DNA from: Desulfobacterales bacterium
GTDB lineage: Bacteria; Desulfobacterota; Desulfobacteria; Desulfobacterales; UBA5852
DNA length: 64,000 bases
Reading direction: 5' to 3'
NCBI GenBank assembly: GCA_963674755.2
Contig: CAXXVS010000003.1
Span: 1-64,000 of the forward strand
This document shows positions 1 through 64,000 of the stretch, piece by piece. A program made the translations under genes and the position numbers. Position 1 is the stretch's first letter. Each line of letters opens with the position of its first letter. Below the pieces are notes generated by a model. That model searched no databases, was not told where the DNA came from, and saw only the letters and a program-made list of their open reading frames with translations.

Positions 1-253
1 CATTCTGCAAAGCGACGAGAATGTGAAAGCCATCCTGATCAACATCTTCGGTGGGATCTTGCGCTGCGACCGCTTGGCCAATGGTGTGGTTCAGGCCGCC
101 AAGAAGGTCGGCATGCGCGTACCGGTGATTATCCGCATGGAAGGCACCAACCTGGCGGAAGGGCGCAAGATTCTGGCTGAATCAGGCCTCGACCTGATCA
201 ATGCCAAGGACCTCAAGGACGCCGCCGAAAAATTGAAGGCAGCCATCCAGTAA
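1..253 (+). CDS. sucC: Succinyl-CoA synthetase beta subunit, 3' part (cut by window edge)
   Basis: C-terminal motifs [13 protein letters not shown] and RMEGTN; directly upstream of sucD. Confidence 0.95.
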
Positions 254-283
254 CCATCACCATCAATAGGCGAGGATTGAATT

Positions 284-1153
284 GTGAGCATACTAGTCAA
301 TAAGGAAACTAAGCTATTGGTGCAGGGTATTACTGGAAAAGAAGGCCAGTTTCATACCCGGGCATGCGTGGATTACGGCACACAGGTGGTGGCCGGGGTG
401 ACCCCCGGCAAGGGCGGCCAGAAAATGGACGAGATTCCCGTGTTCAACACGGTGGGCGACGCCGTCAAGACTACCGGCGCCGACGCCAGCATGATCTTCG
501 TGCCCCCGCCCTTTGCCGCCGACGCCATCATGGAAGCCGCCGACGCCGAAGTGCCCCTGATCGTTTGCATCACCGAGGGCATCCCGGTCATGGACATGAT
601 GCGGGTGAAGAACTACATCAAGGACAAGCCGGTGCGCCTCATCGGCCCCAACTGCCCCGGCATCATCACCCCCGGCGAGTGCAAGATCGGCATCATGCCC
701 GGCCCTATCCACAAGCCCGGCAAGATCGGTGTGGTCTCTCGCTCGGGCACCCTGACCTATGAAGCCGTCCACGCCCTGACCCTTACAGGTCTGGGCCAGA
801 CGACCTGCATCGGCATCGGCGGCGACCCGGTCAACGGCACCAACTTCATCGACTGCCTGGAACGGTTCCAGGCCGACGACGCCACCGAGGGCATCGTCAT
901 GATCGGCGAGATCGGCGGCGACGCCGAAGAGAAGGCCGCCGATTTCATCAAAGCCGACGTCACCAAACCGGTGGTGGGCTTCATCGCCGGTCTGACGGCG
1001 CCGCCCGGCCGCCGCATGGGTCACGCCGGCGCCATCATCAGCGGCAGCAGCGGCACCGGCCAGAGCAAGGTGGCCGCCATGAAGGCCAACGGAATCAACG
1101 TGTGCGAAAACCTCGCGTATCTCAGCGATGTCTGTGCCGAAACCTTCAAATGA
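284..1153 (+). CDS. sucD: Succinyl-CoA synthetase alpha subunit
   Basis: [21 protein letters not shown] and the phospho-His motif RMGHAGA. Confidence 0.98.
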
Positions 1154-1207
1154 TCAGCCAGCTTGGCAATCGGAAATGATGGCGCTGTTTTGGGGCTAAA
1201 ACAAAGC

Positions 1208-1239
1208 CGGGGCGGGATCTCTCCCCGCCCCGTTCTTTT
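1208..1239 (+). terminator. Intrinsic terminator after sucD
   Basis: Stem cggggcggg / cccgccccg followed by ttctttt. Confidence 0.65.
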
Positions 1240-1434
1240 GAAAAGCTTTTCCCACGATGCCCGGTGTCCATCCAGAAATAGGCACAGGTGGTCGCGATCT
1301 CCCGCTGAAGACGATACAGGACAGGCCCCCGCGGGAAGATTTTACCGCGAGCATACGGTTGATATTCCAAGGATAAAATTTCGAACGCAGGGCAACTATC
1401 GGGCAAATTGGCCATTGATGGATTCTATTATGAT

Positions 1435-1469
1435 AAAAAAGGACGGTCTGCTGAGACCGTCCTTTTTTT
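1435..1469. terminator. Bidirectional intrinsic terminator
   Basis: aaaaaa-ggacggtct-gctg-agaccgtcc-ttttttt. Confidence 0.8.
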
Positions 1470-1601
1470 ATTGCAGGTTGAACAATTCCGGCCTTGATGA
1501 TAATTGACCGACGTTGAATTCAACCGACGGGCGACGGAATTCGATAACCGGCCATCTATCCTCCGACTTCGGTCATCCGGCCTCCGTCATTGGAGAACGT
1601 C

Positions 1602-1958
1602 ATGCATGAAATGGGCATCGCCATGCAAATCGTGGAGATCGCTGCCGCATCGATTCCGGCGGACCTGGCCGGCAGCCGGATCGCTACCGTCAACCTGAAG
1701 GTCGGCAAGCTTTCCGCCATCGTGCCGGACAGCCTGCACTTCTGCTTCGAGGCGGTCTCAAGGGATACGGCCCTCGAGGGCGCCCGCCTGCATATCACGG
1801 AAGTACCGGTGCGTGCCGCCTGCAATGCCTGCCGCAACGAGTGGACCATCGACCAGCCGGCGTTTACCTGCCCTGCCTGCCAGAGCGCCGATATTACCCT
1901 GCTGACCGGACGTGAACTCGATATCGAATCCATCGAACTGGCTGAAGAGGAAAACTGA
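1602..1958 (+). CDS. hypA: Nickel metallochaperone HypA
   Basis: MHE N-terminus, two CxxC motifs (CNAC, CPAC), GREL. Confidence 0.95.
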   Translation: MHEMGIAMQIVEIAAASIPADLAGSRIATVNLKVGKLSAIVPDSLHFCFEAVSRDTALEGARLHITEVPVRAACNACRNEWTIDQPAFTCPACQSADITLLTGRELDIESIELAEEEN

Positions 1959-1959
1959 C

Positions 1960-2736
1960 ATGCTTCTAGACGGAATCAATGCCATCCGGGCCTGCCACCA
2001 CAAGGAGGGCCATCCGCATCACCACCCCCATGATGGCGCGGCGCCGGTGGAAACCCACACCCATGGCGGGCGCGAAATCAAGGTTGTGCGCCGCGTGCTG
2101 GATGCCAACGATATCATGGCCGCCGCCAACCGCAAACGGTTTGCCGAACAGCGGATCTTCGTGCTCAACCTGATGAGCTCCCCCGGCTCCGGCAAAACCA
2201 CCACGCTGGAGCAAACCCTGCAGCGCCTCATGCCCGAATTCCACTGCGCCGTTATCGTGGGCGACATCTGCACCACGGCCGATGCCGACCGCCTAGCCGC
2301 CAGCGGCGCGCCGGTGGTGCAGATCAATACCGACGAGTTCGGCGGTGACTGCCACCTGGCCGCCCACGTCATCGAAAAAGCCTTGGGGGGGCTGGACCTG
2401 GAAGCCATCGATATCCTCATCGTGGAGAACATCGGCAACTTGGTGTGCCCGGCCGAATTCGACATCGGCGAGGACAAACGGGCCGTGATTCTGAGCGTCA
2501 CGGAGGGGGAAGACAAGCCCCTCAAATACCCCCTCATGTTCCGGGAATGCGACGCCGCCCTGCTGAACAAAATCGACCTGCTGCCCTATCTGGACTACGA
2601 CATCAAACTGGCCGCCGCCAATATCCTTCAGATCCACCCCGGTATACCGGTCTTCGAAACCTCCGCCAAAACCGAAGAAGGCTTCGCCCCCTGGCTGGAG
2701 TGGATCAAGACTTGCGCAAAAGAAAAACTTGGCTAA
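1960..2736 (+). CDS. hypB: Nickel-insertion GTPase HypB
   Basis: His-rich N-terminus, SSPGSGKTT, CHL, ENIGNLVCPAEF, DKPLKYP, NKID. Confidence 0.96.
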   Translation: MLLDGINAIRACHHKEGHPHHHPHDGAAPVETHTHGGREIKVVRRVLDANDIMAAANRKRFAEQRIFVLNLMSSPGSGKTTTLEQTLQRLMPEFHCAVIVGDICTTADADRLAASGAPVVQINTDEFGGDCHLAAHVIEKALGGLDLEAIDILIVENIGNLVCPAEFDIGEDKRAVILSVTEGEDKPLKYPLMFRECDAALLNKIDLLPYLDYDIKLAAANILQIHPGIPVFETSAKTEEGFAPWLEWIKTCAKEKLG

Positions 2737-2784
2737 AGCGCCTTTAAGACCTGCCATCTTTGGCTCTGCGCGCTTTTAGACAAT

Positions 2785-2825
2785 AAAAAAGCCGCCGAAA
2801 GCAGTTTGCTTTTAGCGGCCTTTTA
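2785..2825. terminator. Bidirectional terminator between convergent hypB and serA
   Basis: A-run, imperfect stem gccgccgaaagca / tgcttttagcggc, T-run. Confidence 0.65.
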
Positions 2826-2851
2826 AATTTTAAGATAGCGGCCGTTGGCCG

Positions 2852-4444
2852 CTATCTTAAGTGGACTTGCTTGACCGACACCATATTCGGCAGCTTGCGG
2901 ATATCCTCAATGGTGCTGTCGTCGGCGGTTGCATCGATATTGACCATACAGACGGCCCGGTCGCCCAGGCGGCCCAACTGGAAGCGGCCGATATTGATGC
3001 CGTGCTTGCCCAGGGTCTGGCCCACATTGCCGATCACGCCGGGTTTGTCGATGTTCTGGATGATAATCATCGACCCTTCGGGAATGGCATCCATGTAAAT
3101 CTTGCCGAAGCGGACGATCCGCGGATGTTTGTCGCCGAAAATCGTTCCCCATATCTCGTCGGGACCTTCGCTGTAACCCTCCAGCCGCATGCGGATGGTC
3201 CCGGTGTAGCTGCCGCGATCCTTGTTGAGGGTTTCCTTGACCTTGATGCCCTTGGCTTTGGCAATGGCCCGGGCATTGACGAAATTGACCGGCTTATCGG
3301 TAAACACCCCCAGAAATCCCTTCAACGCCGCATTGGTCAAAGGGCGTGTTTCCAATCCGGCCACATCGCCGGAAAAGGTCATGGTGATGTCGTGGATACC
3401 GGTCACCATCTGCCCCATGAGGGTCCCCATTTTTTCGGCGAGGTCCACCCAGGGTTTGATCTGGGCCATGACTTCCCGCGAAACGGACGGGAAGTTGACC
3501 GCGTGGACGATGACGTCGTGCAACAGATAGGCGGCCATCTGGTTGGCGATCATCTCGGCCACCTTGACCTGGGCCTCGCCGGTGCTGGCGCCCAGATGGG
3601 GCGTAAAAATGACGCGGGGGTGCTGCAAAAGCGGCAGGGCGGGATCCGGCGGCTCCACGGGCAGCACATCCAGGGCCGCGCCGGCCACCTGACCGCTTTC
3701 CAGCGCAGCGTACAAATCATCCAGGTTGACCACTTCCCCCCGGGAGCAATTGAGCAGGCGAACGCCCGGCTTCATGCGGCCCAGGGTAGCGGCATTGATC
3801 ATGTTGACGGTTTCCTTGAGCTTCGGCACATGGAGGGTAATAAAATCGGCCCGCGCGTAAAGGTCGTCGCTGTCCACCAGCTCCACATGCAACGCTTCGG
3901 CCGCCTCGGCACTTACGAATGGATCGGCAGCGATCACTTTCATGCGCAATCCGTTGGCCAGGGTGGCCACCTCGCGGCCGATATGGCCCAGGCCCAGGAT
4001 GCCCAGCGTCTTGCCGGTCAACTCCACACCGGTGAGAATTTTCTTATCCCAGCGCCCCGCTTTCAGGGACGAGGTCCCTTGGGGAATGTTGCGTGCCAGG
4101 GCCAGCAGCATGGCCATGGCGTGCTCGCCGGTGGTGACCGTATTGCCACCCGGGGCATTCATCACGACCACGCCGTCGCGGGTGGCGGCCTCCACATCGA
4201 TATTGTCCACCCCGATGCCGGCCCGGCCGATGACTTTGAGGTTGTTGGCCCGGGCCAAAACGGCTTCCGTCACCCGGGTGCCGGAGCGCACGGCCAGCCC
4301 GTGAAATTCGCCGATGATTTCGGCCAGGCGTTCCGGATCGTTGGTGGTCTTGTCGTTGTCCACCACCACTTCGATCTGTCCGGTGGCTTCCAGAATTTCC
4401 TTTGCGACGGGAGACATGCTGTCTCGAATCATGACCTTGAACAT
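2852..4444 (-). CDS. serA: D-3-phosphoglycerate dehydrogenase with C-terminal regulatory domains
   Basis: RAGIGVDNID, GLGHIG, TPHLGAST, ACT-type DKPGVIG. Confidence 0.93.
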   Translation of the reverse strand: MFKVMIRDSMSPVAKEILEATGQIEVVVDNDKTTNDPERLAEIIGEFHGLAVRSGTRVTEAVLARANNLKVIGRAGIGVDNIDVEAATRDGVVVMNAPGGNTVTTGEHAMAMLLALARNIPQGTSSLKAGRWDKKILTGVELTGKTLGILGLGHIGREVATLANGLRMKVIAADPFVSAEAAEALHVELVDSDDLYARADFITLHVPKLKETVNMINAATLGRMKPGVRLLNCSRGEVVNLDDLYAALESGQVAGAALDVLPVEPPDPALPLLQHPRVIFTPHLGASTGEAQVKVAEMIANQMAAYLLHDVIVHAVNFPSVSREVMAQIKPWVDLAEKMGTLMGQMVTGIHDITMTFSGDVAGLETRPLTNAALKGFLGVFTDKPVNFVNARAIAKAKGIKVKETLNKDRGSYTGTIRMRLEGYSEGPDEIWGTIFGDKHPRIVRFGKIYMDAIPEGSMIIIQNIDKPGVIGNVGQTLGKHGINIGRFQLGRLGDRAVCMVNIDATADDSTIEDIRKLPNMVSVKQVHLR

Positions 4445-4722
4445 GGTCGCTCCATCCCTCCTTGGTAGGGTCACCGGTAGGCGGTCTTGTTTTAACCGGG
4501 TCCGAAAGGCGGCTCTATATCACAATCAGGCGCCTTTTAGCAAAGTTGAATTCCGTCTCGTCCGAGTATCCGCCTCAATGGGACGACTTTTGACTTCCTC
4601 ATGCGGAACGCTTAACTTGGAAGGAGAAACCGGCCTGATGCCTTGGGGTCATCATGGGTTGGGGCAAACGTGCCGTCCCGAGGAGGTTCATGACCCCTGT
4701 ATCGGCCAGAGGGAGGTCCACC

Positions 4723-5577
4723 ATGCGTTTGCGACGCACCGCTTTCGCCGGCCGCTGGTATCCCGACGATGAACGATCCTGTCGGGCTCAGATCGAACAA
4801 TTTTTGGATGAGAAATTCAGGGATGTCGATCTGCCGGGCGCCCCCCAGGCCGGCATCGTTCCCCATGCCGGCTGGTTTTTTTCAGGCGCGGTCGCCTGCC
4901 AGGTCATCCAGGCGTTGGGCGAACGTGACGCTCCGGACGCGGTGGTTCTCTTCGGCATGCATATGCATCCCGGGCAGCGTCCGGTCATCATGGACCGGGG
5001 CGCCTGGGAAACCCCCCTGGGTCATCTGCCCATCGCCGAGGATCTGGCCGCCTACTTGACCGAACGGCTCACCTTCACCATCGAAGGGCCGGAAGACCCC
5101 AGCCGGGACAACACCATCGAACTCCAGCTGCCCTTTGTGCGCCACTTTTTTGGCGAAGTCCCGATTCTGCCCGTTGGCGTACCCCCGTCGGATCTGGCCC
5201 TGCGCATCGCGGAAACCGTCGTGGCGGGCGCCCATGATCTGGGCCTGAAGTTAAAAATCGTGGGCTCCACCGATTTGACCCACTACGGCCCCAACTATGG
5301 ATTCACCCGCCACGGGAGCGGTGCCCCGGCGGTTGAATGGGTTAAAACGGACAACGACCGGCGCTTTATCGAGTCCGCCCTGGGGTTGGATCCGGAAGCG
5401 GTCATTCAAGGGGGATTGCAGCGCCAGAATGCCTGTTGCAGCGGTGCCGCCGCGGCCACGATCCAGGCTGCGCAGCTGCTGGGGGCATCCCAAGGGATTT
5501 TGATGGCGCACACGACCAGCTACGACAAAATCCCCGGCGACAGTTTTGTGGGCTATGCCGGCATTGCCTTTTGCTGA
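4723..5577 (+). CDS. amrB: AmmeMemoRadiSam system protein B (MEMO1 family)
   Basis: AGRWYP, IVPHAGWFFSG, ELQLPF, STDLTHYG, VGYAGI; RBS gggagg. Confidence 0.88.
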   Translation: MRLRRTAFAGRWYPDDERSCRAQIEQFLDEKFRDVDLPGAPQAGIVPHAGWFFSGAVACQVIQALGERDAPDAVVLFGMHMHPGQRPVIMDRGAWETPLGHLPIAEDLAAYLTERLTFTIEGPEDPSRDNTIELQLPFVRHFFGEVPILPVGVPPSDLALRIAETVVAGAHDLGLKLKIVGSTDLTHYGPNYGFTRHGSGAPAVEWVKTDNDRRFIESALGLDPEAVIQGGLQRQNACCSGAAAATIQAAQLLGASQGILMAHTTSYDKIPGDSFVGYAGIAFC

Positions 5578-5626
5578 TGACCGGTCGCATGGTTGTTACT
5601 GGCGGCCGACAGCCCGGCTGGTAATG

Positions 5627-5968
5627 CTAAACCGCCGGTTCCCTGAACAGCGTGTAACGGAGCTCCAGTTGATCACGCCCCTGTCCGCCGCCTTTGTCCA
5701 CGATGACCCGCCAGGAAGAATGATTCTCCAGCAGGGCCAGGGCCTGGGTGATACGCGCCAGGATGGCGGCCGGCTCCGCTCCCCGCAAAGTGATGCGTTC
5801 ACGCTCATCGAAAGAAACCGCGTCGTTGGCGCTCATCCCTTGAGGAAGGCCCACCAGCACGGAACCCTCCCCTATATCGACCAGGGCCCGGTTAAGCGCC
5901 GCGGCCAGCCGCGGGGCGATGGGCGACAGGTCCCGATGCAGTTCACGGGACAATTCATAGGGTGTCAT
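5627..5968 (-). CDS. Hypothetical protein, 113 aa
   Basis: Clean ATG ORF with RBS (gagga) just downstream of glnS; no family recognised. Confidence 0.7.
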   Translation of the reverse strand: MTPYELSRELHRDLSPIAPRLAAALNRALVDIGEGSVLVGLPQGMSANDAVSFDERERITLRGAEPAAILARITQALALLENHSSWRVIVDKGGGQGRDQLELRYTLFREPAV

Positions 5969-6002
5969 CAGGAATGTCCTCTGCTATTTCAACAGGCCGC
6001 CA

Positions 6003-7709
6003 TCAGCCCGCCTTGGGGGGTGCCTGCTTCGATTGCCGTTCGATTTTCGCCCAGGGATCCCGCAGGGTCACCGTACGGTTGAAAACCGGCCGTTCCGCTG
6101 TGCTGTCCCGGTGATCCAGGCAAAAATACCCCATCCGTTCGAATTGAACCGTGGCGCCCGCCGCGATGCGTCCCAGGGCCGGCTCGAGCTTACAGCCAGC
6201 CAGGGTTTCCAGGGAGGCTGGATTCAGGCAGGTGCGGAAATCCCCCTCACCGGCCGCTTCCGGATCCGGTTCGGTGAACAGGCGGTCATAGAGCCGCACG
6301 TCGGCCTCAATGGCCTGGGCCGCCGCAACCCAATGCAGCGTGGACTTAACCTTGCGGCCGTCCGGGGCATCCCCGCCGCGGGTGGCCGGATCGTAGGTGC
6401 AGCGCAGTTCGATCACCTCGCCGCTGGCCGGGTCCTTGACCACGTCGACACAGGTGAGGAAATAGGCGTAGCGCAGGCGAACCTCCCGGCCGGGCGCCAG
6501 GCGGAAAAATTTCTTGGGCGGGTCTTCCCGAAAATCTTCCTTTTCGATGTAAATCACTTTGCCGAAGGGAATGCGGCGCGTACCGAAAGAAGGATCGGTG
6601 GGGTGGTTCAAGGCTTCCAACTCTTCTTGCCCGTCTTCCGGGTAATTTTCGATGACCACCCGCAGGGGATTTAAGACCGCCATGTAGCGGGGCGCCCGAT
6701 CGTTCAAATCTTCGCGCACACTGTATTCCAGCAAGGCCACATCCACCATGCTGTCCCTTTTGGCAACCCCGATGCGGTCGCAGAAGTTCCGGATGGCTTC
6801 CGGGCTGTAGCCCCGCCGCCGGATGCCCGAAAGGGTCGGCATGCGGGGATCGTCCCACCCATCGACGATCTTCTCTGCCACCAGCTTGAGCAATTTGCGC
6901 TTGCTCAACACGGTGTAGCTGAGGTTGAGGCGGGCGAACTCATACTGCCGGGGCCGGCTTTTCACCGGCAGGTTGTCGATAAACCAGTCGTAGAGGGCAC
7001 GGTTGTTCTCGAACTCCAGGGTACAGATAGAGTGGGTGACCCCCTCGATGGAATCCGAGAGCCCATGGGCGAAATCGTAAAGGGGATAAATGCACCATTG
7101 ATCCCCGGTGCGGTGGTGGGCCACTTTGCGGATGCGATAGATGGTGGGGTCGCGCAGGCTCAGGTTGGGGGCCGCCATGTCGATCTTGGCCCGCAGGACA
7201 TGGGTGCCGTCGGCGAAGTCACCATTGCGCATGCGCTCGAAGAGATCCAGATTTTCCGCCACCGTGCGCTCCCGGTAGGGGCTGTTGCGCCCGGGCTCCG
7301 TCAGGGTCCCGCGGTATTCGCGAATCTGCTCCGCACTCAGGCTGTCCACATACGCTTTGCCGTCTTTGATCAGTTGAACGGCATATTCATAGAGCTGCTC
7401 GAAATAGTCGGAAGCGTAGTACTCGCGGTCCTCCCAGTCAAACCCCAGCCAGCGCACGTCCGCCTTGATGGATTCCACATACTCCACTTCTTCTTTGGTG
7501 GGGTTGGTGTCGTCGAAGCGCAGATTGCAGACCCCGTTGTAGTCCCGCGCCAGTCCGAAATTGAGGCAGATGGATTTGGCGTGGCCCATGTGCAGGTAGC
7601 CGTTGGGCTCGGGTGGGAAGCGCGTCATGATGGACGAATGCCGGCCGGAATCCAGATCAGCTTCGATAATCTCGCGGATAAAATTGGAAGGGACCGCTTT
7701 TTCGCTCAT
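6003..7709 (-). CDS. glnS: Glutaminyl-tRNA synthetase
   Basis: [41 protein letters not shown]. Confidence 0.97.
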
Positions 7710-7903
7710 ATTAACCGTCCTAATCGTGTTGGTCTTTTTGTCTTGATCGCGCACGTACGCGGTGTGGTGTGGTGTCCCGCCGCTACACCCAAGCGGCAGG
7801 ACATAACCCTGTCATTGTCATTATAACGCCCGGATATTTCCAAGCAAGCCTTCCTGAAAAGGGGAAGCGCTTTGGGCAAAGGCGGTGGACCGTTTTTACG
7901 GTC

Positions 7904-9043
7904 TCACCCGTCTGAACCTCCCGGCGGTTGCGGTGCGGCCACCCCCATCCGGCCTGGTATGTCAGGCATGGTGGGGTCGCTGGTCGGGTACAAACGCACA
8001 AAATCATCGCTGCGGTTTCGGCTCCGGACCCCTTCTTCAATCAGGTCCGCGAGTTGGCTGGCGACGATTACCGTGTAATGACCCTGGTCCCAGTAATGGG
8101 AATCGTCGGTGGTAATCGGGGAGACGATATTAAAATCAAGGAGCCAGGTCTTGGGATGGTTGCGAGCGATATCGGTTAAACGGCGCAAGAATTCACGCCG
8201 GCGGATTTCCTCCTCTGAGCCTGGATGGGGCTGAGCGTAGTAGTGAAAGGGGGTTATGAAAAGAACTTTTACGGTTTCCGCCGGGAGCTTGTCCAACATT
8301 CGCGTCAGGACCCCCAACTGCGGAAACTGCATGGCCCGGATGGCTTCGGGAGACAGTCGAACCGGCGGCTCCACCGCCCGAACCGGTTTGGGTTTCAGGG
8401 TGCCATAGATTTTGACCCGGGCCCGGTTCAAATCGTACTCGTCCATGGGTTTGGTAAAATCCGTATAACCGTCGCGGCCGTACTTGTATGTTTTCAGTCC
8501 GGTAACGGTCAAAAATTCACGCCAGGCATGCGTGAGGGTCTTGAGGCGGTATGGGGGCAAATTATTGTAAGGATTCTTATCGTACAGCCACTCCGGCCAG
8601 ATGGATGAATCCTCCCCATGGGGCTGGAAGTATTTTTCCTCAAAATAGAGGTGGTCGATACCGAAAATGACGGTTTTGGGCTTCGGGTGATACCGCAGAA
8701 AGATATCAAATATCGTTTCCTGCTCGAAAACCGAGGCGGCGTTCATGGCCAGATTGACGAAGCGGCTGTTCAGCTTGGGGTTCAATTCATCCGGTTTCAG
8801 CAGACGCACCGTGGAGGTGCCGATGACGGCGCTGTCAAACCGGGCGGAGCGGGCCAGCGCCGGATAAAAATAGGGCTGATCACGGTCGACGGGCACCCGG
8901 TCCCATTTTGGGGAAAAGGGGATCGAATCGTAGGGATCCACCACCACAATGAAGGCGTAGCCACCGATAAACAGTGCCGCCAGCAGGATAACAAACAGGC
9001 GGAAAAAAGGTTTCCACCCCTTGTCAGAACTGAAAATAGACAA
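7904..9043 (-). CDS. Membrane-anchored SGNH-like protein, likely partner of the MBOAT
   Basis: N-terminal TM helix, IGTST (GxS) and C-terminal DQGH (DxxH); probable TTG start overlapping the MBOAT 3' end. Confidence 0.7.
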   Translation of the reverse strand: MSIFSSDKGWKPFFRLFVILLAALFIGGYAFIVVVDPYDSIPFSPKWDRVPVDRDQPYFYPALARSARFDSAVIGTSTVRLLKPDELNPKLNSRFVNLAMNAASVFEQETIFDIFLRYHPKPKTVIFGIDHLYFEEKYFQPHGEDSSIWPEWLYDKNPYNNLPPYRLKTLTHAWREFLTVTGLKTYKYGRDGYTDFTKPMDEYDLNRARVKIYGTLKPKPVRAVEPPVRLSPEAIRAMQFPQLGVLTRMLDKLPAETVKVLFITPFHYYAQPHPGSEEEIRRREFLRRLTDIARNHPKTWLLDFNIVSPITTDDSHYWDQGHYTVIVASQLADLIEEGVRSRNRSDDFVRLYPTSDPTMPDIPGRMGVAAPQPPGGSDG

Positions 9044-10406
9044 ATTCAGAATATCCCTGATCCCCGATGCGCAGGACCAAATAGAAAAACACGCTCGCCG
9101 CAAGAGCCGCGAATATCGGCCGCGGCTGCAATTTCTCGAACGCGACTTGCTGGCTGGTAGGCCCCAGCAGGGCCGGCAGCGCGAAAATCAAGACGCTCCA
9201 ACGAAGCGGCACACCATGCACGGCCAGCGACCAGCCGTTCCAGCCCGTCATGGTGGCCATCATGATCCAGGCATCGGACAGCGTTGCGGAACGGAAAAGA
9301 ACCCAGCCGAAGATCACGAACAGCATGGTAAGCGGCCAGGCCGTGCCCCGCGGCAAGCGCAGGCCCGTCTTTTCCCACAGGTGGTTGGCCGCCAATCCAA
9401 CCCCATGCAGCCCGCCCCAGAGCACGAAAGTCCAACCGGCACCATGCCACAACCCCCCCAGCAGCATGGTGACCAAGAGGGCGGCGATCTGACGCGGCAG
9501 CCCGTACCGGTTGCCCCCCATCGGGATGTATAAATAGTCGCGTAAAAACCGGGATAAGGTAATGTGCCAGCGACGCCAGAAATCACGGACGGAAAACGCC
9601 CGGTAGGGTGCATTGAAATTGATGGGAATCATAAACCCGAAAAGCAGCCCAAGACCGATCGCCATATCGGAATATCCCGAAAAATCGAAATATAATTGAA
9701 GGGTATAGCCGCCGGCCGCCACCCAGGCCTCGGCCAGGGTGAGGCTTTTGCCATGGGCAATCAATGTGAAGAGCGGTGTTGCGATTTCAGCCAAGGCATC
9801 CGCCAGGATGACCTTTTTAAAAAGCCCGATTAAAAACAGCACGGCCCCCCGGGACAAACGCTCAGCCTGGCCGTCGCGCATGGGCGCCAGTCCGAACTGG
9901 TCAATCAACTCATTATGCCGGACGATCGGACCGGCGATCAACTGCGGGAAAAAGGTGACATAGAGCGCATATTGCCGGAAAGGGTAGACGGGCGCTCGGC
10001 CCCCGCGCAAATCCAAGAGATAGGAAATCTGCTGGAAGGTGAAAAAACTGATGCCCAAAGGGAGCACGATATCCCAGGGGGCAAAACCTTCGCCGGCGGC
10101 GTGCACCACGTTGCCGGCGAAAAAGTTGGCATATTTGAAAATGCCGATGATCACGAGATTGGCCATGACCCCTGCCAGGGGCAGGGCGGGATGGCCACTT
10201 TTCCCGTAAAGGTGCGCCAACAGCCAGTTCAGGGCCACGGAAGTCAGCAATAGAGGGAGAAAGCGGACATCCCAATAAGCGTAGAACACAAGGGAGGCCA
10301 GCAGCAACCAGCCCATTCGCCATTCGGGTCGATTGGCCAAGAGGTAGTACACACCCAAGGTGATCGGCAGGAAAACGACTAAAAATACCTGTGAATTAAA
10401 TAACAT
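9024..10406 (-). CDS. MBOAT O-acyltransferase (AlgI/DltB-like)
   Basis: LPLGISFFTFQ, FFPQLIAGPI, DFSGYSDMA, FWRRWHITLS, GLWHGA, terminal FVYFQF. Confidence 0.93.
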   Translation of the reverse strand: MLFNSQVFLVVFLPITLGVYYLLANRPEWRMGWLLLASLVFYAYWDVRFLPLLLTSVALNWLLAHLYGKSGHPALPLAGVMANLVIIGIFKYANFFAGNVVHAAGEGFAPWDIVLPLGISFFTFQQISYLLDLRGGRAPVYPFRQYALYVTFFPQLIAGPIVRHNELIDQFGLAPMRDGQAERLSRGAVLFLIGLFKKVILADALAEIATPLFTLIAHGKSLTLAEAWVAAGGYTLQLYFDFSGYSDMAIGLGLLFGFMIPINFNAPYRAFSVRDFWRRWHITLSRFLRDYLYIPMGGNRYGLPRQIAALLVTMLLGGLWHGAGWTFVLWGGLHGVGLAANHLWEKTGLRLPRGTAWPLTMLFVIFGWVLFRSATLSDAWIMMATMTGWNGWSLAVHGVPLRWSVLIFALPALLGPTSQQVAFEKLQPRPIFAALAASVFFYLVLRIGDQGYSEFVYFQF

Positions 10407-10537
10407 AACAGCAAGCCCCGTCTGAGGCTGACCTCAACGATGTAACGCGGGAACCCGCGGTGACGGACCGTCTCCAAATCACCCTTCAGGATGGCGGTAT
10501 CGGAATCCCGGGAAAAAATCCTTTGCGGCCCAAAACG

Positions 10538-10572
10538 AAAAAGGAGTTGCGGTCAAGCACCACAACTCCTTT
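10538..10572 (-). terminator. Terminator downstream of tRNA-Gln
   Basis: Inverted repeat aaaggagttg / caactccttt with T-run on the minus strand. Confidence 0.6.
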
Positions 10573-10580
10573 GGAAGGCT

Positions 10581-10654
10581 TGGCTGAGGGACCAGGATTC
10601 GAACCTGGATTGACGGAGTCAGAGTCCGTAGTCCTGCCATTGGACGATCCCCCA
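10581..10654 (-). tRNA. tRNA-Gln (anticodon CTG)
   Basis: Minus strand TGGGGGATCGTCCAATGGCAGGAC...GACT-CTG-ACTC...GGTTCGAATCC...TCCCTCAGCCA; cloverleaf with encoded CCA. Confidence 0.97.
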
Positions 10655-10723
10655 ATCGAATACAGGGAAAATCCCCTACCGTAAATTGCCAGAGGAGTCA
10701 AGTTTTTTTGAAAGGAGCGGCCC

Positions 10724-12130
10724 TCAATCCGGTGTCCGGGAAATGAATGCCACGGCCTGTGCCAGACGCTTGAGGGTTTCCTCTCTTCCCAACACCCGGA
10801 TGATTTCAAAGATCCCTGGGCTGACCGTCTTGCCCGTAAGGGCCACACGCACCGGCTGGGCGATCTTGCCCAGCTTGAGTCCGGTTTTTTCCATGGTCTG
10901 GACAAAGGCGGACTCGACGGCAGCCTCGGTAAAGGAATCCTGCCCCTCCAAGTGGGCGATCAAAAACGCAAGCGGTTCCTGAATGGCGGGTTTGAGAAAT
11001 TTCTGTGCGGCCTTTTCTTCGTAGGCGACCTTCTCTTGGAAATAGAAAAGCGCGCCGTCGGCCATTTCCAGCAGTGTTTTGCTGCGGGTCTGGAGGGTTT
11101 CGATCACGGCCTGCAGATTGTCTTCAGGTGGATCCGCAACCCCCCGGGCAGCCAGAAAGGGCCTCAGCCGGGGAGCCAGGGCCGCCGGGGTGGCGGCTTG
11201 GATGTGATCCGCATTGAGGGCCAGCAGTTTCTGCAAGTCGAAAACACCGGCCGACTTGCCGATGTGCGCCAAGCTGAATTTGGCGATGAGTTCTTCCCGG
11301 GTAAAAAACTCCTGGTCGCCGTGGGACCACCCCAGGCGTACGAGATAATTTAACACCGCATCCGGCAGGTAGCCCATATCCCGGTATTCGGTTACCGACA
11401 TGGCCCCATGGCGCTTGCTCAGACGGGTCCGGTCGCTACCCAGCACCATGGGGACGTGGGCAAAAACCGGCAGGGTCGCCTCCAAGGCTTTATACAACAA
11501 GATCTGTTTGGGCGTATTGTTGACGTGATCGTCTCCCCGGATGACCGTGTTGATCCCCATTGTGATATCGTCCACCACAACGGCCAGATTGTACATGGGC
11601 ATCCCGTCACTGCGACAGATGATGAAATCATCCAGTTCGTCGTTCTGGAAAACGATCGGGCCCTTGACGATATCCTCGACTACCGTCGTCCCGGTGCGGG
11701 GCGCTTTGAAACGCACCACCGCATCCGGGGAGGCGGGCCGCCCCTTGTCACGGCAGCGGCCGTCGTAGCGCGGTTTGCCCCCCCGTGCCATGGCGCTCTG
11801 GCGCATGGACTCGATATCTTCCGGGCTACAGGTGCAGTAGTAAGCACGATCCTTGTCGATCAGTTTCTGGATGTGGGCACGATAGATATCCAGCCGCTGG
11901 GTCTGATAAAAGGGGCCTTCATCCCAGTCGATACCCAACCATTCCAAGGCGTCGAAAATCGCCTTGACCGAATCTTGGGTGGACCGCTGCACATCGGTGT
12001 CTTCGATGCGCAGGACGAATCGACCGCCGCAATGGCGCGCATAAAGCCAATTGAAAAGTGCGGTTCGGGCGCCGCCCACATGCAGAAATCCGGTGGGACT
12101 GGGGGGGAACCGCGTAACAATGGGATCCAT
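10724..12130 (-). CDS. gltX: Glutamyl-tRNA synthetase
   Basis: RFPPSPTGFLHVGG, RIEDTD, IRGDDH, LSKRHG. Confidence 0.97.
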   Translation of the reverse strand: MDPIVTRFPPSPTGFLHVGGARTALFNWLYARHCGGRFVLRIEDTDVQRSTQDSVKAIFDALEWLGIDWDEGPFYQTQRLDIYRAHIQKLIDKDRAYYCTCSPEDIESMRQSAMARGGKPRYDGRCRDKGRPASPDAVVRFKAPRTGTTVVEDIVKGPIVFQNDELDDFIICRSDGMPMYNLAVVVDDITMGINTVIRGDDHVNNTPKQILLYKALEATLPVFAHVPMVLGSDRTRLSKRHGAMSVTEYRDMGYLPDAVLNYLVRLGWSHGDQEFFTREELIAKFSLAHIGKSAGVFDLQKLLALNADHIQAATPAALAPRLRPFLAARGVADPPEDNLQAVIETLQTRSKTLLEMADGALFYFQEKVAYEEKAAQKFLKPAIQEPLAFLIAHLEGQDSFTEAAVESAFVQTMEKTGLKLGKIAQPVRVALTGKTVSPGIFEIIRVLGREETLKRLAQAVAFISRTPD

Positions 12131-12340
12131 TCACATCTCTCCTCGTTGAAAAGCGCTCTGTAGCTTATTTAAACTGAACTCCATATCATATCCTTAATAT
12201 GGGTACAATATGACAATCGGGCCATTTGGTGGAAATTTTCTTGACATTTGGCACATGTTAAATTACTTATCACAGTTTATGTCACGGTAAGCTTTTTTGA
12301 AATTTTTACGATATGATACCAGCAGGTTAGGAGATGACTC

Positions 12341-12523
12341 ATGGCGGTACCCAAACGAAGAACATCCAAATCGAAACGCGACATGCGGCGTACCCATAAA
12401 AAGACAGCGGCACCCAGCGTCACCACATGCGCCCAATGCGGCGAGCCTAAATTGCCACATCACCTGTGCATGAGTTGCGGCACTTATAGAGGCCGCACCC
12501 TGATGGAGGTCGACGAAGATTAA
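12341..12523 (+). CDS. rpmF: 50S ribosomal protein L32
   Basis: [21 protein letters not shown]...CMSC; RBS aggag. Confidence 0.96.
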
Positions 12524-12693
12524 GGCCTCCGCGGGGAACTCGCCGGCCGCTTTGTAGTGGCCCCTGTTCGAGACGACCGCTAGCCGACCACGGCCTTATG
12601 CCCGTCAGTGCGACGCAACACCCGTCACTCGCGGGAAAAGGACCCTTTTCATGCGCAATTTCAATGTGCAGCTGCCGCAAAAAGGAGGAATTC

Positions 12694-12921
12694 ATGTCGA
12701 CTGAAGATAAAGTCAAAAAAATGATCGCCGAGAAACTCAATGTGGACCCTTCCGAAGTCGTACCCGAAGCCAAATTCGTCGATGATTTGGGTGCCGATTC
12801 CTTGGATCTGGTCGAACTCATCATGACCATGGAAGAAGAGTTCGATATCGAAATCCCTGATGAAGATCAGGAAAAAATTCTATCGGTCAAGGATGCCATC
12901 GATTATATCAACGCCCATTAA
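12694..12921 (+). CDS. acpP: Acyl carrier protein
   Basis: [12 protein letters not shown] phosphopantetheine motif; RBS aggagg. Confidence 0.96.
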
Positions 12922-13256
12922 AGCCAAATGGAACGACCCGATAGCCACATCGGGCGCGTCCATGACCGCATTCACATCCCATCCTTTTATTCTGGCCTGA
13001 AGATTCCTGCGACCAGGGTCGGCGTTATCCCGCGCCGGCCCTGTTTTGTTGGTTTGGATGCCGTTATAGCTATCCCGCCGTCATATCAGCGTGGTTGCGA
13101 ACTCCGGGAAGGTTCGGGAACCTGTCTTTTCCCTTGCGCTGCGGAAACGGGTTGTATTAGAAGCATGGTCCAAGTACCCTGCTGGTTTCTTCGCATACCC
13201 GCCGATCCCGATGCAGCATCGCTCGGCGGATGACCCGCTTGGAACGAGGAGCCGAC

Positions 13257-13715
13257 ATGACCGACACCAAATCCGCTATTGTCATCGGATGCGACCACGC
13301 CGCCTACGAAATGAAGGAAAAACTCAAGGCCTATCTGCTTCGCAACGGTCATACCGTGGAAGATGCAGGGGCTTATAGCACCGAATCGGTCGATTATCCC
13401 GACTACGGCAAGAAGGTGGCCGCCCTGGTATCCGAGGGCCGCTACGCCCGGGGTATTCTTTTGTGCGGCACCGGGCTGGGCATGTCCATGGTGGCCAATC
13501 GTTTCCCGGGTGTCCGGGCGGCCTTGTGCCACGACCTTTTCGGGACCATCATGAGCCGCCGCCACAACGATGCCAACATCCTGGTGCTGGGCGGACGCGT
13601 CACCGGCGAAACCCTGGCGGAAGAAATGATCAAGGTGTGGCTGTCAACCCCTTTTGAGGGCGGGCGGCACCAGAAACGGCTGGATATGTTTGGCCGCATC
13701 GACGAAACCACGTGA
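13257..13715 (+). CDS. rpiB: Ribose-5-phosphate isomerase B
   Basis: GCDHAA, DYPD, CGTGLGM, RRHNDAN, FEGGRH. Confidence 0.95.
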
Positions 13716-13782
13716 TCTTACGGCTTCGGACACCGCACGCTTGGGCGACACACCACACGCCATACGAAAAAGGGACGACAAC

Positions 13783-15039
13783 GTGGAAGACATTCAGCTC
13801 AGAAGAATCGACCCGGAAATCGCGCAGGCCATCGCTCAAGAGCGGCACCGGCAGGAAACCCATCTCGAACTGATTGCCTCGGAGAACACCACCAGCCTGG
13901 CCGTCATGGCGGCCCAGGGCAGCGTTCTGACCAACAAGTACGCGGAAGGCTACCCGGCCAAACGTTATTACGGCGGCTGTGAATTTGTCGACATGGCCGA
14001 AAAGCTTGCTGTCGAGCGGGCCTGCCTGCTGTTCGATGCCGAGTACGCCAATGTCCAGCCACACTCCGGCTCCCAGGCCAACATGGCGGTCTACTTCGCC
14101 CTGCTGCACCCCGGCGACACGGTTCTGGGCATGAACCTCTCCCATGGGGGTCACCTGACCCACGGCAGTCCGGCCAGTTTTTCGGGACGCCTTTTTAATT
14201 TTCACCACTATGGGGTGGATCGCGAAACCGGATGCATCGACTATGACGAAGTGGCGCGCCTGGCCCGCGAGGTCCGGCCGCGGCTGATCGTATGCGGGGC
14301 CAGTGCCTATCCACGCATCATCGATTTCCAAGCCTTTGCCGACATTGCCCGGGAAGTGGATGCCCGGCTCATGGTGGATATGGCCCATATCGCCGGTCTG
14401 GTGGCGGCTGAACAGCACCCCTCGCCCGTCCCCCACGCCGATGTGGTGACATCCACCACCCACAAGACCCTGCGCGGCCCGCGCGGCGGGTTGATCCTCG
14501 GCCGGGCGGAGCTGGCCGAGCGCCTCAACAAACAAATCTTTCCCGGCATCCAGGGCGGCCCGTTGATGCACGTCATCGCCGCTAAAGCGGTCGCTTTCAA
14601 ACAGGCCCTGGGCGATGATTTCAAAGGGTACCAGCAGGCGGTCATCGGCAATGCCCACAAGATGGCCCAAGTGCTGATGGACGCCGGCGTCCATCTGGTG
14701 ACCGGCGGAACCGACAACCATATGCTGCTGGTAGACCTGCGCAACCTCGGCCTGACCGGCAAGGAGGCCGAGGAAGCCTTGGGACGGGCCGGCATCACGG
14801 TCAACAAGAACAGCATCCCCTATGATGAACGCGGGCCATCCATCACCAGCGGCATCCGGCTCGGCACCCCCGTCGTGACCACGCGGGGCATGGGGCTGGC
14901 TGAAATGGAAACGATTGCCCGGTTCATTTGCCAGGTCCTGCAGCAACCAGCCGATGAAACTCTGTTGGAAAACGTCCGTCGGGATGTGGAAACCCTCTGC
15001 CGGCGTTTTCCACTTTACCCTGACGAATCCGCCCTCTGA
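13783..15039 (+). CDS. glyA: Serine hydroxymethyltransferase
   Basis: [29 protein letters not shown] start. Confidence 0.97.
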
Positions 15040-15062
15040 GCGCCATCGCGAGAAAGGATCTG

Positions 15063-15542
15063 ATGACCGCCCCCAACGACCGACCTTCCTGGAATACCTA
15101 TTTCATGGATATCACCACCCTGGTCGCCAAACGCACGACCTGCCTGCGAAGGGCGGTGGGGGCGATCGTCGTGAAGGATAAACGCATTTTGTCCACGGGT
15201 TACAACGGCGCTCCCAGCCATATCCGCCATTGCCGCGAAGTGGGCTGCCTGCGGGAGCAGCTCAAGGTCCCTTCCGGTCAACGCCATGAACTCTGCCGGG
15301 GCATCCATGCCGAACAGAATGCGATCATTCAAGCGGCCTACTATGGTGTTTCCATCAAAGGGGCCACCCTTTATTGCACGACCCAGCCCTGCTCCATCTG
15401 CGCCAAAATGATCATCAATGCCGGCATTCAAGAAATCTATTATCAATCCGGCTACGCTGATCTCATGGCCACCGAAATGCTGGCCGAAGCCGGCGTAAGC
15501 GTCATTCACCTGGACCCCAGCGATCAGGAGGCCGCTGAATGA
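15063..15542 (+). CDS. Deoxycytidylate deaminase family protein
   Basis: TGYNG, HAEQNA, PCSIC zinc motifs. Confidence 0.9.
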
Positions 15543-15994
15543 AATGCCCTTTTTGCAAAGAAACGGACAACAAGGTCATTGACTCGAGGCTCAGCAAGGA
15601 CGGCAACGAAATCAGACGCCGGCGGGAATGCCTGGTTTGTGGACGGCGCTTTACCACCTACGAACACATCGAGAAGATCCCCATCATGATCATTAAAAAA
15701 GATGGTCGGCGGGAAATCTTCTCCCGTGAAAAGGTCCGCAACGGTGTTCTGAAGGCCTGTGAGAAACGCGATATCAGTGTCAACCAGATCGAAATCTTCC
15801 TTGATGAACTGGAGCGGGATTTGGGCGAGGTCGGGGAAAAAGAAATCCCGTCCTCCTATCTCGGCGAAAAAATCATGGCCAAGCTGCACGTCCTGGATGA
15901 CGTGGCCTATGTGCGTTTCGCTTCGGTCTACCGTGAATTCAAGGACGTGAATGATTTTTTTGCGGAACTGAAAAGCCTGCTCAGCCACCGCTGA
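15539..15994 (+). CDS. nrdR: Transcriptional repressor NrdR
   Basis: [18 protein letters not shown] cone, [10 protein letters not shown]. Confidence 0.97.
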
Positions 15995-16004
15995 AGGATG
16001 CTTT

Positions 16005-17132
16005 ATGGACGCTTCGGCGGTGCAAGACCGATTTTATATGCAGATGGCGCTGGACCTGGCGGCACGGGGCAGCGGGTATACCGCGCCCAATCCGCTGGTG
16101 GGCGCGGTGGTGGTCAAAGATCAAAGAGTGGTGGGGCGCGGCTACCACAAGCGTTTCGGCGAGGCCCATGCTGAAGTCAATGCCCTGGAGGAGGCCGGCG
16201 CAAAGGCCCGCGGAGCGACCCTCTATGTCACCTTGGAGCCTTGCAATCATACCGGCAAAACCCCGCCCTGCACCGAAAAAATACTTGCGGCCGGTATCCG
16301 CCGCGTCGTGGTGGCCATGGGTGACCCCAACCCGGGCGTCAAGGGCGGCGGCATCGACTGTTTGCGCGCCGCCGGCCTGGAGGTGGTGGAAGACGTCGCT
16401 CGGCGCGCCGCCCAACGGCAAAACGAATTCTTCCTCAAGCATACCCGGACGGGAACGCCTTTTGTCATTCTCAAATGCGCCGCCACCCTGGACGGCCGCA
16501 TCGCCACACGAACCGGCGACGCCCAATGGGTCAGCGGCCCCCAATCGCGCGGTTTCGTCCATGCCTTGCGCCATGCCGTAGACGGCATCCTGGTAGGCGT
16601 GGGTACCGTTAAAGCCGACGACCCGAGCCTGACCACCCGCCTCCCCGAGGGCGGCGGGCGCGACCCCCAACGGATTATCCTTGACACACACCTCTCGATC
16701 CCGTTAAACGCGCGTGTGCTGACCCAATCATCGGAAGCACCGACCATCCTGGTGACAGGCCCGGATGTGGACGAAGCCGTACGCCAGCGGGTGGTGCAAA
16801 CCGGCGCCCGTGTATTGACCGTATCCTGCCGGGACGGTCGCGTCGATCTGCACGCCCTGATAAAAATCCTGGGAGCCGAAGGCCTGTCCAGCGTCCTGGT
16901 GGAAGGCGGCAGCCGGGTGTGCGGGGCGGCCCTGCGAGCGGGCATCGTCGACAAACTCTACTTTTTTTATGCACCCAAGCTATTGGCCGGTGATGACGGC
17001 ATCCCCATCTCACAGGGGGCAGGTTGCGAGCGCATGCAAGATTGCCTGAACGTCCATCATCTCACCGTACACCGCTTCGGCCCGGATGTGATGATCGAGG
17101 GCTACCCGGACAACGCCCGCCACGCGCGTTGA
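16005..17132 (+). CDS. ribD: Riboflavin biosynthesis deaminase/reductase
   Basis: PNPLVG, HAEV, LEPC...PPC, TLDGRIA, VEGG. Confidence 0.96.
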   Translation: MDASAVQDRFYMQMALDLAARGSGYTAPNPLVGAVVVKDQRVVGRGYHKRFGEAHAEVNALEEAGAKARGATLYVTLEPCNHTGKTPPCTEKILAAGIRRVVVAMGDPNPGVKGGGIDCLRAAGLEVVEDVARRAAQRQNEFFLKHTRTGTPFVILKCAATLDGRIATRTGDAQWVSGPQSRGFVHALRHAVDGILVGVGTVKADDPSLTTRLPEGGGRDPQRIILDTHLSIPLNARVLTQSSEAPTILVTGPDVDEAVRQRVVQTGARVLTVSCRDGRVDLHALIKILGAEGLSSVLVEGGSRVCGAALRAGIVDKLYFFYAPKLLAGDDGIPISQGAGCERMQDCLNVHHLTVHRFGPDVMIEGYPDNARHAR

Positions 17133-17245
17133 CATTTTGTCTATCGAAATTATTTTAATAGTTTACGAATAATCGTCGATCTTATTGGATCTTTTTCAAT
17201 CCGCCGACGGATCGCCTCGATCGTGTGAGGATGCATACGGCCATC

Positions 17246-17899
17246 ATGTTTACGGGAATTATAGAAGGGTTGGGCACCCTCGCAGCCCTACGCTCGTCAG
17301 GCCGGGGCCGCCGTCTGGTGATTGAATCGGATTTCAGCCTGGAAGGATCCCGCATCGGCGACAGCATCGCCGTCAACGGCGCCTGCCTCACGGCGGTCCG
17401 CATCGAACGTCATCGCTTTGAGGTCGATCTCTCCCCCGAGTCCCTGAACACCACTACCTTTAAGGAAGCCCGGACGGGCGACCGCGTGAACCTGGAGCGC
17501 GCCCTGCGCCTTGGAGATCGCCTGGACGGCCATATCGTATCCGGCCATGTAGACGGCATCGGCGCGATCAAAGCCCGCGAACGCCTCGATAATGCGCTTT
17601 TGATTAGGGTGACCGTGCCGCCGTCCCTGGCCCGCTATATGATCCATAAGGGGTCGGTAGCGCTGGACGGGGTCAGCCTCACCATCAACCACTGCGATGA
17701 GACCGGCCTCGACGTCAGCATCATCCCCCACACGGCCGGCCTCACCACCATCGGCTTCAAACCGGTGGGCAGCAAAATCAATATTGAAACCGATCTGATC
17801 GGCAAGTATGTTGAACGTTTCACCACGACCGCCCGTGGAGAGGCGCCGCCGCCATCCGCCGTCGATCGGGAATTTTTGCTCAAAACCGGGTTTCTCTAG
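17246..17899 (+). CDS. ribE: Riboflavin synthase (alpha chain)
   Basis: MFTGIIE, VNGACLT, VNLERAL, GHIVSGHVD. Confidence 0.96.
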   Translation: MFTGIIEGLGTLAALRSSGRGRRLVIESDFSLEGSRIGDSIAVNGACLTAVRIERHRFEVDLSPESLNTTTFKEARTGDRVNLERALRLGDRLDGHIVSGHVDGIGAIKARERLDNALLIRVTVPPSLARYMIHKGSVALDGVSLTINHCDETGLDVSIIPHTAGLTTIGFKPVGSKINIETDLIGKYVERFTTTARGEAPPPSAVDREFLLKTGFL

Positions 17900-17943
17900 A
17901 CCCGGCCGCGATAAATCTCAATCAGGAGGAATTTTCGTCACCC

Positions 17944-19164
17944 ATGCCGCTCTTATCCATCGAACAAGCCATTAAAGACATCCGCCAGGGAAAGATGGTC
18001 ATCCTGGTGGATGACGAGGACCGTGAAAACGAAGGCGATCTTTGCATGGCCGCGGAAAAGGTTACCGCAGAAGCCATCAATTTCATGGCCACTTACGGCC
18101 GGGGACTGATCTGCCTTTCGCTAACCCCGGAGAAAGTCGACGCCCTCGATCTCCCGCTGATGGTGGATCACAACACCTCGCCATTTGAAACCGGGTTTAC
18201 TGTTTCTATCGAAGCGCGCTGCGGGGTTACCACCGGCATTTCCGCTGCCGACCGCGCCACCACAGTTCTGACTGCGGTCCGCGACGACGCCCGATCGAGG
18301 GATCTGGTTCGACCGGGCCATATTTTCCCGTTGCGAGCCCGCAAGGGGGGTGTCATGGTGCGTACGGGCCAGACCGAGGGTTCGGTAGATCTGGCCCGTC
18401 TGGCCGGCCTGCGGCCGTCGGGCGTCATTTGCGAAATCATGAACGACGACGGCACCATGGCCCGCATGCCCTCCCTGGAAAAATTCAGCCAGACCCACGG
18501 CATCGGCATCGTGACCATCGCCGATCTGGTGGAATACCGCATGCGCAAGGAGTCCTTTGTGCGGCGGGCCGCGGAAACCAAGATTCCCACGGCGATAGCC
18601 GGCGAATTTCGCATCGTGGTCTACGAAAACGATGTCGACAACCTGACCCACATCGCCCTGGTCAAAGGCGAAATTGATTCCGAGAAGCCGGTCCTGGTAA
18701 GGGTGCATTCGGAATGCCTGACCGGAGACGTCTTCGGTTCCCTGCGATGCGATTGCGGGGATCAGCTCCACCGGGCCATGGAAATAGTCGATAAGGAAGG
18801 CTCCGGCGTCATCCTCTACCTGCGCCAGGAGGGACGCGGCATCGGGCTGGTCAACAAAATCAAGGCCTACGCCCTTCAACAGGAACAGGGACTTGACACC
18901 GTGGAGGCCAACGAAGAACTGGGATTCAAGTCGGATATGCGCAACTATGGCATCGGGGCCCAGATCCTGGTGGATCTGGGGGTGCGCCGGATGCGGCTCA
19001 TGACCAACAACCCCAAGAAGATGGTCGGCCTGGAGGGCTACGGGCTGAGTATCGTGGAGCAGGTGCCCATTGAAATCGAGCCCAACGAGCACAATCGCTG
19101 CTATCTGAGCTGCAAGAAGCTCAAGATGGGACACCTGCTGAAGACCGTCGATTCCACGCCCTAG
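17944..19164 (+). CDS. ribBA: Bifunctional DHBP synthase / GTP cyclohydrolase II
   Basis: [41 protein letters not shown]. Confidence 0.97.
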
Positions 19165-19237
19165 TCGCGGCAATCCGCCGCGCTAAACCAATGGGAATCG
19201 AATGCCATACCTCCGCGCCTATTGAAAAGGAGAAGTC

Positions 19238-19711
<474 letters not shown>

Positions 19712-19714
19712 GCA

Positions 19715-20227
19715 ATGGGGAAACGCAGACAAGCCCGCGAGCTGGCCTTGCAGGCCCTCTACTTTCTGGAAGAACAGCGCGGCGACCCCGAGCAGGCCCT
19801 GGAGCTTTTTTGCGGGAATTTTATGCCGCCCCGCAAAAGCCGCGCCTTTTTTCTGGAACTCGTCCGGGGGGTGCAGCAAACCCGCGTCGAAATCGACCGC
19901 ATTGTCGAGAGCTACTCGGACCACTGGAAAGTCTTTCGCATGCCCCGGGTGGACCGCAATGTCATACGGGTGGCGGTCTATGAGATGCTCTGGCGGGGAG
20001 ACATCCCGGCCAAGGTTTCCATCAACGAAGCCATCGATATCGGCAAACGCTTCGGCACCGACGACTCCGGGGCCTTCATCAACGGAATCCTGGACCGGAT
20101 ACGGCTGGCGCTCGAAAAGGGTGAAATTGAACTGCCGGCCGGGGCTCACCCGGCGGAGGCTTCTCCGGCGGCCGAAGGGCGCCATTCAACGACGAAAACC
20201 GCTTCAGGAGACAGCCATGATCATTAA
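19715..20227 (+). CDS. nusB: Transcription antitermination factor NusB
   Basis: RRQARELALQALY, VDRNVIR, INEAI, FINGILD. Confidence 0.95.
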   Translation: MGKRRQARELALQALYFLEEQRGDPEQALELFCGNFMPPRKSRAFFLELVRGVQQTRVEIDRIVESYSDHWKVFRMPRVDRNVIRVAVYEMLWRGDIPAKVSINEAIDIGKRFGTDDSGAFINGILDRIRLALEKGEIELPAGAHPAEASPAAEGRHSTTKTASGDSHDH

Positions 20228-20843
20228 ATCCCTGGCCGTCGGGCCGATTCAAGCCAATTGCTTTATCATCGGATGTGAAACAACCCGCGCGGGCGCCGTC
20301 ATCGACCCGGGCGACGAGGCGGAGCGGATTATAGCGGAAGTCGAAAAAGCCAATCTGCATATCGAAACGATCATCAACACCCACGGCCATTTCGATCACG
20401 TCAGCGGCAACCGGCAGCTCAAAGCCGCCACCGGCGCCGAGCTGCTGATCCATGCCCTCGACGCCCCCATGCTCACCCAGCTCGACCGCATGGCCGGCGC
20501 CTTCGGCCTAAGGGCTGATAATTCCCCCCCACCGGATCGAACCATAGAAGACGGCGATACGGTGGATGTCGGCGATTTGCACCTCACGGTGCTGCACACC
20601 CCGGGGCACACCCCGGGCGGCATTTCCTTGCATACCGACAGCTGCGTGTTTGTGGGCGATACGCTTTTCCAGGGCTCTATCGGCCGCACGGATTTTCCAG
20701 GAGGCGACTTCGACACGCTCATCAACAGCATCCACACGAAACTCTTTACCCTGGACGAGCAGACCATCGTCTATACCGGTCATGGTCCTGAAACGGCCAT
20801 CGGTACCGAAAAGCGCTACAACCCGTTTGCCCGCATGGCCTGA
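20217..20843 (+). CDS. MBL-fold metallo-hydrolase (glyoxalase II-like)
   Basis: THGHFDH, TPGHTPG, GDTLF, GRTD; RBS aggag. Confidence 0.9.
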   Translation: MIIKSLAVGPIQANCFIIGCETTRAGAVIDPGDEAERIIAEVEKANLHIETIINTHGHFDHVSGNRQLKAATGAELLIHALDAPMLTQLDRMAGAFGLRADNSPPPDRTIEDGDTVDVGDLHLTVLHTPGHTPGGISLHTDSCVFVGDTLFQGSIGRTDFPGGDFDTLINSIHTKLFTLDEQTIVYTGHGPETAIGTEKRYNPFARMA

Positions 20844-21103
20844 TTGACCCTGCAGATCGGTTGCAAGGCATATTTAACCGTGGGCGCTTTAGCGCCTCGT
20901 CGTACCCATAGAAAACCCCGGCGTGTCGGCCGCGGAGACCAGCGCCGTATATGCAAAGGCCCATTTTGCTTGAACTCCCGTCACCGCTTTGATACCTTTC
21001 AGGCAACGACCTATCGAAAGCCGGCAGCGGGAACATGCGATCTTCGCCATGAAACCGATACAGGCGTCATACCCGTTTTGTAGCAGGCCGGACTCTTCTT
21101 CCC

Positions 21104-22186
21104 ATGGACGCAGCATTCACCATTCATCGCAGGCATTCCCTCCCGATCAAGGTCGGCGCTGTCTCTGTGGGCGGCGACGCGCCGGTGTCCGTGCAGTCCA
21201 TGACCAACACGCCGACCCAGGATGTCGAAGCCACGGTAGCCCAGATCCACAGACTCGAAGAAGCCGGCTGTGAAATCATCCGGGTGGCAGTACCGGATCG
21301 AACCGCCGCCGATGCCATCAGGGCCATCAAAGCCCAGATTGCAATTCCCCTGATTGCCGATATACACTTCGACCACCGTTTGGCCATTCAGGCGGCCCGG
21401 GCCGGCGCCGACGGGCTGCGCCTCAATCCCGGCAATATTGGCGGGCGGGACAAGGTTCGGGCCGTCGTGCACTGCGCCCAGGATCACGGCCTCCCCATCC
21501 GGATCGGCGTCAACGCCGGCTCCCTGGAAAAAGATCTGCTCGAACGCTATGGCGGTGCCACGCCGTCCGCCATGGTGGAAAGCGCCTTGCGCCACATCGC
21601 TTTGCTGGAAGACCTGGACTTCCGCATGATCAAAGTATCCTTGAAGGCCTCTGATGTGGGCCGCACCATGGCCGCTTACCGCCTGCTGGCCGCCCAAACC
21701 GATTGGCCCTTTCATATCGGCGTCACCGAAGCCGGATCGCTCTATTCCGGAATCGTCAAATCAGCCTTGGGTATCGGCATGCTCCTGGCCGAAGGCCTCG
21801 GCGACACCCTGCGGGTCTCGCTCACCCGCGACCCGGTGGAAGAAGTGCGGGTGGGATACGAAATTTTGAAGGCCCTCAACTTGCGCCGCCGGGGCCCTGA
21901 CATTATCGCCTGCCCCACCTGCGGCCGCACCGAAATCGACTTGTTCGATGTTCTGGAGAAAGTCGAAGCCCGCCTGCATCACATCAAAACGCCCCTCAAA
22001 GTCGCCATTATGGGATGTGTTGTCAACGGCCCCGGGGAAGCGCGGGAGGCCGACGTGGGCATTGCCGGGGGACGCGGGGTGGGGATCCTTTTCAAAAAGG
22101 GACATGTGATTCGCAAGGTGCCGGAAAGCGAACTCGTCGATGCCCTCATGCAGGAGATCGACCACTTGGAAAAACAGGGGCCTTGA
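21104..22186 (+). CDS. ispG: HMBPP synthase
   Basis: VQSMTNT, IADIHF, RLNPGN, CPTCGR, MGCVVNGPGE. Confidence 0.96.
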   Translation: MDAAFTIHRRHSLPIKVGAVSVGGDAPVSVQSMTNTPTQDVEATVAQIHRLEEAGCEIIRVAVPDRTAADAIRAIKAQIAIPLIADIHFDHRLAIQAARAGADGLRLNPGNIGGRDKVRAVVHCAQDHGLPIRIGVNAGSLEKDLLERYGGATPSAMVESALRHIALLEDLDFRMIKVSLKASDVGRTMAAYRLLAAQTDWPFHIGVTEAGSLYSGIVKSALGIGMLLAEGLGDTLRVSLTRDPVEEVRVGYEILKALNLRRRGPDIIACPTCGRTEIDLFDVLEKVEARLHHIKTPLKVAIMGCVVNGPGEAREADVGIAGGRGVGILFKKGHVIRKVPESELVDALMQEIDHLEKQGP

Positions 22187-22385
22187 ACATGGATCCCGTT
22201 GCCATGAAACAAGGCCGCTCTTGCCGTTAACCCGGAGGGGGCTCCGTTGCACCAGAAGATGGAAGGCCTTAAATTGCGTTCTTCGGCCAGCGGCAAAATG
22301 GATAACCAAGCGATGAACGGTGCCTAAACGCCATTTTCCCGAACTTCCGCCCGAGCCTGCAACCCATGAATTGGAGACGCACGTT

Positions 22386-23906
22386 ATGACCAAGCCACTG
22401 AAAACCGCTATCACGCCGATCCGGGCCGAGGATTATCCCGAATGGTATCAGCAGATCATCAAGGCCTCCGACCTGGCTGAGAAATCACCTGTGCGGGGCT
22501 GCATGGTGATCAAACCCTGGGGCTATGCCCTGTGGGAAAATATCGTGCGCGGCATGGACGACATGTTCAAGGCCACCGGAGTGAAAAATGCCTATTTCCC
22601 GCTTTTTATCCCCCTGAGCTTCCTGGAAAAAGAGGCCGAACATGTCGAAGGCTTTGCCAAAGAATGTGCGGTGGTGACTCACCACCGGCTCGAAAAAAAC
22701 GCCCAGGGCGGCCTGGTCCCGGCCGGCGAGCTGGCCGAACCTTTGGTGGTTCGTCCGACGTCTGAAACCATCATCGGGGATTCCTTTGCCAAATGGGTGT
22801 CCAGCTACCGGGACTTACCGATCCTGATCAATCAATGGGCCAACGTGGTACGTTGGGAGATGCGCACCCGGATCTTTCTGCGGACCAGCGAATTTCTATG
22901 GCAGGAGGGCCACACCGCCCACGCCACATCACAGGAGGCCGCCGAGCGGACCCACATGATGCTCGACGTCTATGCCCGTTTCGTCGAGGATTTTCTGGCC
23001 ATCCCCGTTATCCGGGGCCGCAAGACGCCGACGGAGCGGTTCCCCGGCGCGGTGGACACCCTCTGCATCGAAGCCATGATGCAGGACTGCAAAGCCTTAC
23101 AGGCCGGCACGTCGCATTTCCTGGGACAAAACTTCGCGGTGGCCTCCGGGATCCGCTTCCAAAACGCCCGGGAGGAAGAAGAATACGCCTGGACGACATC
23201 TTGGGGCTCCTCCACTCGTTTGATCGGGGGGCTGATCATGACCCATTCGGATGACGACGGTCTGGTGCTGCCGCCGCGCATCGCCTCGGCCCATGTGGTC
23301 CTGCTGCCCATCCACCGCTCCGAGGCCGACCGCGAACAGGTGATGGTTTACACCACCCAGCTGGCGGCCGATCTGCGTGCCCAGCGCTACCATGACCGCC
23401 CCATCCAGGTTGAAATCGACGAGCGCGACATCGGTGGGGCACGGGGATGGGACTGGATCAAGAAAGGCATTCCGGTGCGAATCGAAATCGGCCCCAAGGA
23501 CATCGAGAAGGACGCCCTGTTCGTCGGGCGGCGGGATCGCGGCCCCAGGGAAAAATCATCCATTCCTCGCGTCCGCTTTTTGCAGGACGTCACCTCCTTG
23601 CTGGACGATATCCAGCAACAGCTCTATGAACGGGCCCGGGCGTTTCAGGAGACCCACACCCACCAACTGGACGACCACGACGCTTTCGAGGCCTATTTCA
23701 CACCCCGCAATTTGGAAAAGCCGGAAATCCACGGCGGGTTTGCCCTGTCCCACTGGTGCGGCGACGCCCAGTGTGAGAAGCAGATCAAAGACAAGCTCAA
23801 CGTTACCATTCGCTGCATTCCCCTGGAGCCGCTTAGGGAAGAGGGGCGCTGTGTCTGCTGCGGCCGGCCCAGCAGCGAGCGAGTGGTGTGGGCCAAGGCG
23901 TATTAG
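22386..23906 (+). CDS. proS: Prolyl-tRNA synthetase, archaeal/eukaryote-like type
   Basis: RPTSET, QWANVVRWE, FLWQEGH, QAGTSHFLGQNF, C-terminal Cys cluster ending AKAY; no INS editing domain. Confidence 0.95.
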   Translation: MTKPLKTAITPIRAEDYPEWYQQIIKASDLAEKSPVRGCMVIKPWGYALWENIVRGMDDMFKATGVKNAYFPLFIPLSFLEKEAEHVEGFAKECAVVTHHRLEKNAQGGLVPAGELAEPLVVRPTSETIIGDSFAKWVSSYRDLPILINQWANVVRWEMRTRIFLRTSEFLWQEGHTAHATSQEAAERTHMMLDVYARFVEDFLAIPVIRGRKTPTERFPGAVDTLCIEAMMQDCKALQAGTSHFLGQNFAVASGIRFQNAREEEEYAWTTSWGSSTRLIGGLIMTHSDDDGLVLPPRIASAHVVLLPIHRSEADREQVMVYTTQLAADLRAQRYHDRPIQVEIDERDIGGARGWDWIKKGIPVRIEIGPKDIEKDALFVGRRDRGPREKSSIPRVRFLQDVTSLLDDIQQQLYERARAFQETHTHQLDDHDAFEAYFTPRNLEKPEIHGGFALSHWCGDAQCEKQIKDKLNVTIRCIPLEPLREEGRCVCCGRPSSERVVWAKAY

Positions 23907-23912
23907 GGCACT

Positions 23913-26066
23913 ATGATTCGCATCAACGATATTCTGGATAAGGTCGCCGAAAACAACCCCGAGGCCGATCTGGACATTATCGACCGGGCCTATATCTACA
24001 GCGCCCGGGTGCATGACGGCCAGGTTCGGCTGTCCGGCGAACCTTACCTTTCCCATCCTCTAGAGGTGGCCGGCATCCTGGCGGACATGAACCTTGATCC
24101 GGTCAGCATCGCCGCCGGACTGCTGCACGACGTGATTGAAGACACCCATGCGTCGCCGGAGGAAATCGAATCCACGTTCGGGCATGAAGTCCAGCATATC
24201 GTTTCCGGTGTGACCAAAATCAGCAAGCTGCCCTTCAGCAGCTCCCAAGCCCGGCAGGCCGAGAGCCTGCGCAAAATGCTGCTGGCCATGGCGGACGATA
24301 TCCGGGTCGTATTCATCAAGTTGGCCGATCGTCTGCACAATATGCGGACCCTGCAGTTTCATAGACCGGACAAACAGCGCGTGATTGCCCAGGAAACACT
24401 GGATATCTACGCACCCATTGCCGCCCGCCTCGGCATCTACTGGATGAAAAACGAGCTTGAGAACTCTTCCTTTATGTTTCTCATGCCCGACGAGTACAAC
24501 CGTATCAAAGACCGCGTCATCGCCGACATCAAAAAACGCGAAACCTATATGACAAAGGTCAAAACCATCATTCGCGACAAAATGGAAGCCCACAACCTTA
24601 CGAGCGACGTTCTGGGACGCTATAAAAACTACTACAGCATCTACCAGAAAATGGTCACCCAGAATCTGGCCTTCGAAGATGTCTACGACATCATTGCCTT
24701 CCGCATTATTTTAGATACCATTCCCCACTGCTATGAAGCCCTGGGCATCGTGCATTCCCTCTGGAAACCCATCGACATCAAATTCAAAGACTATATCGCC
24801 CGCCCCAAGCCCAACATGTACCAGTCGCTCCACACCACCGTCATCGGTCCGGCGGGCGAGCGTGTCGAAATCCAGATTCGAACCCAGGAAATGGATCAGG
24901 TGGCCAAGTCGGGCATTGCGGCCCACTGGCACTATAAAGAGGGTGGTGAGGTCGATGAAAATGTCAGCAAGCGCTTTGCCTGGATCCAGAATCTGGTGGA
25001 AAACCAGGAAAACATCGCCAATCCGGAAGAATTTCTGGAAAATGTGCGCATCGACCTCTATCCCGATGAAGTGTATGTCTTTACGCCCCAGGGGGATGTC
25101 AAAACCCTGCCCAAGGGGGCCACACCGGTGGATTTTGCCTATCTGATCCATACCGAAGTCGGCAATCAATGCACCGGCGCCAAAGTCAACGGCCGTATGG
25201 TTCCCCTGAGCCATGAATTGGTCACCGGCGATACGGTGGATATCACGACCTCCAAATACCACCACCCCAGCAAGGACTGGCTCAAGTTCGTCAAAACGGT
25301 CAAAGCCCGCGCTCGCATCCGCCAATGGATCAAGACCCAGGAAAAAAACCGCAGCCTGACCCTGGGGCGGGAAATGTGCGAAAAAGCGTTCCGCAAATAT
25401 CGGCTCAATTTTCACGCCCTGGTCAAATCACCCCAGATGATAGAGGTGGTGGAGCATTTTGGCTTTAAAACCGCAGATGATCTGATTGCCAGCGTGGGAT
25501 ACGGTAAAACCACACCGTTGCAAGTCGTGCGGCGCTTTCAGCCCAAGACAGAAGACAGTGAGGAGGAAGTCGAACGCGAATCGATTATCGGCCGCCTGAT
25601 GGGAAAAGTCAAAAAGAAGACCGACAAGACCGGCATTCTGGTCAAGGGGCTGGATGATATCCTGATTCGTTTCGGCAAGTGTTGCCAGCCCGTTCCAGGG
25701 GATCCCATCATCGGTTATATCACCCGGGGCTATGGCGTGACCGTGCACCGGGCCAACTGCGTGAATGCGCTGAAGATGAACCCGGAACGGCAGATTGAGG
25801 TTGAATGGACCGAGGAAAACAAGGAAACCTACCCGGTCAGGATCCTGGTGACATCCCACGACCGGGTCGGTCTGCTGGCCGATATTGCCATGACCATCAG
25901 CAAAAGCGACGCCAATATCGTCAGCGTAAACACAAAAACACTTGAAAATCAGACGGTTGAGAGCTTTATCACCTTGGCCGTCTCCGGCACCACCCATCTG
26001 GATCGCGTGCTATCCGCCCTGCGTAGAGTTCATCTCGTTCAGGATGTGCGGCGCCTGAATGTCTAG
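23913..26066 (+). CDS. relA: Long bifunctional (p)ppGpp synthetase/hydrolase
   Basis: Intact HD (LLHDVIED), KLADRLHNMRT, FKDYI, YQSLHT, TGS and ACT domains. Confidence 0.93.
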   Translation: MIRINDILDKVAENNPEADLDIIDRAYIYSARVHDGQVRLSGEPYLSHPLEVAGILADMNLDPVSIAAGLLHDVIEDTHASPEEIESTFGHEVQHIVSGVTKISKLPFSSSQARQAESLRKMLLAMADDIRVVFIKLADRLHNMRTLQFHRPDKQRVIAQETLDIYAPIAARLGIYWMKNELENSSFMFLMPDEYNRIKDRVIADIKKRETYMTKVKTIIRDKMEAHNLTSDVLGRYKNYYSIYQKMVTQNLAFEDVYDIIAFRIILDTIPHCYEALGIVHSLWKPIDIKFKDYIARPKPNMYQSLHTTVIGPAGERVEIQIRTQEMDQVAKSGIAAHWHYKEGGEVDENVSKRFAWIQNLVENQENIANPEEFLENVRIDLYPDEVYVFTPQGDVKTLPKGATPVDFAYLIHTEVGNQCTGAKVNGRMVPLSHELVTGDTVDITTSKYHHPSKDWLKFVKTVKARARIRQWIKTQEKNRSLTLGREMCEKAFRKYRLNFHALVKSPQMIEVVEHFGFKTADDLIASVGYGKTTPLQVVRRFQPKTEDSEEEVERESIIGRLMGKVKKKTDKTGILVKGLDDILIRFGKCCQPVPGDPIIGYITRGYGVTVHRANCVNALKMNPERQIEVEWTEENKETYPVRILVTSHDRVGLLADIAMTISKSDANIVSVNTKTLENQTVESFITLAVSGTTHLDRVLSALRRVHLVQDVRRLNV

Positions 26067-26153
26067 CGGTATCGCAATATCAGGGCGTTCGGTCGCGATC
26101 GCCTCACGCCCCTGATCAGCAGCCCATAAAGGAGCCGGACGGTATTGACAGGC

Positions 26154-26345
26154 TCAGGGCGCCTTGACCACGAGCCCGGATTTAATGCAGCTGGTGCAGA
26201 CCACCATGCGTTTGGCCTGACCGTTGTGAAGTGCACGGACCGTTTGCAGGTTCGGGTTGAAGCGCCGCTTGTTGATATTGTGCGCATGGCTGACATGGCT
26301 GCCCACCATTGGTTTTTTGCCGCAAATTTCACATTGCTTGGCCAT
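26154..26345 (-). CDS. rpmB: 50S ribosomal protein L28
   Basis: [28 protein letters not shown]. Confidence 0.96.
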
Positions 26346-26526
26346 TGCAGAATTCCCTTCGATTAATACTTAACGTCTTTATCCCTCAGAATCAAAACAA
26401 GAAACCATATATTATGCCGCTTTTTTTGTAAAGATTTTTTATTGGCAGTCTGGACGCTAAAGATAGACCGGGCGCAAGAAAGGGCACGATCATCTTTATG
26501 ATAAGCGTAGCGACCTTGCGATAAGC

Positions 26527-27222
26527 TTAGAAAAAAGGCAGGATGCTGCGGCTGTCTTCGCGACTGATCTCGGCCAACGCGGTTTCGGCTTCCAGGATGC
26601 GGTGCAGGGCCTCCTGGTGGACACCCACGTCCGGATAACGGCTCAAAACGTTTTTGAATCGCCGCAACGCGGCTTTGTAATGACCGGACTTATAATAGAA
26701 AAGCCCGATATCGAGTTCGGAGAGCGCCAGGCTGCGCAGGCAGGCATTGATATTTTCCTGGGCCTTTACCGCATAGGCATCGTTGGGGTAATCCCTCACC
26801 AGGCGTGCGAAAGTATCCAGCGCCTTGCGGGTGGATTCCTGATCACGATCCGGCGTATCGATCTGCTCGAAATAGCACATCCCCGTCTGGTAGATCACGT
26901 AAGGGATCGCTTCGTTACGGGGATGCAGACTTTCAAATTCTTCATAGGCGAAAACCGCCTCTTCGTAGTTGCCGAGGCGATAGTTGGCATCCGCGATCTT
27001 CAGTTCCGCCAGTTTGGCATATTCGCTATAGGGGTACCAGTCCTTGAGTTTTTCAAACGCGTCCCGGGCACCTTCGTAGTCTCCGGTTTCGAAGTCGTCC
27101 ATACCGGCCCAGGCCAACGTCTGGGCGGTCTCATCGTCTTTACCTTCCCAGAAAAGATTGAAAAGGCCGCACCCGGAGATGAAAAATGGAACGATCAGTA
27201 AAAGGATAATGAAACGTTTCAT
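26527..27222 (-). CDS. bamD: Outer membrane assembly lipoprotein BamD
   Basis: Lipobox ISGC, TPR repeats, YPYSEYA, DRDQEST. Confidence 0.88.
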   Translation of the reverse strand: MKRFIILLLIVPFFISGCGLFNLFWEGKDDETAQTLAWAGMDDFETGDYEGARDAFEKLKDWYPYSEYAKLAELKIADANYRLGNYEEAVFAYEEFESLHPRNEAIPYVIYQTGMCYFEQIDTPDRDQESTRKALDTFARLVRDYPNDAYAVKAQENINACLRSLALSELDIGLFYYKSGHYKAALRRFKNVLSRYPDVGVHQEALHRILEAETALAEISREDSRSILPFF

Positions 27223-27331
27223 GGGGTCCTGTCTTTGGGATGTCGCCCGCCGACATCGAGCGGAAGCGGTGCGGGGAGGCATCCCTATCGTCAACAGTGG
27301 CTGCCGCCCGCACCCAATCGGAATTTTGCGT

Positions 27332-27658
27332 TTAGAGCAGCTTTCCGAGGGACTCTTCCAGTTTGCCGCGGGCCACCATGCCGGTGATCTGGTCGACGAC
27401 ATCTCCGTTCTTAAAAAAAATCAGCGTGGGGATGGCTTTGATACCATATTTACCCGGGGTTGCAGGATTGTCGTCGACATTGCATTTCATAAACTTGACC
27501 TGTCCCTGGTAATGGGTCGCCAGTTCTTCCACGACGGGTCCGATAGCTTTGCAGGGCCCGCACCAGGGCGCCCAAAAATCCACCATCACAGGGGTGTCGG
27601 ATTGCAGTACTTCCGCATCAAAACGCGCGTCATCGATTTCCATTACGTTTTCAGCCAT
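27332..27658 (-). CDS. trxA: Thioredoxin
   Basis: DFWAPWCGPCK, IPTL; RBS gagg. Confidence 0.95.
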   Translation of the reverse strand: MAENVMEIDDARFDAEVLQSDTPVMVDFWAPWCGPCKAIGPVVEELATHYQGQVKFMKCNVDDNPATPGKYGIKAIPTLIFFKNGDVVDQITGMVARGKLEESLGKLL

Positions 27659-27866
27659 ATTGATTTCCTCTCTGGGATTGAATATCAAACGCCGCGGAAT
27701 TATATGCACAGCGTCTGTGGTTGTCAACCGCGTAAACCGGACTTAATCCCTTAATATCAAGGCATTTTGCAGGAGGCGATCGTTTGACAGCCTCTTGCGC
27801 ATTTGCTACCACTGGCGCCAGCGCATCAACCCACCAGCATCACCTTCCAACCTTGGAGGAACGAAC

Positions 27867-28634
27867 ATGAAGGCCACTCTTCGCATCGGGGCCCTTATCT
27901 CCGGAGGGGGCACCAATCTGCAAGCGGTAATCGACGGCTGCGCAAACCACGCCATCAGCGGTCGGATCGCCTTTGTCGGATCCGACAATCCCGACGCCAA
28001 GGGTCTAGAGCGCGCCCGCCGGCACGCCATCCCCTCCTTTGTGGTGGACTACGGCGCCATTTTGGATCGCTATCAGCAGGATCCGCGAGCGCAAGCCCTG
28101 CCGGCCGACTTTGATTTCGATGACATCCAGGCGAAGTGCCGCCTGTTGCCGGCCGGGACGAATGCCGACCGCATCCGTCAATTTCTCGAAACACGGGCCA
28201 TTGCCGAAAACGCCCTGATCGAGGCCATGCAGCCCTATCCTTTTGATCTTCTGATCCTGGCCGGTTTCATGCGCAATCTGACCCCCTATTTCATCGACCG
28301 GATCAATCGGGATCCGGCCCTGCCCCGCATCATGAACATCCATCCCGCCCTCCTGCCGTCCTTCCCGGGGGTCGACGGATACGGGGACACCTACCATTAC
28401 GGCTGCAAAGTTGGGGGATGCACGGTGCATTTCATCGACTATGGGGAGGATTCGGGACCGATCATCGGCCAGCGCGCTTTGGTCATCGCGCCGGGCGACT
28501 CCCTGGAAACCTTCAAGCAAAAGGGGCTCGCTGAAGAGTGGAAGCTCTATCCTCATTGTATCGAGCTTTACGCCCAGGGAAAACTCAAAGTGGTGACGGG
28601 TGAGAAGCGTCGTGTCGTGGCCATCGCCCCCTGA
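27867..28634 (+). CDS. purN: GAR transformylase with internal insertion
   Basis: SGGGTNLQ, LAGFMR, NIHPALLPSFPG, GCTVHF, DSGPII. Confidence 0.9.
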   Translation: MKATLRIGALISGGGTNLQAVIDGCANHAISGRIAFVGSDNPDAKGLERARRHAIPSFVVDYGAILDRYQQDPRAQALPADFDFDDIQAKCRLLPAGTNADRIRQFLETRAIAENALIEAMQPYPFDLLILAGFMRNLTPYFIDRINRDPALPRIMNIHPALLPSFPGVDGYGDTYHYGCKVGGCTVHFIDYGEDSGPIIGQRALVIAPGDSLETFKQKGLAEEWKLYPHCIELYAQGKLKVVTGEKRRVVAIAP

Positions 28635-28661
28635 AGCGCGCCGGGAATGGGGCCGCGCCCC

Positions 28662-29831
28662 TCAAACCCCATGCAGCGCCCGCACGATCATGGGGAAAGC
28701 CACGAAGGTGCCGATGGAACTGCCCAGGTTGGTAAAGACCACCACCAGAAGAACGCGGGTAACCTTGTTGGTCCAAAACCCCCGAACAGAGCGGATATCC
28801 TCCTGGAGGGTTTCGAAATCACGGACCTTGGGCTTGCGGGAAACCGTTTCCACCAGACCGGACACCCAACCGGCGGCGATCATTGGGTTTAAGGATGTCA
28901 ACGGCGCTGCAAGCATCGAAGACAAAATGGTCAGAGGATGCCCCCAGGCAATCAGAGCCCCCGCCCCGGCCAGCAGCCCGTTGGCGGCCACCCACCAGAG
29001 AATCATGTCCGAGCCGGTCTTGGACCCGCCGGCGTAGAACCCGTAGATAAAAAGCCCCACGATGGCCGCCGGAATGCCCCACTTGAGAAAACCTGTCAGG
29101 CGGCTTTTGGGCGGCAGCCCTTCCAGCGCCTTGAGGTCGATATCCTGTTCCCAGTAGCGCTTGATGCCGGGCACATGGCCGGCGCCCACCACGGCCACAA
29201 TATGGTCTCCGGGGGCTTCCTTGATCTTCTGGGCCAGATAGCGATCCCGTTCGTCGATCAGGATCTCGCGGATGACCGGTTGGGAAGCACCGATTTCCTT
29301 CAGGAGCGAATCGAGCACATCCTCCTGCTTCATTCGCTCGATGTCCTCACGGCTGAGATCGTCCACCTCACCCAGCGACAGCAGCAGCTGGAAGAGCAGC
29401 TTGCTTTTATCCCAGAGCCCCATGCTGCGCCAGGTGCGGGAGAGGGTCACACGGATATCCCGGTCCACCAGCCAGACCTGCGCCCCGGCCGCCTCGGCCG
29501 CGTCCACAGCCGTGATCATTTCCTGGCCCGGCTTGATGTCCATGCGGTCGGCAATGCGCTTCTGGAAACTGGCCAGAATCAGGTTCGACAACAGGAGAAA
29601 AGCTTTCTTCTCCTTGATAACCTTGATAATGTCCATTTCCTGCCAACGCGATTTCTGGCGAATGGACTGCAAGCGTGATGCGCACAATTCCACACAGACC
29701 GTTGCGGGCTTTTCCGTTTCGATGGTCTGGCGGACGAGGTCGGCACTTTCCCTGGAGACATGGGCCGTTCCGATCAGCGTGATGGTGCGGCCCTGGTGCT
29801 CCAGGCGATGGATTGAGCTATCGTCTGTCAT
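28662..29831 (-). CDS. TraB/PrgY/GumN family membrane protein
   Basis: IGTAHVS, VCVELC, ERD, VVGAGH, C-terminal TM helices. Confidence 0.88.
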   Translation of the reverse strand: MTDDSSIHRLEHQGRTITLIGTAHVSRESADLVRQTIETEKPATVCVELCASRLQSIRQKSRWQEMDIIKVIKEKKAFLLLSNLILASFQKRIADRMDIKPGQEMITAVDAAEAAGAQVWLVDRDIRVTLSRTWRSMGLWDKSKLLFQLLLSLGEVDDLSREDIERMKQEDVLDSLLKEIGASQPVIREILIDERDRYLAQKIKEAPGDHIVAVVGAGHVPGIKRYWEQDIDLKALEGLPPKSRLTGFLKWGIPAAIVGLFIYGFYAGGSKTGSDMILWWVAANGLLAGAGALIAWGHPLTILSSMLAAPLTSLNPMIAAGWVSGLVETVSRKPKVRDFETLQEDIRSVRGFWTNKVTRVLLVVVFTNLGSSIGTFVAFPMIVRALHGV

Positions 29832-29982
29832 GGGTGTTCCTGTTTCGGTTATAGGCAATCGGGTAGAATAGGACACAATTAAGCCCGGTGCAATACATAA
29901 AGGGGTGCGGATTTTCCGGGCCTCTTTTCAAAGCCGGCCAAATCCGTTAGATTGGACGAATAGGCCCAAGGGAGAAAATCGC

Positions 29983-30798
29983 ATGAAAGCCACCATGCCA
30001 GCTTCGGCATCGCAACATCTTATCGACCAGGCCCCCTTTTACTTAAGCACCGGGGATGAAATGCAGCAGTTCGAAGCCGCCTTCCGGGCCAAACTGCCGG
30101 TCATGCTCAAAGGCCCTACCGGATGCGGTAAAACCCGTTTTGTAACCTTCATGGCGCACCGCCTGGGGCGGCCCCTGATTACCGTTTCCTGCCACGAGGA
30201 TCTGTTTGCCTCTGATCTGCTGGGCCGCTATCTCCTGAAAAACGATGAAACGGTATGGGTGGACGGACCGCTTACCACCGCCGTTCGGATCGGCGCCATC
30301 TGCTACCTGGATGAAATCGTCGAGGCCCGCAAGGATACCACCGTAGTGATCCACCCCCTGACCGATGACCGCCGGCTGCTGTCCATCGATAAGAAGGGGG
30401 AGCTGATCCAGGCCCATCCGGATTTCATGATGGTCATTTCCTACAATCCCGGCTACCAGTCCGTCCTCAAGGACCTGAAGCAGAGCACCCGGCAGCGCTT
30501 TGTCAGCCTGGTGTTCCGTTATCCCGACGAGGCCCGCGAAGCCGAGATCGTGGCCCATGAGGGCGGTATCGCGCCTGAAATGGCCGCGCGCCTGGTGGCC
30601 CTGGCCACGCGTATCCGCCGCATTCGCGAACAGGGCCTGTCCGAAGGCGCCAGCACCCGTCTCCTGATCTATGCCGCGCTGCTGATCCGAGGCGGCGTGG
30701 ATCCCGTCACGGCCTGCCGCTCCGCCATCTGCCAACCCCTCAGCGACGACGAGCGGCTGCAGGAAACCATGGAAGAACTCATTCAGGATTTTTTCTAG
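29983..30798 (+). CDS. CbbQ/NirQ/NorQ-family AAA+ ATPase
   Basis: Walker [14 protein letters not shown], Walker [28 protein letters not shown]. Confidence 0.93.
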
Positions 30799-30804
30799 CC
30801 GGTC

Positions 30805-33552
30805 ATGACCAGCGACAACGCATTGCAGCGCCTGGCAACCTTCGACCCCGAACTGACGCAAACCCTGGCCGCGGCCCGCCGGCAGTCCGGCATTGAACTG
30901 ACGGCGACCGATCTCACGGAACTGGTGGAAACCATCTTCCTTGGCTACCGGCTGGATATGGCGCTGGGGGCCACCGTGGCCGAGGGCTACCGCCGACTGC
31001 TGGCGGGGGGGCGGCCCCGGGCCGTCGCCACCTTCGGCTGCGAAATCCGGCAGGCCGCTGAACGCAGCGTGGGGCTGGCCCGCAACCTGGCCCGCCTGCT
31101 GCCCCATGTACTGCTCTCCCGTGAAGCCGACCTTTGGGACACCTTTCAGACGACCCTGACCACCCTCCTTGCCAAGGGCGAATACCTGGTCAAAGCGCCC
31201 CTGGAAGGCCTGGCCCCATTGATCTCCGCCGCCGACGGCAGCGCCCGGGCCTACCTGGAACTCCTGCAGGCCGTGTTTGGCCGAACCCTTTCCTATAACC
31301 GCTGCCAATACCTCGGCAACCTGCTGCCGCGCGCGGTCGGGCAGCTGCAAAAAACAGGGCGCCCTGCACAGATCCGGCAGCTGTTGCGCCTTATCCGGAT
31401 CGATCTCAACCTGATCGAACCCTATCTGGAAGGCTTGTCCGAAGGCCTGGCCATGCTTTCCCCCAAGGCCTTGCAAGTTTTTGTCGATCAGGTCCTGGAC
31501 AGCGTGCGACAAGACCCGCAAGCCCTGCGTCGGTTTCTGGCCTTGCGCTCCGAAAGGGGGCGCTCCGCCTGCCGGGCGCTGCAAACGGCCGTCGTTTTAA
31601 ACGAGGCCCTGCCCCGCTTGACCCGCTATCTCCGGGCCCGGACCGGACGGACGGACGGCATTCTGCCCTTTTCCGCCATCCGCCACTACGCGGGCCAGGG
31701 GAACGCGGGGCTTCCCCAAGCTGCAACTGACGGCCTGCATCTTTATCTCCCGGACACCATAGATGCGCTTGAATCCCGTGCGGCCAACGCCCGACTGCTG
31801 ACCGTCCTGGCTAAGTTTGAAGCCGGCCTGCTGGAATTCGGCACCTTCACCTTCGACCTGGAACGGGCTTTTGACCTGGGATGCCTGAACGCGCGGGATG
31901 CCGCGGATACAGCCACCGGTACAACCGGCGTTTCGGATTTCACCCGTTTCAGCCGGTGGTTCGACGATCCGCGCCTGGCCCTGGATCTTTTCACCGTATT
32001 CGAACACGCCCGCCTTCGTCTGCGCCTGACTCAAGCCTACCCGGGGCTTCTGCGCAACGGCCTGCCGTTGTATCAGGCCGCCATGCGGTCCAGGACCGAT
32101 TCCGGCCGCCGGGCAAGCTTCCTGGACGCCTGCTATGGCGTCCTGGCCCTGGGTCTTCCTCCGACCCTATTTGCCTCCCAGGCCGCCCTTGGGGGGCATT
32201 TGCTGGACAATATGCAAAACGCCTTGGTCGCCGGCAACGCCCCGACCATACGCGTGGAGCATGCCGCCGGTCTGACGGCCAGGTTCTATGACCCGGTCCA
32301 GAAAACCCTGGCCAGCGACGGATTCCAGGCCCCCCCCTTGGCCCCTCCTTACCGGCTGCCGCTCATATCGGCGCTCATCGATGCCGCCGGAGGAGCCGCC
32401 CAGGATGATGCTGACCGCCTGGCTCAACGCCTGCAGGCCTGCGGCGTCAAACTCTACCGCGGCGACTTGCGCCAGCAGCTTTTGCACAGCGGGGGACGTC
32501 CCACGGCACAGGACATCCTCCGCTTGGCCTGCCCCCCATCCTCCGCGACCCAGGAAAATGACGCCGACGCATCGGCCCTGTCCTTGGCGCAAATTCCGAA
32601 AGACATTCTGGCCGCAACGGATTTTGACGACGACCAGGCCGATCCCGGGGATGTGGATCGGATCACCTGGCTGAAGGAGTGGAATGCGGCCATCGGCGAC
32701 TACCTGCACGCCCACGTCCGCGTGCGGGATCGCCGCCTGGGCGGTAGCGACACCGCCTTTTACGACGATGTGCTCCAGCGCTGCGAAGGGCTGGTACGCC
32801 GCATCCGGCGCTCCTTCGAATTGCTGCGGCCCGAGGGCCTCGGGATACTGCGCCCGTGGGGGGAGGGCGATGATTTCGACTACCGGGCCCTGCTGGATTT
32901 TGTGGTGGACCGCAGGGCCGGGCGCCAGCCCTCCGAGCGCCTCTATATCAAACGGGTCAAGCAGCGGCGCGATGTGGCCGTAATGCTGCTGGTGGACCTT
33001 TCGCGCTCAACATCTAATATCGTCAGCGGATCTTCGCGGTCCGTGCTGGACGTGGCCAAGGAGGCCATCGTTCTTTTCACCCAGGCCCTGGAAGTGGTGG
33101 GTGACCGCTATGCCGTGGCCGGTTTTTCAGGCACAGGCCGTCTGGGGGTGGATTTCTTCCGCATCAAGGACTTCGCGGCGCCCCTCGATGCCAGTGTCAA
33201 AGGGACGATCAGCAGATTGGCGCCACAGCGCAGCACGCGCATGGGTGCCGCCGTGCGGCGCGCGACTCTCGATCTGATGGCCCAGGACAACCGGGTGCGC
33301 CTGCTGCTGCTAATCGGCGATGGCTTCCCCAACGACACGGACTATAAGGGCCACTATGCTATCCAGGACACCCGCCAGGCCATTGCCGAAGCGCACAGCA
33401 GCGGCATCATCACCCAGGCCATTACGGTCAATCTGCCCGCCAGCCCCCGGCTGGACGAACTCTACGGTCCGGTGCGCCATACCGTCATCTCCAACGTCCA
33501 GGAACTGCCGGACAAGCTCCTACGACTTTACGGCGTGCTGACACGTACCTAG
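30805..33552 (+). CDS. NorD/CbbO-like VWA protein, 915 aa
   Basis: C-terminal VWA with MIDAS DLSRS, STRMGAA, GDGFP; follows the ATPase by 6 bp. Confidence 0.85.
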   Translation: MTSDNALQRLATFDPELTQTLAAARRQSGIELTATDLTELVETIFLGYRLDMALGATVAEGYRRLLAGGRPRAVATFGCEIRQAAERSVGLARNLARLLPHVLLSREADLWDTFQTTLTTLLAKGEYLVKAPLEGLAPLISAADGSARAYLELLQAVFGRTLSYNRCQYLGNLLPRAVGQLQKTGRPAQIRQLLRLIRIDLNLIEPYLEGLSEGLAMLSPKALQVFVDQVLDSVRQDPQALRRFLALRSERGRSACRALQTAVVLNEALPRLTRYLRARTGRTDGILPFSAIRHYAGQGNAGLPQAATDGLHLYLPDTIDALESRAANARLLTVLAKFEAGLLEFGTFTFDLERAFDLGCLNARDAADTATGTTGVSDFTRFSRWFDDPRLALDLFTVFEHARLRLRLTQAYPGLLRNGLPLYQAAMRSRTDSGRRASFLDACYGVLALGLPPTLFASQAALGGHLLDNMQNALVAGNAPTIRVEHAAGLTARFYDPVQKTLASDGFQAPPLAPPYRLPLISALIDAAGGAAQDDADRLAQRLQACGVKLYRGDLRQQLLHSGGRPTAQDILRLACPPSSATQENDADASALSLAQIPKDILAATDFDDDQADPGDVDRITWLKEWNAAIGDYLHAHVRVRDRRLGGSDTAFYDDVLQRCEGLVRRIRRSFELLRPEGLGILRPWGEGDDFDYRALLDFVVDRRAGRQPSERLYIKRVKQRRDVAVMLLVDLSRSTSNIVSGSSRSVLDVAKEAIVLFTQALEVVGDRYAVAGFSGTGRLGVDFFRIKDFAAPLDASVKGTISRLAPQRSTRMGAAVRRATLDLMAQDNRVRLLLLIGDGFPNDTDYKGHYAIQDTRQAIAEAHSSGIITQAITVNLPASPRLDELYGPVRHTVISNVQELPDKLLRLYGVLTRT

Positions 33553-33574
33553 AATAGGTTCACAAGGTATGTAA

Positions 33575-34099
33575 ATGGCCGAGCGGCTCAGGCCGCTGTT
33601 GGGGCGTTTATCCAGGAATCCGGGCAGGAGGCGAGCGCCTTTGCGTGTCTACGACGGCATTTTCGAATGGGAGGGATGGGGCGGTCAGCTCAAGCTCGCC
33701 AAGGGACGCTGTCGCTTGTGGATTTTCGATCTCAACCGCTCCGGCGAAAAAGAGGTGCTGCATCTGCGGCCCATGGTGGTGGTGGCCTCCGACCTGCCCC
33801 GGGAGGGGATGATGAAGGGCGAAGTGTCCGTGCGCAGCGCCGCCGGCCATATCGCCACCGTGGTCAGTCGGAAATTCCGCATCGATCCCCCGCGCATGCA
33901 GTTCGTCGAATACACCCCCCGGGAAACCTACGGCAGAAACAACGAATATGTCATCCAGGCCGGCTATGATGCCGTGGAGTTCACCTGGCAGGATGGCCTG
34001 GCGCTTTTTCCACGGATCAAGCCCCTCGAACCGGCCCTGACCGCTCTCCTCAAAAAATGGGTGGAAGACGCAGACTTTTCAAATAGCCGCCCGGCATGA
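33575..34099 (+). CDS. Hypothetical protein, 174 aa
   Basis: Clean ORF 22 bp after the VWA gene; no family recognised. Confidence 0.7.
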   Translation: MAERLRPLLGRLSRNPGRRRAPLRVYDGIFEWEGWGGQLKLAKGRCRLWIFDLNRSGEKEVLHLRPMVVVASDLPREGMMKGEVSVRSAAGHIATVVSRKFRIDPPRMQFVEYTPRETYGRNNEYVIQAGYDAVEFTWQDGLALFPRIKPLEPALTALLKKWVEDADFSNSRPA

Positions 34100-34153
34100 C
34101 CACCCGGCCCAGCAGGCCGGCAAGGTGGCGTTAATCGTGTCCCTCCAGAGGTG

Positions 34154-34290
34154 GTCGACTTTGGTTCCGGCCAGGGCCGCAGCGATTGGGAAACCGACGG
34201 CGCAGCCGTATGGGCGATAGCGTTGCGTAGCCCGGCTACGGCAAGAATTCCCCAAGTACAAGAACATCGGCTTGTCCGCCAATGGTCGAT
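34154..34290. repeat. Nested imperfect palindrome (REP/MITE-like)
   Basis: gtcgactttgg/ccaatggtcgat enclosing ttgggaa/ttccccaa enclosing gccgta/tacggc; single copy in window. Confidence 0.45.
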
Positions 34291-34341
34291 TTATCCAACG
34301 GCGACGGGAACGGGCCAAAAAATGCCGCCTCTGAACGGATG

Positions 34342-34632
34342 TTAAATGAGACTTTGGGCTTCCCAGGCGAAAAGGCGCAGGGCCTGGCGGCCCATCTGCA
34401 GGTAAACGGCTTCCAGGGCCTCACGCACGCGGCGCTCGCCCTCTTCCGGAACCATCATCATGAGGGCACAATTGAAACCCGGCCATACGGCATCGCCCAG
34501 GCGGGCCGGAGAGCGCTCTCCCCGGCCCAGGCAGCGTTCCCATTTGGTCCAGGCCTCGGCCCCACAGGCCGCGAGCGCCTCCATAACATCGTCGTCGAAC
34601 GTTACGTCATAGACTAAGAGCAGCATCTTCAT
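34342..34632 (-). CDS. Small PII-like transporter-associated protein (PG0541-like)
   Basis: 96 aa, GRGERSPARLGDAVWPGFN; 4-bp overlap with RND stop. Confidence 0.72.
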   Translation of the reverse strand: MKMLLLVYDVTFDDDVMEALAACGAEAWTKWERCLGRGERSPARLGDAVWPGFNCALMMMVPEEGERRVREALEAVYLQMGRQALRLFAWEAQSLI

Positions 34633-37600
34633 GACGCGCCTCCTTTTCTGCCCATCTTCCGTCGCTCCAATAGGTAGTAGAGCGTCGGGATCAACAGGAG
34701 GGTCACCAGGGTTGAAACCGACAATCCGCCCAAAAGGGTGATCCCCAGGGGATTCCAGGCCTCGGCCCCCACCCGGTCCGATAGGGCCATGGGCAACATG
34801 CCGAAAAAGGTGGTTAAAGTGGTCATCAGAACCGGACGCAGCCGGTGGGCGCCGGCCTGGGTGATGGCCTCCCTGAGCGCCAGACCCCGTTTTTGCATCA
34901 GCAGCATGTAGTCCAGCAGCACGATGGCGTTGTTGACCACGATGCCCATCAGCATGATGATGCCCATGAACGACATGATCCCCAGGGTCGTCCCGGTGAA
35001 ATAAAAGGCGTAGATGACGCCGGTAAACGCGAAGGGTACGGCGAACATGATGATCAAGGGATCCCGCAGATTGCCGAAGAGGGCTGCCATCAGCATGTAG
35101 ACCAGACAGACCCCGAGCACCAGCAGCAGCGTCATGTCATGGAAGGCTTTCCGCTGCTCTTCCACGTCGCCGCCCAGCACGACGCTCACCCCGGGCGGAT
35201 GGTCCAGGGTCGCCAGGATGCCGCGCACATCGGCGGTGATCTCGCCCAGGGAGCGCCGGTAGAGATCCCCCTCCACGCGCACGATGGTCTGGCGGTTTTT
35301 ACGTTCGATTTCGATGGGCCCGGAACCGCGTACGATATCGGCCACGCTCTTGAGCCGCACCATACGCCCGTCCGGGGTGAACAGGGGCATGTCCGCCAGG
35401 CCGTCGAGATCATCCTTGTCGGCCGTCTTGAGGCGTGTAAAAATGTCGAAATGATAGCCTTCCTCCCGAAACCGGGAAGCCTCGAAGCCATAGTAATAGT
35501 TGCGCAGGGTGCCGCCGATCATGGCCGCATTCAACCCTAGAGCGCTGGCCCGATCGCGGTCCACATCCACCCATATCTCAGGCCGGGGCGCCTTCTGGCT
35601 CACCTCCAGATCCACCAGCCCCGGGATCGCCGCCATGGCCTCGTGCAGACGCTCGGCATAAGCCAGGATGGCGTCCAGGTCCGTCCCCTGAATTTCCACG
35701 GACACGGGTTTCCCCGTGGCCCCGGAAAGGGCGGCCATGACCAGATTCTGGGCCGTCACCTTGATTTTATCGATCCCCGCTACACGGGATACCCGTTCCC
35801 GCAGGGCGGCGGCGATCTCTTTGGCGGAGCGCTCCCGCTGGTCGCGGTCCACCAATTTGAACCCGATGGTACCCACATTGGGCCCTTCCTCAAATCCCAG
35901 GGCCACGGTCAGACCTTCTTCGCTTTCGCCGTCGATGGCGTATGAGTGACGCATTTCCTCCGGTCGAACCACTTCGTCGATGTCATTCAGGATGGTGCGG
36001 ATCACCTTGTTCGTTTCTTCGATCCGCAGGCCTTCCGTAAGACGAAATTTCAGTTCCACGGCCCCCGAATCCATTTCCGGGAAAAATGAGGTGGACAAAC
36101 GGGGAATCAGCGAAAGGCTGCTCACAAAAACGACCCCGGCCAGCAGGACCACCAGATAGGGGTGCCCCAGGGCCCATACGAGGAGCCGGCGATAAATCTG
36201 CTCCAGCGCTTCGAAACCTTTTTCGGAAACAGCGTAGAGCCGCCCGATGGCGCTTTGGCGAAGACGCAGCTGGGTCGGGCTGGTGGTCATCCAGCGGGAA
36301 CACAACATGGGGGTCAGCATCAGGGCCGTCAGCAGCGAAGCCATCAGGGTCACCACCAGCACGAAGCCCAGTTGTTTAAAAATGATCCCGGCCAAACCCG
36401 TCAAAAACATAAGGGGCACGAAAATAACCACCGTGGTCAGGGTCGAGGCCGTGATGGCCAGCCCCATTTCCCGCGCGCCGAAGACCGCCGCGGAATCGAT
36501 TCGGCGGCCGTTTTCCACATGGCGGGTAATATTCTCCAGCACCACAATGCCGTTATCCACCACCATGCCCGTGGCAATGGCCAGCGCCATCAGGGAGACC
36601 AGGTTGATGGTGTAGCCGGCCAGGTAAATCAGGATAAAGGCAATGATGAGGGAGGCCGGGATCGTCAGAACGACGATGATCGCCGTTCGCAAACGGCGCA
36701 AAAAGACCAGGGCCACCAAGGAAACCAGCACGATACCCCAAAAGAGGGTACCGCGCAGATTGGCCAGTGAGCTGAGAATATCCTGGGAGGTATCCATGAC
36801 CGTCTGGATCTCGACATCCGCCGGCAGTTCCGTCTGCAGGCGTGCCAGGTGCGTCTGAACGGCCTGGGCCACCTCCACCGTATTCTTGTCGGACTGCTTC
36901 TGTAAAATCAGCACCACGGCCGGCTTGCCGTCTCCCCACCCGTTGTGATCCTGGGGCTTGAAATCGTCCACCACCCGGGCAACATCCTTGAGATAGACCG
37001 GCCGTCCCGCCTGCATGCCCACAACGGTCTGACCCATCTCTTCGGCCGTCCGATAGCGGGCCGGAATGCGGACGAAATAATCCATGGCCCCGGACTTGAT
37101 GCGTCCGCCGGGAATATTCCGGTTCTCGGCCGCCAGCACCGCGTTGATCCTGGCCAGAGACAGGTGATAGCCCTCGATCCGCTCCCGATCGAAATAGACG
37201 TTGAAGCGCCGCCGGGCCCCGCCCTGGATGAGTATCGCCCCCACCCCGGGCACGCGCTTCAGGTCATCGGCAATCTGCTTGTCGGCGATATGGTACAGCC
37301 GCGGCCAGCTGGTTTCGGCCGTCACCGTCATAAACAGGATCGGTGCCACCGAACTGCTGAATTTGAACAGCACCGGTTCCTCGGCATCATCCGGCAGCTC
37401 CCGTTTGACAAGTCCGATGGCGCTGCGCAGATCGTTGCTGGCCACGTCCAGATCCGTCCCCCAGTCGAAGCGGCAGGACACGATGGACATGTTGTCCAGG
37501 GATTTGGAGGTCAGCTTGTCCAGATTGCTGACGCCGTTGACGTAGTCTTCGATGGCCTCGGTCACCTCGGTCTGCACATCCGAGGCGCTGGCGCCCGGCC

Positions 37601-37751
37601 AGGCCGTGATGATGGACACCACCGGCGGTTCGATGTCCGGCATCATGTCCACATTGAGTTGCAGGAGCGCAAAGGTACCCAGCAGGGTAAAGGCCAGGAA
37701 AAGCATCAGGGTCGCGATGGGCTGTTTGACCGAGAAGGCGCTCAGATTCAT
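34629..37751 (-). CDS. RND efflux permease (AcrB family)
   Basis: 1040 aa, GMVVDNGIVVLEN, GIVVNNAIVLLD, RLRPVLMT. Confidence 0.95.
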   Translation of the reverse strand: MNLSAFSVKQPIATLMLFLAFTLLGTFALLQLNVDMMPDIEPPVVSIITAWPGASASDVQTEVTEAIEDYVNGVSNLDKLTSKSLDNMSIVSCRFDWGTDLDVASNDLRSAIGLVKRELPDDAEEPVLFKFSSSVAPILFMTVTAETSWPRLYHIADKQIADDLKRVPGVGAILIQGGARRRFNVYFDRERIEGYHLSLARINAVLAAENRNIPGGRIKSGAMDYFVRIPARYRTAEEMGQTVVGMQAGRPVYLKDVARVVDDFKPQDHNGWGDGKPAVVLILQKQSDKNTVEVAQAVQTHLARLQTELPADVEIQTVMDTSQDILSSLANLRGTLFWGIVLVSLVALVFLRRLRTAIIVVLTIPASLIIAFILIYLAGYTINLVSLMALAIATGMVVDNGIVVLENITRHVENGRRIDSAAVFGAREMGLAITASTLTTVVIFVPLMFLTGLAGIIFKQLGFVLVVTLMASLLTALMLTPMLCSRWMTTSPTQLRLRQSAIGRLYAVSEKGFEALEQIYRRLLVWALGHPYLVVLLAGVVFVSSLSLIPRLSTSFFPEMDSGAVELKFRLTEGLRIEETNKVIRTILNDIDEVVRPEEMRHSYAIDGESEEGLTVALGFEEGPNVGTIGFKLVDRDQRERSAKEIAAALRERVSRVAGIDKIKVTAQNLVMAALSGATGKPVSVEIQGTDLDAILAYAERLHEAMAAIPGLVDLEVSQKAPRPEIWVDVDRDRASALGLNAAMIGGTLRNYYYGFEASRFREEGYHFDIFTRLKTADKDDLDGLADMPLFTPDGRMVRLKSVADIVRGSGPIEIERKNRQTIVRVEGDLYRRSLGEITADVRGILATLDHPPGVSVVLGGDVEEQRKAFHDMTLLLVLGVCLVYMLMAALFGNLRDPLIIMFAVPFAFTGVIYAFYFTGTTLGIMSFMGIIMLMGIVVNNAIVLLDYMLLMQKRGLALREAITQAGAHRLRPVLMTTLTTFFGMLPMALSDRVGAEAWNPLGITLLGGLSVSTLVTLLLIPTLYYLLERRKMGRKGGAS

Positions 37752-38944
37752 GACGGCTCCCCCGTCGCCGAAGCGGCGCTGTCCGGTGCCGCCAGTGTCA
37801 CCGGGCGCCCCTCCCGCAAGCGATTTTGGCCCCTGACAACCACCACTTCTCCGGCGGCCAGACCGCTTTCGATCGCCACGGTGTCGCCCTGATGCATGCC
37901 CGTGACCACGTTACGCACATGGGCGGTCTCATCCGCCACCACATAGACATAAGGCTGCCCGGTTCCGGGCAAACGTTGAATCGCATCGGCCGGCACGATC
38001 AGGGCGTCGCGGGCCCCAAGCATCAGGCGGACGTTGGCGAACATCCCGCCCGCCAGGCGCCGCTCGGGATTGGGCACATGGATTTCCACCCGGGCGGTAC
38101 GCGTGGCCGGATCGACGAGTGGGCTCACCAGCGCAACCCGGCCCTGGAAGATCTCCCCGGGATGGGCATCCACTTGCACCTCCGCGACCATGCCCTTTTG
38201 GACGGCGGGCCAATCCTTCTCGGTCACCGTCGTAACGACCTTAACAGTGCGATCGTCCACCAGGCTAAAAAGCGGAACGCCCGGGGCGGTCATATTGCCA
38301 ACGTCCAGATAGCGTTGGGCCACGATACCGTCGATGGAAGCCCGCAGGGTATGGTGGGTGCTCAGAACGGTCAACTGGCGGATCACGGCCCGGGACTTTT
38401 CGATCTGGGCCTGGGCCACGGCCCGCTGCTCCACGGCGGCATTGTACTGGGCCTGGATATGATCGACTTTCTGGCGAGCGACGGCCCGCTCCCGCAGCAG
38501 GTTTTCCAAGCGCGTGCGGTCCTTTGCGAGCGCCTCCAGGTTCGCTTCCACCTGCCCCAGATTGGCTTCGGCCGCCGTCAGTCCGGCGCGGGCTTCCGCC
38601 AGCTGCGCATCGATCAAGTCCCGCTCCAGAATGGCGACGGGATCACCTTGGCGAACCGCATCGCCCTGTTCCACCAGGATCTGCTCGATGATCTTGCCGG
38701 GCACCTTGCTGAAGATGTTGACCATGCCCCAAGGCTGCACATCGCCGGTTTGCTCCAGGACATAACTCAGGGAATGCATGGCGGCCGGAGCCACGGTCAC
38801 CGGCACCCGTTCTTCCGCCGGCGTGGTTTCGGCATCGGGTCCACGGGGGATCAGGTTGTAAATCGTAAATCCGGCCGTTAGCAGGATGGCCACCAGGATA
38901 ATGGCAACCCCCGGTGACAAGGATCGCAAGTATGAGGGCTTCAT
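37748..38944 (-). CDS. RND periplasmic adaptor (membrane fusion protein)
   Basis: N-terminal TM, VEQGDAVRQG, alpha-hairpin, VDPATRT. Confidence 0.92.
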   Translation of the reverse strand: MKPSYLRSLSPGVAIILVAILLTAGFTIYNLIPRGPDAETTPAEERVPVTVAPAAMHSLSYVLEQTGDVQPWGMVNIFSKVPGKIIEQILVEQGDAVRQGDPVAILERDLIDAQLAEARAGLTAAEANLGQVEANLEALAKDRTRLENLLRERAVARQKVDHIQAQYNAAVEQRAVAQAQIEKSRAVIRQLTVLSTHHTLRASIDGIVAQRYLDVGNMTAPGVPLFSLVDDRTVKVVTTVTEKDWPAVQKGMVAEVQVDAHPGEIFQGRVALVSPLVDPATRTARVEIHVPNPERRLAGGMFANVRLMLGARDALIVPADAIQRLPGTGQPYVYVVADETAHVRNVVTGMHQGDTVAIESGLAAGEVVVVRGQNRLREGRPVTLAAPDSAASATGEPS

Positions 38945-39001
38945 AGCGCTTTTTTCCACCTCGTTTGGCTCTTAATGGGTTCCATCGCCGAATCCCTCCC
39001 G

Positions 39002-40450
39002 TTAACGGGCGTCGGACGGATAAGGCAAGCTTGTCGGATCGGTCGCGTCCTGAAGGCTCTCGGCGGCCACCATTCCCTCCGGTAGACGCCCCACCGCCCG
39101 CTCCAGGTCGGCCGCGGCCCGCTGGCAGCCATAAAGGGCCTGATAGTAATTGGCCTCGGAGCGGGTAAAAAATACCGTGGCATCGAGAACGTCCGTTGTA
39201 TCGCCGATATGCTGATCGAAGCGCATCCGGTTGATGCGCAGGTTTTCCCGGGCCTGTCCCAGCGCCTTTTCGGCTGTAGCGATATTGGTGCGGGTAACTT
39301 CCAAATTGGTATAGGCGTGTTTCACCTCCAGACCGACGCCCTGCGCCACCACGCGGATTTTGTCCTCCAGGGCCTTGCGCTGGTGCTTGAGCCGGGCGGT
39401 TTCGGCCCGGGTCTTGCCCCATTCGAAAAAGGTCCATTTGGCCTGCACAGCCACGGCCGCGTTGTGCGTATTGGCATAGTCGTTTTCGGTGGCGGCCAGG
39501 TTGTTGCCGTCCTGGTAGTATTCGCCCACCAGGGAAACCTTGGGATAATAGGCGCTCGCCGCCAGACGAACCCCTTCTCCGACGCGCTCGGCCTCCAGCC
39601 CCAGGACACGCAGTTCAGGGCGTGCCTCCCGGGCTTCCGCCAGCAAATCGCTGAGGGCGGGGAAAGCTGCGGGCACGGCGGTCACCTCCTGCACGGTCAC
39701 CTTCCGGTTGACGTCCCAGTCCAGGAGGATGCTGAGAGTCGCTACCGCCATATCGGCGCGTGCCCGAGCTTCAACGCGACGCTGAACCGCAGCCGCCAGG
39801 GCCACTTCCGCCTCCAGCAGGTCATTGTAGGGAATCAGGCCCTCTTCGTAGTAGCGCCGGCCGTTGGCGGCGTGGGCCGTCAGGCTTTTCTCCGCATCTT
39901 CCAGCACGGCCAGCATCTTCTCGCTGAGCAGCACATCCAGACAGGCGCCCTTGACATTGCGAACCACATCATGCACCGCCAGCTCATGCTCTACGCTCTT
40001 GATACGGATCCCGAGCTCCGCCATCCGGTAACGGCTGGTAAGGGCGAAACCGGTAAAAAGGGGTTGGGTCAGCCGTGCGCTCCAATGGATCTGCTGACGA
40101 TCGGCCACCTGCATTTCCCGGGTTTCGGTGCCGGTAATCACACCCCCCAGGCCCGGCACGACAGTGACCGCAGGGGAATCCACCACCAGATAAGGCGCGT
40201 CGTCCAGGGCCAGGTAGCCATATTCCAGGCTGGCTTTGGGCAAAAAATCGGCCCGGGCGCTGTTTTTCGCCTCCACCGCCGCCCGGGCATTTTCCTCCGC
40301 TTCCTGAATCAGGCGATTATTCTGCAACGCGATGGCGACCGCTTCATCCATGGTCAGCTCCGGCGGCGCTTCGGCCATGGCCGGCAGGGTGTGGGCCCCA
40401 ACCAGCGACACCAATAAAACGGCGTGTAGCCAGCGTTTAAGCATCCTCAT
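39002..40450 (-). CDS. TolC-family outer membrane channel
   Basis: Signal peptide, LTMDEAVAIALQNN, two OEP repeats (FLPK, YYPK). Confidence 0.92.
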   Translation of the reverse strand: MRMLKRWLHAVLLVSLVGAHTLPAMAEAPPELTMDEAVAIALQNNRLIQEAEENARAAVEAKNSARADFLPKASLEYGYLALDDAPYLVVDSPAVTVVPGLGGVITGTETREMQVADRQQIHWSARLTQPLFTGFALTSRYRMAELGIRIKSVEHELAVHDVVRNVKGACLDVLLSEKMLAVLEDAEKSLTAHAANGRRYYEEGLIPYNDLLEAEVALAAAVQRRVEARARADMAVATLSILLDWDVNRKVTVQEVTAVPAAFPALSDLLAEAREARPELRVLGLEAERVGEGVRLAASAYYPKVSLVGEYYQDGNNLAATENDYANTHNAAVAVQAKWTFFEWGKTRAETARLKHQRKALEDKIRVVAQGVGLEVKHAYTNLEVTRTNIATAEKALGQARENLRINRMRFDQHIGDTTDVLDATVFFTRSEANYYQALYGCQRAAADLERAVGRLPEGMVAAESLQDATDPTSLPYPSDAR

Positions 40451-41069
40451 CCCTTTCTTTGAGCAATGCGCCGTTGAAAAACAAATCTAAAATCGGATCT
40501 GGTTCAACAATGCTAATGGCGGGATTTTCAAGCCCTTCCAACAAAAATGCGTCGATCATTCCGTCCAGGGCAAGCATCATGTAAAGGGGGTTTGTCCGTC
40601 GAAAAATACCCTTGCGCATCCCCCTTTCAAAAACACCGGCAACCTTGTCCGTCATGCCGCGGATCTTGGTCTTCATCTCCTGCTCCATCCCTGCCCGCAG
40701 GCTGAAGCTGGCGCTTTTGGCTTCCGACAGGTAGAGGCGCACATAGTCCAGATTCCGGTTGAAGATGCCGACATGGGCCTTGACGGATTCCCGGATGATG
40801 CTGATCTCATCCCCCGTCCAGTCCACCGCCGAATCCCATTCCTGCAAATATTCATCCAGCTTTTCGGTCATCAAAGCCCGGTAGAGGGCTTCCTTGTTCG
40901 AAAAGAACTTGTAGAGGGTTCCCACGGCGAATTCCGCTTGGACGGCAATCTCGTTCATGGTGACATTGTGGTACCCGTTGGTCGAAAAAAGCCTGAGAGC
41001 CGCTTCCAGGATTTCCCTGCGACGACGGCGATATTCGCGTTCTTTGCGTCCCGGCGCCTTGGTTTCCAT
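40437..41069 (-). CDS. TetR/AcrR-family regulator
   Basis: ILEAALRLF...TMNEIA...VGTLYKFFSNKE helix-turn-helix. Confidence 0.93.
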   Translation of the reverse strand: METKAPGRKEREYRRRRREILEAALRLFSTNGYHNVTMNEIAVQAEFAVGTLYKFFSNKEALYRALMTEKLDEYLQEWDSAVDWTGDEISIIRESVKAHVGIFNRNLDYVRLYLSEAKSASFSLRAGMEQEMKTKIRGMTDKVAGVFERGMRKGIFRRTNPLYMMLALDGMIDAFLLEGLENPAISIVEPDPILDLFFNGALLKERDEDA

Positions 41070-41108
41070 GAATTTTCCTTCCATAACATGACAATAAATT
41101 ACTTAATG

Positions 41109-41150
41109 TGAATATTAATTCTATTAAGTGAACTTATATTCATATGTCAA
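41109..41150 (-). promoter_or_regulatory. Sigma70-like promoter with two putative TetR boxes
   Basis: Minus-strand TTGACA (41145-41150); TGAA-N6-TTCw boxes at 41109-41122 and 41129-41142. Confidence 0.55.
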
Positions 41151-41488
41151 ACTTATTCTGAAACGCCGTTTGTATCGCCGAGCATGCCGCGCCAGCTTGA
41201 TCTGCCGGTTCACTGCCTTGACGGACGGCGGGGAGCAAATATATTATAATTTACAGGATATAATAGAAGGTGGACGCATCACCGGCCCGGGAACGATGCG
41301 CTTTTTGCCGCTAAGCACCCACGAAAACGCCAAGCCCCTCCGCGCGGCATGTTATCCAAATGATCTGATCAATGGACGCGCCGCGGAACCTGCCCTTCTC
41401 GCTCATGCTTCGAGCTGATTTTAACGCCCGTCCCCTTCCAACCACCATTTGGTCCTCAAACTTGCAGGCATCACGAAAGGAGGGGCCC

Positions 41489-42226
41489 ATGCGAACACCA
41501 GCCCGTTCCATCGAACAAATGATCGAAGAGCAGGTGCGCAAATGGCAGTTTGCCATCAGCAAACCCAAGACGGAAAAACCTTTCAGGCCCATCGTGACCA
41601 TTTCCCGTGAACCGGGCAGCGGTGGGAACATATTGGGCGAGCGACTTGCCAGGCGTCTTTCCGTGGAACTCTTCCATCAGGAGGTGATCCACGCCATGGC
41701 CAAAAGCGCCAAAGTCAGCGACCAGCTGCTGGAAACACTGGACGAAAAGGGATTGTCCGTATTGGAAGACTGGATGGCCTATCTGGTGGATTTCCGCCAC
41801 ATGTGGCCGGATCAGTATCTCAAGCATCTGATGAAGGTTATCGGCGCCATCGGACGCCATGGCGGAGCCATTCTGATCGGCCGCGGCGCCAATTTCATTC
41901 TACCCCCCGAACGGCGCTTCAGCGTCCGGGTGATCGCGCCTTTTGAAGTGCGGGTGGCCAATGTGGTCCGCAATCATCAGGTGTCCGAGGCCGAGGCCCG
42001 TAAACGGATCACGAAAACCGATTCCCAGCGTCGGGCCTTTATTCGCAAATATTTCAACACCAGCGTGGCCGATCCCCTGAACTACGATATGATCGTCAAC
42101 ACCGGCTGTGTCTCCATCGACGGCGCCGTGGAAGCCATCGCTGCCCTCCTGGGGATGGCCAAAGACGCTAAACGCGTGGCCAAGGCCGCTCGGCAGCCTG
42201 CCGGGGTAACGAGCGTGGCGAGATAA
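41489..42226 (+). CDS. Cytidylate kinase-like family protein
   Basis: VTISREPGSGG, IGRGANFIL, DSQRRAF, YDMIVNT; RBS aggagg. Confidence 0.85.
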   Translation: MRTPARSIEQMIEEQVRKWQFAISKPKTEKPFRPIVTISREPGSGGNILGERLARRLSVELFHQEVIHAMAKSAKVSDQLLETLDEKGLSVLEDWMAYLVDFRHMWPDQYLKHLMKVIGAIGRHGGAILIGRGANFILPPERRFSVRVIAPFEVRVANVVRNHQVSEAEARKRITKTDSQRRAFIRKYFNTSVADPLNYDMIVNTGCVSIDGAVEAIAALLGMAKDAKRVAKAARQPAGVTSVAR

Positions 42227-42259
42227 ATGGTGGGATAAGAAGGGATTAAGGATCGAAGG

Positions 42260-42739
42260 TCAATTCGTCCGGCCACTCCCGTAAATGGTCGTCGGAGACA
42301 TCCTTGCGGCAGGCATCGACCACGTAGCGGTCGTCATGAAATCGGCGGGGGATTGGAGTCCTGCACCGGGCGCCGCCACGATGCCGAACATGCGAAAATC
42401 GGGGTGGGTGTGAAAAACCGTGGTGACGATCCTGAGGTCCTGGCCCGCGCGGATCAGGAGGAGCGTGTTCAGGATGTCGCTGAAATAGCCGTCCAGCTGG
42501 CCGGCTTGCAGGGCGGCATCCCGCTCCAGGGCGCGCTGGAAGGTTACCAGCTCAACGGTCAGGCCTGCCTTCGCAAACAGCCCCTCGGTCTCGCCCACTA
42601 GAAGCGGCAGGGTGTCCACCACAGGCAGAATCCCCAGCTTCAATGGTTCCTGAGCCCGGGCCGGAAGCGCCCCGATAGAAAGAATCGTGACCAGCACGCC
42701 AAACATGCCGCACCACAAGCGGCCATGTTTACGCTTCAT
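42260..42739 (-). pseudogene. Truncated ABC substrate-binding protein (SsuA/THI5/NlpA-like)
   Basis: Signal peptide, LKLGILPVVDTLPL, ERDAALQAGQLDG; resemblance stops near SPADF (~130 aa); no permease or ATPase follows. Confidence 0.7.
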
Positions 42740-42875
42740 CAGACCTCCGGAGATGACATCGCTTCAGGTTCGGCGGCATCGTGTCCAGCTGGGGGACAGA
42801 TTCACCCCCGCCGGGACACAGCCGATGGGGCAGGGTAAGGAAAGGCGTCCGGGAAGTCAATTAAATTGATTATTA

Positions 42876-43169
42876 TCAATGCCTTGAAACGTCTGACGGG
42901 GATGATGAACCACCCGTTTCCGACCCCCAAAAGCCGAAACGGCGCAGGTTGCGCCGGATCGCGTCCCACTGCATATATAGGTGGACGCCCAGAAAGGTCA
43001 CAAAGCCCAGGGCAGCCGCCTCATGGATCCAGCGCATGAAGTGGCGCAGGGATCGCAATGTCGGACCGGCCGGCAGCAGCCAGTTGATCAGGCCGGTGAC
43101 GGCCAGCACCGCGATCGTCAGCATCAATAAAACCTGGGCCCGCCAGCGGGCGTGTCGTGAAATTGCCAT
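42876..43169 (-). CDS. Small 2-TM protein (DUF4405-like)
   Basis: TGL...WIHE...HLYMQW with membrane His residues. Confidence 0.65.
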   Translation of the reverse strand: MAISRHARWRAQVLLMLTIAVLAVTGLINWLLPAGPTLRSLRHFMRWIHEAAALGFVTFLGVHLYMQWDAIRRNLRRFGFWGSETGGSSSPSDVSRH

Positions 43170-43335
43170 CGAAGGATTTCTCCATGGGGGACGATCATCA
43201 GTTGTCTACCGGCCGGACGATTGCAGGGTCACACGCGGCTGTCCGGCCGGCGTTTCCCGGGTCACCGTATAAAAGCGGCGCTCGATCTGCGGAATGCCCC
43301 CTTCTATCCGTATTGAAGGCCGGCCGCTGCCCGGT

Positions 43336-44433
43336 TCAGCTCATCACCATGTTGAACAGGTAGCCTACGATGAGGATGCCTGTGGCCACGACGGCGATGA
43401 AGACGCCGATCAGCCGGGGCTTGAGCACCTTGCGCAAAATCACCATTTCGGGCAGCGATAGCGCGATCACCGACATCATGAAAGCCAGGGTCGATCCCAG
43501 GGCGGCGCCTTTGCCGAGCAGGGCTTCCACCACCGGTATGATGCCGGCCGCGTTGGAATACATGGGCACCCCCAGAACCACCGCCAGGGGCACGGCCCAC
43601 CAGTCGCCCCGGCCCATGACCGAGGCCATGAATCCTTCCGGCACAAAGCCGTGGATGCCGGCGCCGATGGCAATGCCCAGGAGGATATACTTCCACACCC
43701 GGCCGATGATTTCCACCACCGCATCTTTGCCGTAGACCATTCGATCCCGCAGGGTCATGCGGGTTTCCACCGGAGCCTGGTCCGCGGCCGTCATCTGCTG
43801 CACCCAGTCTTCGACGTACCCTTCCAGATGCAGGCGCCCGATCACCCATCCGGCGACGATGGCGATGGCCAACCCGGTTGCGGCGTAAAGCGCCGCCACC
43901 TGCCAGCCCACCAGGCCGTAAAGCAGCCCCAGGGCGATTTCATTGACCATAGGGGCGGCGATTAGGAAAGAGAAGGTGACCCCCAGGGGAACGCCCGCCG
44001 TCACGAACCCGATGAACAGGGGCACGGCCGAGCAGGAGCAAAAGGGGGTCACGATGCCCAGCAGGGCCGCCAGCACGTTGCCCACCAGCAGGCTGCGACC
44101 AGCCAGTAGCGCCCGGGTGCGCTCGGGCGAAAAATAGCTGCGGATCACGCCCACGCCGAACACCACCAGTACCAGGAGCATCATGACCTTGGGCGTGTCA
44201 TAGAGCAAAAACTCAACCGATGCCCCCAGGTGTGAGCCCGGCGCGATGGGCAGCAGGCGATAGGTAAGGAATTTGGAAAATGCCGCCAGGTGCGTGTAGA
44301 CCAGCCACCACAGGGCAATGCCCAGCGGTGCGGCCGCGAGCATCATCCAGGCGGGCAAGGGTCGGCGGACGTCACTTCCCGCTGGCCCAGGCGCCTGGCA
44401 GTTGCAGGATATCTCATTCATTGATTTCAACAT
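43336..44433 (-). CDS. ArsP/DUF318-family permease
   Basis: TPFCSCSAVP, GVPMYSN, SLPEM. Confidence 0.9.
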   Translation of the reverse strand: MLKSMNEISCNCQAPGPAGSDVRRPLPAWMMLAAAPLGIALWWLVYTHLAAFSKFLTYRLLPIAPGSHLGASVEFLLYDTPKVMMLLVLVVFGVGVIRSYFSPERTRALLAGRSLLVGNVLAALLGIVTPFCSCSAVPLFIGFVTAGVPLGVTFSFLIAAPMVNEIALGLLYGLVGWQVAALYAATGLAIAIVAGWVIGRLHLEGYVEDWVQQMTAADQAPVETRMTLRDRMVYGKDAVVEIIGRVWKYILLGIAIGAGIHGFVPEGFMASVMGRGDWWAVPLAVVLGVPMYSNAAGIIPVVEALLGKGAALGSTLAFMMSVIALSLPEMVILRKVLKPRLIGVFIAVVATGILIVGYLFNMVMS

Positions 44434-44480
44434 ACCAAGACCTCTCTAGAACAACCGTACGACCGACCATCGGGACGGTA

Positions 44481-44711
44481 CTACTTCAACCAGCCGGCGA
44501 CCTCGTCCTTTTTGGGAATTTTGCCGGCGGACTTGACCACCCCGTCCACCAGAACCGCCGGTGTCGACACCACCCCGTGGGCGGCAATCTGCATCATGTC
44601 GGTGACCTTCTCAACGCGGGCGTCGGTACCGGTTTCCGCCACCACTTCCTTCACGACCTTGGCCGTCTTTTCGCACCGGGCACAGCCAGGTCCCAGAATT
44701 TGGATCTCCAT
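44481..44711 (-). CDS. Small redox-active disulfide protein (thioredoxin-like)
   Basis: ILGPGCARC, GVVSTPAVLVDG; RBS aggagg. Confidence 0.9.
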   Translation of the reverse strand: MEIQILGPGCARCEKTAKVVKEVVAETGTDARVEKVTDMMQIAAHGVVSTPAVLVDGVVKSAGKIPKKDEVAGWLK

Positions 44712-44817
44712 TCGGGTTCCTCCTTTTTGATGGGGCGACCTCCACCAACGAGTTCCAGCCTGCTTGGAACCGAATCAGACGTCGGTCGCCATATTGCCAA
44801 TTATCCATATAATGCGT

Positions 44818-45165
44818 CTATGAGCGACGGCATATGTCCTCACGGTTGACAAACGGAAGTTGCGCCACCGCACGGCGGATGTCCGGGTCGTCCTCCAGCC
44901 AGTGGCGCAAATTGCCCAGCAGACTGGCCACAAAGGGGCTGTTGCCGCCGTCGGAAGCGGCATAATTCACCCACAGGCCGTCCTTGCGGGACACCACAAG
45001 TCCGGCTTCTTCAAGTATCTTCAAGTGCTTGGAGACAGTGGGCTGGGCAAGCCCGAGGACGCCCTGGAGTTCGCAGACGCACATGGTGCGGTGCTGCAGC
45101 AATTTGACGATTTTGACCCGGTTGGCATCTGCCAGGGCCTTCATGACCTGGGTGAAGTTTTTCAT
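44818..45165 (-). CDS. ArsR/SmtB-family metal-sensing repressor
   Basis: KALADANR, MCVCEL, QPTVSKHLKIL. Confidence 0.92.
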   Translation of the reverse strand: MKNFTQVMKALADANRVKIVKLLQHRTMCVCELQGVLGLAQPTVSKHLKILEEAGLVVSRKDGLWVNYAASDGGNSPFVASLLGNLRHWLEDDPDIRRAVAQLPFVNREDICRRS

Positions 45166-45214
45166 CACTATATTCCTTTTTAGCAATATAGTGATGCCGT
45201 CAGGATATTGTCAA
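45163..45214 (-). promoter_or_regulatory. Promoter and operator of the ArsR module
   Basis: Perfect 12-bp IR catcactatatt-N10-aatatagtgatg (45163-45196); minus-strand TTGACA (45209-45214) and TATATT (45185-45190). Confidence 0.75.
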
Positions 45215-45384
45215 CCCTATTTTGGAAATTCAGGTTGCGAAAGGTTGACGGCTTCGTAAACAGTTTACGATCGAGGCTTGCGAATCTTGAGGAATACCGC
45301 TGTCGCTGGGGCCATAGGCCGCCTAACGCTGATCTTCAGTCCCCTTAGGGGAATCGGACTTTTTAAGAAACCCTCAAGGTTGCT

Positions 45385-46656
45385 TCAGGCCAGTTTCAGC
45401 AAACTCTCCCGGCTCACCATACCCCGGAAGCGGCCTTCGGCATCCACCACGGGCAGGCGCTTGAGCCGTTTGTCCACCATGAGCCGGATGGCCTCCTCGA
45501 TGCGGGTGCTCTCCCCCACGATAACCAGATCCGTTTTCATCACCTCGCCGGCCGTCTTCTCCCGCAGGGTCCTGCGCAGCTCCCGGCTGCATTCATGGGG
45601 AGTTTTGAAGTTCAGCCGGCAGCTGAGGTAATCCCAGAACCCCTGACCCTTGCCGCTAAAAGCGGCCAGCAGGTCCCGATCGGAGATCATCCCCAAGAAG
45701 CGCCCCTCCGGCCCCACCACCGCCACCCGCTGAATGTCGTCGGTGTCGATGATGCGGATCACCTCCTCCACCGGCGTTTCCGACCCCACGGTCTGGCTGT
45801 CCCGCCGCATGATGTCCGAGACGTAGCGCAGGTTCTCCACCTGAACGTCCCGCTGCCGGAAGGCCTCCCAGTCCGGGCCTTCCCGGGTGATGGTGCGGAA
45901 CACGTCCACCCGGGAGAGCATGCCGGTCAGCAGTCCGTTTTCATCCACCACCGGCAAACGTTTGACGTCCTTGCGCAGCATGAGGTCCACGGCCTCGGTC
46001 AGCCTTTGGTCCTCCGAGATGACCACGGCCGGCCGGGTCATGACCGCCTCGGCCTGCTTGCCGGTCAAGGCTTCCAAGGCGCTGTCCTTGTGGCCGGGTG
46101 CCGCCTCGGCCAGGAGGCCCAGGCGCAGGGGCAGGCCGGCCCGGTAGACCAAATCCCCCTGGGTGACGATGCCCAGGGGACGGCCGGCCCGGTCCACCAC
46201 CGGTACACTCGTGAAGGTGACGGTCAACAGCAGGCGGACCACCTCCTGCACCGGGGTTTCGGGTGTTATCCGCTGGGGGTCGGGAGTCATGATGTCCCGC
46301 ACCTTGATCTGCCGGGGGATGAGGTTCTGGCGGGTTTTGTAGGAGCGCACATCCAGCTCGCCCACCGCCACGACGCCGTCGGGCACGAGGTTCTCCAAGG
46401 CTTCCAGGACCGCCTCCGATTCGGCCACCGGCAGGACGATCTCGATCTTGAGCGGCATATTGTAGGAAATGGTCAGGAGGCTCTGGGAGGCGATCTCACC
46501 GCTTTCATAGCAGCCGGCCATGGCCCGGGTAACCACGCAGCGGGCCGCGATCTTGAGGCTCTTGACGTAGTCCACCACGGCCTCCAGCAGGGGCCGACCC
46601 TGGCTGCGGACTTCCTCCGCCGTATAGATGGTGATCAGGCGATAGTTCATGGCCAT
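45385..46656 (-). CDS. DUF190 (PII-like) domain fused to four CBS domains
   Basis: N-terminal ITIYTAE...ISYNMPLKIEIV then two CBS pairs; overlaps crcB. Confidence 0.85.
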   Translation of the reverse strand: MAMNYRLITIYTAEEVRSQGRPLLEAVVDYVKSLKIAARCVVTRAMAGCYESGEIASQSLLTISYNMPLKIEIVLPVAESEAVLEALENLVPDGVVAVGELDVRSYKTRQNLIPRQIKVRDIMTPDPQRITPETPVQEVVRLLLTVTFTSVPVVDRAGRPLGIVTQGDLVYRAGLPLRLGLLAEAAPGHKDSALEALTGKQAEAVMTRPAVVISEDQRLTEAVDLMLRKDVKRLPVVDENGLLTGMLSRVDVFRTITREGPDWEAFRQRDVQVENLRYVSDIMRRDSQTVGSETPVEEVIRIIDTDDIQRVAVVGPEGRFLGMISDRDLLAAFSGKGQGFWDYLSCRLNFKTPHECSRELRRTLREKTAGEVMKTDLVIVGESTRIEEAIRLMVDKRLKRLPVVDAEGRFRGMVSRESLLKLA

Positions 46657-47057
46657 GTCGCACCTCCTTTGAAGAGGATCTGGACCAGCCGGATGCCGGC
46701 CAGGACCAGACCGATACCGCCGACGTTGTGGGCCACAAAGGCCAGGACGGCCGCACCGAAACCGCCGCCGCGGATGGACTCCACCAGCTCCAGGGCATAG
46801 GTGGAAAAGGTGGTGAAAGCCCCGAGAAAGCCGGTCATGAAAAACAGCCGCACCGGCGGCGTCAGCAGGGGCAGCCGGTCCACCAGGGCGAAGGTGACGC
46901 CGATCACGAAGCAGCCGATCATGTTGGCCGCAAAGGTGCCCCAGTTCAGCCCGGTGCCGAGCAGGCGGATGGCCCCCAACGACACCAGGTAGCGCCCCGC
47001 CGCCCCCAGGCTGCCGCCTGCCATTACCAGCAGAATCTTGAAAAGAAATCCGGACAT
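46647..47057 (-). CDS. crcB: Fluoride channel CrcB/Fluc
   Basis: GGSLGAAGRY, WGTFAANMIG, TGFLGAFTTFST. Confidence 0.93.
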   Translation of the reverse strand: MSGFLFKILLVMAGGSLGAAGRYLVSLGAIRLLGTGLNWGTFAANMIGCFVIGVTFALVDRLPLLTPPVRLFFMTGFLGAFTTFSTYALELVESIRGGGFGAAVLAFVAHNVGGIGLVLAGIRLVQILFKGGATWP

Positions 47058-47512
47058 GCCGATCGATTCAACCTTTGGTCCGTCAGGGCGATGGGGCATC
47101 CGAAAAGGCACTGTTTTCCGGCGGCGCACCCTGAACTGAGTGTTTGAGCAGGATCGATTTCCCGCAAGCGATACAATCCTTATTGTTTTTGCATAGTCCA
47201 CATGACTTCTAATTTCAACGCATTAAAAACCTTCTGCTGATAGCAGCCCTCCGCCTGCGTACGCGGCATGAATTCTGCGACGCCTGAAAACTGCCGACAG
47301 ATCGGTGTTGCGTCTGTCCTTTCATAATGATTATAGGTTGGTCCGGCCCGATTAATGATTACCATTGGATGCAAGAATTGAAACAGGGCCACACGAAGAA
47401 GCCGCAAGGGGATCTGATCTATCACCAAATATCGTTGCAGGGCCTGCATGAAGCTGGCGGGGCTGGATAGCAGGCACCTAAATCGAAAAGGACCCACGGG
47501 GAACGCTCGGCG

Positions 47513-48103
47513 ATGCCGTCACACAGCATGCAGTTGCTTGATACTTTGCTGAAAACGATATCGAAGTTGTCTGAGACGCGGCTGAACTATTGGGCAGAGT
47601 TCGCTGTCGATATCCCGTTTGGTGCTATGCTAATCTTTGCAGGTCTGCGGGGTGGTGAACTCGGCCCCATCGCAATTGTTCTAACCATCCTGCTTGGCCT
47701 TGTTTTCTTCAGCATCATCGAATACGCATTTCACCGCTGGCTGTTTCACGGATCAGTGCCGATCGTGGCACAGGGTCACCGCGCGCATCACCAGAATCCG
47801 TTGGGCTACGATTCGTTACCCTTCTTCTTGCCGGCCGTGATGCTGCTGGCGCTCACAGGCGTGCTTGCATTGCTTCTACCCGCTAAGTACGCTTTTCTGC
47901 TGACGGGAACAATTACACTAAGTTACGTTATTTATGGACTGAGTCATTTCACCATCCACCACCATCATTTTCATTATGTCCTTGCTCGAAACTGGGCCGC
48001 CAATCATCACATCCATCACTACCACGCCGATACCAACTTCGGCGTTACAACCCCGCTGTGGGATATAGTGTTTGGCACACGCTATCGGAGAGCATCTCCG
48101 TAA
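47513..48103 (+). CDS. Sterol desaturase / fatty acid hydroxylase family protein
   Basis: His boxes HRWLFH, HRAHH, HFTIHH, HHIHH; NFGVTTPLWD. Confidence 0.88.
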   Translation: MPSHSMQLLDTLLKTISKLSETRLNYWAEFAVDIPFGAMLIFAGLRGGELGPIAIVLTILLGLVFFSIIEYAFHRWLFHGSVPIVAQGHRAHHQNPLGYDSLPFFLPAVMLLALTGVLALLLPAKYAFLLTGTITLSYVIYGLSHFTIHHHHFHYVLARNWAANHHIHHYHADTNFGVTTPLWDIVFGTRYRRASP

Positions 48104-48104
48104 G

Positions 48105-48518
48105 AATCTTGGGAGGCATAAAAACAGTGACCGCCTATTAGCGATCAGGTCAAGAAAAAATACTTCTCATGCGGGCGTGGGTCAGACCAAATGAAGTATT
48201 TGGGAAAACCAATGGTCAGGTCTTCATTCTCGGCATAATCAAACAGAATAAGAAGCATCGGTTTTGGCGAGCTTTTGTAAAAATTGCGGTAGCGAAGAGA
48301 AAATCATACCCCTCGTCGATTACCTGGTTGAGTTTGATCAGCCGACAACTCTAAACAATCGATTTACGTCATTGCGCACGCGTTATAGCAACAATTCATT
48401 CTTTTTAAACAGACTTGCGCGGGCCTACGATGCCGCAAGGCTTTTTATGACGCAGATCGAAGAGGAGATTGGAGCGTCTGTAGAAAGAATTGTTGCGTCT
48501 CGAGATGACAATTCCTAA
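48105..48518 (+). pseudogene. Possible decayed 3' gene remnant
   Basis: Frame of ORF 48264-48518 can be read upstream through two stops (TGA 48192, TAA 48249); AT-richer than flanks; no start or family recognised. Confidence 0.35.
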
Positions 48519-48691
48519 CATCTATCATCAAACGCCGGGAACAGACGCGTTCGCCCCGTAAATCCGGCCGGCGTGATCCTCGACCCCATGTGGGCCCGTC
48601 CGCTCGGTCGGATAGCACGGTAAATTGCATTAAAGCGCAATTTTCGCCTTCCGCCTTCGGCGGCTCATCCCGGCGTTCGTTCAGGTTGAGG
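48513..48691 (+). repeat. attC-like palindromic element
   Basis: tcctaac (contains the ORF stop) ... gttgagg, with inner IR aacgccggga/tcccggcgtt. Confidence 0.35.
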
Positions 48692-48867
48692 CAGAGGCGA
48701 TTTTAAAAAGTTCTCAAACAATTTTCTGCTTATTTATGACAACTTACCACTTCAAGCGACAGATTATTGCAAAGGATTAATCTACCTGCGAGAGGATTTA
48801 ACCTCGGTATTCAGCGGAGAGCGAGCGCCATGCGCCCGCTGCGACCAGTCGTCACAAAGTGCCGCCT

Positions 48868-49620
48868 CTATTCCCCCTCCTCGATGGACGTACTGCCCAG
48901 CACAACCCTCCTTTCCATGGCATTGATATTCGTCTGCAGTTCCAGGATCGCCAGGGGGTTTTCATCGGCCAAATAGGCGATGATGGTCCGGTGCAGGATG
49001 GGCGTGCCGTCCGGGATCTGGAGATAACGGGCCGCATAATGGTCGCAGAACCAGGGGCGGGTAATCTGCCGGATCTCCTTTAATTCAACATCCGCTGCGA
49101 CGGTCAGAAGCGGCGCCCGGCGCAGTTTGGAGGACGACACCTGCCGATAGCGCCAGAGGGGAACGAATAGATTTGCCAGGTCCTTGCGCCGCTCGTCTTC
49201 GCTGGAGATCAGCAGAAAATGGGATAGATAGATCCGGCCGTTCTTCAAAATCTCTTGCCGGGTGTCAAAATGGGCCATCACGCGGTTGGGCGGGTCGATG
49301 AATCCGTTCAATAGCATGCGAATTTTCCCGCGCATCAGGCGTTCTCGGATTTCCGTCATGGAAGGGGAAGGGACCCACAGCGCTTTCTGGGGACTTTCCC
49401 GCACGACCGTCCCCGTACGGGGCTTTTTCAAGACCAGCGCTTCCATCTCCAGGAGTTCGAGGGCCTTGCGGATCATGCCATGGCTGATGCCGGTCTGCTC
49501 CGCCAGTTCGTTCAGGGTCGGGATGGGGGATCCCGGGGGACGGTCGCCGGAAATGATCTCCTGCTTCAACTGAAGGTAGAACTGAAAATAAAGGGGGATA
49601 TTGCCTTTTTTAAATGCCAC
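48868..49620 (-). CDS. GntR-family regulator
   Basis: IPLYFQ...IPTLNELAEQTGISHGMIRKAL winged HTH; divergent UTRA-like C-terminus. Confidence 0.88.
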   Translation of the reverse strand: MAFKKGNIPLYFQFYLQLKQEIISGDRPPGSPIPTLNELAEQTGISHGMIRKALELLEMEALVLKKPRTGTVVRESPQKALWVPSPSMTEIRERLMRGKIRMLLNGFIDPPNRVMAHFDTRQEILKNGRIYLSHFLLISSEDERRKDLANLFVPLWRYRQVSSSKLRRAPLLTVAADVELKEIRQITRPWFCDHYAARYLQIPDGTPILHRTIIAYLADENPLAILELQTNINAMERRVVLGSTSIEEGE

Positions 49621-49696
49621 GGGAGCTTTTTTGTCCTCGCTGTCATTTTTGGAATTGACAAATTCGCCAAATTTTTACAATTAATGAGGATTAATG

Positions 49697-49718
49697 TGAT
49701 AATTTTATATCAAAATTA
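49697..49718. promoter_or_regulatory. Putative GntR operator
   Basis: Overlapping IRs TGATA-N6-TATCA (49697-49712) and TAATTTT-N5-AAAATTA (49700-49718) in the divergent intergenic region. Confidence 0.45.
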
Positions 49719-49732
49719 ATTCAAGAGCGTCA

Positions 49733-50788
49733 ATGAAAACCATGCAGGCCCTAGCGCTGACCCGGATCCCTAACGGGCTCGAACTGGTGGACATGCCGGT
49801 CCCGGAAATCGCCGAAAACGAATTTCTGGTGAAAATGCATGCCTGCTCCCTATGCTATACGGATGTCAAAGCCTGCCAGCACGGCAAACACTTTTACATC
49901 GAGCTTTACGGGCTGCCCTGGGTGCCGGGGCATGAAATGGCCGGTGAGATTGCCGCCGTGGGCCGCCGGGTCAAAGGGTTTTCCGTGGGTCAGCGGGTGG
50001 CCGTGGCCCCTTTCAATCCCTGCGGCACCTGTCCACCCTGCCAACGGCAAAGTTATCGGTTCTGCCACAAGGCACCCGACAGCTTTGTCCAGCCCGGGGG
50101 ATTTGCCGAATATTTCAAGGTTCCGGGAGAGGGTGCGCACCTGCGAACGATTGCCCTGCCCGATGCGGTCAGCTACGAAGAAGCGGCGCTTGCCGAGCCC
50201 GTGGCCTCCTGCCGGCACGCCATCCGCAAGGTCAAGATACCCGACGGGGCCGATGTGGCCGTCATCGGTGCCGGTCCCATGGGGTTGATCCTGATGCAGT
50301 TGGCCAAGGCCGAGGGCGCGGCCAGGGTCTTCATGGTGGATGTCGATGCGCAGCGGCTGGAGCAGGCCCTGGCCTTCGGGGCCGATGAGGTCATCGATGC
50401 CGCCACGGACAACGCCAATCAGGTGCTGCGCCTGAAGACCGGCTTTATGGGAGCGGATGTGGTGATCGAGGCCGTAGGCCGTGCCGAAACCTACCGCCTG
50501 GCGCTTGAAATGGCCCGGGGCGGTGGGGCGGTCAGTTTGTTCGGCGGCATGCCCGGCGGCTCCACGGTGGAAATTCCCTCCGAGCTGCTCCACTACCAGG
50601 AATTGACCATCACCGGCACCTCTTCTTTTTCACCGGAGGACTATCGGGAAGCGATGGCCCTGATCGCGGCCGGCCGCATCGACGTCAAACGGTTGATCAC
50701 GCATCGCTTCGGCAGCCTGGCCGGTGTGCCCGAAGCCGTGGCGCTGAGCCTCGAAAAGCAAGGCTTGAAGAAAGTCGTTCTCCTATGA
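49733..50788 (+). CDS. Zn-dependent polyol dehydrogenase (MDR family)
   Basis: LCYTD, GHEMAG, CGTCPPC...C, EPVAS, GAGPMG. Confidence 0.88.
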   Translation: MKTMQALALTRIPNGLELVDMPVPEIAENEFLVKMHACSLCYTDVKACQHGKHFYIELYGLPWVPGHEMAGEIAAVGRRVKGFSVGQRVAVAPFNPCGTCPPCQRQSYRFCHKAPDSFVQPGGFAEYFKVPGEGAHLRTIALPDAVSYEEAALAEPVASCRHAIRKVKIPDGADVAVIGAGPMGLILMQLAKAEGAARVFMVDVDAQRLEQALAFGADEVIDAATDNANQVLRLKTGFMGADVVIEAVGRAETYRLALEMARGGGAVSLFGGMPGGSTVEIPSELLHYQELTITGTSSFSPEDYREAMALIAAGRIDVKRLITHRFGSLAGVPEAVALSLEKQGLKKVVLL

Positions 50789-50846
50789 ACACGTTGGGTT
50801 TGAGGACTACAGGCCATATAGGAACACCCCCTGAGGAAGGCCATCG

Positions 50847-51677
50847 ATGAACCTGCAAGACCTGACACCCCTGGCGGAAGGACGCGTCTCCCACGTTTTT
50901 GTTACCCGGGACAACAAGGTGCTCAAGCTGCTGCACGCGACCGTTCCGGACTGGAAGGTGGAAGACGAGTTCCGGCGTTGCCGGATTGTCGCCGAGGCCG
51001 GCGTCCCGTCCCCTCGCGCGCTGGAACTGGTGGAAATCGACGGGCGGCGGGGCATCCTCTTCGAATGGGCCGGCAAACGCGACCTGATGAAGGCCAAGCT
51101 GGGGAATCCATTGAACCTGAGGTCCGGCGCCCATTTCATGTCGGATATCCATCGGGATTTTTTAAACCGCGAGGCCCCGGATCTGCCGGATATCAAAGAA
51201 GAGGCCTGGCGCATGGGCCAGACGCTTCCCGAAGGCACCCTCCGGCCGGAACAGTTGGCCGTCCTGCGACGCTATCTGGACCAATTGCCGGATGGCTGCA
51301 ATATCTGCCATATGGATTTCCATCCCGCCAATATCATGCTCAATGATGCGGGCTACCAGGTCATCGACTGGTCCGAAGCCGTCAAAGGAGCGCCGGAGGC
51401 CGATGTTGCCATGACCTCCTTGATGCTTTCCATGGCGGAAACCGCACCGGGCACCAGCCTGCTGCTCAAGGTGATCATCCCCGTCTTTCGAAAGGCCTTC
51501 GAAAAAAGCTACCGCCGGCACCTGACCGCTCAAATGGACATGACCGAGGAAGACCTTCGGAAATGGGCTCTGGTGACGGGTATTTTTCGCATGGCCATGT
51601 GGCAGCTCGAAGGGGAGCGACCGTTTTTAACCGCCATGATTCAGGACCATCTAAACCAATTTGAAAATCACGACTGA
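50847..51677 (+). CDS. APH/choline-kinase-fold phosphotransferase
   Basis: AEGRVSHV, VLKL, CHMDFHPANIM, VIDWSEA. Confidence 0.85.
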   Translation: MNLQDLTPLAEGRVSHVFVTRDNKVLKLLHATVPDWKVEDEFRRCRIVAEAGVPSPRALELVEIDGRRGILFEWAGKRDLMKAKLGNPLNLRSGAHFMSDIHRDFLNREAPDLPDIKEEAWRMGQTLPEGTLRPEQLAVLRRYLDQLPDGCNICHMDFHPANIMLNDAGYQVIDWSEAVKGAPEADVAMTSLMLSMAETAPGTSLLLKVIIPVFRKAFEKSYRRHLTAQMDMTEEDLRKWALVTGIFRMAMWQLEGERPFLTAMIQDHLNQFENHD

Positions 51678-51686
51678 ACGCACCTC

Positions 51687-52535
51687 ATGCTGGTCACCTT
51701 GTCCGACATCCTGGCACCGGCGCAAGCACGCCATTACGCCGTCATCGCCCCCGATTTTCTGACTACCGGCATGCTTGGCCATTATCTTGCCGCAGCCGAA
51801 AAATATCGGTGCCCCCTTATTGCCAGCTACCCGCCCCTGCCCATGGACCGGTTCCGACCCTTCGACCGATGGGTGGGCAAAGTGTGCGCCCTGTGCGATG
51901 CCGCACCGGTTCCGGTATGTCTGCACCTGGATCACGGCCGGGATGTGCCGACCTGCCTCAAGGCCATCCGGGCCGGTTTTACCAGTGTGATGATCGATGC
52001 CAGCGCCCATGATTTTCCTTTGAACCTGAATATGACCCGCCAGGTGGTGAAAGCGGCCCGCAAGGCCGGTGTCAGCGTGGAGGCCGAAATCGGCCATGTG
52101 GGGGGCCATGACGACACGCGGGACGGCAGAGCACGAGCCGATGACCTGACCGATCCGGACCAGGCGGCGGCCTTTGCCGCCCAATCGGGCGTGGATGCCC
52201 TGGCCGTTGCCATCGGTACCCTGCACGGGACCTATCGGGGAACGCCCCGCATCGACTTTGAACGCCTGTCCGCCATCCGGAAAGGCGTGGATGTTCCCCT
52301 GGTGCTCCATGGCGGATCGGGAACCGGAGCAGAGAATATCCGCCGTTGCATAGCCGGGGGCATTTGCAAGCTCAACGTGTTCACCGATCTCATCAAACCC
52401 TATTGGAAAGCCTCCGCATTAGGCTTCAATCCATTGTCAAAGGGCGGACCCGGCGATCATCGCCGCCGGATCGTGGACGACATTCTCAGCCTGTATTTTG
52501 AACTTTCGGGCAGTCTTGGCGTTGCGGCAGCCTGA
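51687..52535 (+). CDS. Class II fructose/tagatose-bisphosphate aldolase family
   Basis: LHLDHG, VMIDAS, EAEIGHVGG, GTLHG, LVLHGGSG. Confidence 0.9.
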   Translation: MLVTLSDILAPAQARHYAVIAPDFLTTGMLGHYLAAAEKYRCPLIASYPPLPMDRFRPFDRWVGKVCALCDAAPVPVCLHLDHGRDVPTCLKAIRAGFTSVMIDASAHDFPLNLNMTRQVVKAARKAGVSVEAEIGHVGGHDDTRDGRARADDLTDPDQAAAFAAQSGVDALAVAIGTLHGTYRGTPRIDFERLSAIRKGVDVPLVLHGGSGTGAENIRRCIAGGICKLNVFTDLIKPYWKASALGFNPLSKGGPGDHRRRIVDDILSLYFELSGSLGVAAA

Positions 52536-52566
52536 TGCCACGCCAAAAATCAAAAAGGAAATAACC

Positions 52567-53217
52567 ATGCTATTGGAAAAAGAGCGCACCCAGGTCGTTC
52601 AATACTGCCACAAGCTGGATGCCGGCGGACTGACCACCGGTACCGGCGGGAATATCAGCATCTTCAACGCCGAGGCCGGCCTGATGGCTATCAGCCCCAG
52701 CTCCATGGACTATGCGGTGATGGAACCCGAGGATGTGGTGGTCCAGGACCTCGATGCGCACATTGTGGACGGCATCCGGCGGCCCTCATCGGAATTCGGC
52801 ATGCACCTGATCTGCTACCAGAACCGGCCGGACATCGGCGCGGTGGTGCACACCCACTCCCCCAAGGCCACCACCCTGGCGGTGCTGGGCTGGGACCTTC
52901 CGGCCATTCATTACATGATCGCCGTCAGCGGTGGTGCCACCATTCCCTGCACGCCCTACTGCCTGTTCGGCACACCGGAACTGGCGGAAACCGCAATTAA
53001 GTATCTCGAAGGCCGCTACGCCTGCCTCCTGGGCAACCACGGCGCCCTGGCGACCGGTCCCAACATCGGCCACGCCTTCGCCCTGGCCGAACACATGGAA
53101 TTTTGCGCCGACCTCTACCTGCGGGCCAAAACGCTCGCTGAACCGAATGTCCTGAGCAATGAACAGATTGCCGACGTGATCGGAAAATTCATTGATTACA
53201 AGACCCAGGAAAAATAA
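52567..53217 (+). CDS. FucA-like class II aldolase
   Basis: GGNIS, PSSE, VHTHS, LLGNHG; RBS aagga. Confidence 0.9.
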   Translation: MLLEKERTQVVQYCHKLDAGGLTTGTGGNISIFNAEAGLMAISPSSMDYAVMEPEDVVVQDLDAHIVDGIRRPSSEFGMHLICYQNRPDIGAVVHTHSPKATTLAVLGWDLPAIHYMIAVSGGATIPCTPYCLFGTPELAETAIKYLEGRYACLLGNHGALATGPNIGHAFALAEHMEFCADLYLRAKTLAEPNVLSNEQIADVIGKFIDYKTQEK

Positions 53218-53248
53218 TGCCTTCCCCCTTATTCCGGGAAACCCGCCC

Positions 53249-54835
53249 ATGCCATTGAACAGGGACGCCATTTTCAAGAAGATCAAGACCGACACCTGGG
53301 ACCTGATCGTTATCGGCGGCGGCATTACCGGCGCCGGTATCCTGCGGGAAGCGGTCCGCCGCAAGGTCAAGACCCTGCTGGTGGAACAGCGCGATTTCGC
53401 CTGGGGCACCTCCAGCCGCTCCGGCCAGTTGGTGCATGGCGGCCTGCGCTATTTAAAGCAGGGGGATGTGAAGCTGACCTATCAGTCGGTGCGGGAACGC
53501 GAAATGCTGCTCAAAGAGCTTCCCGGGCTGGTAAACCCCTTCGGCATGATGATGGCCGTCTACAAAGGCAACCGGGGTCAGCGCCTGATCGCGCAGGCCG
53601 GTTTGCTGGTGTACGACATAATGAGCCGCCATTTCAGAAAGCACACCTATTCCGCCAAGCAAATGGCCGCGCGTTTTCCGGGCATCCGCCGACAAGGCCT
53701 GGAAGGGGGGCTTTTATTCTACGAATCCGTCACCGACGATGTCCGGCTCGTGCTGCGGGTGTTGCAGCAGGCGCAGGAAGAGGGCGGCCTGGCGGTGAAC
53801 TATTGCAAGGCGACCGGATTGCGGCAGGCAAACCATCGGGTGCGCGGCGTGACCCTGGAAGACGGGGTCACGGGGGAGAAGATCGATGTGCCCGCCAAAC
53901 AGGTGATCAATGCCACCGGGGCCTGGGTCGACACCCTGCGCGGGGAGGTGCGCAAAAAAAGTACTCGACACCTGCGGCCGCTGCGGGGGAGCCACCTGGT
54001 GTTTTCCGCCGAGCGGCTGCCCGTAAGCCAGAGCATCGTCATCACCCATCCCACCAGCGGCCGGCCCGGATTCATCTTCCCCTGGGAAGGCCGGGTCATT
54101 ACCGGCAATACGGATATCGATCATACCGGCCGCCTGGACGTGGAAGCCTCCGCCACGGCCGACGAGGTGGAATATCTTCTGGAAAACGTCCGGCACCACT
54201 TTCCGGATCGAAAGATTACCCGCCGGGATATCATAGCGTCCTTCTCCGGGGTCCGCCCGGTGGTGGGTTCGGGCAAGAAGGATCCCTCCAGGGAATCCCG
54301 GGACCATGTGGTCTGGCATGAAGACGGGCTGCTGTCCGTAACCGGCGGCAAATTGACCACCTTCCGGCTGATCGCCCTGGATGCCCTCAGAGCCGCCCAG
54401 CCCATGCTGGGGGCATTACCGGACCTCGATAAAAAACAGCGGATCTTTTCTCCGTTGGAACCTTGGCCCCCTGATGCCGGAAAGCTCGATGCGAAGACCC
54501 GGGGCCGGCTCCAAGGCCGCTACGGGAATCGGGCCGAATTGCTGATGGCTGCCGCCGAACCGGGCGAACTGGAAACCATTCCCGGGACGCGGACCCTGTG
54601 GGCGGAGCTGCGCTGGGCGGCGCAGCAAGAAGCCGTGGTGCACCTGGAAGACCTCATGCTGCGGCGAACCCGCATCGCTCTGCTGCTGGAAAACGGCGGC
54701 CGGGCAGTGCTGCCCCGCATAAGAACCATCTGCCAGCCGCTGCTCGGCTGGAGCGATGACCGCTGGCGCCGGGAGGAACAGTCTTACATGGAAACGTGGC
54801 AGCGGTTTTATGGGGTGCCGAATCGTCCTGGATAA
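53249..54835 (+). CDS. FAD-dependent glycerol-3-phosphate dehydrogenase (GlpD/GlpA-like)
   Basis: IGGGITGAG, GTSSRS, HGGLRYL, NATGAW, GVRP, GGKLTTFR. Confidence 0.9.
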   Translation: MPLNRDAIFKKIKTDTWDLIVIGGGITGAGILREAVRRKVKTLLVEQRDFAWGTSSRSGQLVHGGLRYLKQGDVKLTYQSVREREMLLKELPGLVNPFGMMMAVYKGNRGQRLIAQAGLLVYDIMSRHFRKHTYSAKQMAARFPGIRRQGLEGGLLFYESVTDDVRLVLRVLQQAQEEGGLAVNYCKATGLRQANHRVRGVTLEDGVTGEKIDVPAKQVINATGAWVDTLRGEVRKKSTRHLRPLRGSHLVFSAERLPVSQSIVITHPTSGRPGFIFPWEGRVITGNTDIDHTGRLDVEASATADEVEYLLENVRHHFPDRKITRRDIIASFSGVRPVVGSGKKDPSRESRDHVVWHEDGLLSVTGGKLTTFRLIALDALRAAQPMLGALPDLDKKQRIFSPLEPWPPDAGKLDAKTRGRLQGRYGNRAELLMAAAEPGELETIPGTRTLWAELRWAAQQEAVVHLEDLMLRRTRIALLLENGGRAVLPRIRTICQPLLGWSDDRWRREEQSYMETWQRFYGVPNRPG

Positions 54836-54930
54836 GGTTGATGAGCGTCGGATAGCCTGTCATATTAAGGGACCTTGGCCCGGGGGAAATCGGCCTGTCG
54901 GGCACCTTCGTTGTCATCAGGGATAAGACC

Positions 54931-55371
54931 ATGTTGAAAAAGATCGATCATGTCAATGTCGTCGTAAGCGATCTGGCGCGTGCCAGGGATTTCTTCTGCA
55001 AACTGGGGTTTATCGTGATCCATACCGGCGATCTGGAGGGCGAATGGATTTCGGCCGTCGTCGGCCTGGCCGACGTGCGGGCCTCCTATGTCCAGCTGGC
55101 CCTGGGCCAAACCGATTGCCGGCTGGAACTCCTCGCCTTCGAGAGCCCGCCCTCACCCCCCGCCCCCCTTGAAAACCGACCCCATCACCTCGGCATCCGG
55201 CATCTGGCCTTCGCGGTGGACGACATCGAAGCGCTGGTGGCCGACTTAAAGGACGACGGCATCGCCCTTTTCAGCGAGGTGGGAACTTACCCGGCCACCG
55301 GCAAGAAGCTAGTCTATTTCTATGGACCGGAAGGAATCATTCTGGAGTTTGCCCAGTACCAAGCGGAGTGA
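54931..55371 (+). CDS. VOC/glyoxalase family protein
   Basis: IDHVNVVVSDL, RHLAFAVDDI, GPEGIILEF. Confidence 0.88.
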   Translation: MLKKIDHVNVVVSDLARARDFFCKLGFIVIHTGDLEGEWISAVVGLADVRASYVQLALGQTDCRLELLAFESPPSPPAPLENRPHHLGIRHLAFAVDDIEALVADLKDDGIALFSEVGTYPATGKKLVYFYGPEGIILEFAQYQAE

Positions 55372-55577
55372 ACCTGCACTTGTCCGCCTGACGCCGCTAA
55401 AGTGCAGCGGTTGCCGCCTGGCCCCATTTCTTCGTTGTCCGCCCGGCTTCCCCAGGGGTGTGCAATGGGGCTAAACAACCCACGGGACATGACAACCAGG
55501 GCATCCGGACCCCCTTTCGTCATTTGGCCGGGGCTGGTGCTGGGAGAAACCATCAGGCGCCGAAATCAATAGGCCGC

Positions 55578-56381
55578 TTAGACCGCAGCCCTGCAAATCG
55601 ACGAGAAGTATGTCAGATAGCGGGCCAGAGCCACGGTAGGGAACCGATCCAGTTCGGGAGGAATGGCGGCGGTGACACGGCTGGCGATGCTGAACCCCTC
55701 CTGCCGGTAATACTGATGGTAAACCTTTATCTTGGCAATGTAGCGGTGGGTCGCTTTGAAAGGCGGGATGCCGTGATGACGGCGCACATGGCGGCTGCCG
55801 GCGTTGTAGGCGGCCAGCGCCAGTTCGAGGTTCCCGTGGAAACGCAGGAGCAGCCGTTTCAGATAGCGGGTGCCCCCCTGAATATTGGCCTGGGGATCCA
55901 GGGGATCCGCGACTTTCAGCGCTCGGGCGGTTGGCGGCATCAACTGCATGAGCCCCTGCGCGCCGGCATAGCTGATGGCCTGGGGATTGAATCCGGACTC
56001 GGCCATGATCACGGCCTTGATGACGGCCGGATCGATGCCGTAGTCGTGTGCGGCTTTCAGGATGATGGCGTCGTAAACATAGTCCCCTGTTTTGCCCCGA
56101 AAGGGCGCCATGTCGGACGACCGGGCCGGAGGTGTCTGCCAAAGGGTTCCTGAGCGGTCGCGGACGTTTGACAGAGACGCATCCGGTCCTGTTCCGGGAT
56201 CAGCGCCGGTGGCGCCTTGAACAGCGGCTTTGGGGGATAGACCGGGGGAGGGTATCTGCTTAATAACGGTTGACTGTGAGGTGCTCGAAATCACCATCGT
56301 CACGTAGGCAAATGCGGCGAGTGCCAACAGAGCGACGGTCAGGGCCTGGCGTCCGATGGACTGTAGTGTTGTACGGGTCAT
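55578..56381 (-). CDS. Membrane-anchored SLT-domain lytic transglycosylase
   Basis: N-terminal TM, AESGF, GAQGLMQLMP, ALAAYNAG; RBS aggagg. Confidence 0.92.
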   Translation of the reverse strand: MTRTTLQSIGRQALTVALLALAAFAYVTMVISSTSQSTVIKQIPSPGLSPKAAVQGATGADPGTGPDASLSNVRDRSGTLWQTPPARSSDMAPFRGKTGDYVYDAIILKAAHDYGIDPAVIKAVIMAESGFNPQAISYAGAQGLMQLMPPTARALKVADPLDPQANIQGGTRYLKRLLLRFHGNLELALAAYNAGSRHVRRHHGIPPFKATHRYIAKIKVYHQYYRQEGFSIASRVTAAIPPELDRFPTVALARYLTYFSSICRAAV

Positions 56382-56415
56382 GGCGAGCCTCCTGAAACAT
56401 GTTTACCGACAGCGT

Positions 56416-56431
56416 ATCAAGAGGTATGCCA
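56416..56431 (-). promoter_or_regulatory. Sigma54 (-24/-12) promoter of the SLT gene
   Basis: Minus strand TGGCATACCTCTTGAT (GG-N10-GA; one deviation at the -12 C). Confidence 0.6.
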
Positions 56432-56495
56432 GTATTTTAACACATTGAATATTATACAAATTATCTATACAGCGCGTGTTTTAGAAGTGGGCCGG

Positions 56496-56543
56496 CGATC
56501 AATCTGATAGGCTTTTCGTCACATGATCGATCAATTTGATAGG
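56496..56543. promoter_or_regulatory. Tandem putative activator binding sites
   Basis: cgatcaatctgatagg (56496-56511) and cgatcaatttgatagg (56528-56543), 32 bp apart. Confidence 0.65.
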
Positions 56544-56546
56544 ATT

Positions 56547-57911
<1,365 letters not shown>

Positions 57912-57954
57912 GGAGGCCAATGTAATGGAAAGCCGCCTGAAAGACAATGCATTT

Positions 57955-57969
57955 CTATCATTTTGATAG
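57955..57969. promoter_or_regulatory. Third copy of the activator motif, upstream of the regulator
   Basis: Perfect palindrome CTATCA-ttt-TGATAG. Confidence 0.55.
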
Positions 57970-58120
57970 CTCCACCTCCCTGATATAGCGCCGGTCAAAA
58001 CGGAATGATTTGCGCTGAACAGTGCGCTAAATCAGTTGAATTCCCTGTGTTATCGTGCCATGCATAGAAAGTCGACAAGGGCCAAAGGCTCCACTCGTTT
58101 GGCATGACGCGAAAGGAAGT

Positions 58121-58702
58121 ATGCATTTTCACATGCTAAAAAAAACGCTCCGCGTTCTCATGGTCATATTCTGCATGCTGGGCTGTGGAACCGCACTGGC
58201 CGACATCTATAAATGCATTGACGCCGGCGGCACCCTTACTTACTCCGATGAGGGATGTCCGGAAAATACCCGGCAGTTGGAGCGGGTAGCTGAAACACCC
58301 CCGGCCGACGGCAAGAACCTGCGGCCGAAAGTCCCGCTTAAAGATCGGTTGAGCCGTTTGCGCCACGCCGGGGATTATGTCCGATCTATATCCCTCGATG
58401 CCGTGCTGGGAATCTACGGCCTGATGAGCGTGGTTTGCTTTATCGCCTATTACCGGGACAAGCGCAAAGCGCTCCGCCGCCAATGGCGCATACCGGAAGC
58501 GACGCTTCACCTGATCGAACTGCTGGGGGGCTGGCCCGGCGGCCTGCTGGCCCAATGGGTCCTGCGGCACAAAATCAAAAAAGTATCTTACCAGCTGATC
58601 TTTTGGTCGATCGTCCTGCTGCATAGCCTGGTCTGGGCCGATGTTCTCCTCGGCCACCGGATGTCGCGGGCGGTTTGGGAACCTATCCACCGGATGTTTT
58701 GA
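58121..58702 (+). CDS. DUF4124-like plus DUF1294 membrane protein
   Basis: Signal/TM then ADIYKCIDAGGTLTYSD; C-terminal DKRKA...WRIPEATLH...GGWPG...RHK. Confidence 0.78.
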   Translation: MHFHMLKKTLRVLMVIFCMLGCGTALADIYKCIDAGGTLTYSDEGCPENTRQLERVAETPPADGKNLRPKVPLKDRLSRLRHAGDYVRSISLDAVLGIYGLMSVVCFIAYYRDKRKALRRQWRIPEATLHLIELLGGWPGGLLAQWVLRHKIKKVSYQLIFWSIVLLHSLVWADVLLGHRMSRAVWEPIHRMF

Positions 58703-58844
58703 GCATCAAACCAGGCGGCCTTGGCAGCCCAGCCGCGCGCCGTGGCGACTCCGATCGCGTTGGTTGTGGAAATTCTGCCGGGCGGTCAGCGCTCATTCGG
58801 ATTGGGGGAAAATGGCTTTTGACCCTGAAAAAGGAAGTGCTTCC

Positions 58845-59330
58845 ATGCATGGCACCTTTCTACATCGGCAACAGATGAAAAGGGCCGTTTTAACAGGTCT
58901 CGCCATTGGTCTGATGCTCTGGTGGAGTCCCGGCCTGCGGGCTGAGAAACTGATCTTTTTTGTGGACGCCGTCCGTGAAAACCACATCGACGACGTCAAA
59001 GACCTTCTCAGCAGTGGCGCGGACGTGAATGCCAAAGACATGTTCGGCGGCAACACCGGCCTGCACTGGGCCGCCCGTCTGGGGCTGGCCGAGATGGCCC
59101 GGCTGTTGATCGAAAACGGGGCCAACCCCAACCTCTGCAATGACGACAACGAGACCCCCCTCCATTGGGCGGCCCGGGAAGGACAAAAAGAGCTTCTTGT
59201 GATCCTGATCGCCCACGGGGCCAAGGTCAACACCGTGGACAAGATCGGCTGGACGCCCTTGCGCTGGGCGGAAGCCCAGAGACACGACAACATCGCCCGC
59301 ATCCTGGTGGCCGCCGGCGCCAAGCGTTAG
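58845..59330 (+). CDS. Exported ankyrin-repeat protein
   Basis: Signal-like N-terminus; GNTGLHWAA, ETPLHWAA, WTPLRWA repeats. Confidence 0.88.
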   Translation: MHGTFLHRQQMKRAVLTGLAIGLMLWWSPGLRAEKLIFFVDAVRENHIDDVKDLLSSGADVNAKDMFGGNTGLHWAARLGLAEMARLLIENGANPNLCNDDNETPLHWAAREGQKELLVILIAHGAKVNTVDKIGWTPLRWAEAQRHDNIARILVAAGAKR

Positions 59331-59374
59331 CCCCCGAGGAGACCCGGTACACCCCATGGCCGCCTTGTCCGCCA

Positions 59375-59857
59375 TCAGGTAAACCGCTTGTCCGCGCGGG
59401 TTTGCTTAACCGCCGCACCTGACTTGGCAAGCCATCCCAGCTTTTCCGGTTGCCGATGGTCGAAGCTCGGGACATAGGGCTTGATGTCCAGCAGCGGCGT
59501 GCCGCTCACAATATCGAGATCTTCAACTTCAAGGGTGGTGCCCCGGATTTCCAGCAGCCGGACGATCGAAATGCCGATGGGGTTGGGATGGTTGGGGGAC
59601 CGGGTGGCAAAAACTCCCCTGGGGGTGGTGTCCAGGAAGGGGGTCACCACGAGCTGCGAATCGCGGGTCAAGTGAAAGTGGTAAATTAAAAAGAGATGCG
59701 AGAAGCCGTCCAGGTCCTGAAGCCCCGGCTTATATTCCTCGAATACCCGAATATGGCCGCGAACCCCCGCTCCTCCGGACGCCTGGATCGGCATCCCCTC
59801 CCGGTCCTTAAAGGGGGTTTCGATAATCCCGATGGACTTATAATAAATGGATTCCAT
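59375..59857 (-). CDS. tsaA: tRNA m6t6A37 methyltransferase TrmO/TsaA
   Basis: IGIIETPF, GVFATRSPNHPNPIG, GTPLLDIKPY. Confidence 0.9.
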   Translation of the reverse strand: MESIYYKSIGIIETPFKDREGMPIQASGGAGVRGHIRVFEEYKPGLQDLDGFSHLFLIYHFHLTRDSQLVVTPFLDTTPRGVFATRSPNHPNPIGISIVRLLEIRGTTLEVEDLDIVSGTPLLDIKPYVPSFDHRQPEKLGWLAKSGAAVKQTRADKRFT

Positions 59858-60088
59858 AAATAGTCTCTTCCGTGAGGAGGTTAGCAGACACCGCCCCCAA
59901 AAAACGTGGCGCGGACGAACGACGGCGCAGGGAAATTTCCGATTTTACTCACTACGGCAATGCCCCCTGCGGAAAATATTCTATGCGACCGACCCATTGG
60001 TTGCAATGGGCTTTGTCGACGCCTTGACTTCGGGCAGGCGATGGGGGAGCGCTTGTTGATGCTGGTATCGGATAGTGGGGGAGCGGGA

Positions 60089-60379
60089 TCAGTCTTTTTC
60101 CGAAAGGCCTTCCCGTATCATTTTCGCAGCGATGCCGTCACTGTCGATCTGATAGCGCCCCTCAGCAAGGCGGGTTTTGATCTCCGCGACCTTATCTTCA
60201 CGGATATCGGGCAGGGCCGCCAATGCCTGCTGAGCTTTGATCAGCTCCCGGGCTTGTGGTGACAGCGAAACCTTATCGCCCGGCTGACCCGCGGAGTTTC
60301 TTTTCGCAGAGGCTTCGGCGACGGAATTCTTGGAGATCTTTACAATGGTACTTGCCGCTTGATGTTCGCCAATTTTCAT
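60089..60379 (-). CDS. flgM: Anti-sigma28 factor FlgM
   Basis: MKI start, DKVSLS, PDIREDKVAEIK...GRYQID...IAAKMI. Confidence 0.88.
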   Translation of the reverse strand: MKIGEHQAASTIVKISKNSVAEASAKRNSAGQPGDKVSLSPQARELIKAQQALAALPDIREDKVAEIKTRLAEGRYQIDSDGIAAKMIREGLSEKD

Positions 60380-60402
60380 ATATTGAGTTCCCTTATGACG
60401 CT

Positions 60403-60430
60403 ATTATACGTTTTTAAAACCTGATTGCAA
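60403..60430 (-). promoter_or_regulatory. Sigma70-like promoter of flgM
   Basis: Minus strand TTGCAA-N16-TATAAT. Confidence 0.55.
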
Positions 60431-60528
60431 GCCTCTGGTGCCGACGCTCCGGTCAGCCAGCGAGGCCTTCGGGTTGTCGGTTGTGAAAAAGGCCTTGACG
60501 GCCCAAAATCGCGTCTTATTGTGAAAAA

Positions 60529-60665
60529 AGGAAACAGCACGCTGTTTCCTGTCCTTTCTCCAACAAAATGAAAACCGGTACCCTGCCATCGTCACCGGTT
60601 TTCACAAGTCCTAATACCTCCTGCTCGACCAGCCGGGAAGTTGCCCGCTTCCCGGCTGTTTTTTT
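60529..60665 (+). ncRNA. Candidate small RNA, ~137 nt
   Basis: TTGACG-N16-TATTGT upstream; three perfect inverted repeats, the last followed by T7; CU-rich linkers. Confidence 0.55.
60630..60665 (+). terminator. Intrinsic terminator
   Basis: cagccgggaag-ttgcccg-cttcccggctg-ttttttt. Confidence 0.85.
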
Positions 60666-60728
60666 GTTATTCCTCAGGTTGGTTTTCCAAAACCATTATC
60701 TGCGACCGTCAAAAGGAGGCCCCTAAAA

Positions 60729-61712
60729 ATGAAAGCCATTGTTGTCCGATCCAGCCAGGACGTCGTCGACCTATCCTGGGAGGATGTATCCGATCCCGAG
60801 CCGGGGCCGGATGAGGTTTTGCTGGATATCCATGCCACAGCCGTCAACCGCGCCGATCTCTTGCAGGCCCGGGGACTCTACCCGCCACCGCCCGAGGATT
60901 CCCCTATCCTTGGATTGGAAGTCGCCGGGCAAATCAAGTCGGTCGGCTCAAGGGTCGTGGCCTGGAAGCCGGGTGACCGTGTCTGCAGTTTGGCCCTAGG
61001 CGGAGGATATGCCGAGCAGACCGTCCTTCCCGAGGGGCTTCTGATCCCCCTCCCGAAAGATTGGACCTATGTGATGGGAGCCGCCGTACCGGAAGTCTGG
61101 CTGACGGCCTATTCCAACCTCTGCCGGGAAGGCGCCTTGCAGACCGGCCAAACCGTCCTGATCCACGCCGGTGCCAGCGGTGTCGGCACCGCAGCCATCC
61201 AGCTTGCTCGCGAATGGGGTGCGCAGGTCATCGTCACCGGGGGATCAGCGAAGAAATTGGCGCGCTGCCGCGAACTCGGCGCGTCCGGGGCCATCAACTA
61301 TCATGAAGAAAATTTTGCGGAAGCCGTGATGTCTCTGACCGAACACCAGGGGGTCGATCTGATCCTGGATTGTGTCGGCGGATCTTATCTGGGAAAGAAT
61401 ATCGCCGTTCTCAAACCGTACGGGCGCCTGATCACCATCGGTCTGATGGGGGGCACCAAGGGCACACTGGATTTAGCTGCTGTGCTGATGAAAAGCCTGA
61501 CGCTGAAAGGAACACGGCTGCGGGCGCGCTCGCGGGAGGAAAAAGCAGATATCACCCATCAATTCCGGGATCGGGTCTGGCCGCTCATGGTCGCCGGCAA
61601 GATCTACCCGATCGTGGACCATGTTTTCCCGATTGCCGATGCCGGCCAAGCCCATGAATACGTTAAGAAAAACAAGAATATTGGAAAAGTGGTCCTGAAC
61701 GTGCGTGCGTGA
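60729..61712 (+). CDS. NAD(P)H:quinone oxidoreductase (PIG3 family)
   Basis: VNRADLLQ, GLYPPPP, LGLEVAG, HAGASGVG, NIGKVVL; RBS aggagg. Confidence 0.92.
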   Translation: MKAIVVRSSQDVVDLSWEDVSDPEPGPDEVLLDIHATAVNRADLLQARGLYPPPPEDSPILGLEVAGQIKSVGSRVVAWKPGDRVCSLALGGGYAEQTVLPEGLLIPLPKDWTYVMGAAVPEVWLTAYSNLCREGALQTGQTVLIHAGASGVGTAAIQLAREWGAQVIVTGGSAKKLARCRELGASGAINYHEENFAEAVMSLTEHQGVDLILDCVGGSYLGKNIAVLKPYGRLITIGLMGGTKGTLDLAAVLMKSLTLKGTRLRARSREEKADITHQFRDRVWPLMVAGKIYPIVDHVFPIADAGQAHEYVKKNKNIGKVVLNVRA

Positions 61713-61803
61713 GGAATAATGCCTCTAAAAGGCGAGAAAGCCCTTCGATGCCGTTTATCCCCTGCAAGACGGGAACCCGGCAGTGGCAGTAGCAGAAAAG
61801 CCG

Positions 61804-63060
61804 TCAGCCCGAAGCATGGCGCTTGAAAACGACTGTCGCGTTATGACCTCCAAATCCGAAGGTATTGCTTAACGCCATTTTAACAATGCGTTCCTGGGCC
61901 TTGTTGAAAGTAAAGTTGAGCCCGGCATCGATGCGCGCGTCATCCGTAAAATGGTTGATGGTGGGCGGCACCTTCTGATGTTGAATGGCCAGAATACAGG
62001 CGATGGCCTCAATCGCCCCGGCCGCACCCAAAAGATGGCCGGTCATGGATTTGGTGGAGCTGATGTTCAGCTGCTCCGCATGCTCACCGAATACCCGACG
62101 GATGGCCAAGGCCTCGCTGAGGTCGCCAAGGGGGGTGGATGTTCCATGGGCGTTGATATAATCAATTGCTTGCGGCTGGATGCCGGCCTGTTGCAGGGCA
62201 TTGCGCATCACCTTTTCCGCCCCGAGCCCTTCCGGATGGGGGGCGGTAATGTGATAGGCATCAGCGGACATCCCCCCCCCCACAATCTCGGCATAAATAC
62301 GGGCGCCGCGTTTGCGGGCGTGGGTTTCGGCCTCCAGCACCAATGCACCGGCCCCCTCGCCGATGACAAACCCATCACGATCCTGGTCAAAAGGCCGGGA
62401 CGCTTTTTCAGGCGCATCATTGCGTACGGAAATGGCTTTCATCGAACCGAACCCGCCCAGTCCGCTTTCTGTTACAGGCGCTTCAGAGCCGCCAGTAATA
62501 AACAGATCAGCGTAGCCGGCCCGGATGTATGTGTAAGCGTCCAGTATCGCATTGGTCGAGGATGCGCAGGCGGATACGGTTGCGAAATTAGGCCCGCGAA
62601 ACCCAAAGCGAATCGACAAATGGCCGGCGGCGATGTCGGCAATCATCTTGGGGACGAAAAAGGGGCTGAAGCGGGGACGTCCATCACCCTGAGCGTATTT
62701 GGCCACCTCCTCTTGAAAAGTTTGCAACCCGCCGATCCCCGACCCCCAAATAACACCGGCACGATCCTGATCCAGTCGATCCAAGTTCAAGCCGGCGTCG
62801 CGAACAGCCTCATCGGCAACCACCAGGGCGTATTGGGTGTAGGCATCCATTTTGCGCGCTTCTTTGGGCCCGAAGATATCTTCACCGTCATACCCTTTGA
62901 TTTCACAGGCAAACCGTGTTTTGAAACGCTGCGCATCAAATCGTGTAATGGGGGCGGCACCACTGCGGCCCGCCAGCAGACCACGCCAATAATCTTGAAG
63001 GGAATTGCCGATGGCTGTCAAGGCACCCATCCCCGTTACCACCACTCGCCGAGGTTCCAT
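61804..63060 (-). CDS. fabF: Beta-ketoacyl-ACP synthase II
   Basis: RVVVTG, SACAS, NAHGTST, KSMTGHLLGAAG, NTFGFGGHN. Confidence 0.95.
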   Translation of the reverse strand: MEPRRVVVTGMGALTAIGNSLQDYWRGLLAGRSGAAPITRFDAQRFKTRFACEIKGYDGEDIFGPKEARKMDAYTQYALVVADEAVRDAGLNLDRLDQDRAGVIWGSGIGGLQTFQEEVAKYAQGDGRPRFSPFFVPKMIADIAAGHLSIRFGFRGPNFATVSACASSTNAILDAYTYIRAGYADLFITGGSEAPVTESGLGGFGSMKAISVRNDAPEKASRPFDQDRDGFVIGEGAGALVLEAETHARKRGARIYAEIVGGGMSADAYHITAPHPEGLGAEKVMRNALQQAGIQPQAIDYINAHGTSTPLGDLSEALAIRRVFGEHAEQLNISSTKSMTGHLLGAAGAIEAIACILAIQHQKVPPTINHFTDDARIDAGLNFTFNKAQERIVKMALSNTFGFGGHNATVVFKRHASG

Positions 63061-63071
63061 AAGCGTATCCT

Positions 63072-63335
63072 TCAACACTTGAAGGGGTAAAAATGATGAT
63101 AGCAGTAGGATCCGATGTCGCCGTACAGGATTTCCGTTTCGGCCATACACTCCCCGATCATGCCTTGCGATACTTCGGCATAATCCGCTTTCTGCTCTTC
63201 AGCTTTCTTACAGTCCATACATATCGGCTGGTGCGTGAAGGACGATAGAATGCGGAGCTCCTTCGGAGCGATGGCTTTATGGCATTCATAGCACGCTGTG
63301 GCGCAGGATAGTCTTTCTTCCCAGTTGTCTTTCAT
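63072..63335 (-). CDS. Small Cys/His-rich hypothetical protein
   Basis: 87 aa with CATACYECH, CMDC, CYHH...C; RBS gagg. Confidence 0.72.
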   Translation of the reverse strand: MKDNWEERLSCATACYECHKAIAPKELRILSSFTHQPICMDCKKAEEQKADYAEVSQGMIGECMAETEILYGDIGSYCYHHFYPFKC

Positions 63336-63384
63336 CTCGTACCTCTTTGAAGGGCTGTTTTTCCCTGGCTTTTAAGTTAGAAGA

Positions 63385-63894
63385 TCAGGGAGCCGTCTGA
63401 TTGGATTGTGATAATTCTTCTCGGCAGCGCAGCAGTTCTTCGGAAGTCATCCGGAGCCGATTGGCCAGGATTTGGGCAAACCCTCTGAAAATGGTGTAAC
63501 GAAAGGCGAGCTTGGAATCCCCATAGAGGGACTCCACCGCGGCCATATCGGTTTGAAGGCATACCGTCTTGTCCACGGCAAAGACGGAGGCCGAACGCGC
63601 GGAACCATCAATAACCCCCATTTCGCCAAACACGTCCCCGGTGCGCCTTATCGTCGCCAGCTCTTTACCGTGCTTGACAATGCGAGCTTTTCCGGAAATC
63701 AAATAAAATATGTTGCGATCGAACTGCCCCTCCTCCAAAATCTGATCACCGGGTTCGAACGCTTTGATCTCGCTCATTTCGATCAGCGCTTGCAAATGAT
63801 GCTTTTCAAGTGCGCGCATTGCGGGAATTTTCATGAGCTTCTGGATGATCATCTCGCTATCTTTAAAAAAATCCGCATCAATCATGGTGCTCAC
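63385..63894 (-). CDS. Stand-alone cyclic nucleotide-binding domain protein
   Basis: ILEEG, YLISGKARI, GDVFGEMG, RSASV; no HTH. Confidence 0.88.
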   Translation of the reverse strand: MSTMIDADFFKDSEMIIQKLMKIPAMRALEKHHLQALIEMSEIKAFEPGDQILEEGQFDRNIFYLISGKARIVKHGKELATIRRTGDVFGEMGVIDGSARSASVFAVDKTVCLQTDMAAVESLYGDSKLAFRYTIFRGFAQILANRLRMTSEELLRCREELSQSNQTAP

Positions 63895-64000
63895 CTACCC
63901 GTTAGGAAAAGAGCCTTGCATTGGTTGCCCGCTAATTAGCGAAATCGCATGAGCTATTTTGGCCACCGGTTTCCAACGACAAAATAATCTTTAAATACAT

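Follow-up and report, generated by a model that had tools for sequence, protein, structure and literature searches.

A possible kinase-first pathway for alditols, with an APH-fold kinase and a GlpD-like flavoprotein as its core, in a Desulfobacterales bacterium

What could be degraded with the products of a block of seven genes in a Desulfobacterales bacterium, and in which order would the enzymes act? The block lies in the window, a stretch of 64,000 nucleotides (GCA_963674755.2 CAXXVS010000003.1:1-64000), at positions 48868–55371. A first-pass annotation, made from the sequence alone, had suggested that a polyol is oxidised by the dehydrogenase, phosphorylated by the kinase and cleaved by two aldolases, with GlpD as a side link. 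All seven ORFs were present, intact and placed as it had claimed (Table 1); families were assigned by Pfam and NCBIfam profile scans. Gaps between consecutive genes on the plus strand were 58, 9, 31, 31 and 95 bp. FGGY, PfkB and ROK kinases, isomerases and transporters, which had been reported as missing, were indeed not matched by any of the seven ORFs in the Pfam scan. The two flanking ORFs that were scanned encode a fatty-acid hydroxylase-family protein and an SLT transglycosylase.

Table 1. Features of the gene block, with positions counted from the start of the window.
Feature	Position	Strand	Basis or remark
GntR-family regulator with UTRA (HutC-type) effector domain	48868..49620	-	PF00392, E 7e-15; divergent from operon
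TTGACA-type element, putative promoter	49656..49682	.	TTGAC kept across aligned upstream regions
Candidate GntR operator, imperfect palindrome TGATA-N6-TATCA	49695..49714	.	Site conservation
Zn-dependent medium-chain dehydrogenase, sorbitol/threonine dehydrogenase type	49733..50788	+	ADH_N and ADH_zinc_N
APH/choline-kinase-fold small-molecule kinase, proposed alditol 1-kinase	50847..51677	+	PF01636
Class II FBA/TBA-family aldolase, proposed (3S)-ketose-1-phosphate aldolase	51687..52535	+	Conserved residues
FucA/DrdA-type class II aldolase, proposed (3R)-ketose-1-phosphate aldolase	52567..53217	+	PF00596, 6BTD
FAD-dependent GlpD-family dehydrogenase, proposed alditol-1-phosphate 2-dehydrogenase	53249..54835	+	DAO and DAO_C
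VOC/glyoxalase-fold protein	54931..55371	+	PF00903

For a neighbourhood search anchored on the kinase, 15 loci with kinases of 55–77% identity were compared, 11 of which were long enough to show GlpD. A GlpD-like gene was found in all 11, and directly after the kinase in 7 of the 15 loci; orthologues of the Zn dehydrogenase occurred in 5, of the FBA-type aldolase in 6, of FucA and of GntR in 3 each, and of VOC in 0. Together, the APH-fold kinase and the GlpD-like flavoprotein make up the conserved core. With these counts, the proposed order of dehydrogenase before kinase, with GlpD aside, is probably wrong. The idea of a co-conserved catabolic module was borne out, since GntR, dehydrogenase, kinase, FBA-type aldolase, FucA and GlpD stood in the same order in three loci (L017, L048, L088) at 61–81% identity. 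The gene set is rare and is carried by some sediment anaerobes. Thirteen further kinase/GlpD homologue pairs appear, by indirect matching, to share a source assembly. Pairwise distances of kinase and GlpD were correlated in 18 pairs (r 0.81, reached in 0 of 5000 permutations), which shows co-inheritance only.

The GlpD-like protein has the DAO and DAO_C domains and retains H50, R54, R254, R317, R332 and K354 (E. coli numbering), which we take to be phosphate-binding and base residues. Domains and residues are thus those of GlpD/GlpO, but the curated GlpD equivalog cut-off was missed, as were those for GlpO and GlpA (PRK12266, 272 vs 360; PRK13369, 249 vs 352; GlpO, 280 vs 840). The substitutions S46G, K47Q, V256G and T270N/D were present in 9 of 9 kinase-linked copies; V256G would enlarge the pocket. 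Thirteen loci of GlpD relatives (37–51%) contained an FGGY kinase (8 loci), a FAD_binding_4 oxidase (9 loci) or at least one of both (11 loci), and none of these 13 had an APH match. The kinase-linked GlpDs form one clade within these relatives (SH-aLRT 99, in a quick tree without bootstrap). Since the wider relatives adjoin FGGY kinases, the APH protein seems to take the FGGY slot. Genome G000 encodes three other GlpD/GlpA homologues besides the cluster GlpD; plain glycerol use by the module would be redundant there, given GlpK, a GlpABC-like set and an FGGY/oxidase/GlpD trio in the same genome.

The kinase matched PF01636 with 64 bits (cut-off 23). Invariant across 37 alignment rows were K27 and E41, presumably the ATP-site Lys/Glu, and D157, N162 and D174, presumably the HxDxxxxN and D metal motifs; PKL fold and motifs place the protein in the APH/choline-kinase-like family. 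Of 67 homologues, 62 formed one tight group (53–96%), and 0 of 25 loci of distant APH relatives had a cluster gene within 4.5 kb. The structure model (pLDDT 92) resembled best APH(3') (Z 18), LicA (Z 17.4) and MtnK (Z 14.4); comparison with 4h05 gave Z 18.1 and rmsd 3.8 (229 aligned). The fold search yielded 4374 chains at Z of at least 2, with aminoglycoside and choline kinases of 10–20% identity tied at the top, and thus the fold gives no substrate. A hydrophobic helix is also common to stand-alone relatives and is therefore no pointer to a lipid substrate. An analogy with MtnK, which had been drawn earlier, turned out to be weak: MtnK ranked 25th and 27th in the fold comparison, TIGR01767 was absent from 5 genomes including G000 (the control was positive in 2 of 14 genomes), and the cluster has no MtnA. 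Identity with MtnK/DrdK was rejected, as the protein has 276 aa, compared to about 400 aa, and gave no TIGR01767 match in the NCBIfam scan.

The FucA-type aldolase (PF00596, 180 bits) has as best solved relative 6BTD (E 2e-67; E. coli FucA, 1e-41), the structure cited in the DrdA paper. Its catalytic Glu, three metal-binding His and DHAP-phosphate loop align without gaps with 6BTD and 4C24; scores were below the curated cut-offs (TIGR01086, 161 vs 400 bits; PRK06833, 262 vs 264 bits). The FBA-type enzyme keeps D82, H83, E134, H180, G181, H208, S211, N230 and T233, and the Zn ligands, catalytic Asp and DHAP-phosphate site of class II FBP/TBP aldolases are in place. With SqiA and FBP/TBP aldolases it shares the fold (Z 37–38, rmsd 2.0–2.5, about 270 aligned) and the metal and DHAP-phosphate residues. 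Among its 30 closest homologues D23, S47, Y48, P49, F232 and I236 were nearly fixed (F232 in 30 of 30); none of the 30 close or the 23 mid homologues had a DPR-like motif at the C-terminus. According to the available text of PMC10665668, Ser49, Arg259 and Arg280 of FBP aldolases bind the 6-phosphate, and Asp232 of SqiA binds the C5-OH. The 6-phosphate site is missing here (P49, I236, no conserved Arg), and Phe in place of Asp232 points to a tetritol or a 5-deoxy- or 5-substituted pentitol. Judged by these residues, the protein would belong to a distinct subfamily without a distal phosphate site; TIGR01859 (222 vs 343 bits) and TIGR01858 (189 vs 444) were missed and the broad TIGR00167 was nearly reached (211 vs 216). 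An assignment as SqiA sulfofructose-1-phosphate aldolase was rejected because of this Phe and because the cluster lacks an SQ isomerase and a PfkB kinase; no sulfoglycolysis genes are nearby. Conserved residues and solved relatives support the earlier proposal of ketose-1-phosphate aldolase chemistry for both enzymes, and its hint of a deoxy-polyol gains from DrdA as nearest solved relative and from the Phe.

The Zn dehydrogenase reached no NCBIfam cut-off; sorbitol dehydrogenase and others were its best solved relatives (E about 1e-41). It lacks the Arg-Tyr pair which presumably has a functional role in sorbitol dehydrogenase. A part for VOC in the pathway, as assumed before, is not favoured, since the gene is confined to the genus of the window: 13 congeners contained one close copy (G004) and a fragment (G008), and none was found in G021, G422 or the 15 more distant kinase loci. 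VOC would appear to be a lineage-specific addition. Glyoxalase I was rejected (TIGR00068, 20.6 vs 120 bits), leaving the VOC fold only.

The UTRA domain of GntR stayed just below the Pfam cut-off (22.1 vs 23.8 bits), with UTRA as nearest clusters of residues 80–250, at 0.92; orthologues in L017, L048 and L088 were 65–71% alike. The palindromes noted earlier in the divergent gap of 112 bp were confirmed in part. Eleven inverted repeats with arms of at least 5 were counted, some being one repeat counted several times (shuffle mean 3.2; 11 reached in 4 of 300 shuffles), and the site at 49695–49714 is conserved; arms of at least 6 were not significant in this gap (27 of 300 shuffles). This candidate operator is the sole site with up to 3 mismatches in the 6.7-Mb genome and recurs upstream of the cluster in G004, G021 and G422. 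Its half-site was present between GntR and the dehydrogenase in 5 of 5 scanned loci with GntR and in 0 of 10 without, i.e., the 20-bp operator-like sequence apparently travels with GntR, which would control the module. All 6 upstream regions that were aligned share an unchanged TTGAC, among them that of L018, which has no GntR; a promoter consensus scan found one site nearby, and its 5 sites, against 3.1 expected from shuffles, were no enrichment.

A GntR-controlled, kinase-first catabolism from alditol via alditol-1-phosphate and 2-ketose-1-phosphate to DHAP and an aldehyde is favoured here with slightly better than even confidence. The genes, their co-conservation, the residues and the folds are observations; we infer every reaction, their order, the substrate class and the regulation as follows. 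The APH-fold kinase would phosphorylate the primary hydroxyl (C1) of an alditol; the GlpD-like protein would oxidise C2 of the alditol-1-phosphate to the 2-ketose-1-phosphate, with electrons passing to a quinone-type acceptor; and a class II aldolase would cut between C3 and C4, releasing DHAP and a non-phosphorylated aldehyde, the FBA type serving 3S and the FucA/DrdA type 3R products. The available text of PMC10733421 describes 3R products for FucA, 3S products for FBA/TBA enzymes, and action of FucA on D-erythrulose-1-phosphate. The Zn dehydrogenase is proposed to be accessory and could reduce free aldoses or ketoses to alditols, or handle the aldehyde. A substrate without a C5 hydroxyl is most likely, from the residues discussed above: erythritol could be processed by FucA and L-threitol by the FBA type, with release of formaldehyde, or a 5-deoxy- or 5-substituted pentitol could give acetaldehyde or a substituted acetaldehyde. 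The three-carbon unit would enter central metabolism. Several observations count against this pathway. L013 and L014 (10 kb on each side) and L016 (1.2 kb upstream, 9 kb downstream) contain kinase and GlpD without aldolase or dehydrogenase, while a ketose-1-phosphate of four or more carbons would need an aldolase. No transporter was conserved in any kinase locus, one contig of run X10 (about 87% alike) has the FucA end joined to the VOC start with no GlpD between, and the GlpD relatives are associated with genes for glycerolipids rather than for sugar alcohols. FucA may have a housekeeping job, and the kinase fold points to no particular substrate.

The three loci without aldolase nearby leave room for glycerol or a glycerol ether or monoacylglycerol as substrate of the core pair. 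The APH kinase would then stand in non-homologously for GlpK or PA3024, the GlpD-like protein would give DHAP or alkyl/acyl-DHAP, and aldolases and dehydrogenase would be later additions which widened the range. PA3024–PA3026 of Pseudomonas aeruginosa consist of FGGY kinase, GlpD homologue and FAD oxidase, a layout also found beside the relatives of the window's GlpD, and a role in glycerolipid metabolism is proposed in the available text (PMC8151288). The link to PA3025 is by gene neighbourhood; the window's GlpD has neither FGGY kinase nor FAD oxidase beside it and carries the four clade-specific substitutions. Acyl-CoA ligases or dehydrogenases near four kinase loci (L009, L013, L014, L015) and the presumably enlarged GlpD pocket fit this reading too. 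It is nevertheless considered unlikely, given a GlpK that passed the cut-off in all 5 genomes tested, the occurrence of both an FGGY-linked and an APH-linked GlpD in G021, an FBA-type aldolase at 6 of the 15 loci, the helix shared with stand-alone kinases, and no alkyl-DHAP synthase-type FAD oxidase adjoining the kinase in the kinase loci. Rather improbable is the order in which the Zn dehydrogenase makes a 2-ketose from the polyol, the kinase a ketose-1-phosphate for the aldolases, and GlpD merely links G3P and DHAP. Its precedent is the ydj cluster of E. coli (YdjG, YdjH, YdjI, YdjJ, YdjL) with Zn dehydrogenases, kinase and a class II FBA-family ketose-1-phosphate aldolase (38% identity of the FBA-type enzyme to YdjI, 30–31% of the dehydrogenase to YdjJ/L). 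The dehydrogenase is of the sorbitol dehydrogenase type and immediately precedes the kinase in the window and 5 other loci, and in L012 the genes ahead of the kinase encode an aldo-keto reductase and an unrelated (30%) Zn dehydrogenase. The ydj cluster differs from the block by a PfkB kinase (YdjH), transporters and the lack of GlpD; the residue at position 232 of YdjI is His, and its substrates are long carboxylated sugars. Against this order, 10 of the 15 loci have no orthologue of the dehydrogenase, the window's dehydrogenase lacks the Arg-Tyr pair, GlpD is never missing where visible and has its own active-site changes in the kinase-linked copies, G000 has its three other homologues, and no cluster gene would make G3P.

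Quite improbable, finally, is the view of the block as a mosaic, with FucA as a relocated aldolase of the DHAP shunt that works with an MtnA encoded elsewhere, and with separate jobs for the other genes. The 5-deoxyribose salvage/DHAP shunt (DrdK/MtnK, DrdI/MtnA, DrdA) shares with the block a FucA relative, the APH-fold kinase superfamily and the products DHAP and aldehyde; the block differs by its non-MtnK kinase and by its additional GlpD, FBA-type aldolase and Zn dehydrogenase. A DHAP shunt gene cluster was rejected, as an MtnA/DrdI isomerase is not among the seven ORFs. FucA is the sole match to PF00596 in G000, G004, G021 and G422 and, as the only copy, may also serve 5'-deoxyadenosine salvage. 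Each of these genomes encodes MtnA outside the cluster (in G000 on another contig, at G000:C2:2440701). Ten congeners have a FucA homologue (45–55%) at another place, a gene that G000 and G004 lack at the corresponding position, and VOC is genus-limited. Against a mosaic speak the constant order of six genes with a shared operator-like site in L017, L048 and L088, and the FucA copies of these operons, which are 70–75% alike to that of the window, compared to 44–49% for the congeners' copies. Loss of the old copy would also be expected if a broad-specificity operon enzyme had made it redundant.

The favoured kinase-first pathway would follow the logic of EryA/EryB with an aldolase exit. EryA is a glycerol-kinase-like (FGGY) protein; neither FGGY-type EryA nor the isomerases EryC/H/I were found among the cluster ORFs. 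Erythritol degradation in alphaproteobacteria likewise uses a kinase and then a GlpD-like enzyme oxidising the carbon beside the phosphate (available text of PMC5992420; EryB was compared by description); it exits via these isomerases, whereas the block has an APH-fold kinase and aldolases. The fin neighbourhood of Clostridium scindens, a candidate for anaerobic riboflavin breakdown with loss of the ribityl tail, combines kinase, aldolase and alcohol dehydrogenase in an anaerobe; these are a RibF-type kinase and a class I aldolase, with an aldehyde dehydrogenase, and the available text, from which the analogy was drawn by description, names no APH kinase or GlpD (bioRxiv 10.64898/2026.02.13.705874). 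The same scheme recurs with different protein families, namely an AKR, GlpD, a class I aldolase and an FGGY kinase, in a Rhizobium plasmid cluster known from its genes alone. Literature searches gave no described match for the gene combination, in agreement with the first-pass annotation.

It is conceivable, with low probability, that the module strips DHAP from a polyol tail on a large non-polar or aromatic group. The side chain of bacteriohopanetetrol is derived from ribose and has D-ribo geometry, and C32 hopanoids are common in sediments. After phosphorylation at C35 and oxidation at C34, aldol cleavage would yield DHAP and a C32 hopanal, and the geometry fits GlpD plus DrdA; if true, this would be an enzymatic, anoxic source of C32 hopanoids. 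Alternatively, the ribityl tail of flavin- or F420-type cofactors could be converted to a formylmethyl and then a hydroxyethyl product. The ribityl tail has L-ribulo geometry, which fits the FBA-type aldolase but needs a GlpD with inverted C2 preference. Hints of such substrates are the lack of a conserved sugar transporter, the sediment hosts, an aromatic loop in the dehydrogenase, V256G in GlpD, and aromatic or non-polar instead of polar residues (Y48, P49, F232) at the acceptor end of the aldolase.

All seven genes that the first-pass annotation had claimed for the cluster were found in place and intact, with gaps between the plus-strand genes of, in order, 58, 9, 31, 31 and 95 bp. None of the seven proteins reached a curated NCBIfam cut-off; the FucA-type aldolase fell 2 bits short of PRK06833.

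Genes of the cluster, with family assignments by Pfam/NCBIfam
Feature	Position	Strand
GntR regulator with weak UTRA domain	48868-49620	minus
Zn dehydrogenase	49733-50788	plus
APH-family kinase	50847-51677	plus
Class II FBA-type aldolase	51687-52535	plus
FucA-type aldolase	52567-53217	plus
GlpD-like flavoprotein	53249-54835	plus
VOC protein	54931-55371	plus

A single block (48832-55359) is common to the window and the close congener G004, with 95% identity; it was not found in four other congeners tested, in which the flanking genes are present. Identities between G004 and G000, the genome of the window, were examined for recent transfer and amounted to 95% in the cluster, 80-89% in the flanks, 86% in the glpK region and 92-95% in the mtnA region. 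Outside the shared block lies a fatty-acid hydroxylase-family gene (47513-48103), convergent with gntR, in what is putatively an anaerobe. An RNA run (X22, word share 0.07) yielded a few short near-identical contigs, one of them spanning the kinase-FBA junction and another located outside the genes; they were not taken as a sign of transcription.

Conservation of the neighbourhood was compared in 18 loci with a kinase identity of 55% or more. Three of these (L005, L006, L008), with an identity of 94% or more to the window, were excluded from the counts as non-independent, and 15 loci remained. Since four contigs (L007, L015, L019, L029) stop too early to show GlpD, 11 of the 15 were informative; GlpD was present in all 11, and it follows the kinase immediately in 7 of the 15. 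The FBA-type aldolase occurred in six of the 15 loci, an orthologue of the dehydrogenase in five, FucA and GntR in three each (L017, L048 and L088, with the gene order of the window) and VOC in none. No aldolase or dehydrogenase was found in the DNA examined around the kinase and GlpD of L013, L014 and L016. Around distant APH relatives (25-34% identity), a cluster gene within 4.5 kb was seen in none of 25 loci, many of them on short contigs. From these counts the conserved unit is kinase plus GlpD, and the dehydrogenase, to which the first-pass annotation gave the first step, is optional.

In protein searches, 13 pairs of kinase and GlpD homologues shared the same longest-contig size within the pair, several below 7 kb, which indirectly suggests adjacent genes. 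Kinase and GlpD distances correlated with r 0.81 over 18 pairs, of which 8 were observed in loci and 10 were matched through longest-contig size; since kin share history, this speaks for co-inheritance and not for function.

The kinase group is rare. Its profile matched in 3 of 401 genomes of the phylum, and within the genus the gene occurs in 2 of 13 genomes; the aldolase profile matched in 4 of 401 genomes of the order. In a protein search 62 of 67 kinase homologues were 53-96% identical, followed by a drop to 38% or less, as in a tight group, whose named sources include Dehalococcoidia and Desulfatibacillum. DNA contigs from runs on rhizosphere, marsh and marine sediment (X5, X7, X10) contained near-identical pieces of the cluster. 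A contig search with a single protein as query gave one locus, and a scan of viral sequences gave three distant aldolases. The stand-alone APH group at 25-34% (L020-L044) is widespread in many bacteria and has no conserved neighbours. A molybdopterin oxidoreductase stands directly upstream of kinase and GlpD on the same strand in L010 (2-928) and L011 (3-575), and the kinase homologue of L029 (1417-1988) has a frame change near base 1572, either as a pseudogene or through an assembly error. Glycyl radical enzymes and their activases adjoin three kinase loci (L048:4478-7763, L088:13847-17132, L013:2888-6344); as pathway partners they were rejected and treated as incidental, since the enzymes of L048 and L013 share only 30% identity and the orthologue of the L048 enzyme in G000 lies 150 kb away.

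The kinase appears to be an active small-molecule kinase, as judged from its sequence and a confident structure model (pLDDT 92). Residues K27, E41, D157, N162 and D174, which correspond to the APH catalytic set, were invariant in 37 aligned rows. The best folds were APH(3') enzymes (Z 18.1, rmsd 3.8, 229 aligned) and LicA (17.4). An analogy with MtnK and its DHAP shunt had been drawn earlier; the kinase is not MtnK, for TIGR01767 matched neither this protein nor anything in five genomes, and the fold scores of MtnK were only 14.4 and 14.3 against 18.1. A sequence search of the PDB returned weak matches to hygromycin kinase only, and the nearest Atlas clusters are named just as APH-family proteins. 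Amphipathic helices were considered as a pointer to a lipid substrate and found not to be diagnostic, since the helix and its moments recur in stand-alone APH relatives.

For the GlpD-like flavoprotein, 13 loci of relatives at 37-51% identity contained an FGGY kinase in 8, a FAD_binding_4/FAD-oxidase_C protein in 9 and one or both in 11, with no APH match among the scanned neighbours of any. This layout of FGGY kinase, GlpD homologue and FAD oxidase is that of PA3024-PA3026 of P. aeruginosa, according to PMC8151288, the likeness being one of neighbourhood and not of alignment with PA3025. In a quick tree without bootstrap, all nine kinase-linked GlpDs fell into one 46-row clade (SH-aLRT 99), which also has proteins of unknown context and is nested, together with FGGY/oxidase-linked GlpDs, in a 59-row group (99). 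On the plain reading, the APH protein would have come in for the FGGY kinase ahead of this GlpD-like dehydrogenase. Residues H50, R54, R254, R317, R332 and K354 (E. coli numbering), the presumed phosphate-binding and base residues of GlpD, are retained, so that the enzyme very likely still acts on a phosphate ester. All nine kinase-linked proteins carry S46G, K47Q, V256G and T270N/D, whereas in 14 rows of the FGGY/oxidase group K47 and T270 are constant, G256 never occurs and S46G is found in three; the substitutions suggest an altered substrate.

The FBA-type aldolase retains the metal ligands, D82 and the DHAP-phosphate site, and has D23 and S47 in place of Asn and Gln. In SqiA, Asp232 contacts the C5 hydroxyl, and in FBP aldolases Ser49, Arg259 and Arg280 hold the 6-phosphate (PMC10665668). 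Close homologues have Phe232 and Ile236 in 30 of 30 and Pro49 in 27 of 27 covering that position, with a DPR-like motif in none of the 30; Phe232 is not unique to the subfamily, being found in 42 of 142 more distant members. We infer a ketose-1-phosphate aldolase whose aldehyde would lack a phosphate and probably also an alpha-hydroxyl. A fold search of the model gave matches tied at Z 37-38 and no discrimination. In two other genomes with the cluster (G021, G422) this enzyme is the only typical class II FBA-family member, so that gluconeogenic aldol condensation would fall to another class, or the enzyme does more than proposed here.

Among solved structures, 6BTD, which the DrdA paper cites, is the closest to the FucA-type aldolase (E 2e-67); DrdA splits 5-deoxyribulose-1-phosphate and takes several aldehydes (PMC6079011). 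According to PMC10733421, FucA-type enzymes give 3R products and FBA/TBA-type enzymes 3S products, and D-erythrulose-1-phosphate is a FucA substrate; the earlier idea of two aldolases for different stereoisomers is therefore reasonable. FucA is the sole PF00596 member in G000, G004, G021 and G422, with MtnA elsewhere in each. A homologue of 45-55% exists in 10 of 11 other congeners, and their FucA/DrdA-like gene (L116:6931-8900) is missing at the matching place in G000 (C1:619572-619879, L137) and G004, a loss that counts as one event because the two are close kin. This suggests that the operon FucA may also perform the housekeeping cleavage of 5-deoxyribulose-1-phosphate. A divergent PF01116 protein of ~447 aa adjoins the site of the missing gene in G000 (C1:619572-619879).

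Slightly better than even, in our estimate, is a kinase-first route, in which the APH-fold kinase would convert an alditol to alditol-1-phosphate, the GlpD-like flavoprotein would convert this to a 2-ketose-1-phosphate, and an aldolase would release DHAP and an aldehyde. GlpD has a C2 preference; with a flavoprotein of the same preference, erythritol would exit via FucA and L-threitol via the FBA type, with formaldehyde from both, and 5-deoxy- or 5-methylthio-ribitol would leave via FucA. The dehydrogenase acting as a reductase, together with the FucA exit, could offer free 5-deoxypentoses an isomerase-free entry in genomes without MtnK. The first two steps would be as in EryA/EryB (PMC5992420), where isomerases follow instead of the aldolase exit. 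Counted against this reading were the three aldolase-free loci (L013, L014, L016), the lack of a transporter conserved across loci, the glycerolipid context of the GlpD relatives and a contig of X10, ~87% alike, which fuses the FucA end to the VOC start (window 53217-54931), so that this relative differs in order or has no GlpD there.

That glycerolipid context would suit a glycerol or glycerol-ether pathway as the core, which we regard as unlikely. G000 has, besides GlpK (over the cut-off), a GlpABC-like set and an FGGY/oxidase/GlpD trio of its own, and G021 carries both the FGGY-linked and the APH-linked GlpD, so that another route for plain glycerol would duplicate what is there. An order with the dehydrogenase first, as in E. 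coli ydj and in the first-pass annotation, is improbable: the orthologue of the dehydrogenase is found in only 5 of the 15 kinase loci. A mosaic, and not one pathway, is very improbable. The boldest alternative, in which the module would cut DHAP off the tail of a hopanoid or of a ribityl cofactor, is a long shot; a preprint ties another kinase/aldolase/dehydrogenase cluster to anaerobic riboflavin breakdown (bioRxiv 10.64898/2026.02.13.705874), which is an analogy only and indicates that such routes are being sought.

The dehydrogenase has both Zn sites and a NAD-type motif. It shows an unusual Tyr following the catalytic Cys and an aromatic loop common to its four aligned orthologues; the Arg-Tyr pair of sorbitol dehydrogenase is missing from it. 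The VOC protein, confined to the genus, scores far under the cut-off for glyoxalase I. Positions 49695-49714 would fit a candidate operator: they are the only site within 3 mismatches in G000, and the half-site was found in the GntR-dehydrogenase gap of all five GntR-bearing loci and in none of ten GntR-less loci scanned. A regulon pointing to a transporter was rejected, as the full site is unique in G000 and the only further copy of the half-site, at C3:304075, belongs to a promoter that is AT-rich and serves unrelated genes. G021 and G422 have one extra 2-mismatch site each, which differ from each other.

On the features tested, the cluster belongs neither to the DHAP shunt nor to the Ery pathway or PA3024-26-type clusters, and its FBA-type enzyme neither to FBP/TBP aldolases nor to SqiA. 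It is proposed to work most like EryA/EryB plus a DHAP aldolase. The chemistry of each single step is already known; what appears to be new is the APH-fold kinase in the FGGY slot, the distinct aldolase subfamily and their combination. The claim that this is not a described pathway agrees with the literature searched (partial coverage), in which no description of the cluster or of an APH-family/GlpD/class II aldolase pathway was found. If the proposal is true, a large APH-like group that is so far uncharacterised would gain its first function, that of an alditol kinase with the protein-kinase-like fold in place of an FGGY kinase. It would also set apart a class II aldolase subfamily that acts on short or deoxy ketose-1-phosphates, and place a sugar-alcohol route in sediment anaerobes seldom regarded as polyol users. 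Synthetic formaldehyde assimilation wants a dedicated L-erythrulose-1-phosphate aldolase (PMC10733421), for which the FBA-type enzyme could be a cheap candidate. The ecological weight is probably small in view of the rarity, unless a hopanoid or cofactor tail turns out to be the substrate.

A Rhizobium plasmid cluster (L145:3903-9036), with sugar ABC transporter, aldo-keto reductase, GlpD-like protein, class I aldolase and FGGY kinase, would follow the same proposed logic with other families and is apparently uncharacterised. Plasmids of Sinorhizobium (L146:3880-8069) and Agrobacterium (L147:3833-8174) carry a Zn dehydrogenase and a GlpD-like gene with two hypothetical genes, and these gene pairs adjoin a sugar ABC transporter and a lipoyl dehydrogenase complex.

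Follow-up and report, generated by a model that had tools for sequence, protein, structure and literature searches.

The streptococcal csRNAs are described as RNAs of 87-151 nt with stem-loops at both ends, which are complementary to the Shine-Dalgarno (SD) sequence and the AUG and block translation (PMC4152353). In Xanthomonas, sX13 folds into three stable stems and presents C-rich unpaired motifs to G-rich sites near the start codon, and Hfq is dispensable (PMC3771888). RsaE of Staphylococcus and LhrC of Listeria, both counted among the UCCC-motif sRNAs, block initiation by means of unpaired C-rich motifs, and RsaE, which controls metabolism, is expressed independently of Hfq (PMC2790875; PMC4152353). 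From a sulfate reducer, the trans-acting sRNA DseA of Desulfovibrio is known, a SAM-I riboswitch which targets sahR (10.1101/803072), and the main text of a survey of Rfam-type sRNAs in sulfate reducers never mentions dsrA (PMC11124144). On the mRNA side, the STAB-SD of Bacillus thuringiensis cry3A is a stretch of the 5' UTR that resembles an SD but is not followed by a translation start, and which binds the 30S subunit and blocks RNase J1 (PMC4113751). A search of the literature, supplementary motif catalogues excepted, yielded no description of the RNA reported here or of sRNA control of dsrAB, nothing joining dsrAB with post-transcriptional sRNAs in sulfate reducers, and nothing on a conserved upstream motif linked to aprBA and dsrAB.

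The element lies at 60495-60665 of the window, by which we mean the whole stretch of 64,000 nt from a Desulfobacterales bacterium that was analysed. The original prediction had read here, from the letters alone, a promoter, two inverted repeats (IR1 and IR2), a linker with acctcct and a terminator with seven T residues, and every one of these parts is present exactly where it had been placed (Table 1). Its statement that no plus-strand gene upstream needs this terminator agrees with the orientation of the nearest upstream genes, flgM and trmO, which are both encoded on the minus strand. The conserved loop 2 complementary to a start codon and the candidate target dsrA were both missing from it. 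On the plus strand the segment 60525-60670 is predicted to fold into three hairpins with -52.9 kcal/mol (z = -7.1; none of 200 shuffles is as stable), leaving both linkers and loop 2 unpaired. The orphan flgM has its own sigma-70-like promoter-like site at 60430-60403, and a second flgM is found in the flagellar cluster (G000:C2:1073988-1074305, G000 being the window's genome). Between the terminator and the RBS of the oxidoreductase a near-perfect palindrome (60680-60695), possibly an operator, is seen in this genome only.

Table 1. Coordinates of the element, its neighbours and the two leader motifs in the window's genome.
Feature	Position	Strand	Remarks
Sigma-70-type promoter	60495-60522	+	-35 at 60495-60500, 16-nt spacer, -10 at 60517-60522
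Predicted small RNA, ~138 nt	60528-60665	+	start inferred from the -10 position
Hairpin 1	60529-60550	+	variable sequence, conserved structure
Linker 1	60551-60568	+	U/C-rich single strand; UUUCUCCA in 22/29 copies; possible third seed
Hairpin 2 with conserved loop	60569-60604	+	8/9 stem pairs covary
Loop-2 seed	60584-60593	+	core GCCAUCGU, complementary to start-codon context
Linker 2	60605-60629	+	anti-SD motif 60615-60622, its acctcct at 60616-60622; extension to 60626
Intrinsic terminator	60630-60665	+	stem 60630-60658, U7 60659-60665; stem sequence nearly invariant
trmO	59375-59857	-	upstream neighbour
Orphan flgM	60089-60379	-	divergent neighbour, outside the element; TIGR03824 over cut-off
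PIG3-family quinone oxidoreductase	60729-61712	+	downstream neighbour; TIGR02824 over cut-off
dsrA leader motif	L248:8003-8016; dsrA at G000:C3 303922	-	~90 nt upstream
aprB leader motif	L408; aprB at G000:C1:114793	-	~92 nt upstream

Scanning the element against Rfam returned nothing near a gathering score, and the same was true for five homologs; the nearest model is LhrC, whose 20.1 bits (E = 6) fall short of its gathering score of 110. With covariance models the element scores at E 8e-35 to 1e-29. It could have been a dispersed genomic repeat, an alternative not borne out by the genome of 6.7 Mb, in which it is single-copy, and in every genome that has the RNA one match per genome is found. 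The single RNA run contains no piece over the element; it holds a 217-nt piece on the quinone oxidoreductase as well as dsrAB pieces, none of which lies on the dsrA leader. Because this run is stored as contigs, which drop short RNAs, the gaps at the element and at the dsrA leader carry no weight.

The RNA proved to be conserved in relatives: of the 17 genomes of one Desulfobacterales family 12 have a homolog, as do at least 21 metagenome contigs. BLAST detects full or partial homologs in nine of the 12 other genomes of the window's genus. Covariance models bring in the family's two remaining genera with a single genome apiece, and the second of these genomes, G014 (E 1.4e-9), was no part of the training set. 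Where a record with the motif carries a name, it is Desulfobacterales, Desulfobacteraceae or uncultured delta proteobacterium. Five family genomes are left without the RNA (G008, G009, G012, G015 and G016): in G012 a contig starts just downstream of the RNA locus, in G008, G009 and G016 the oxidoreductase match is missing too, and in G015 flgM directly adjoins the oxidoreductase with no RNA in between. A weak match in G015, not recovered by covariance model R3, was dropped along with the distant ones below. The same genome has an element of promoter, hairpins and terminator with C-rich linkers (L123:1501-1635, G015:C68:21986-22120), a separate sRNA candidate and a non-member by model R3.

A pattern scan of metagenomes gave at least 117 stretches, at least 21 of which are members; 96 of the 117 metagenome matches listed and 55 of 63 genome pattern matches were discarded as non-members. 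Beyond the family, nothing credible was found under strict filters in 151 genomes of the order, 151 genomes of the class (the two sets overlap) and five picked genomes. Weak distant matches in G037, G049, G017, G036, G068 and G086, one in Desulfomicrobiaceae and three on viral contigs (23-25 bits) either have no seeds or score far below the true members, and were rejected. The RNA occurs in one family, and this family carries sulfate-reduction genes.

After removal of two duplicates and two truncated copies, 29 distinct full-length copies formed the working set. In alignment A8, which was fitted to the covariance model, 89.9% of the cells pair, both sides change in 22 of the 29 pairs, and the covariation exceeds that of every one of 500 shuffles and of six slid controls. 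A plain MAFFT alignment of six copies gives the same picture, with six pairs and none of 500 shuffles as good. Covariation in relatives, proposed as a check in the original prediction, is found, and the three helices persist. Hairpins 1 and 2 covary freely and their stem sequences vary (in hairpin 1, nine of ten pairs in A8 have changes on both sides). The terminator is built otherwise, its 9-bp core being identical in 27 copies and its loop motif kept in 26. The promoter layout with its 16-nt spacer, judged by consensus matches with unmapped ends, recurs in 27 of 29 copies. Linker 2 has URCCUCCU in all 29 copies, followed after one variable purine by the extension CUC in 24. The full core of loop 2, GCCAUCGU, occurs in 20; its single positions are identical in 24-27 copies each, those flanking it in 18 and 17. 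Seven copies are without the full loop core or without the extension.

This pattern of conservation fits a free-standing RNA whose function would be carried by its single strands, and we consider the element probably to be a trans-acting base-pairing sRNA of a new family. That the element is a type I antitoxin, or the mRNA of a small peptide on one strand or the other, is extremely improbable: the minus strand has SD-like text and individual genomes offer short ORFs, but the 29 copies share no ORF with an RBS on either strand, the element is single-copy, and a second complementary locus is absent from the genome. A minus-strand reading, as an SD with short ORF or as a GGA sponge, was also rejected, as there is neither a shared ORF nor CsrA and the T-tail behind hairpin 1 exists in the window's genome only. 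The RNA might instead bind a protein or sponge another RNA through its linkers and its terminator stem-loop, the invariance of which exceeds the need of termination alone. We hold this to be very unlikely, given that the conserved single strands complement SD and start-codon sequences, that 6S, SRP and tmRNA are encoded elsewhere in the genome, and that CsrA was not found. The element matches none of these three housekeeping RNAs, and such an identity was discarded. For Hfq (PF17209) and for CsrA (PF02599) the 97% complete genome has no match, and an Hfq-dependent sRNA and a sponge of the CsrB/RsmZ type were rejected on these grounds.

The original prediction had left two choices, an independent regulatory RNA with unpaired C/U-rich segments directed against RBS regions, or an attenuator of the downstream gene. 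The first is supported at the level of sequence, because promoter and terminator are conserved, the stems covary, the single-strand motifs are kept and the neighbours change. There are three types of upstream neighbour, a divergent flgM, a co-oriented MFS gene and a co-oriented gene with an aldehyde-dehydrogenase domain, and flgM takes this place in only five of 29 copies. Of the second choice, the location held up: in 28 of 29 copies the element has the fixed position 5' of a co-oriented gene that is typical of riboswitches and attenuators. This gene, at a distance of 61-329 nt, is a redox gene: 22 copies have UXX-star selenoprotein family 1 in this place and six have the oxidoreductase. As a cis-acting leader, the element would control read-through into one or the other of these genes, and its anti-SD may mask their RBS. 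Such a role is consistent with the unusual invariance of the terminator stem, with a read-through fold which pairs the anti-SD with the oxidoreductase RBS, and with the lack of a strict second promoter in 16 of 28 copies, the window's genome among them. However, the antiterminator that an attenuator calls for did not appear, since folds without the terminator cost 13-15 kcal/mol (calculated for the window's genome only). Twelve of 28 copies have a second promoter-like site 3' of the terminator, from which the gene could be served on its own; the downstream gene, its RBS and the distance all differ between copies and the RNA shows no corresponding difference, and a riboswitch match in Rfam is absent. 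Because a redox gene so constantly follows, we retain a cis role as a distinctly unlikely reading. The UXX-star selenoprotein family 1 (e.g. L099:1751-1954 and L103:162-365) is itself absent from the window's genome. Two tRNA-Sec are called in G000 (C1:791274-791365 and C2:1226048-1226145).

For the trans-acting sRNA preferred here, the start region of dsrA, the gene for the alpha subunit of dissimilatory sulfite reductase, is the candidate target. Loop 2 has a perfect 10-nt match across the dsrA start codon, and linker 2 a 7-nt match to the adjoining SD. The target scan was run on a home-made set of 5527 genes from our own gene caller with a simplified energy model of our own; raw duplex energies without accessibility gave GC-rich noise only and were abandoned. 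When accessibility is taken into account, loop 2 puts dsrA at rank 7 among the 5527 genes and linker 2, at the RBS, at rank 728; by best single site dsrA reaches only rank 68. Its start context ACGAUGGC is found in 14/14 family genomes, in 3/29 other families of the order and in 0/27 other members of the phylum. By comparison, the triplet at -3 to -1 is invariant in none of seven control gene sets with 11-14 genomes and in one of 27 with 6-9, a count from which dsrB and rpsG were omitted for their mis-called starts. The invariant block of dsrA lies precisely opposite the eight loop positions that are conserved, and the flanks vary on both sides. A combined pattern of SD plus start has 131 matches in eight genomes; dsrA is matched in all eight and is the only gene start that recurs in the 60 of the 131 matches examined. 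In G004, dsrA (L259/L263, G004:C18) is split over two frames, probably by an assembly error.

The same sRNA could, with a generic anti-SD and anti-AUG repertoire, serve other mRNAs as its real targets, the match to dsrA being due to chance. Several genes equal dsrA at single sites; for loop 2 these include, to judge from their sequences, a gene similar to NAD synthetase and rplK. Shuffled versions of loop 2 attain the dsrA score in 1/3000 cases, and therefore two to four of 5527 genes should match equally well by chance, as is observed. The anti-SD can pair with any strong SD, and the 7-mer complementary to it is present in 146 genes. The linker-2 extension adds nothing significant (219 of 1500 flank shuffles equal it), and dsrA explains neither linker 1, for which no consistent target was found, nor the invariant terminator stem-loop. 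Against this explanation, which we rate as rather unlikely, rplK keeps its ACG context in only seven of 14 genomes, no other gene start recurs among the pattern matches examined, and dsrA alone is strong at both sites.

A second possible site lies further upstream. In 14/14 family genomes the dsrA leader has an SD-like motif 85-100 nt 5' of the start which no start codon follows, about 60 nt 3' of a promoter-like site that serves as the predicted transcription start; elsewhere in the order the motif occurs in its exact form in 15 of 29 other families. A similar motif precedes aprB in 15 of 25 aprB-like loci of the family, all of the main type and none of the second-paralog type, and in 20 of 29 loci of the order. 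Neither motif has a match in Rfam. Regarded by analogy, these leader motifs are candidates for stabilisers of mRNA and merit attention in their own right. In the window's genome about ten further genes carry such a start-less SD-like motif. Many family genomes have a second aprB-like paralog (L422, L423, L425-L432), which lacks the leader motif and has no aprA match in the locus retrieved; the aprB of G003 (L420, G003:C11) has a disturbed start, probably an assembly error. In G014 (L418, L122) a linker-2 segment is, by eye, complementary to the aprB RBS over 9 nt, with 4 more across a bulge.

Linker 2 can pair with the upstream motif of dsrA over 12-14 nt in 8/8 genomes of genus g1, the variable purine being bulged, and over only 7-8 nt in G013 and G014; in G004 both seed changes become G-U pairs with it. 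Combining the best sites of loop 2 and linker 2 between -150 and +25 places dsrA second of 3114 genes and as the only one equally good at both sites, by a score that was chosen once dsrA had already attracted attention. The window's genome has two genes for RNase J.

Other observations weigh against dsrA. Loop 2 of G005 and G013 has lost its complementarity to a dsrA site that is itself unchanged, and in G008, G009, G015 and G016 the site is kept and the RNA was not detected. The upstream motif is spread over the order, far more widely than the RNA and also where no RNA was found. Position -5 is mismatched in G000, G003 and G007 and shows the sole apparent compensatory change between RNA and target (G002 versus G001 and G010); the complementarity is conserved and covariation between the two partners is almost nil. 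The invariance of the dsrA site throughout the family may reflect shared descent, related genomes not being independent. G006 and G011, with degenerate seeds and no dsrA match, were rejected as a natural experiment; aprA (both) and dsrD (G006) sit at contig edges, and their dsrA gaps are for this reason assembly gaps.

Taken together, we propose that a conserved single-copy gene is transcribed on its own into an Hfq-independent RNA of ~138 nt, the unpaired segments of which would pair with mRNA initiation regions and repress translation. On dsrA, loop 2 would cover the start codon from -4 to +5, and linker 2 would pair with the SD or with the start-less motif ~90 nt upstream. Occupation of the latter might drive off a 30S subunit that protects the mRNA and leave it open to RNase J. 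This model as a whole, an Hfq-independent sRNA repressing initiation with dsrA as its most likely target, has in our estimate about an even chance of being correct; taken for itself, the claim that dsrA is a real target is plausible and somewhat short of even. More doubtful is a wider version in which the RNA, imitating the tail of the 16S rRNA, would strip protective ribosomes from the start-less SD motifs that Desulfobacterales conserve in the dsrAB and aprBA leaders and cover the dsrA start, thus delivering the mRNAs to RNase J and throttling sulfate respiration.

Central steps of dissimilatory sulfate reduction are encoded by dsrAB and aprBA, and transcripts of dsrA commonly serve as markers of activity. 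If the model is true, the key enzyme of the sulfur cycle would be subject to a further level of control, a post-transcriptional switch on dsrA, and Hfq-independent sRNA control would operate in a little-studied phylum. Even without the target, the 29 covarying copies define a well-delimited RNA family that is missing from Rfam.

Compared with the known systems, the element resembles the csRNAs in that sequences complementary to the SD and to the AUG are unpaired, here in separate segments. It differs from them in that a hairpin loop carries the anti-AUG sequence and a separate linker the anti-SD, in being single-copy and in belonging to a different phylum, and the csRNA family gives no Rfam match to it even at E up to 10. 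With sX13 it shares three stems and unpaired motifs facing start regions; sX13, however, uses three apical C-rich loops, whereas two of the motifs are linkers here, loop 1 is variable and not C-rich, and Rfam again gives no match. Its unpaired C-rich motifs, predicted to act on initiation, recall RsaE and LhrC, but the element has no conserved UCCC, the LhrC model staying below its gathering score and RsaE giving no match, and unlike DseA it has no riboswitch match. The STAB-SD is an analog of the presumed target site and not of the RNA: the dsrA and aprB leader motifs match its description and RNase J is present, although the dsrA motif lies ~60 nt from the predicted transcription start, unlike that of cry3A. 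By analogy, the element would work in the manner of the Hfq-independent C/U-rich sRNAs of other phyla, being itself a member of none of the csRNA, sX13 and RsaE families.
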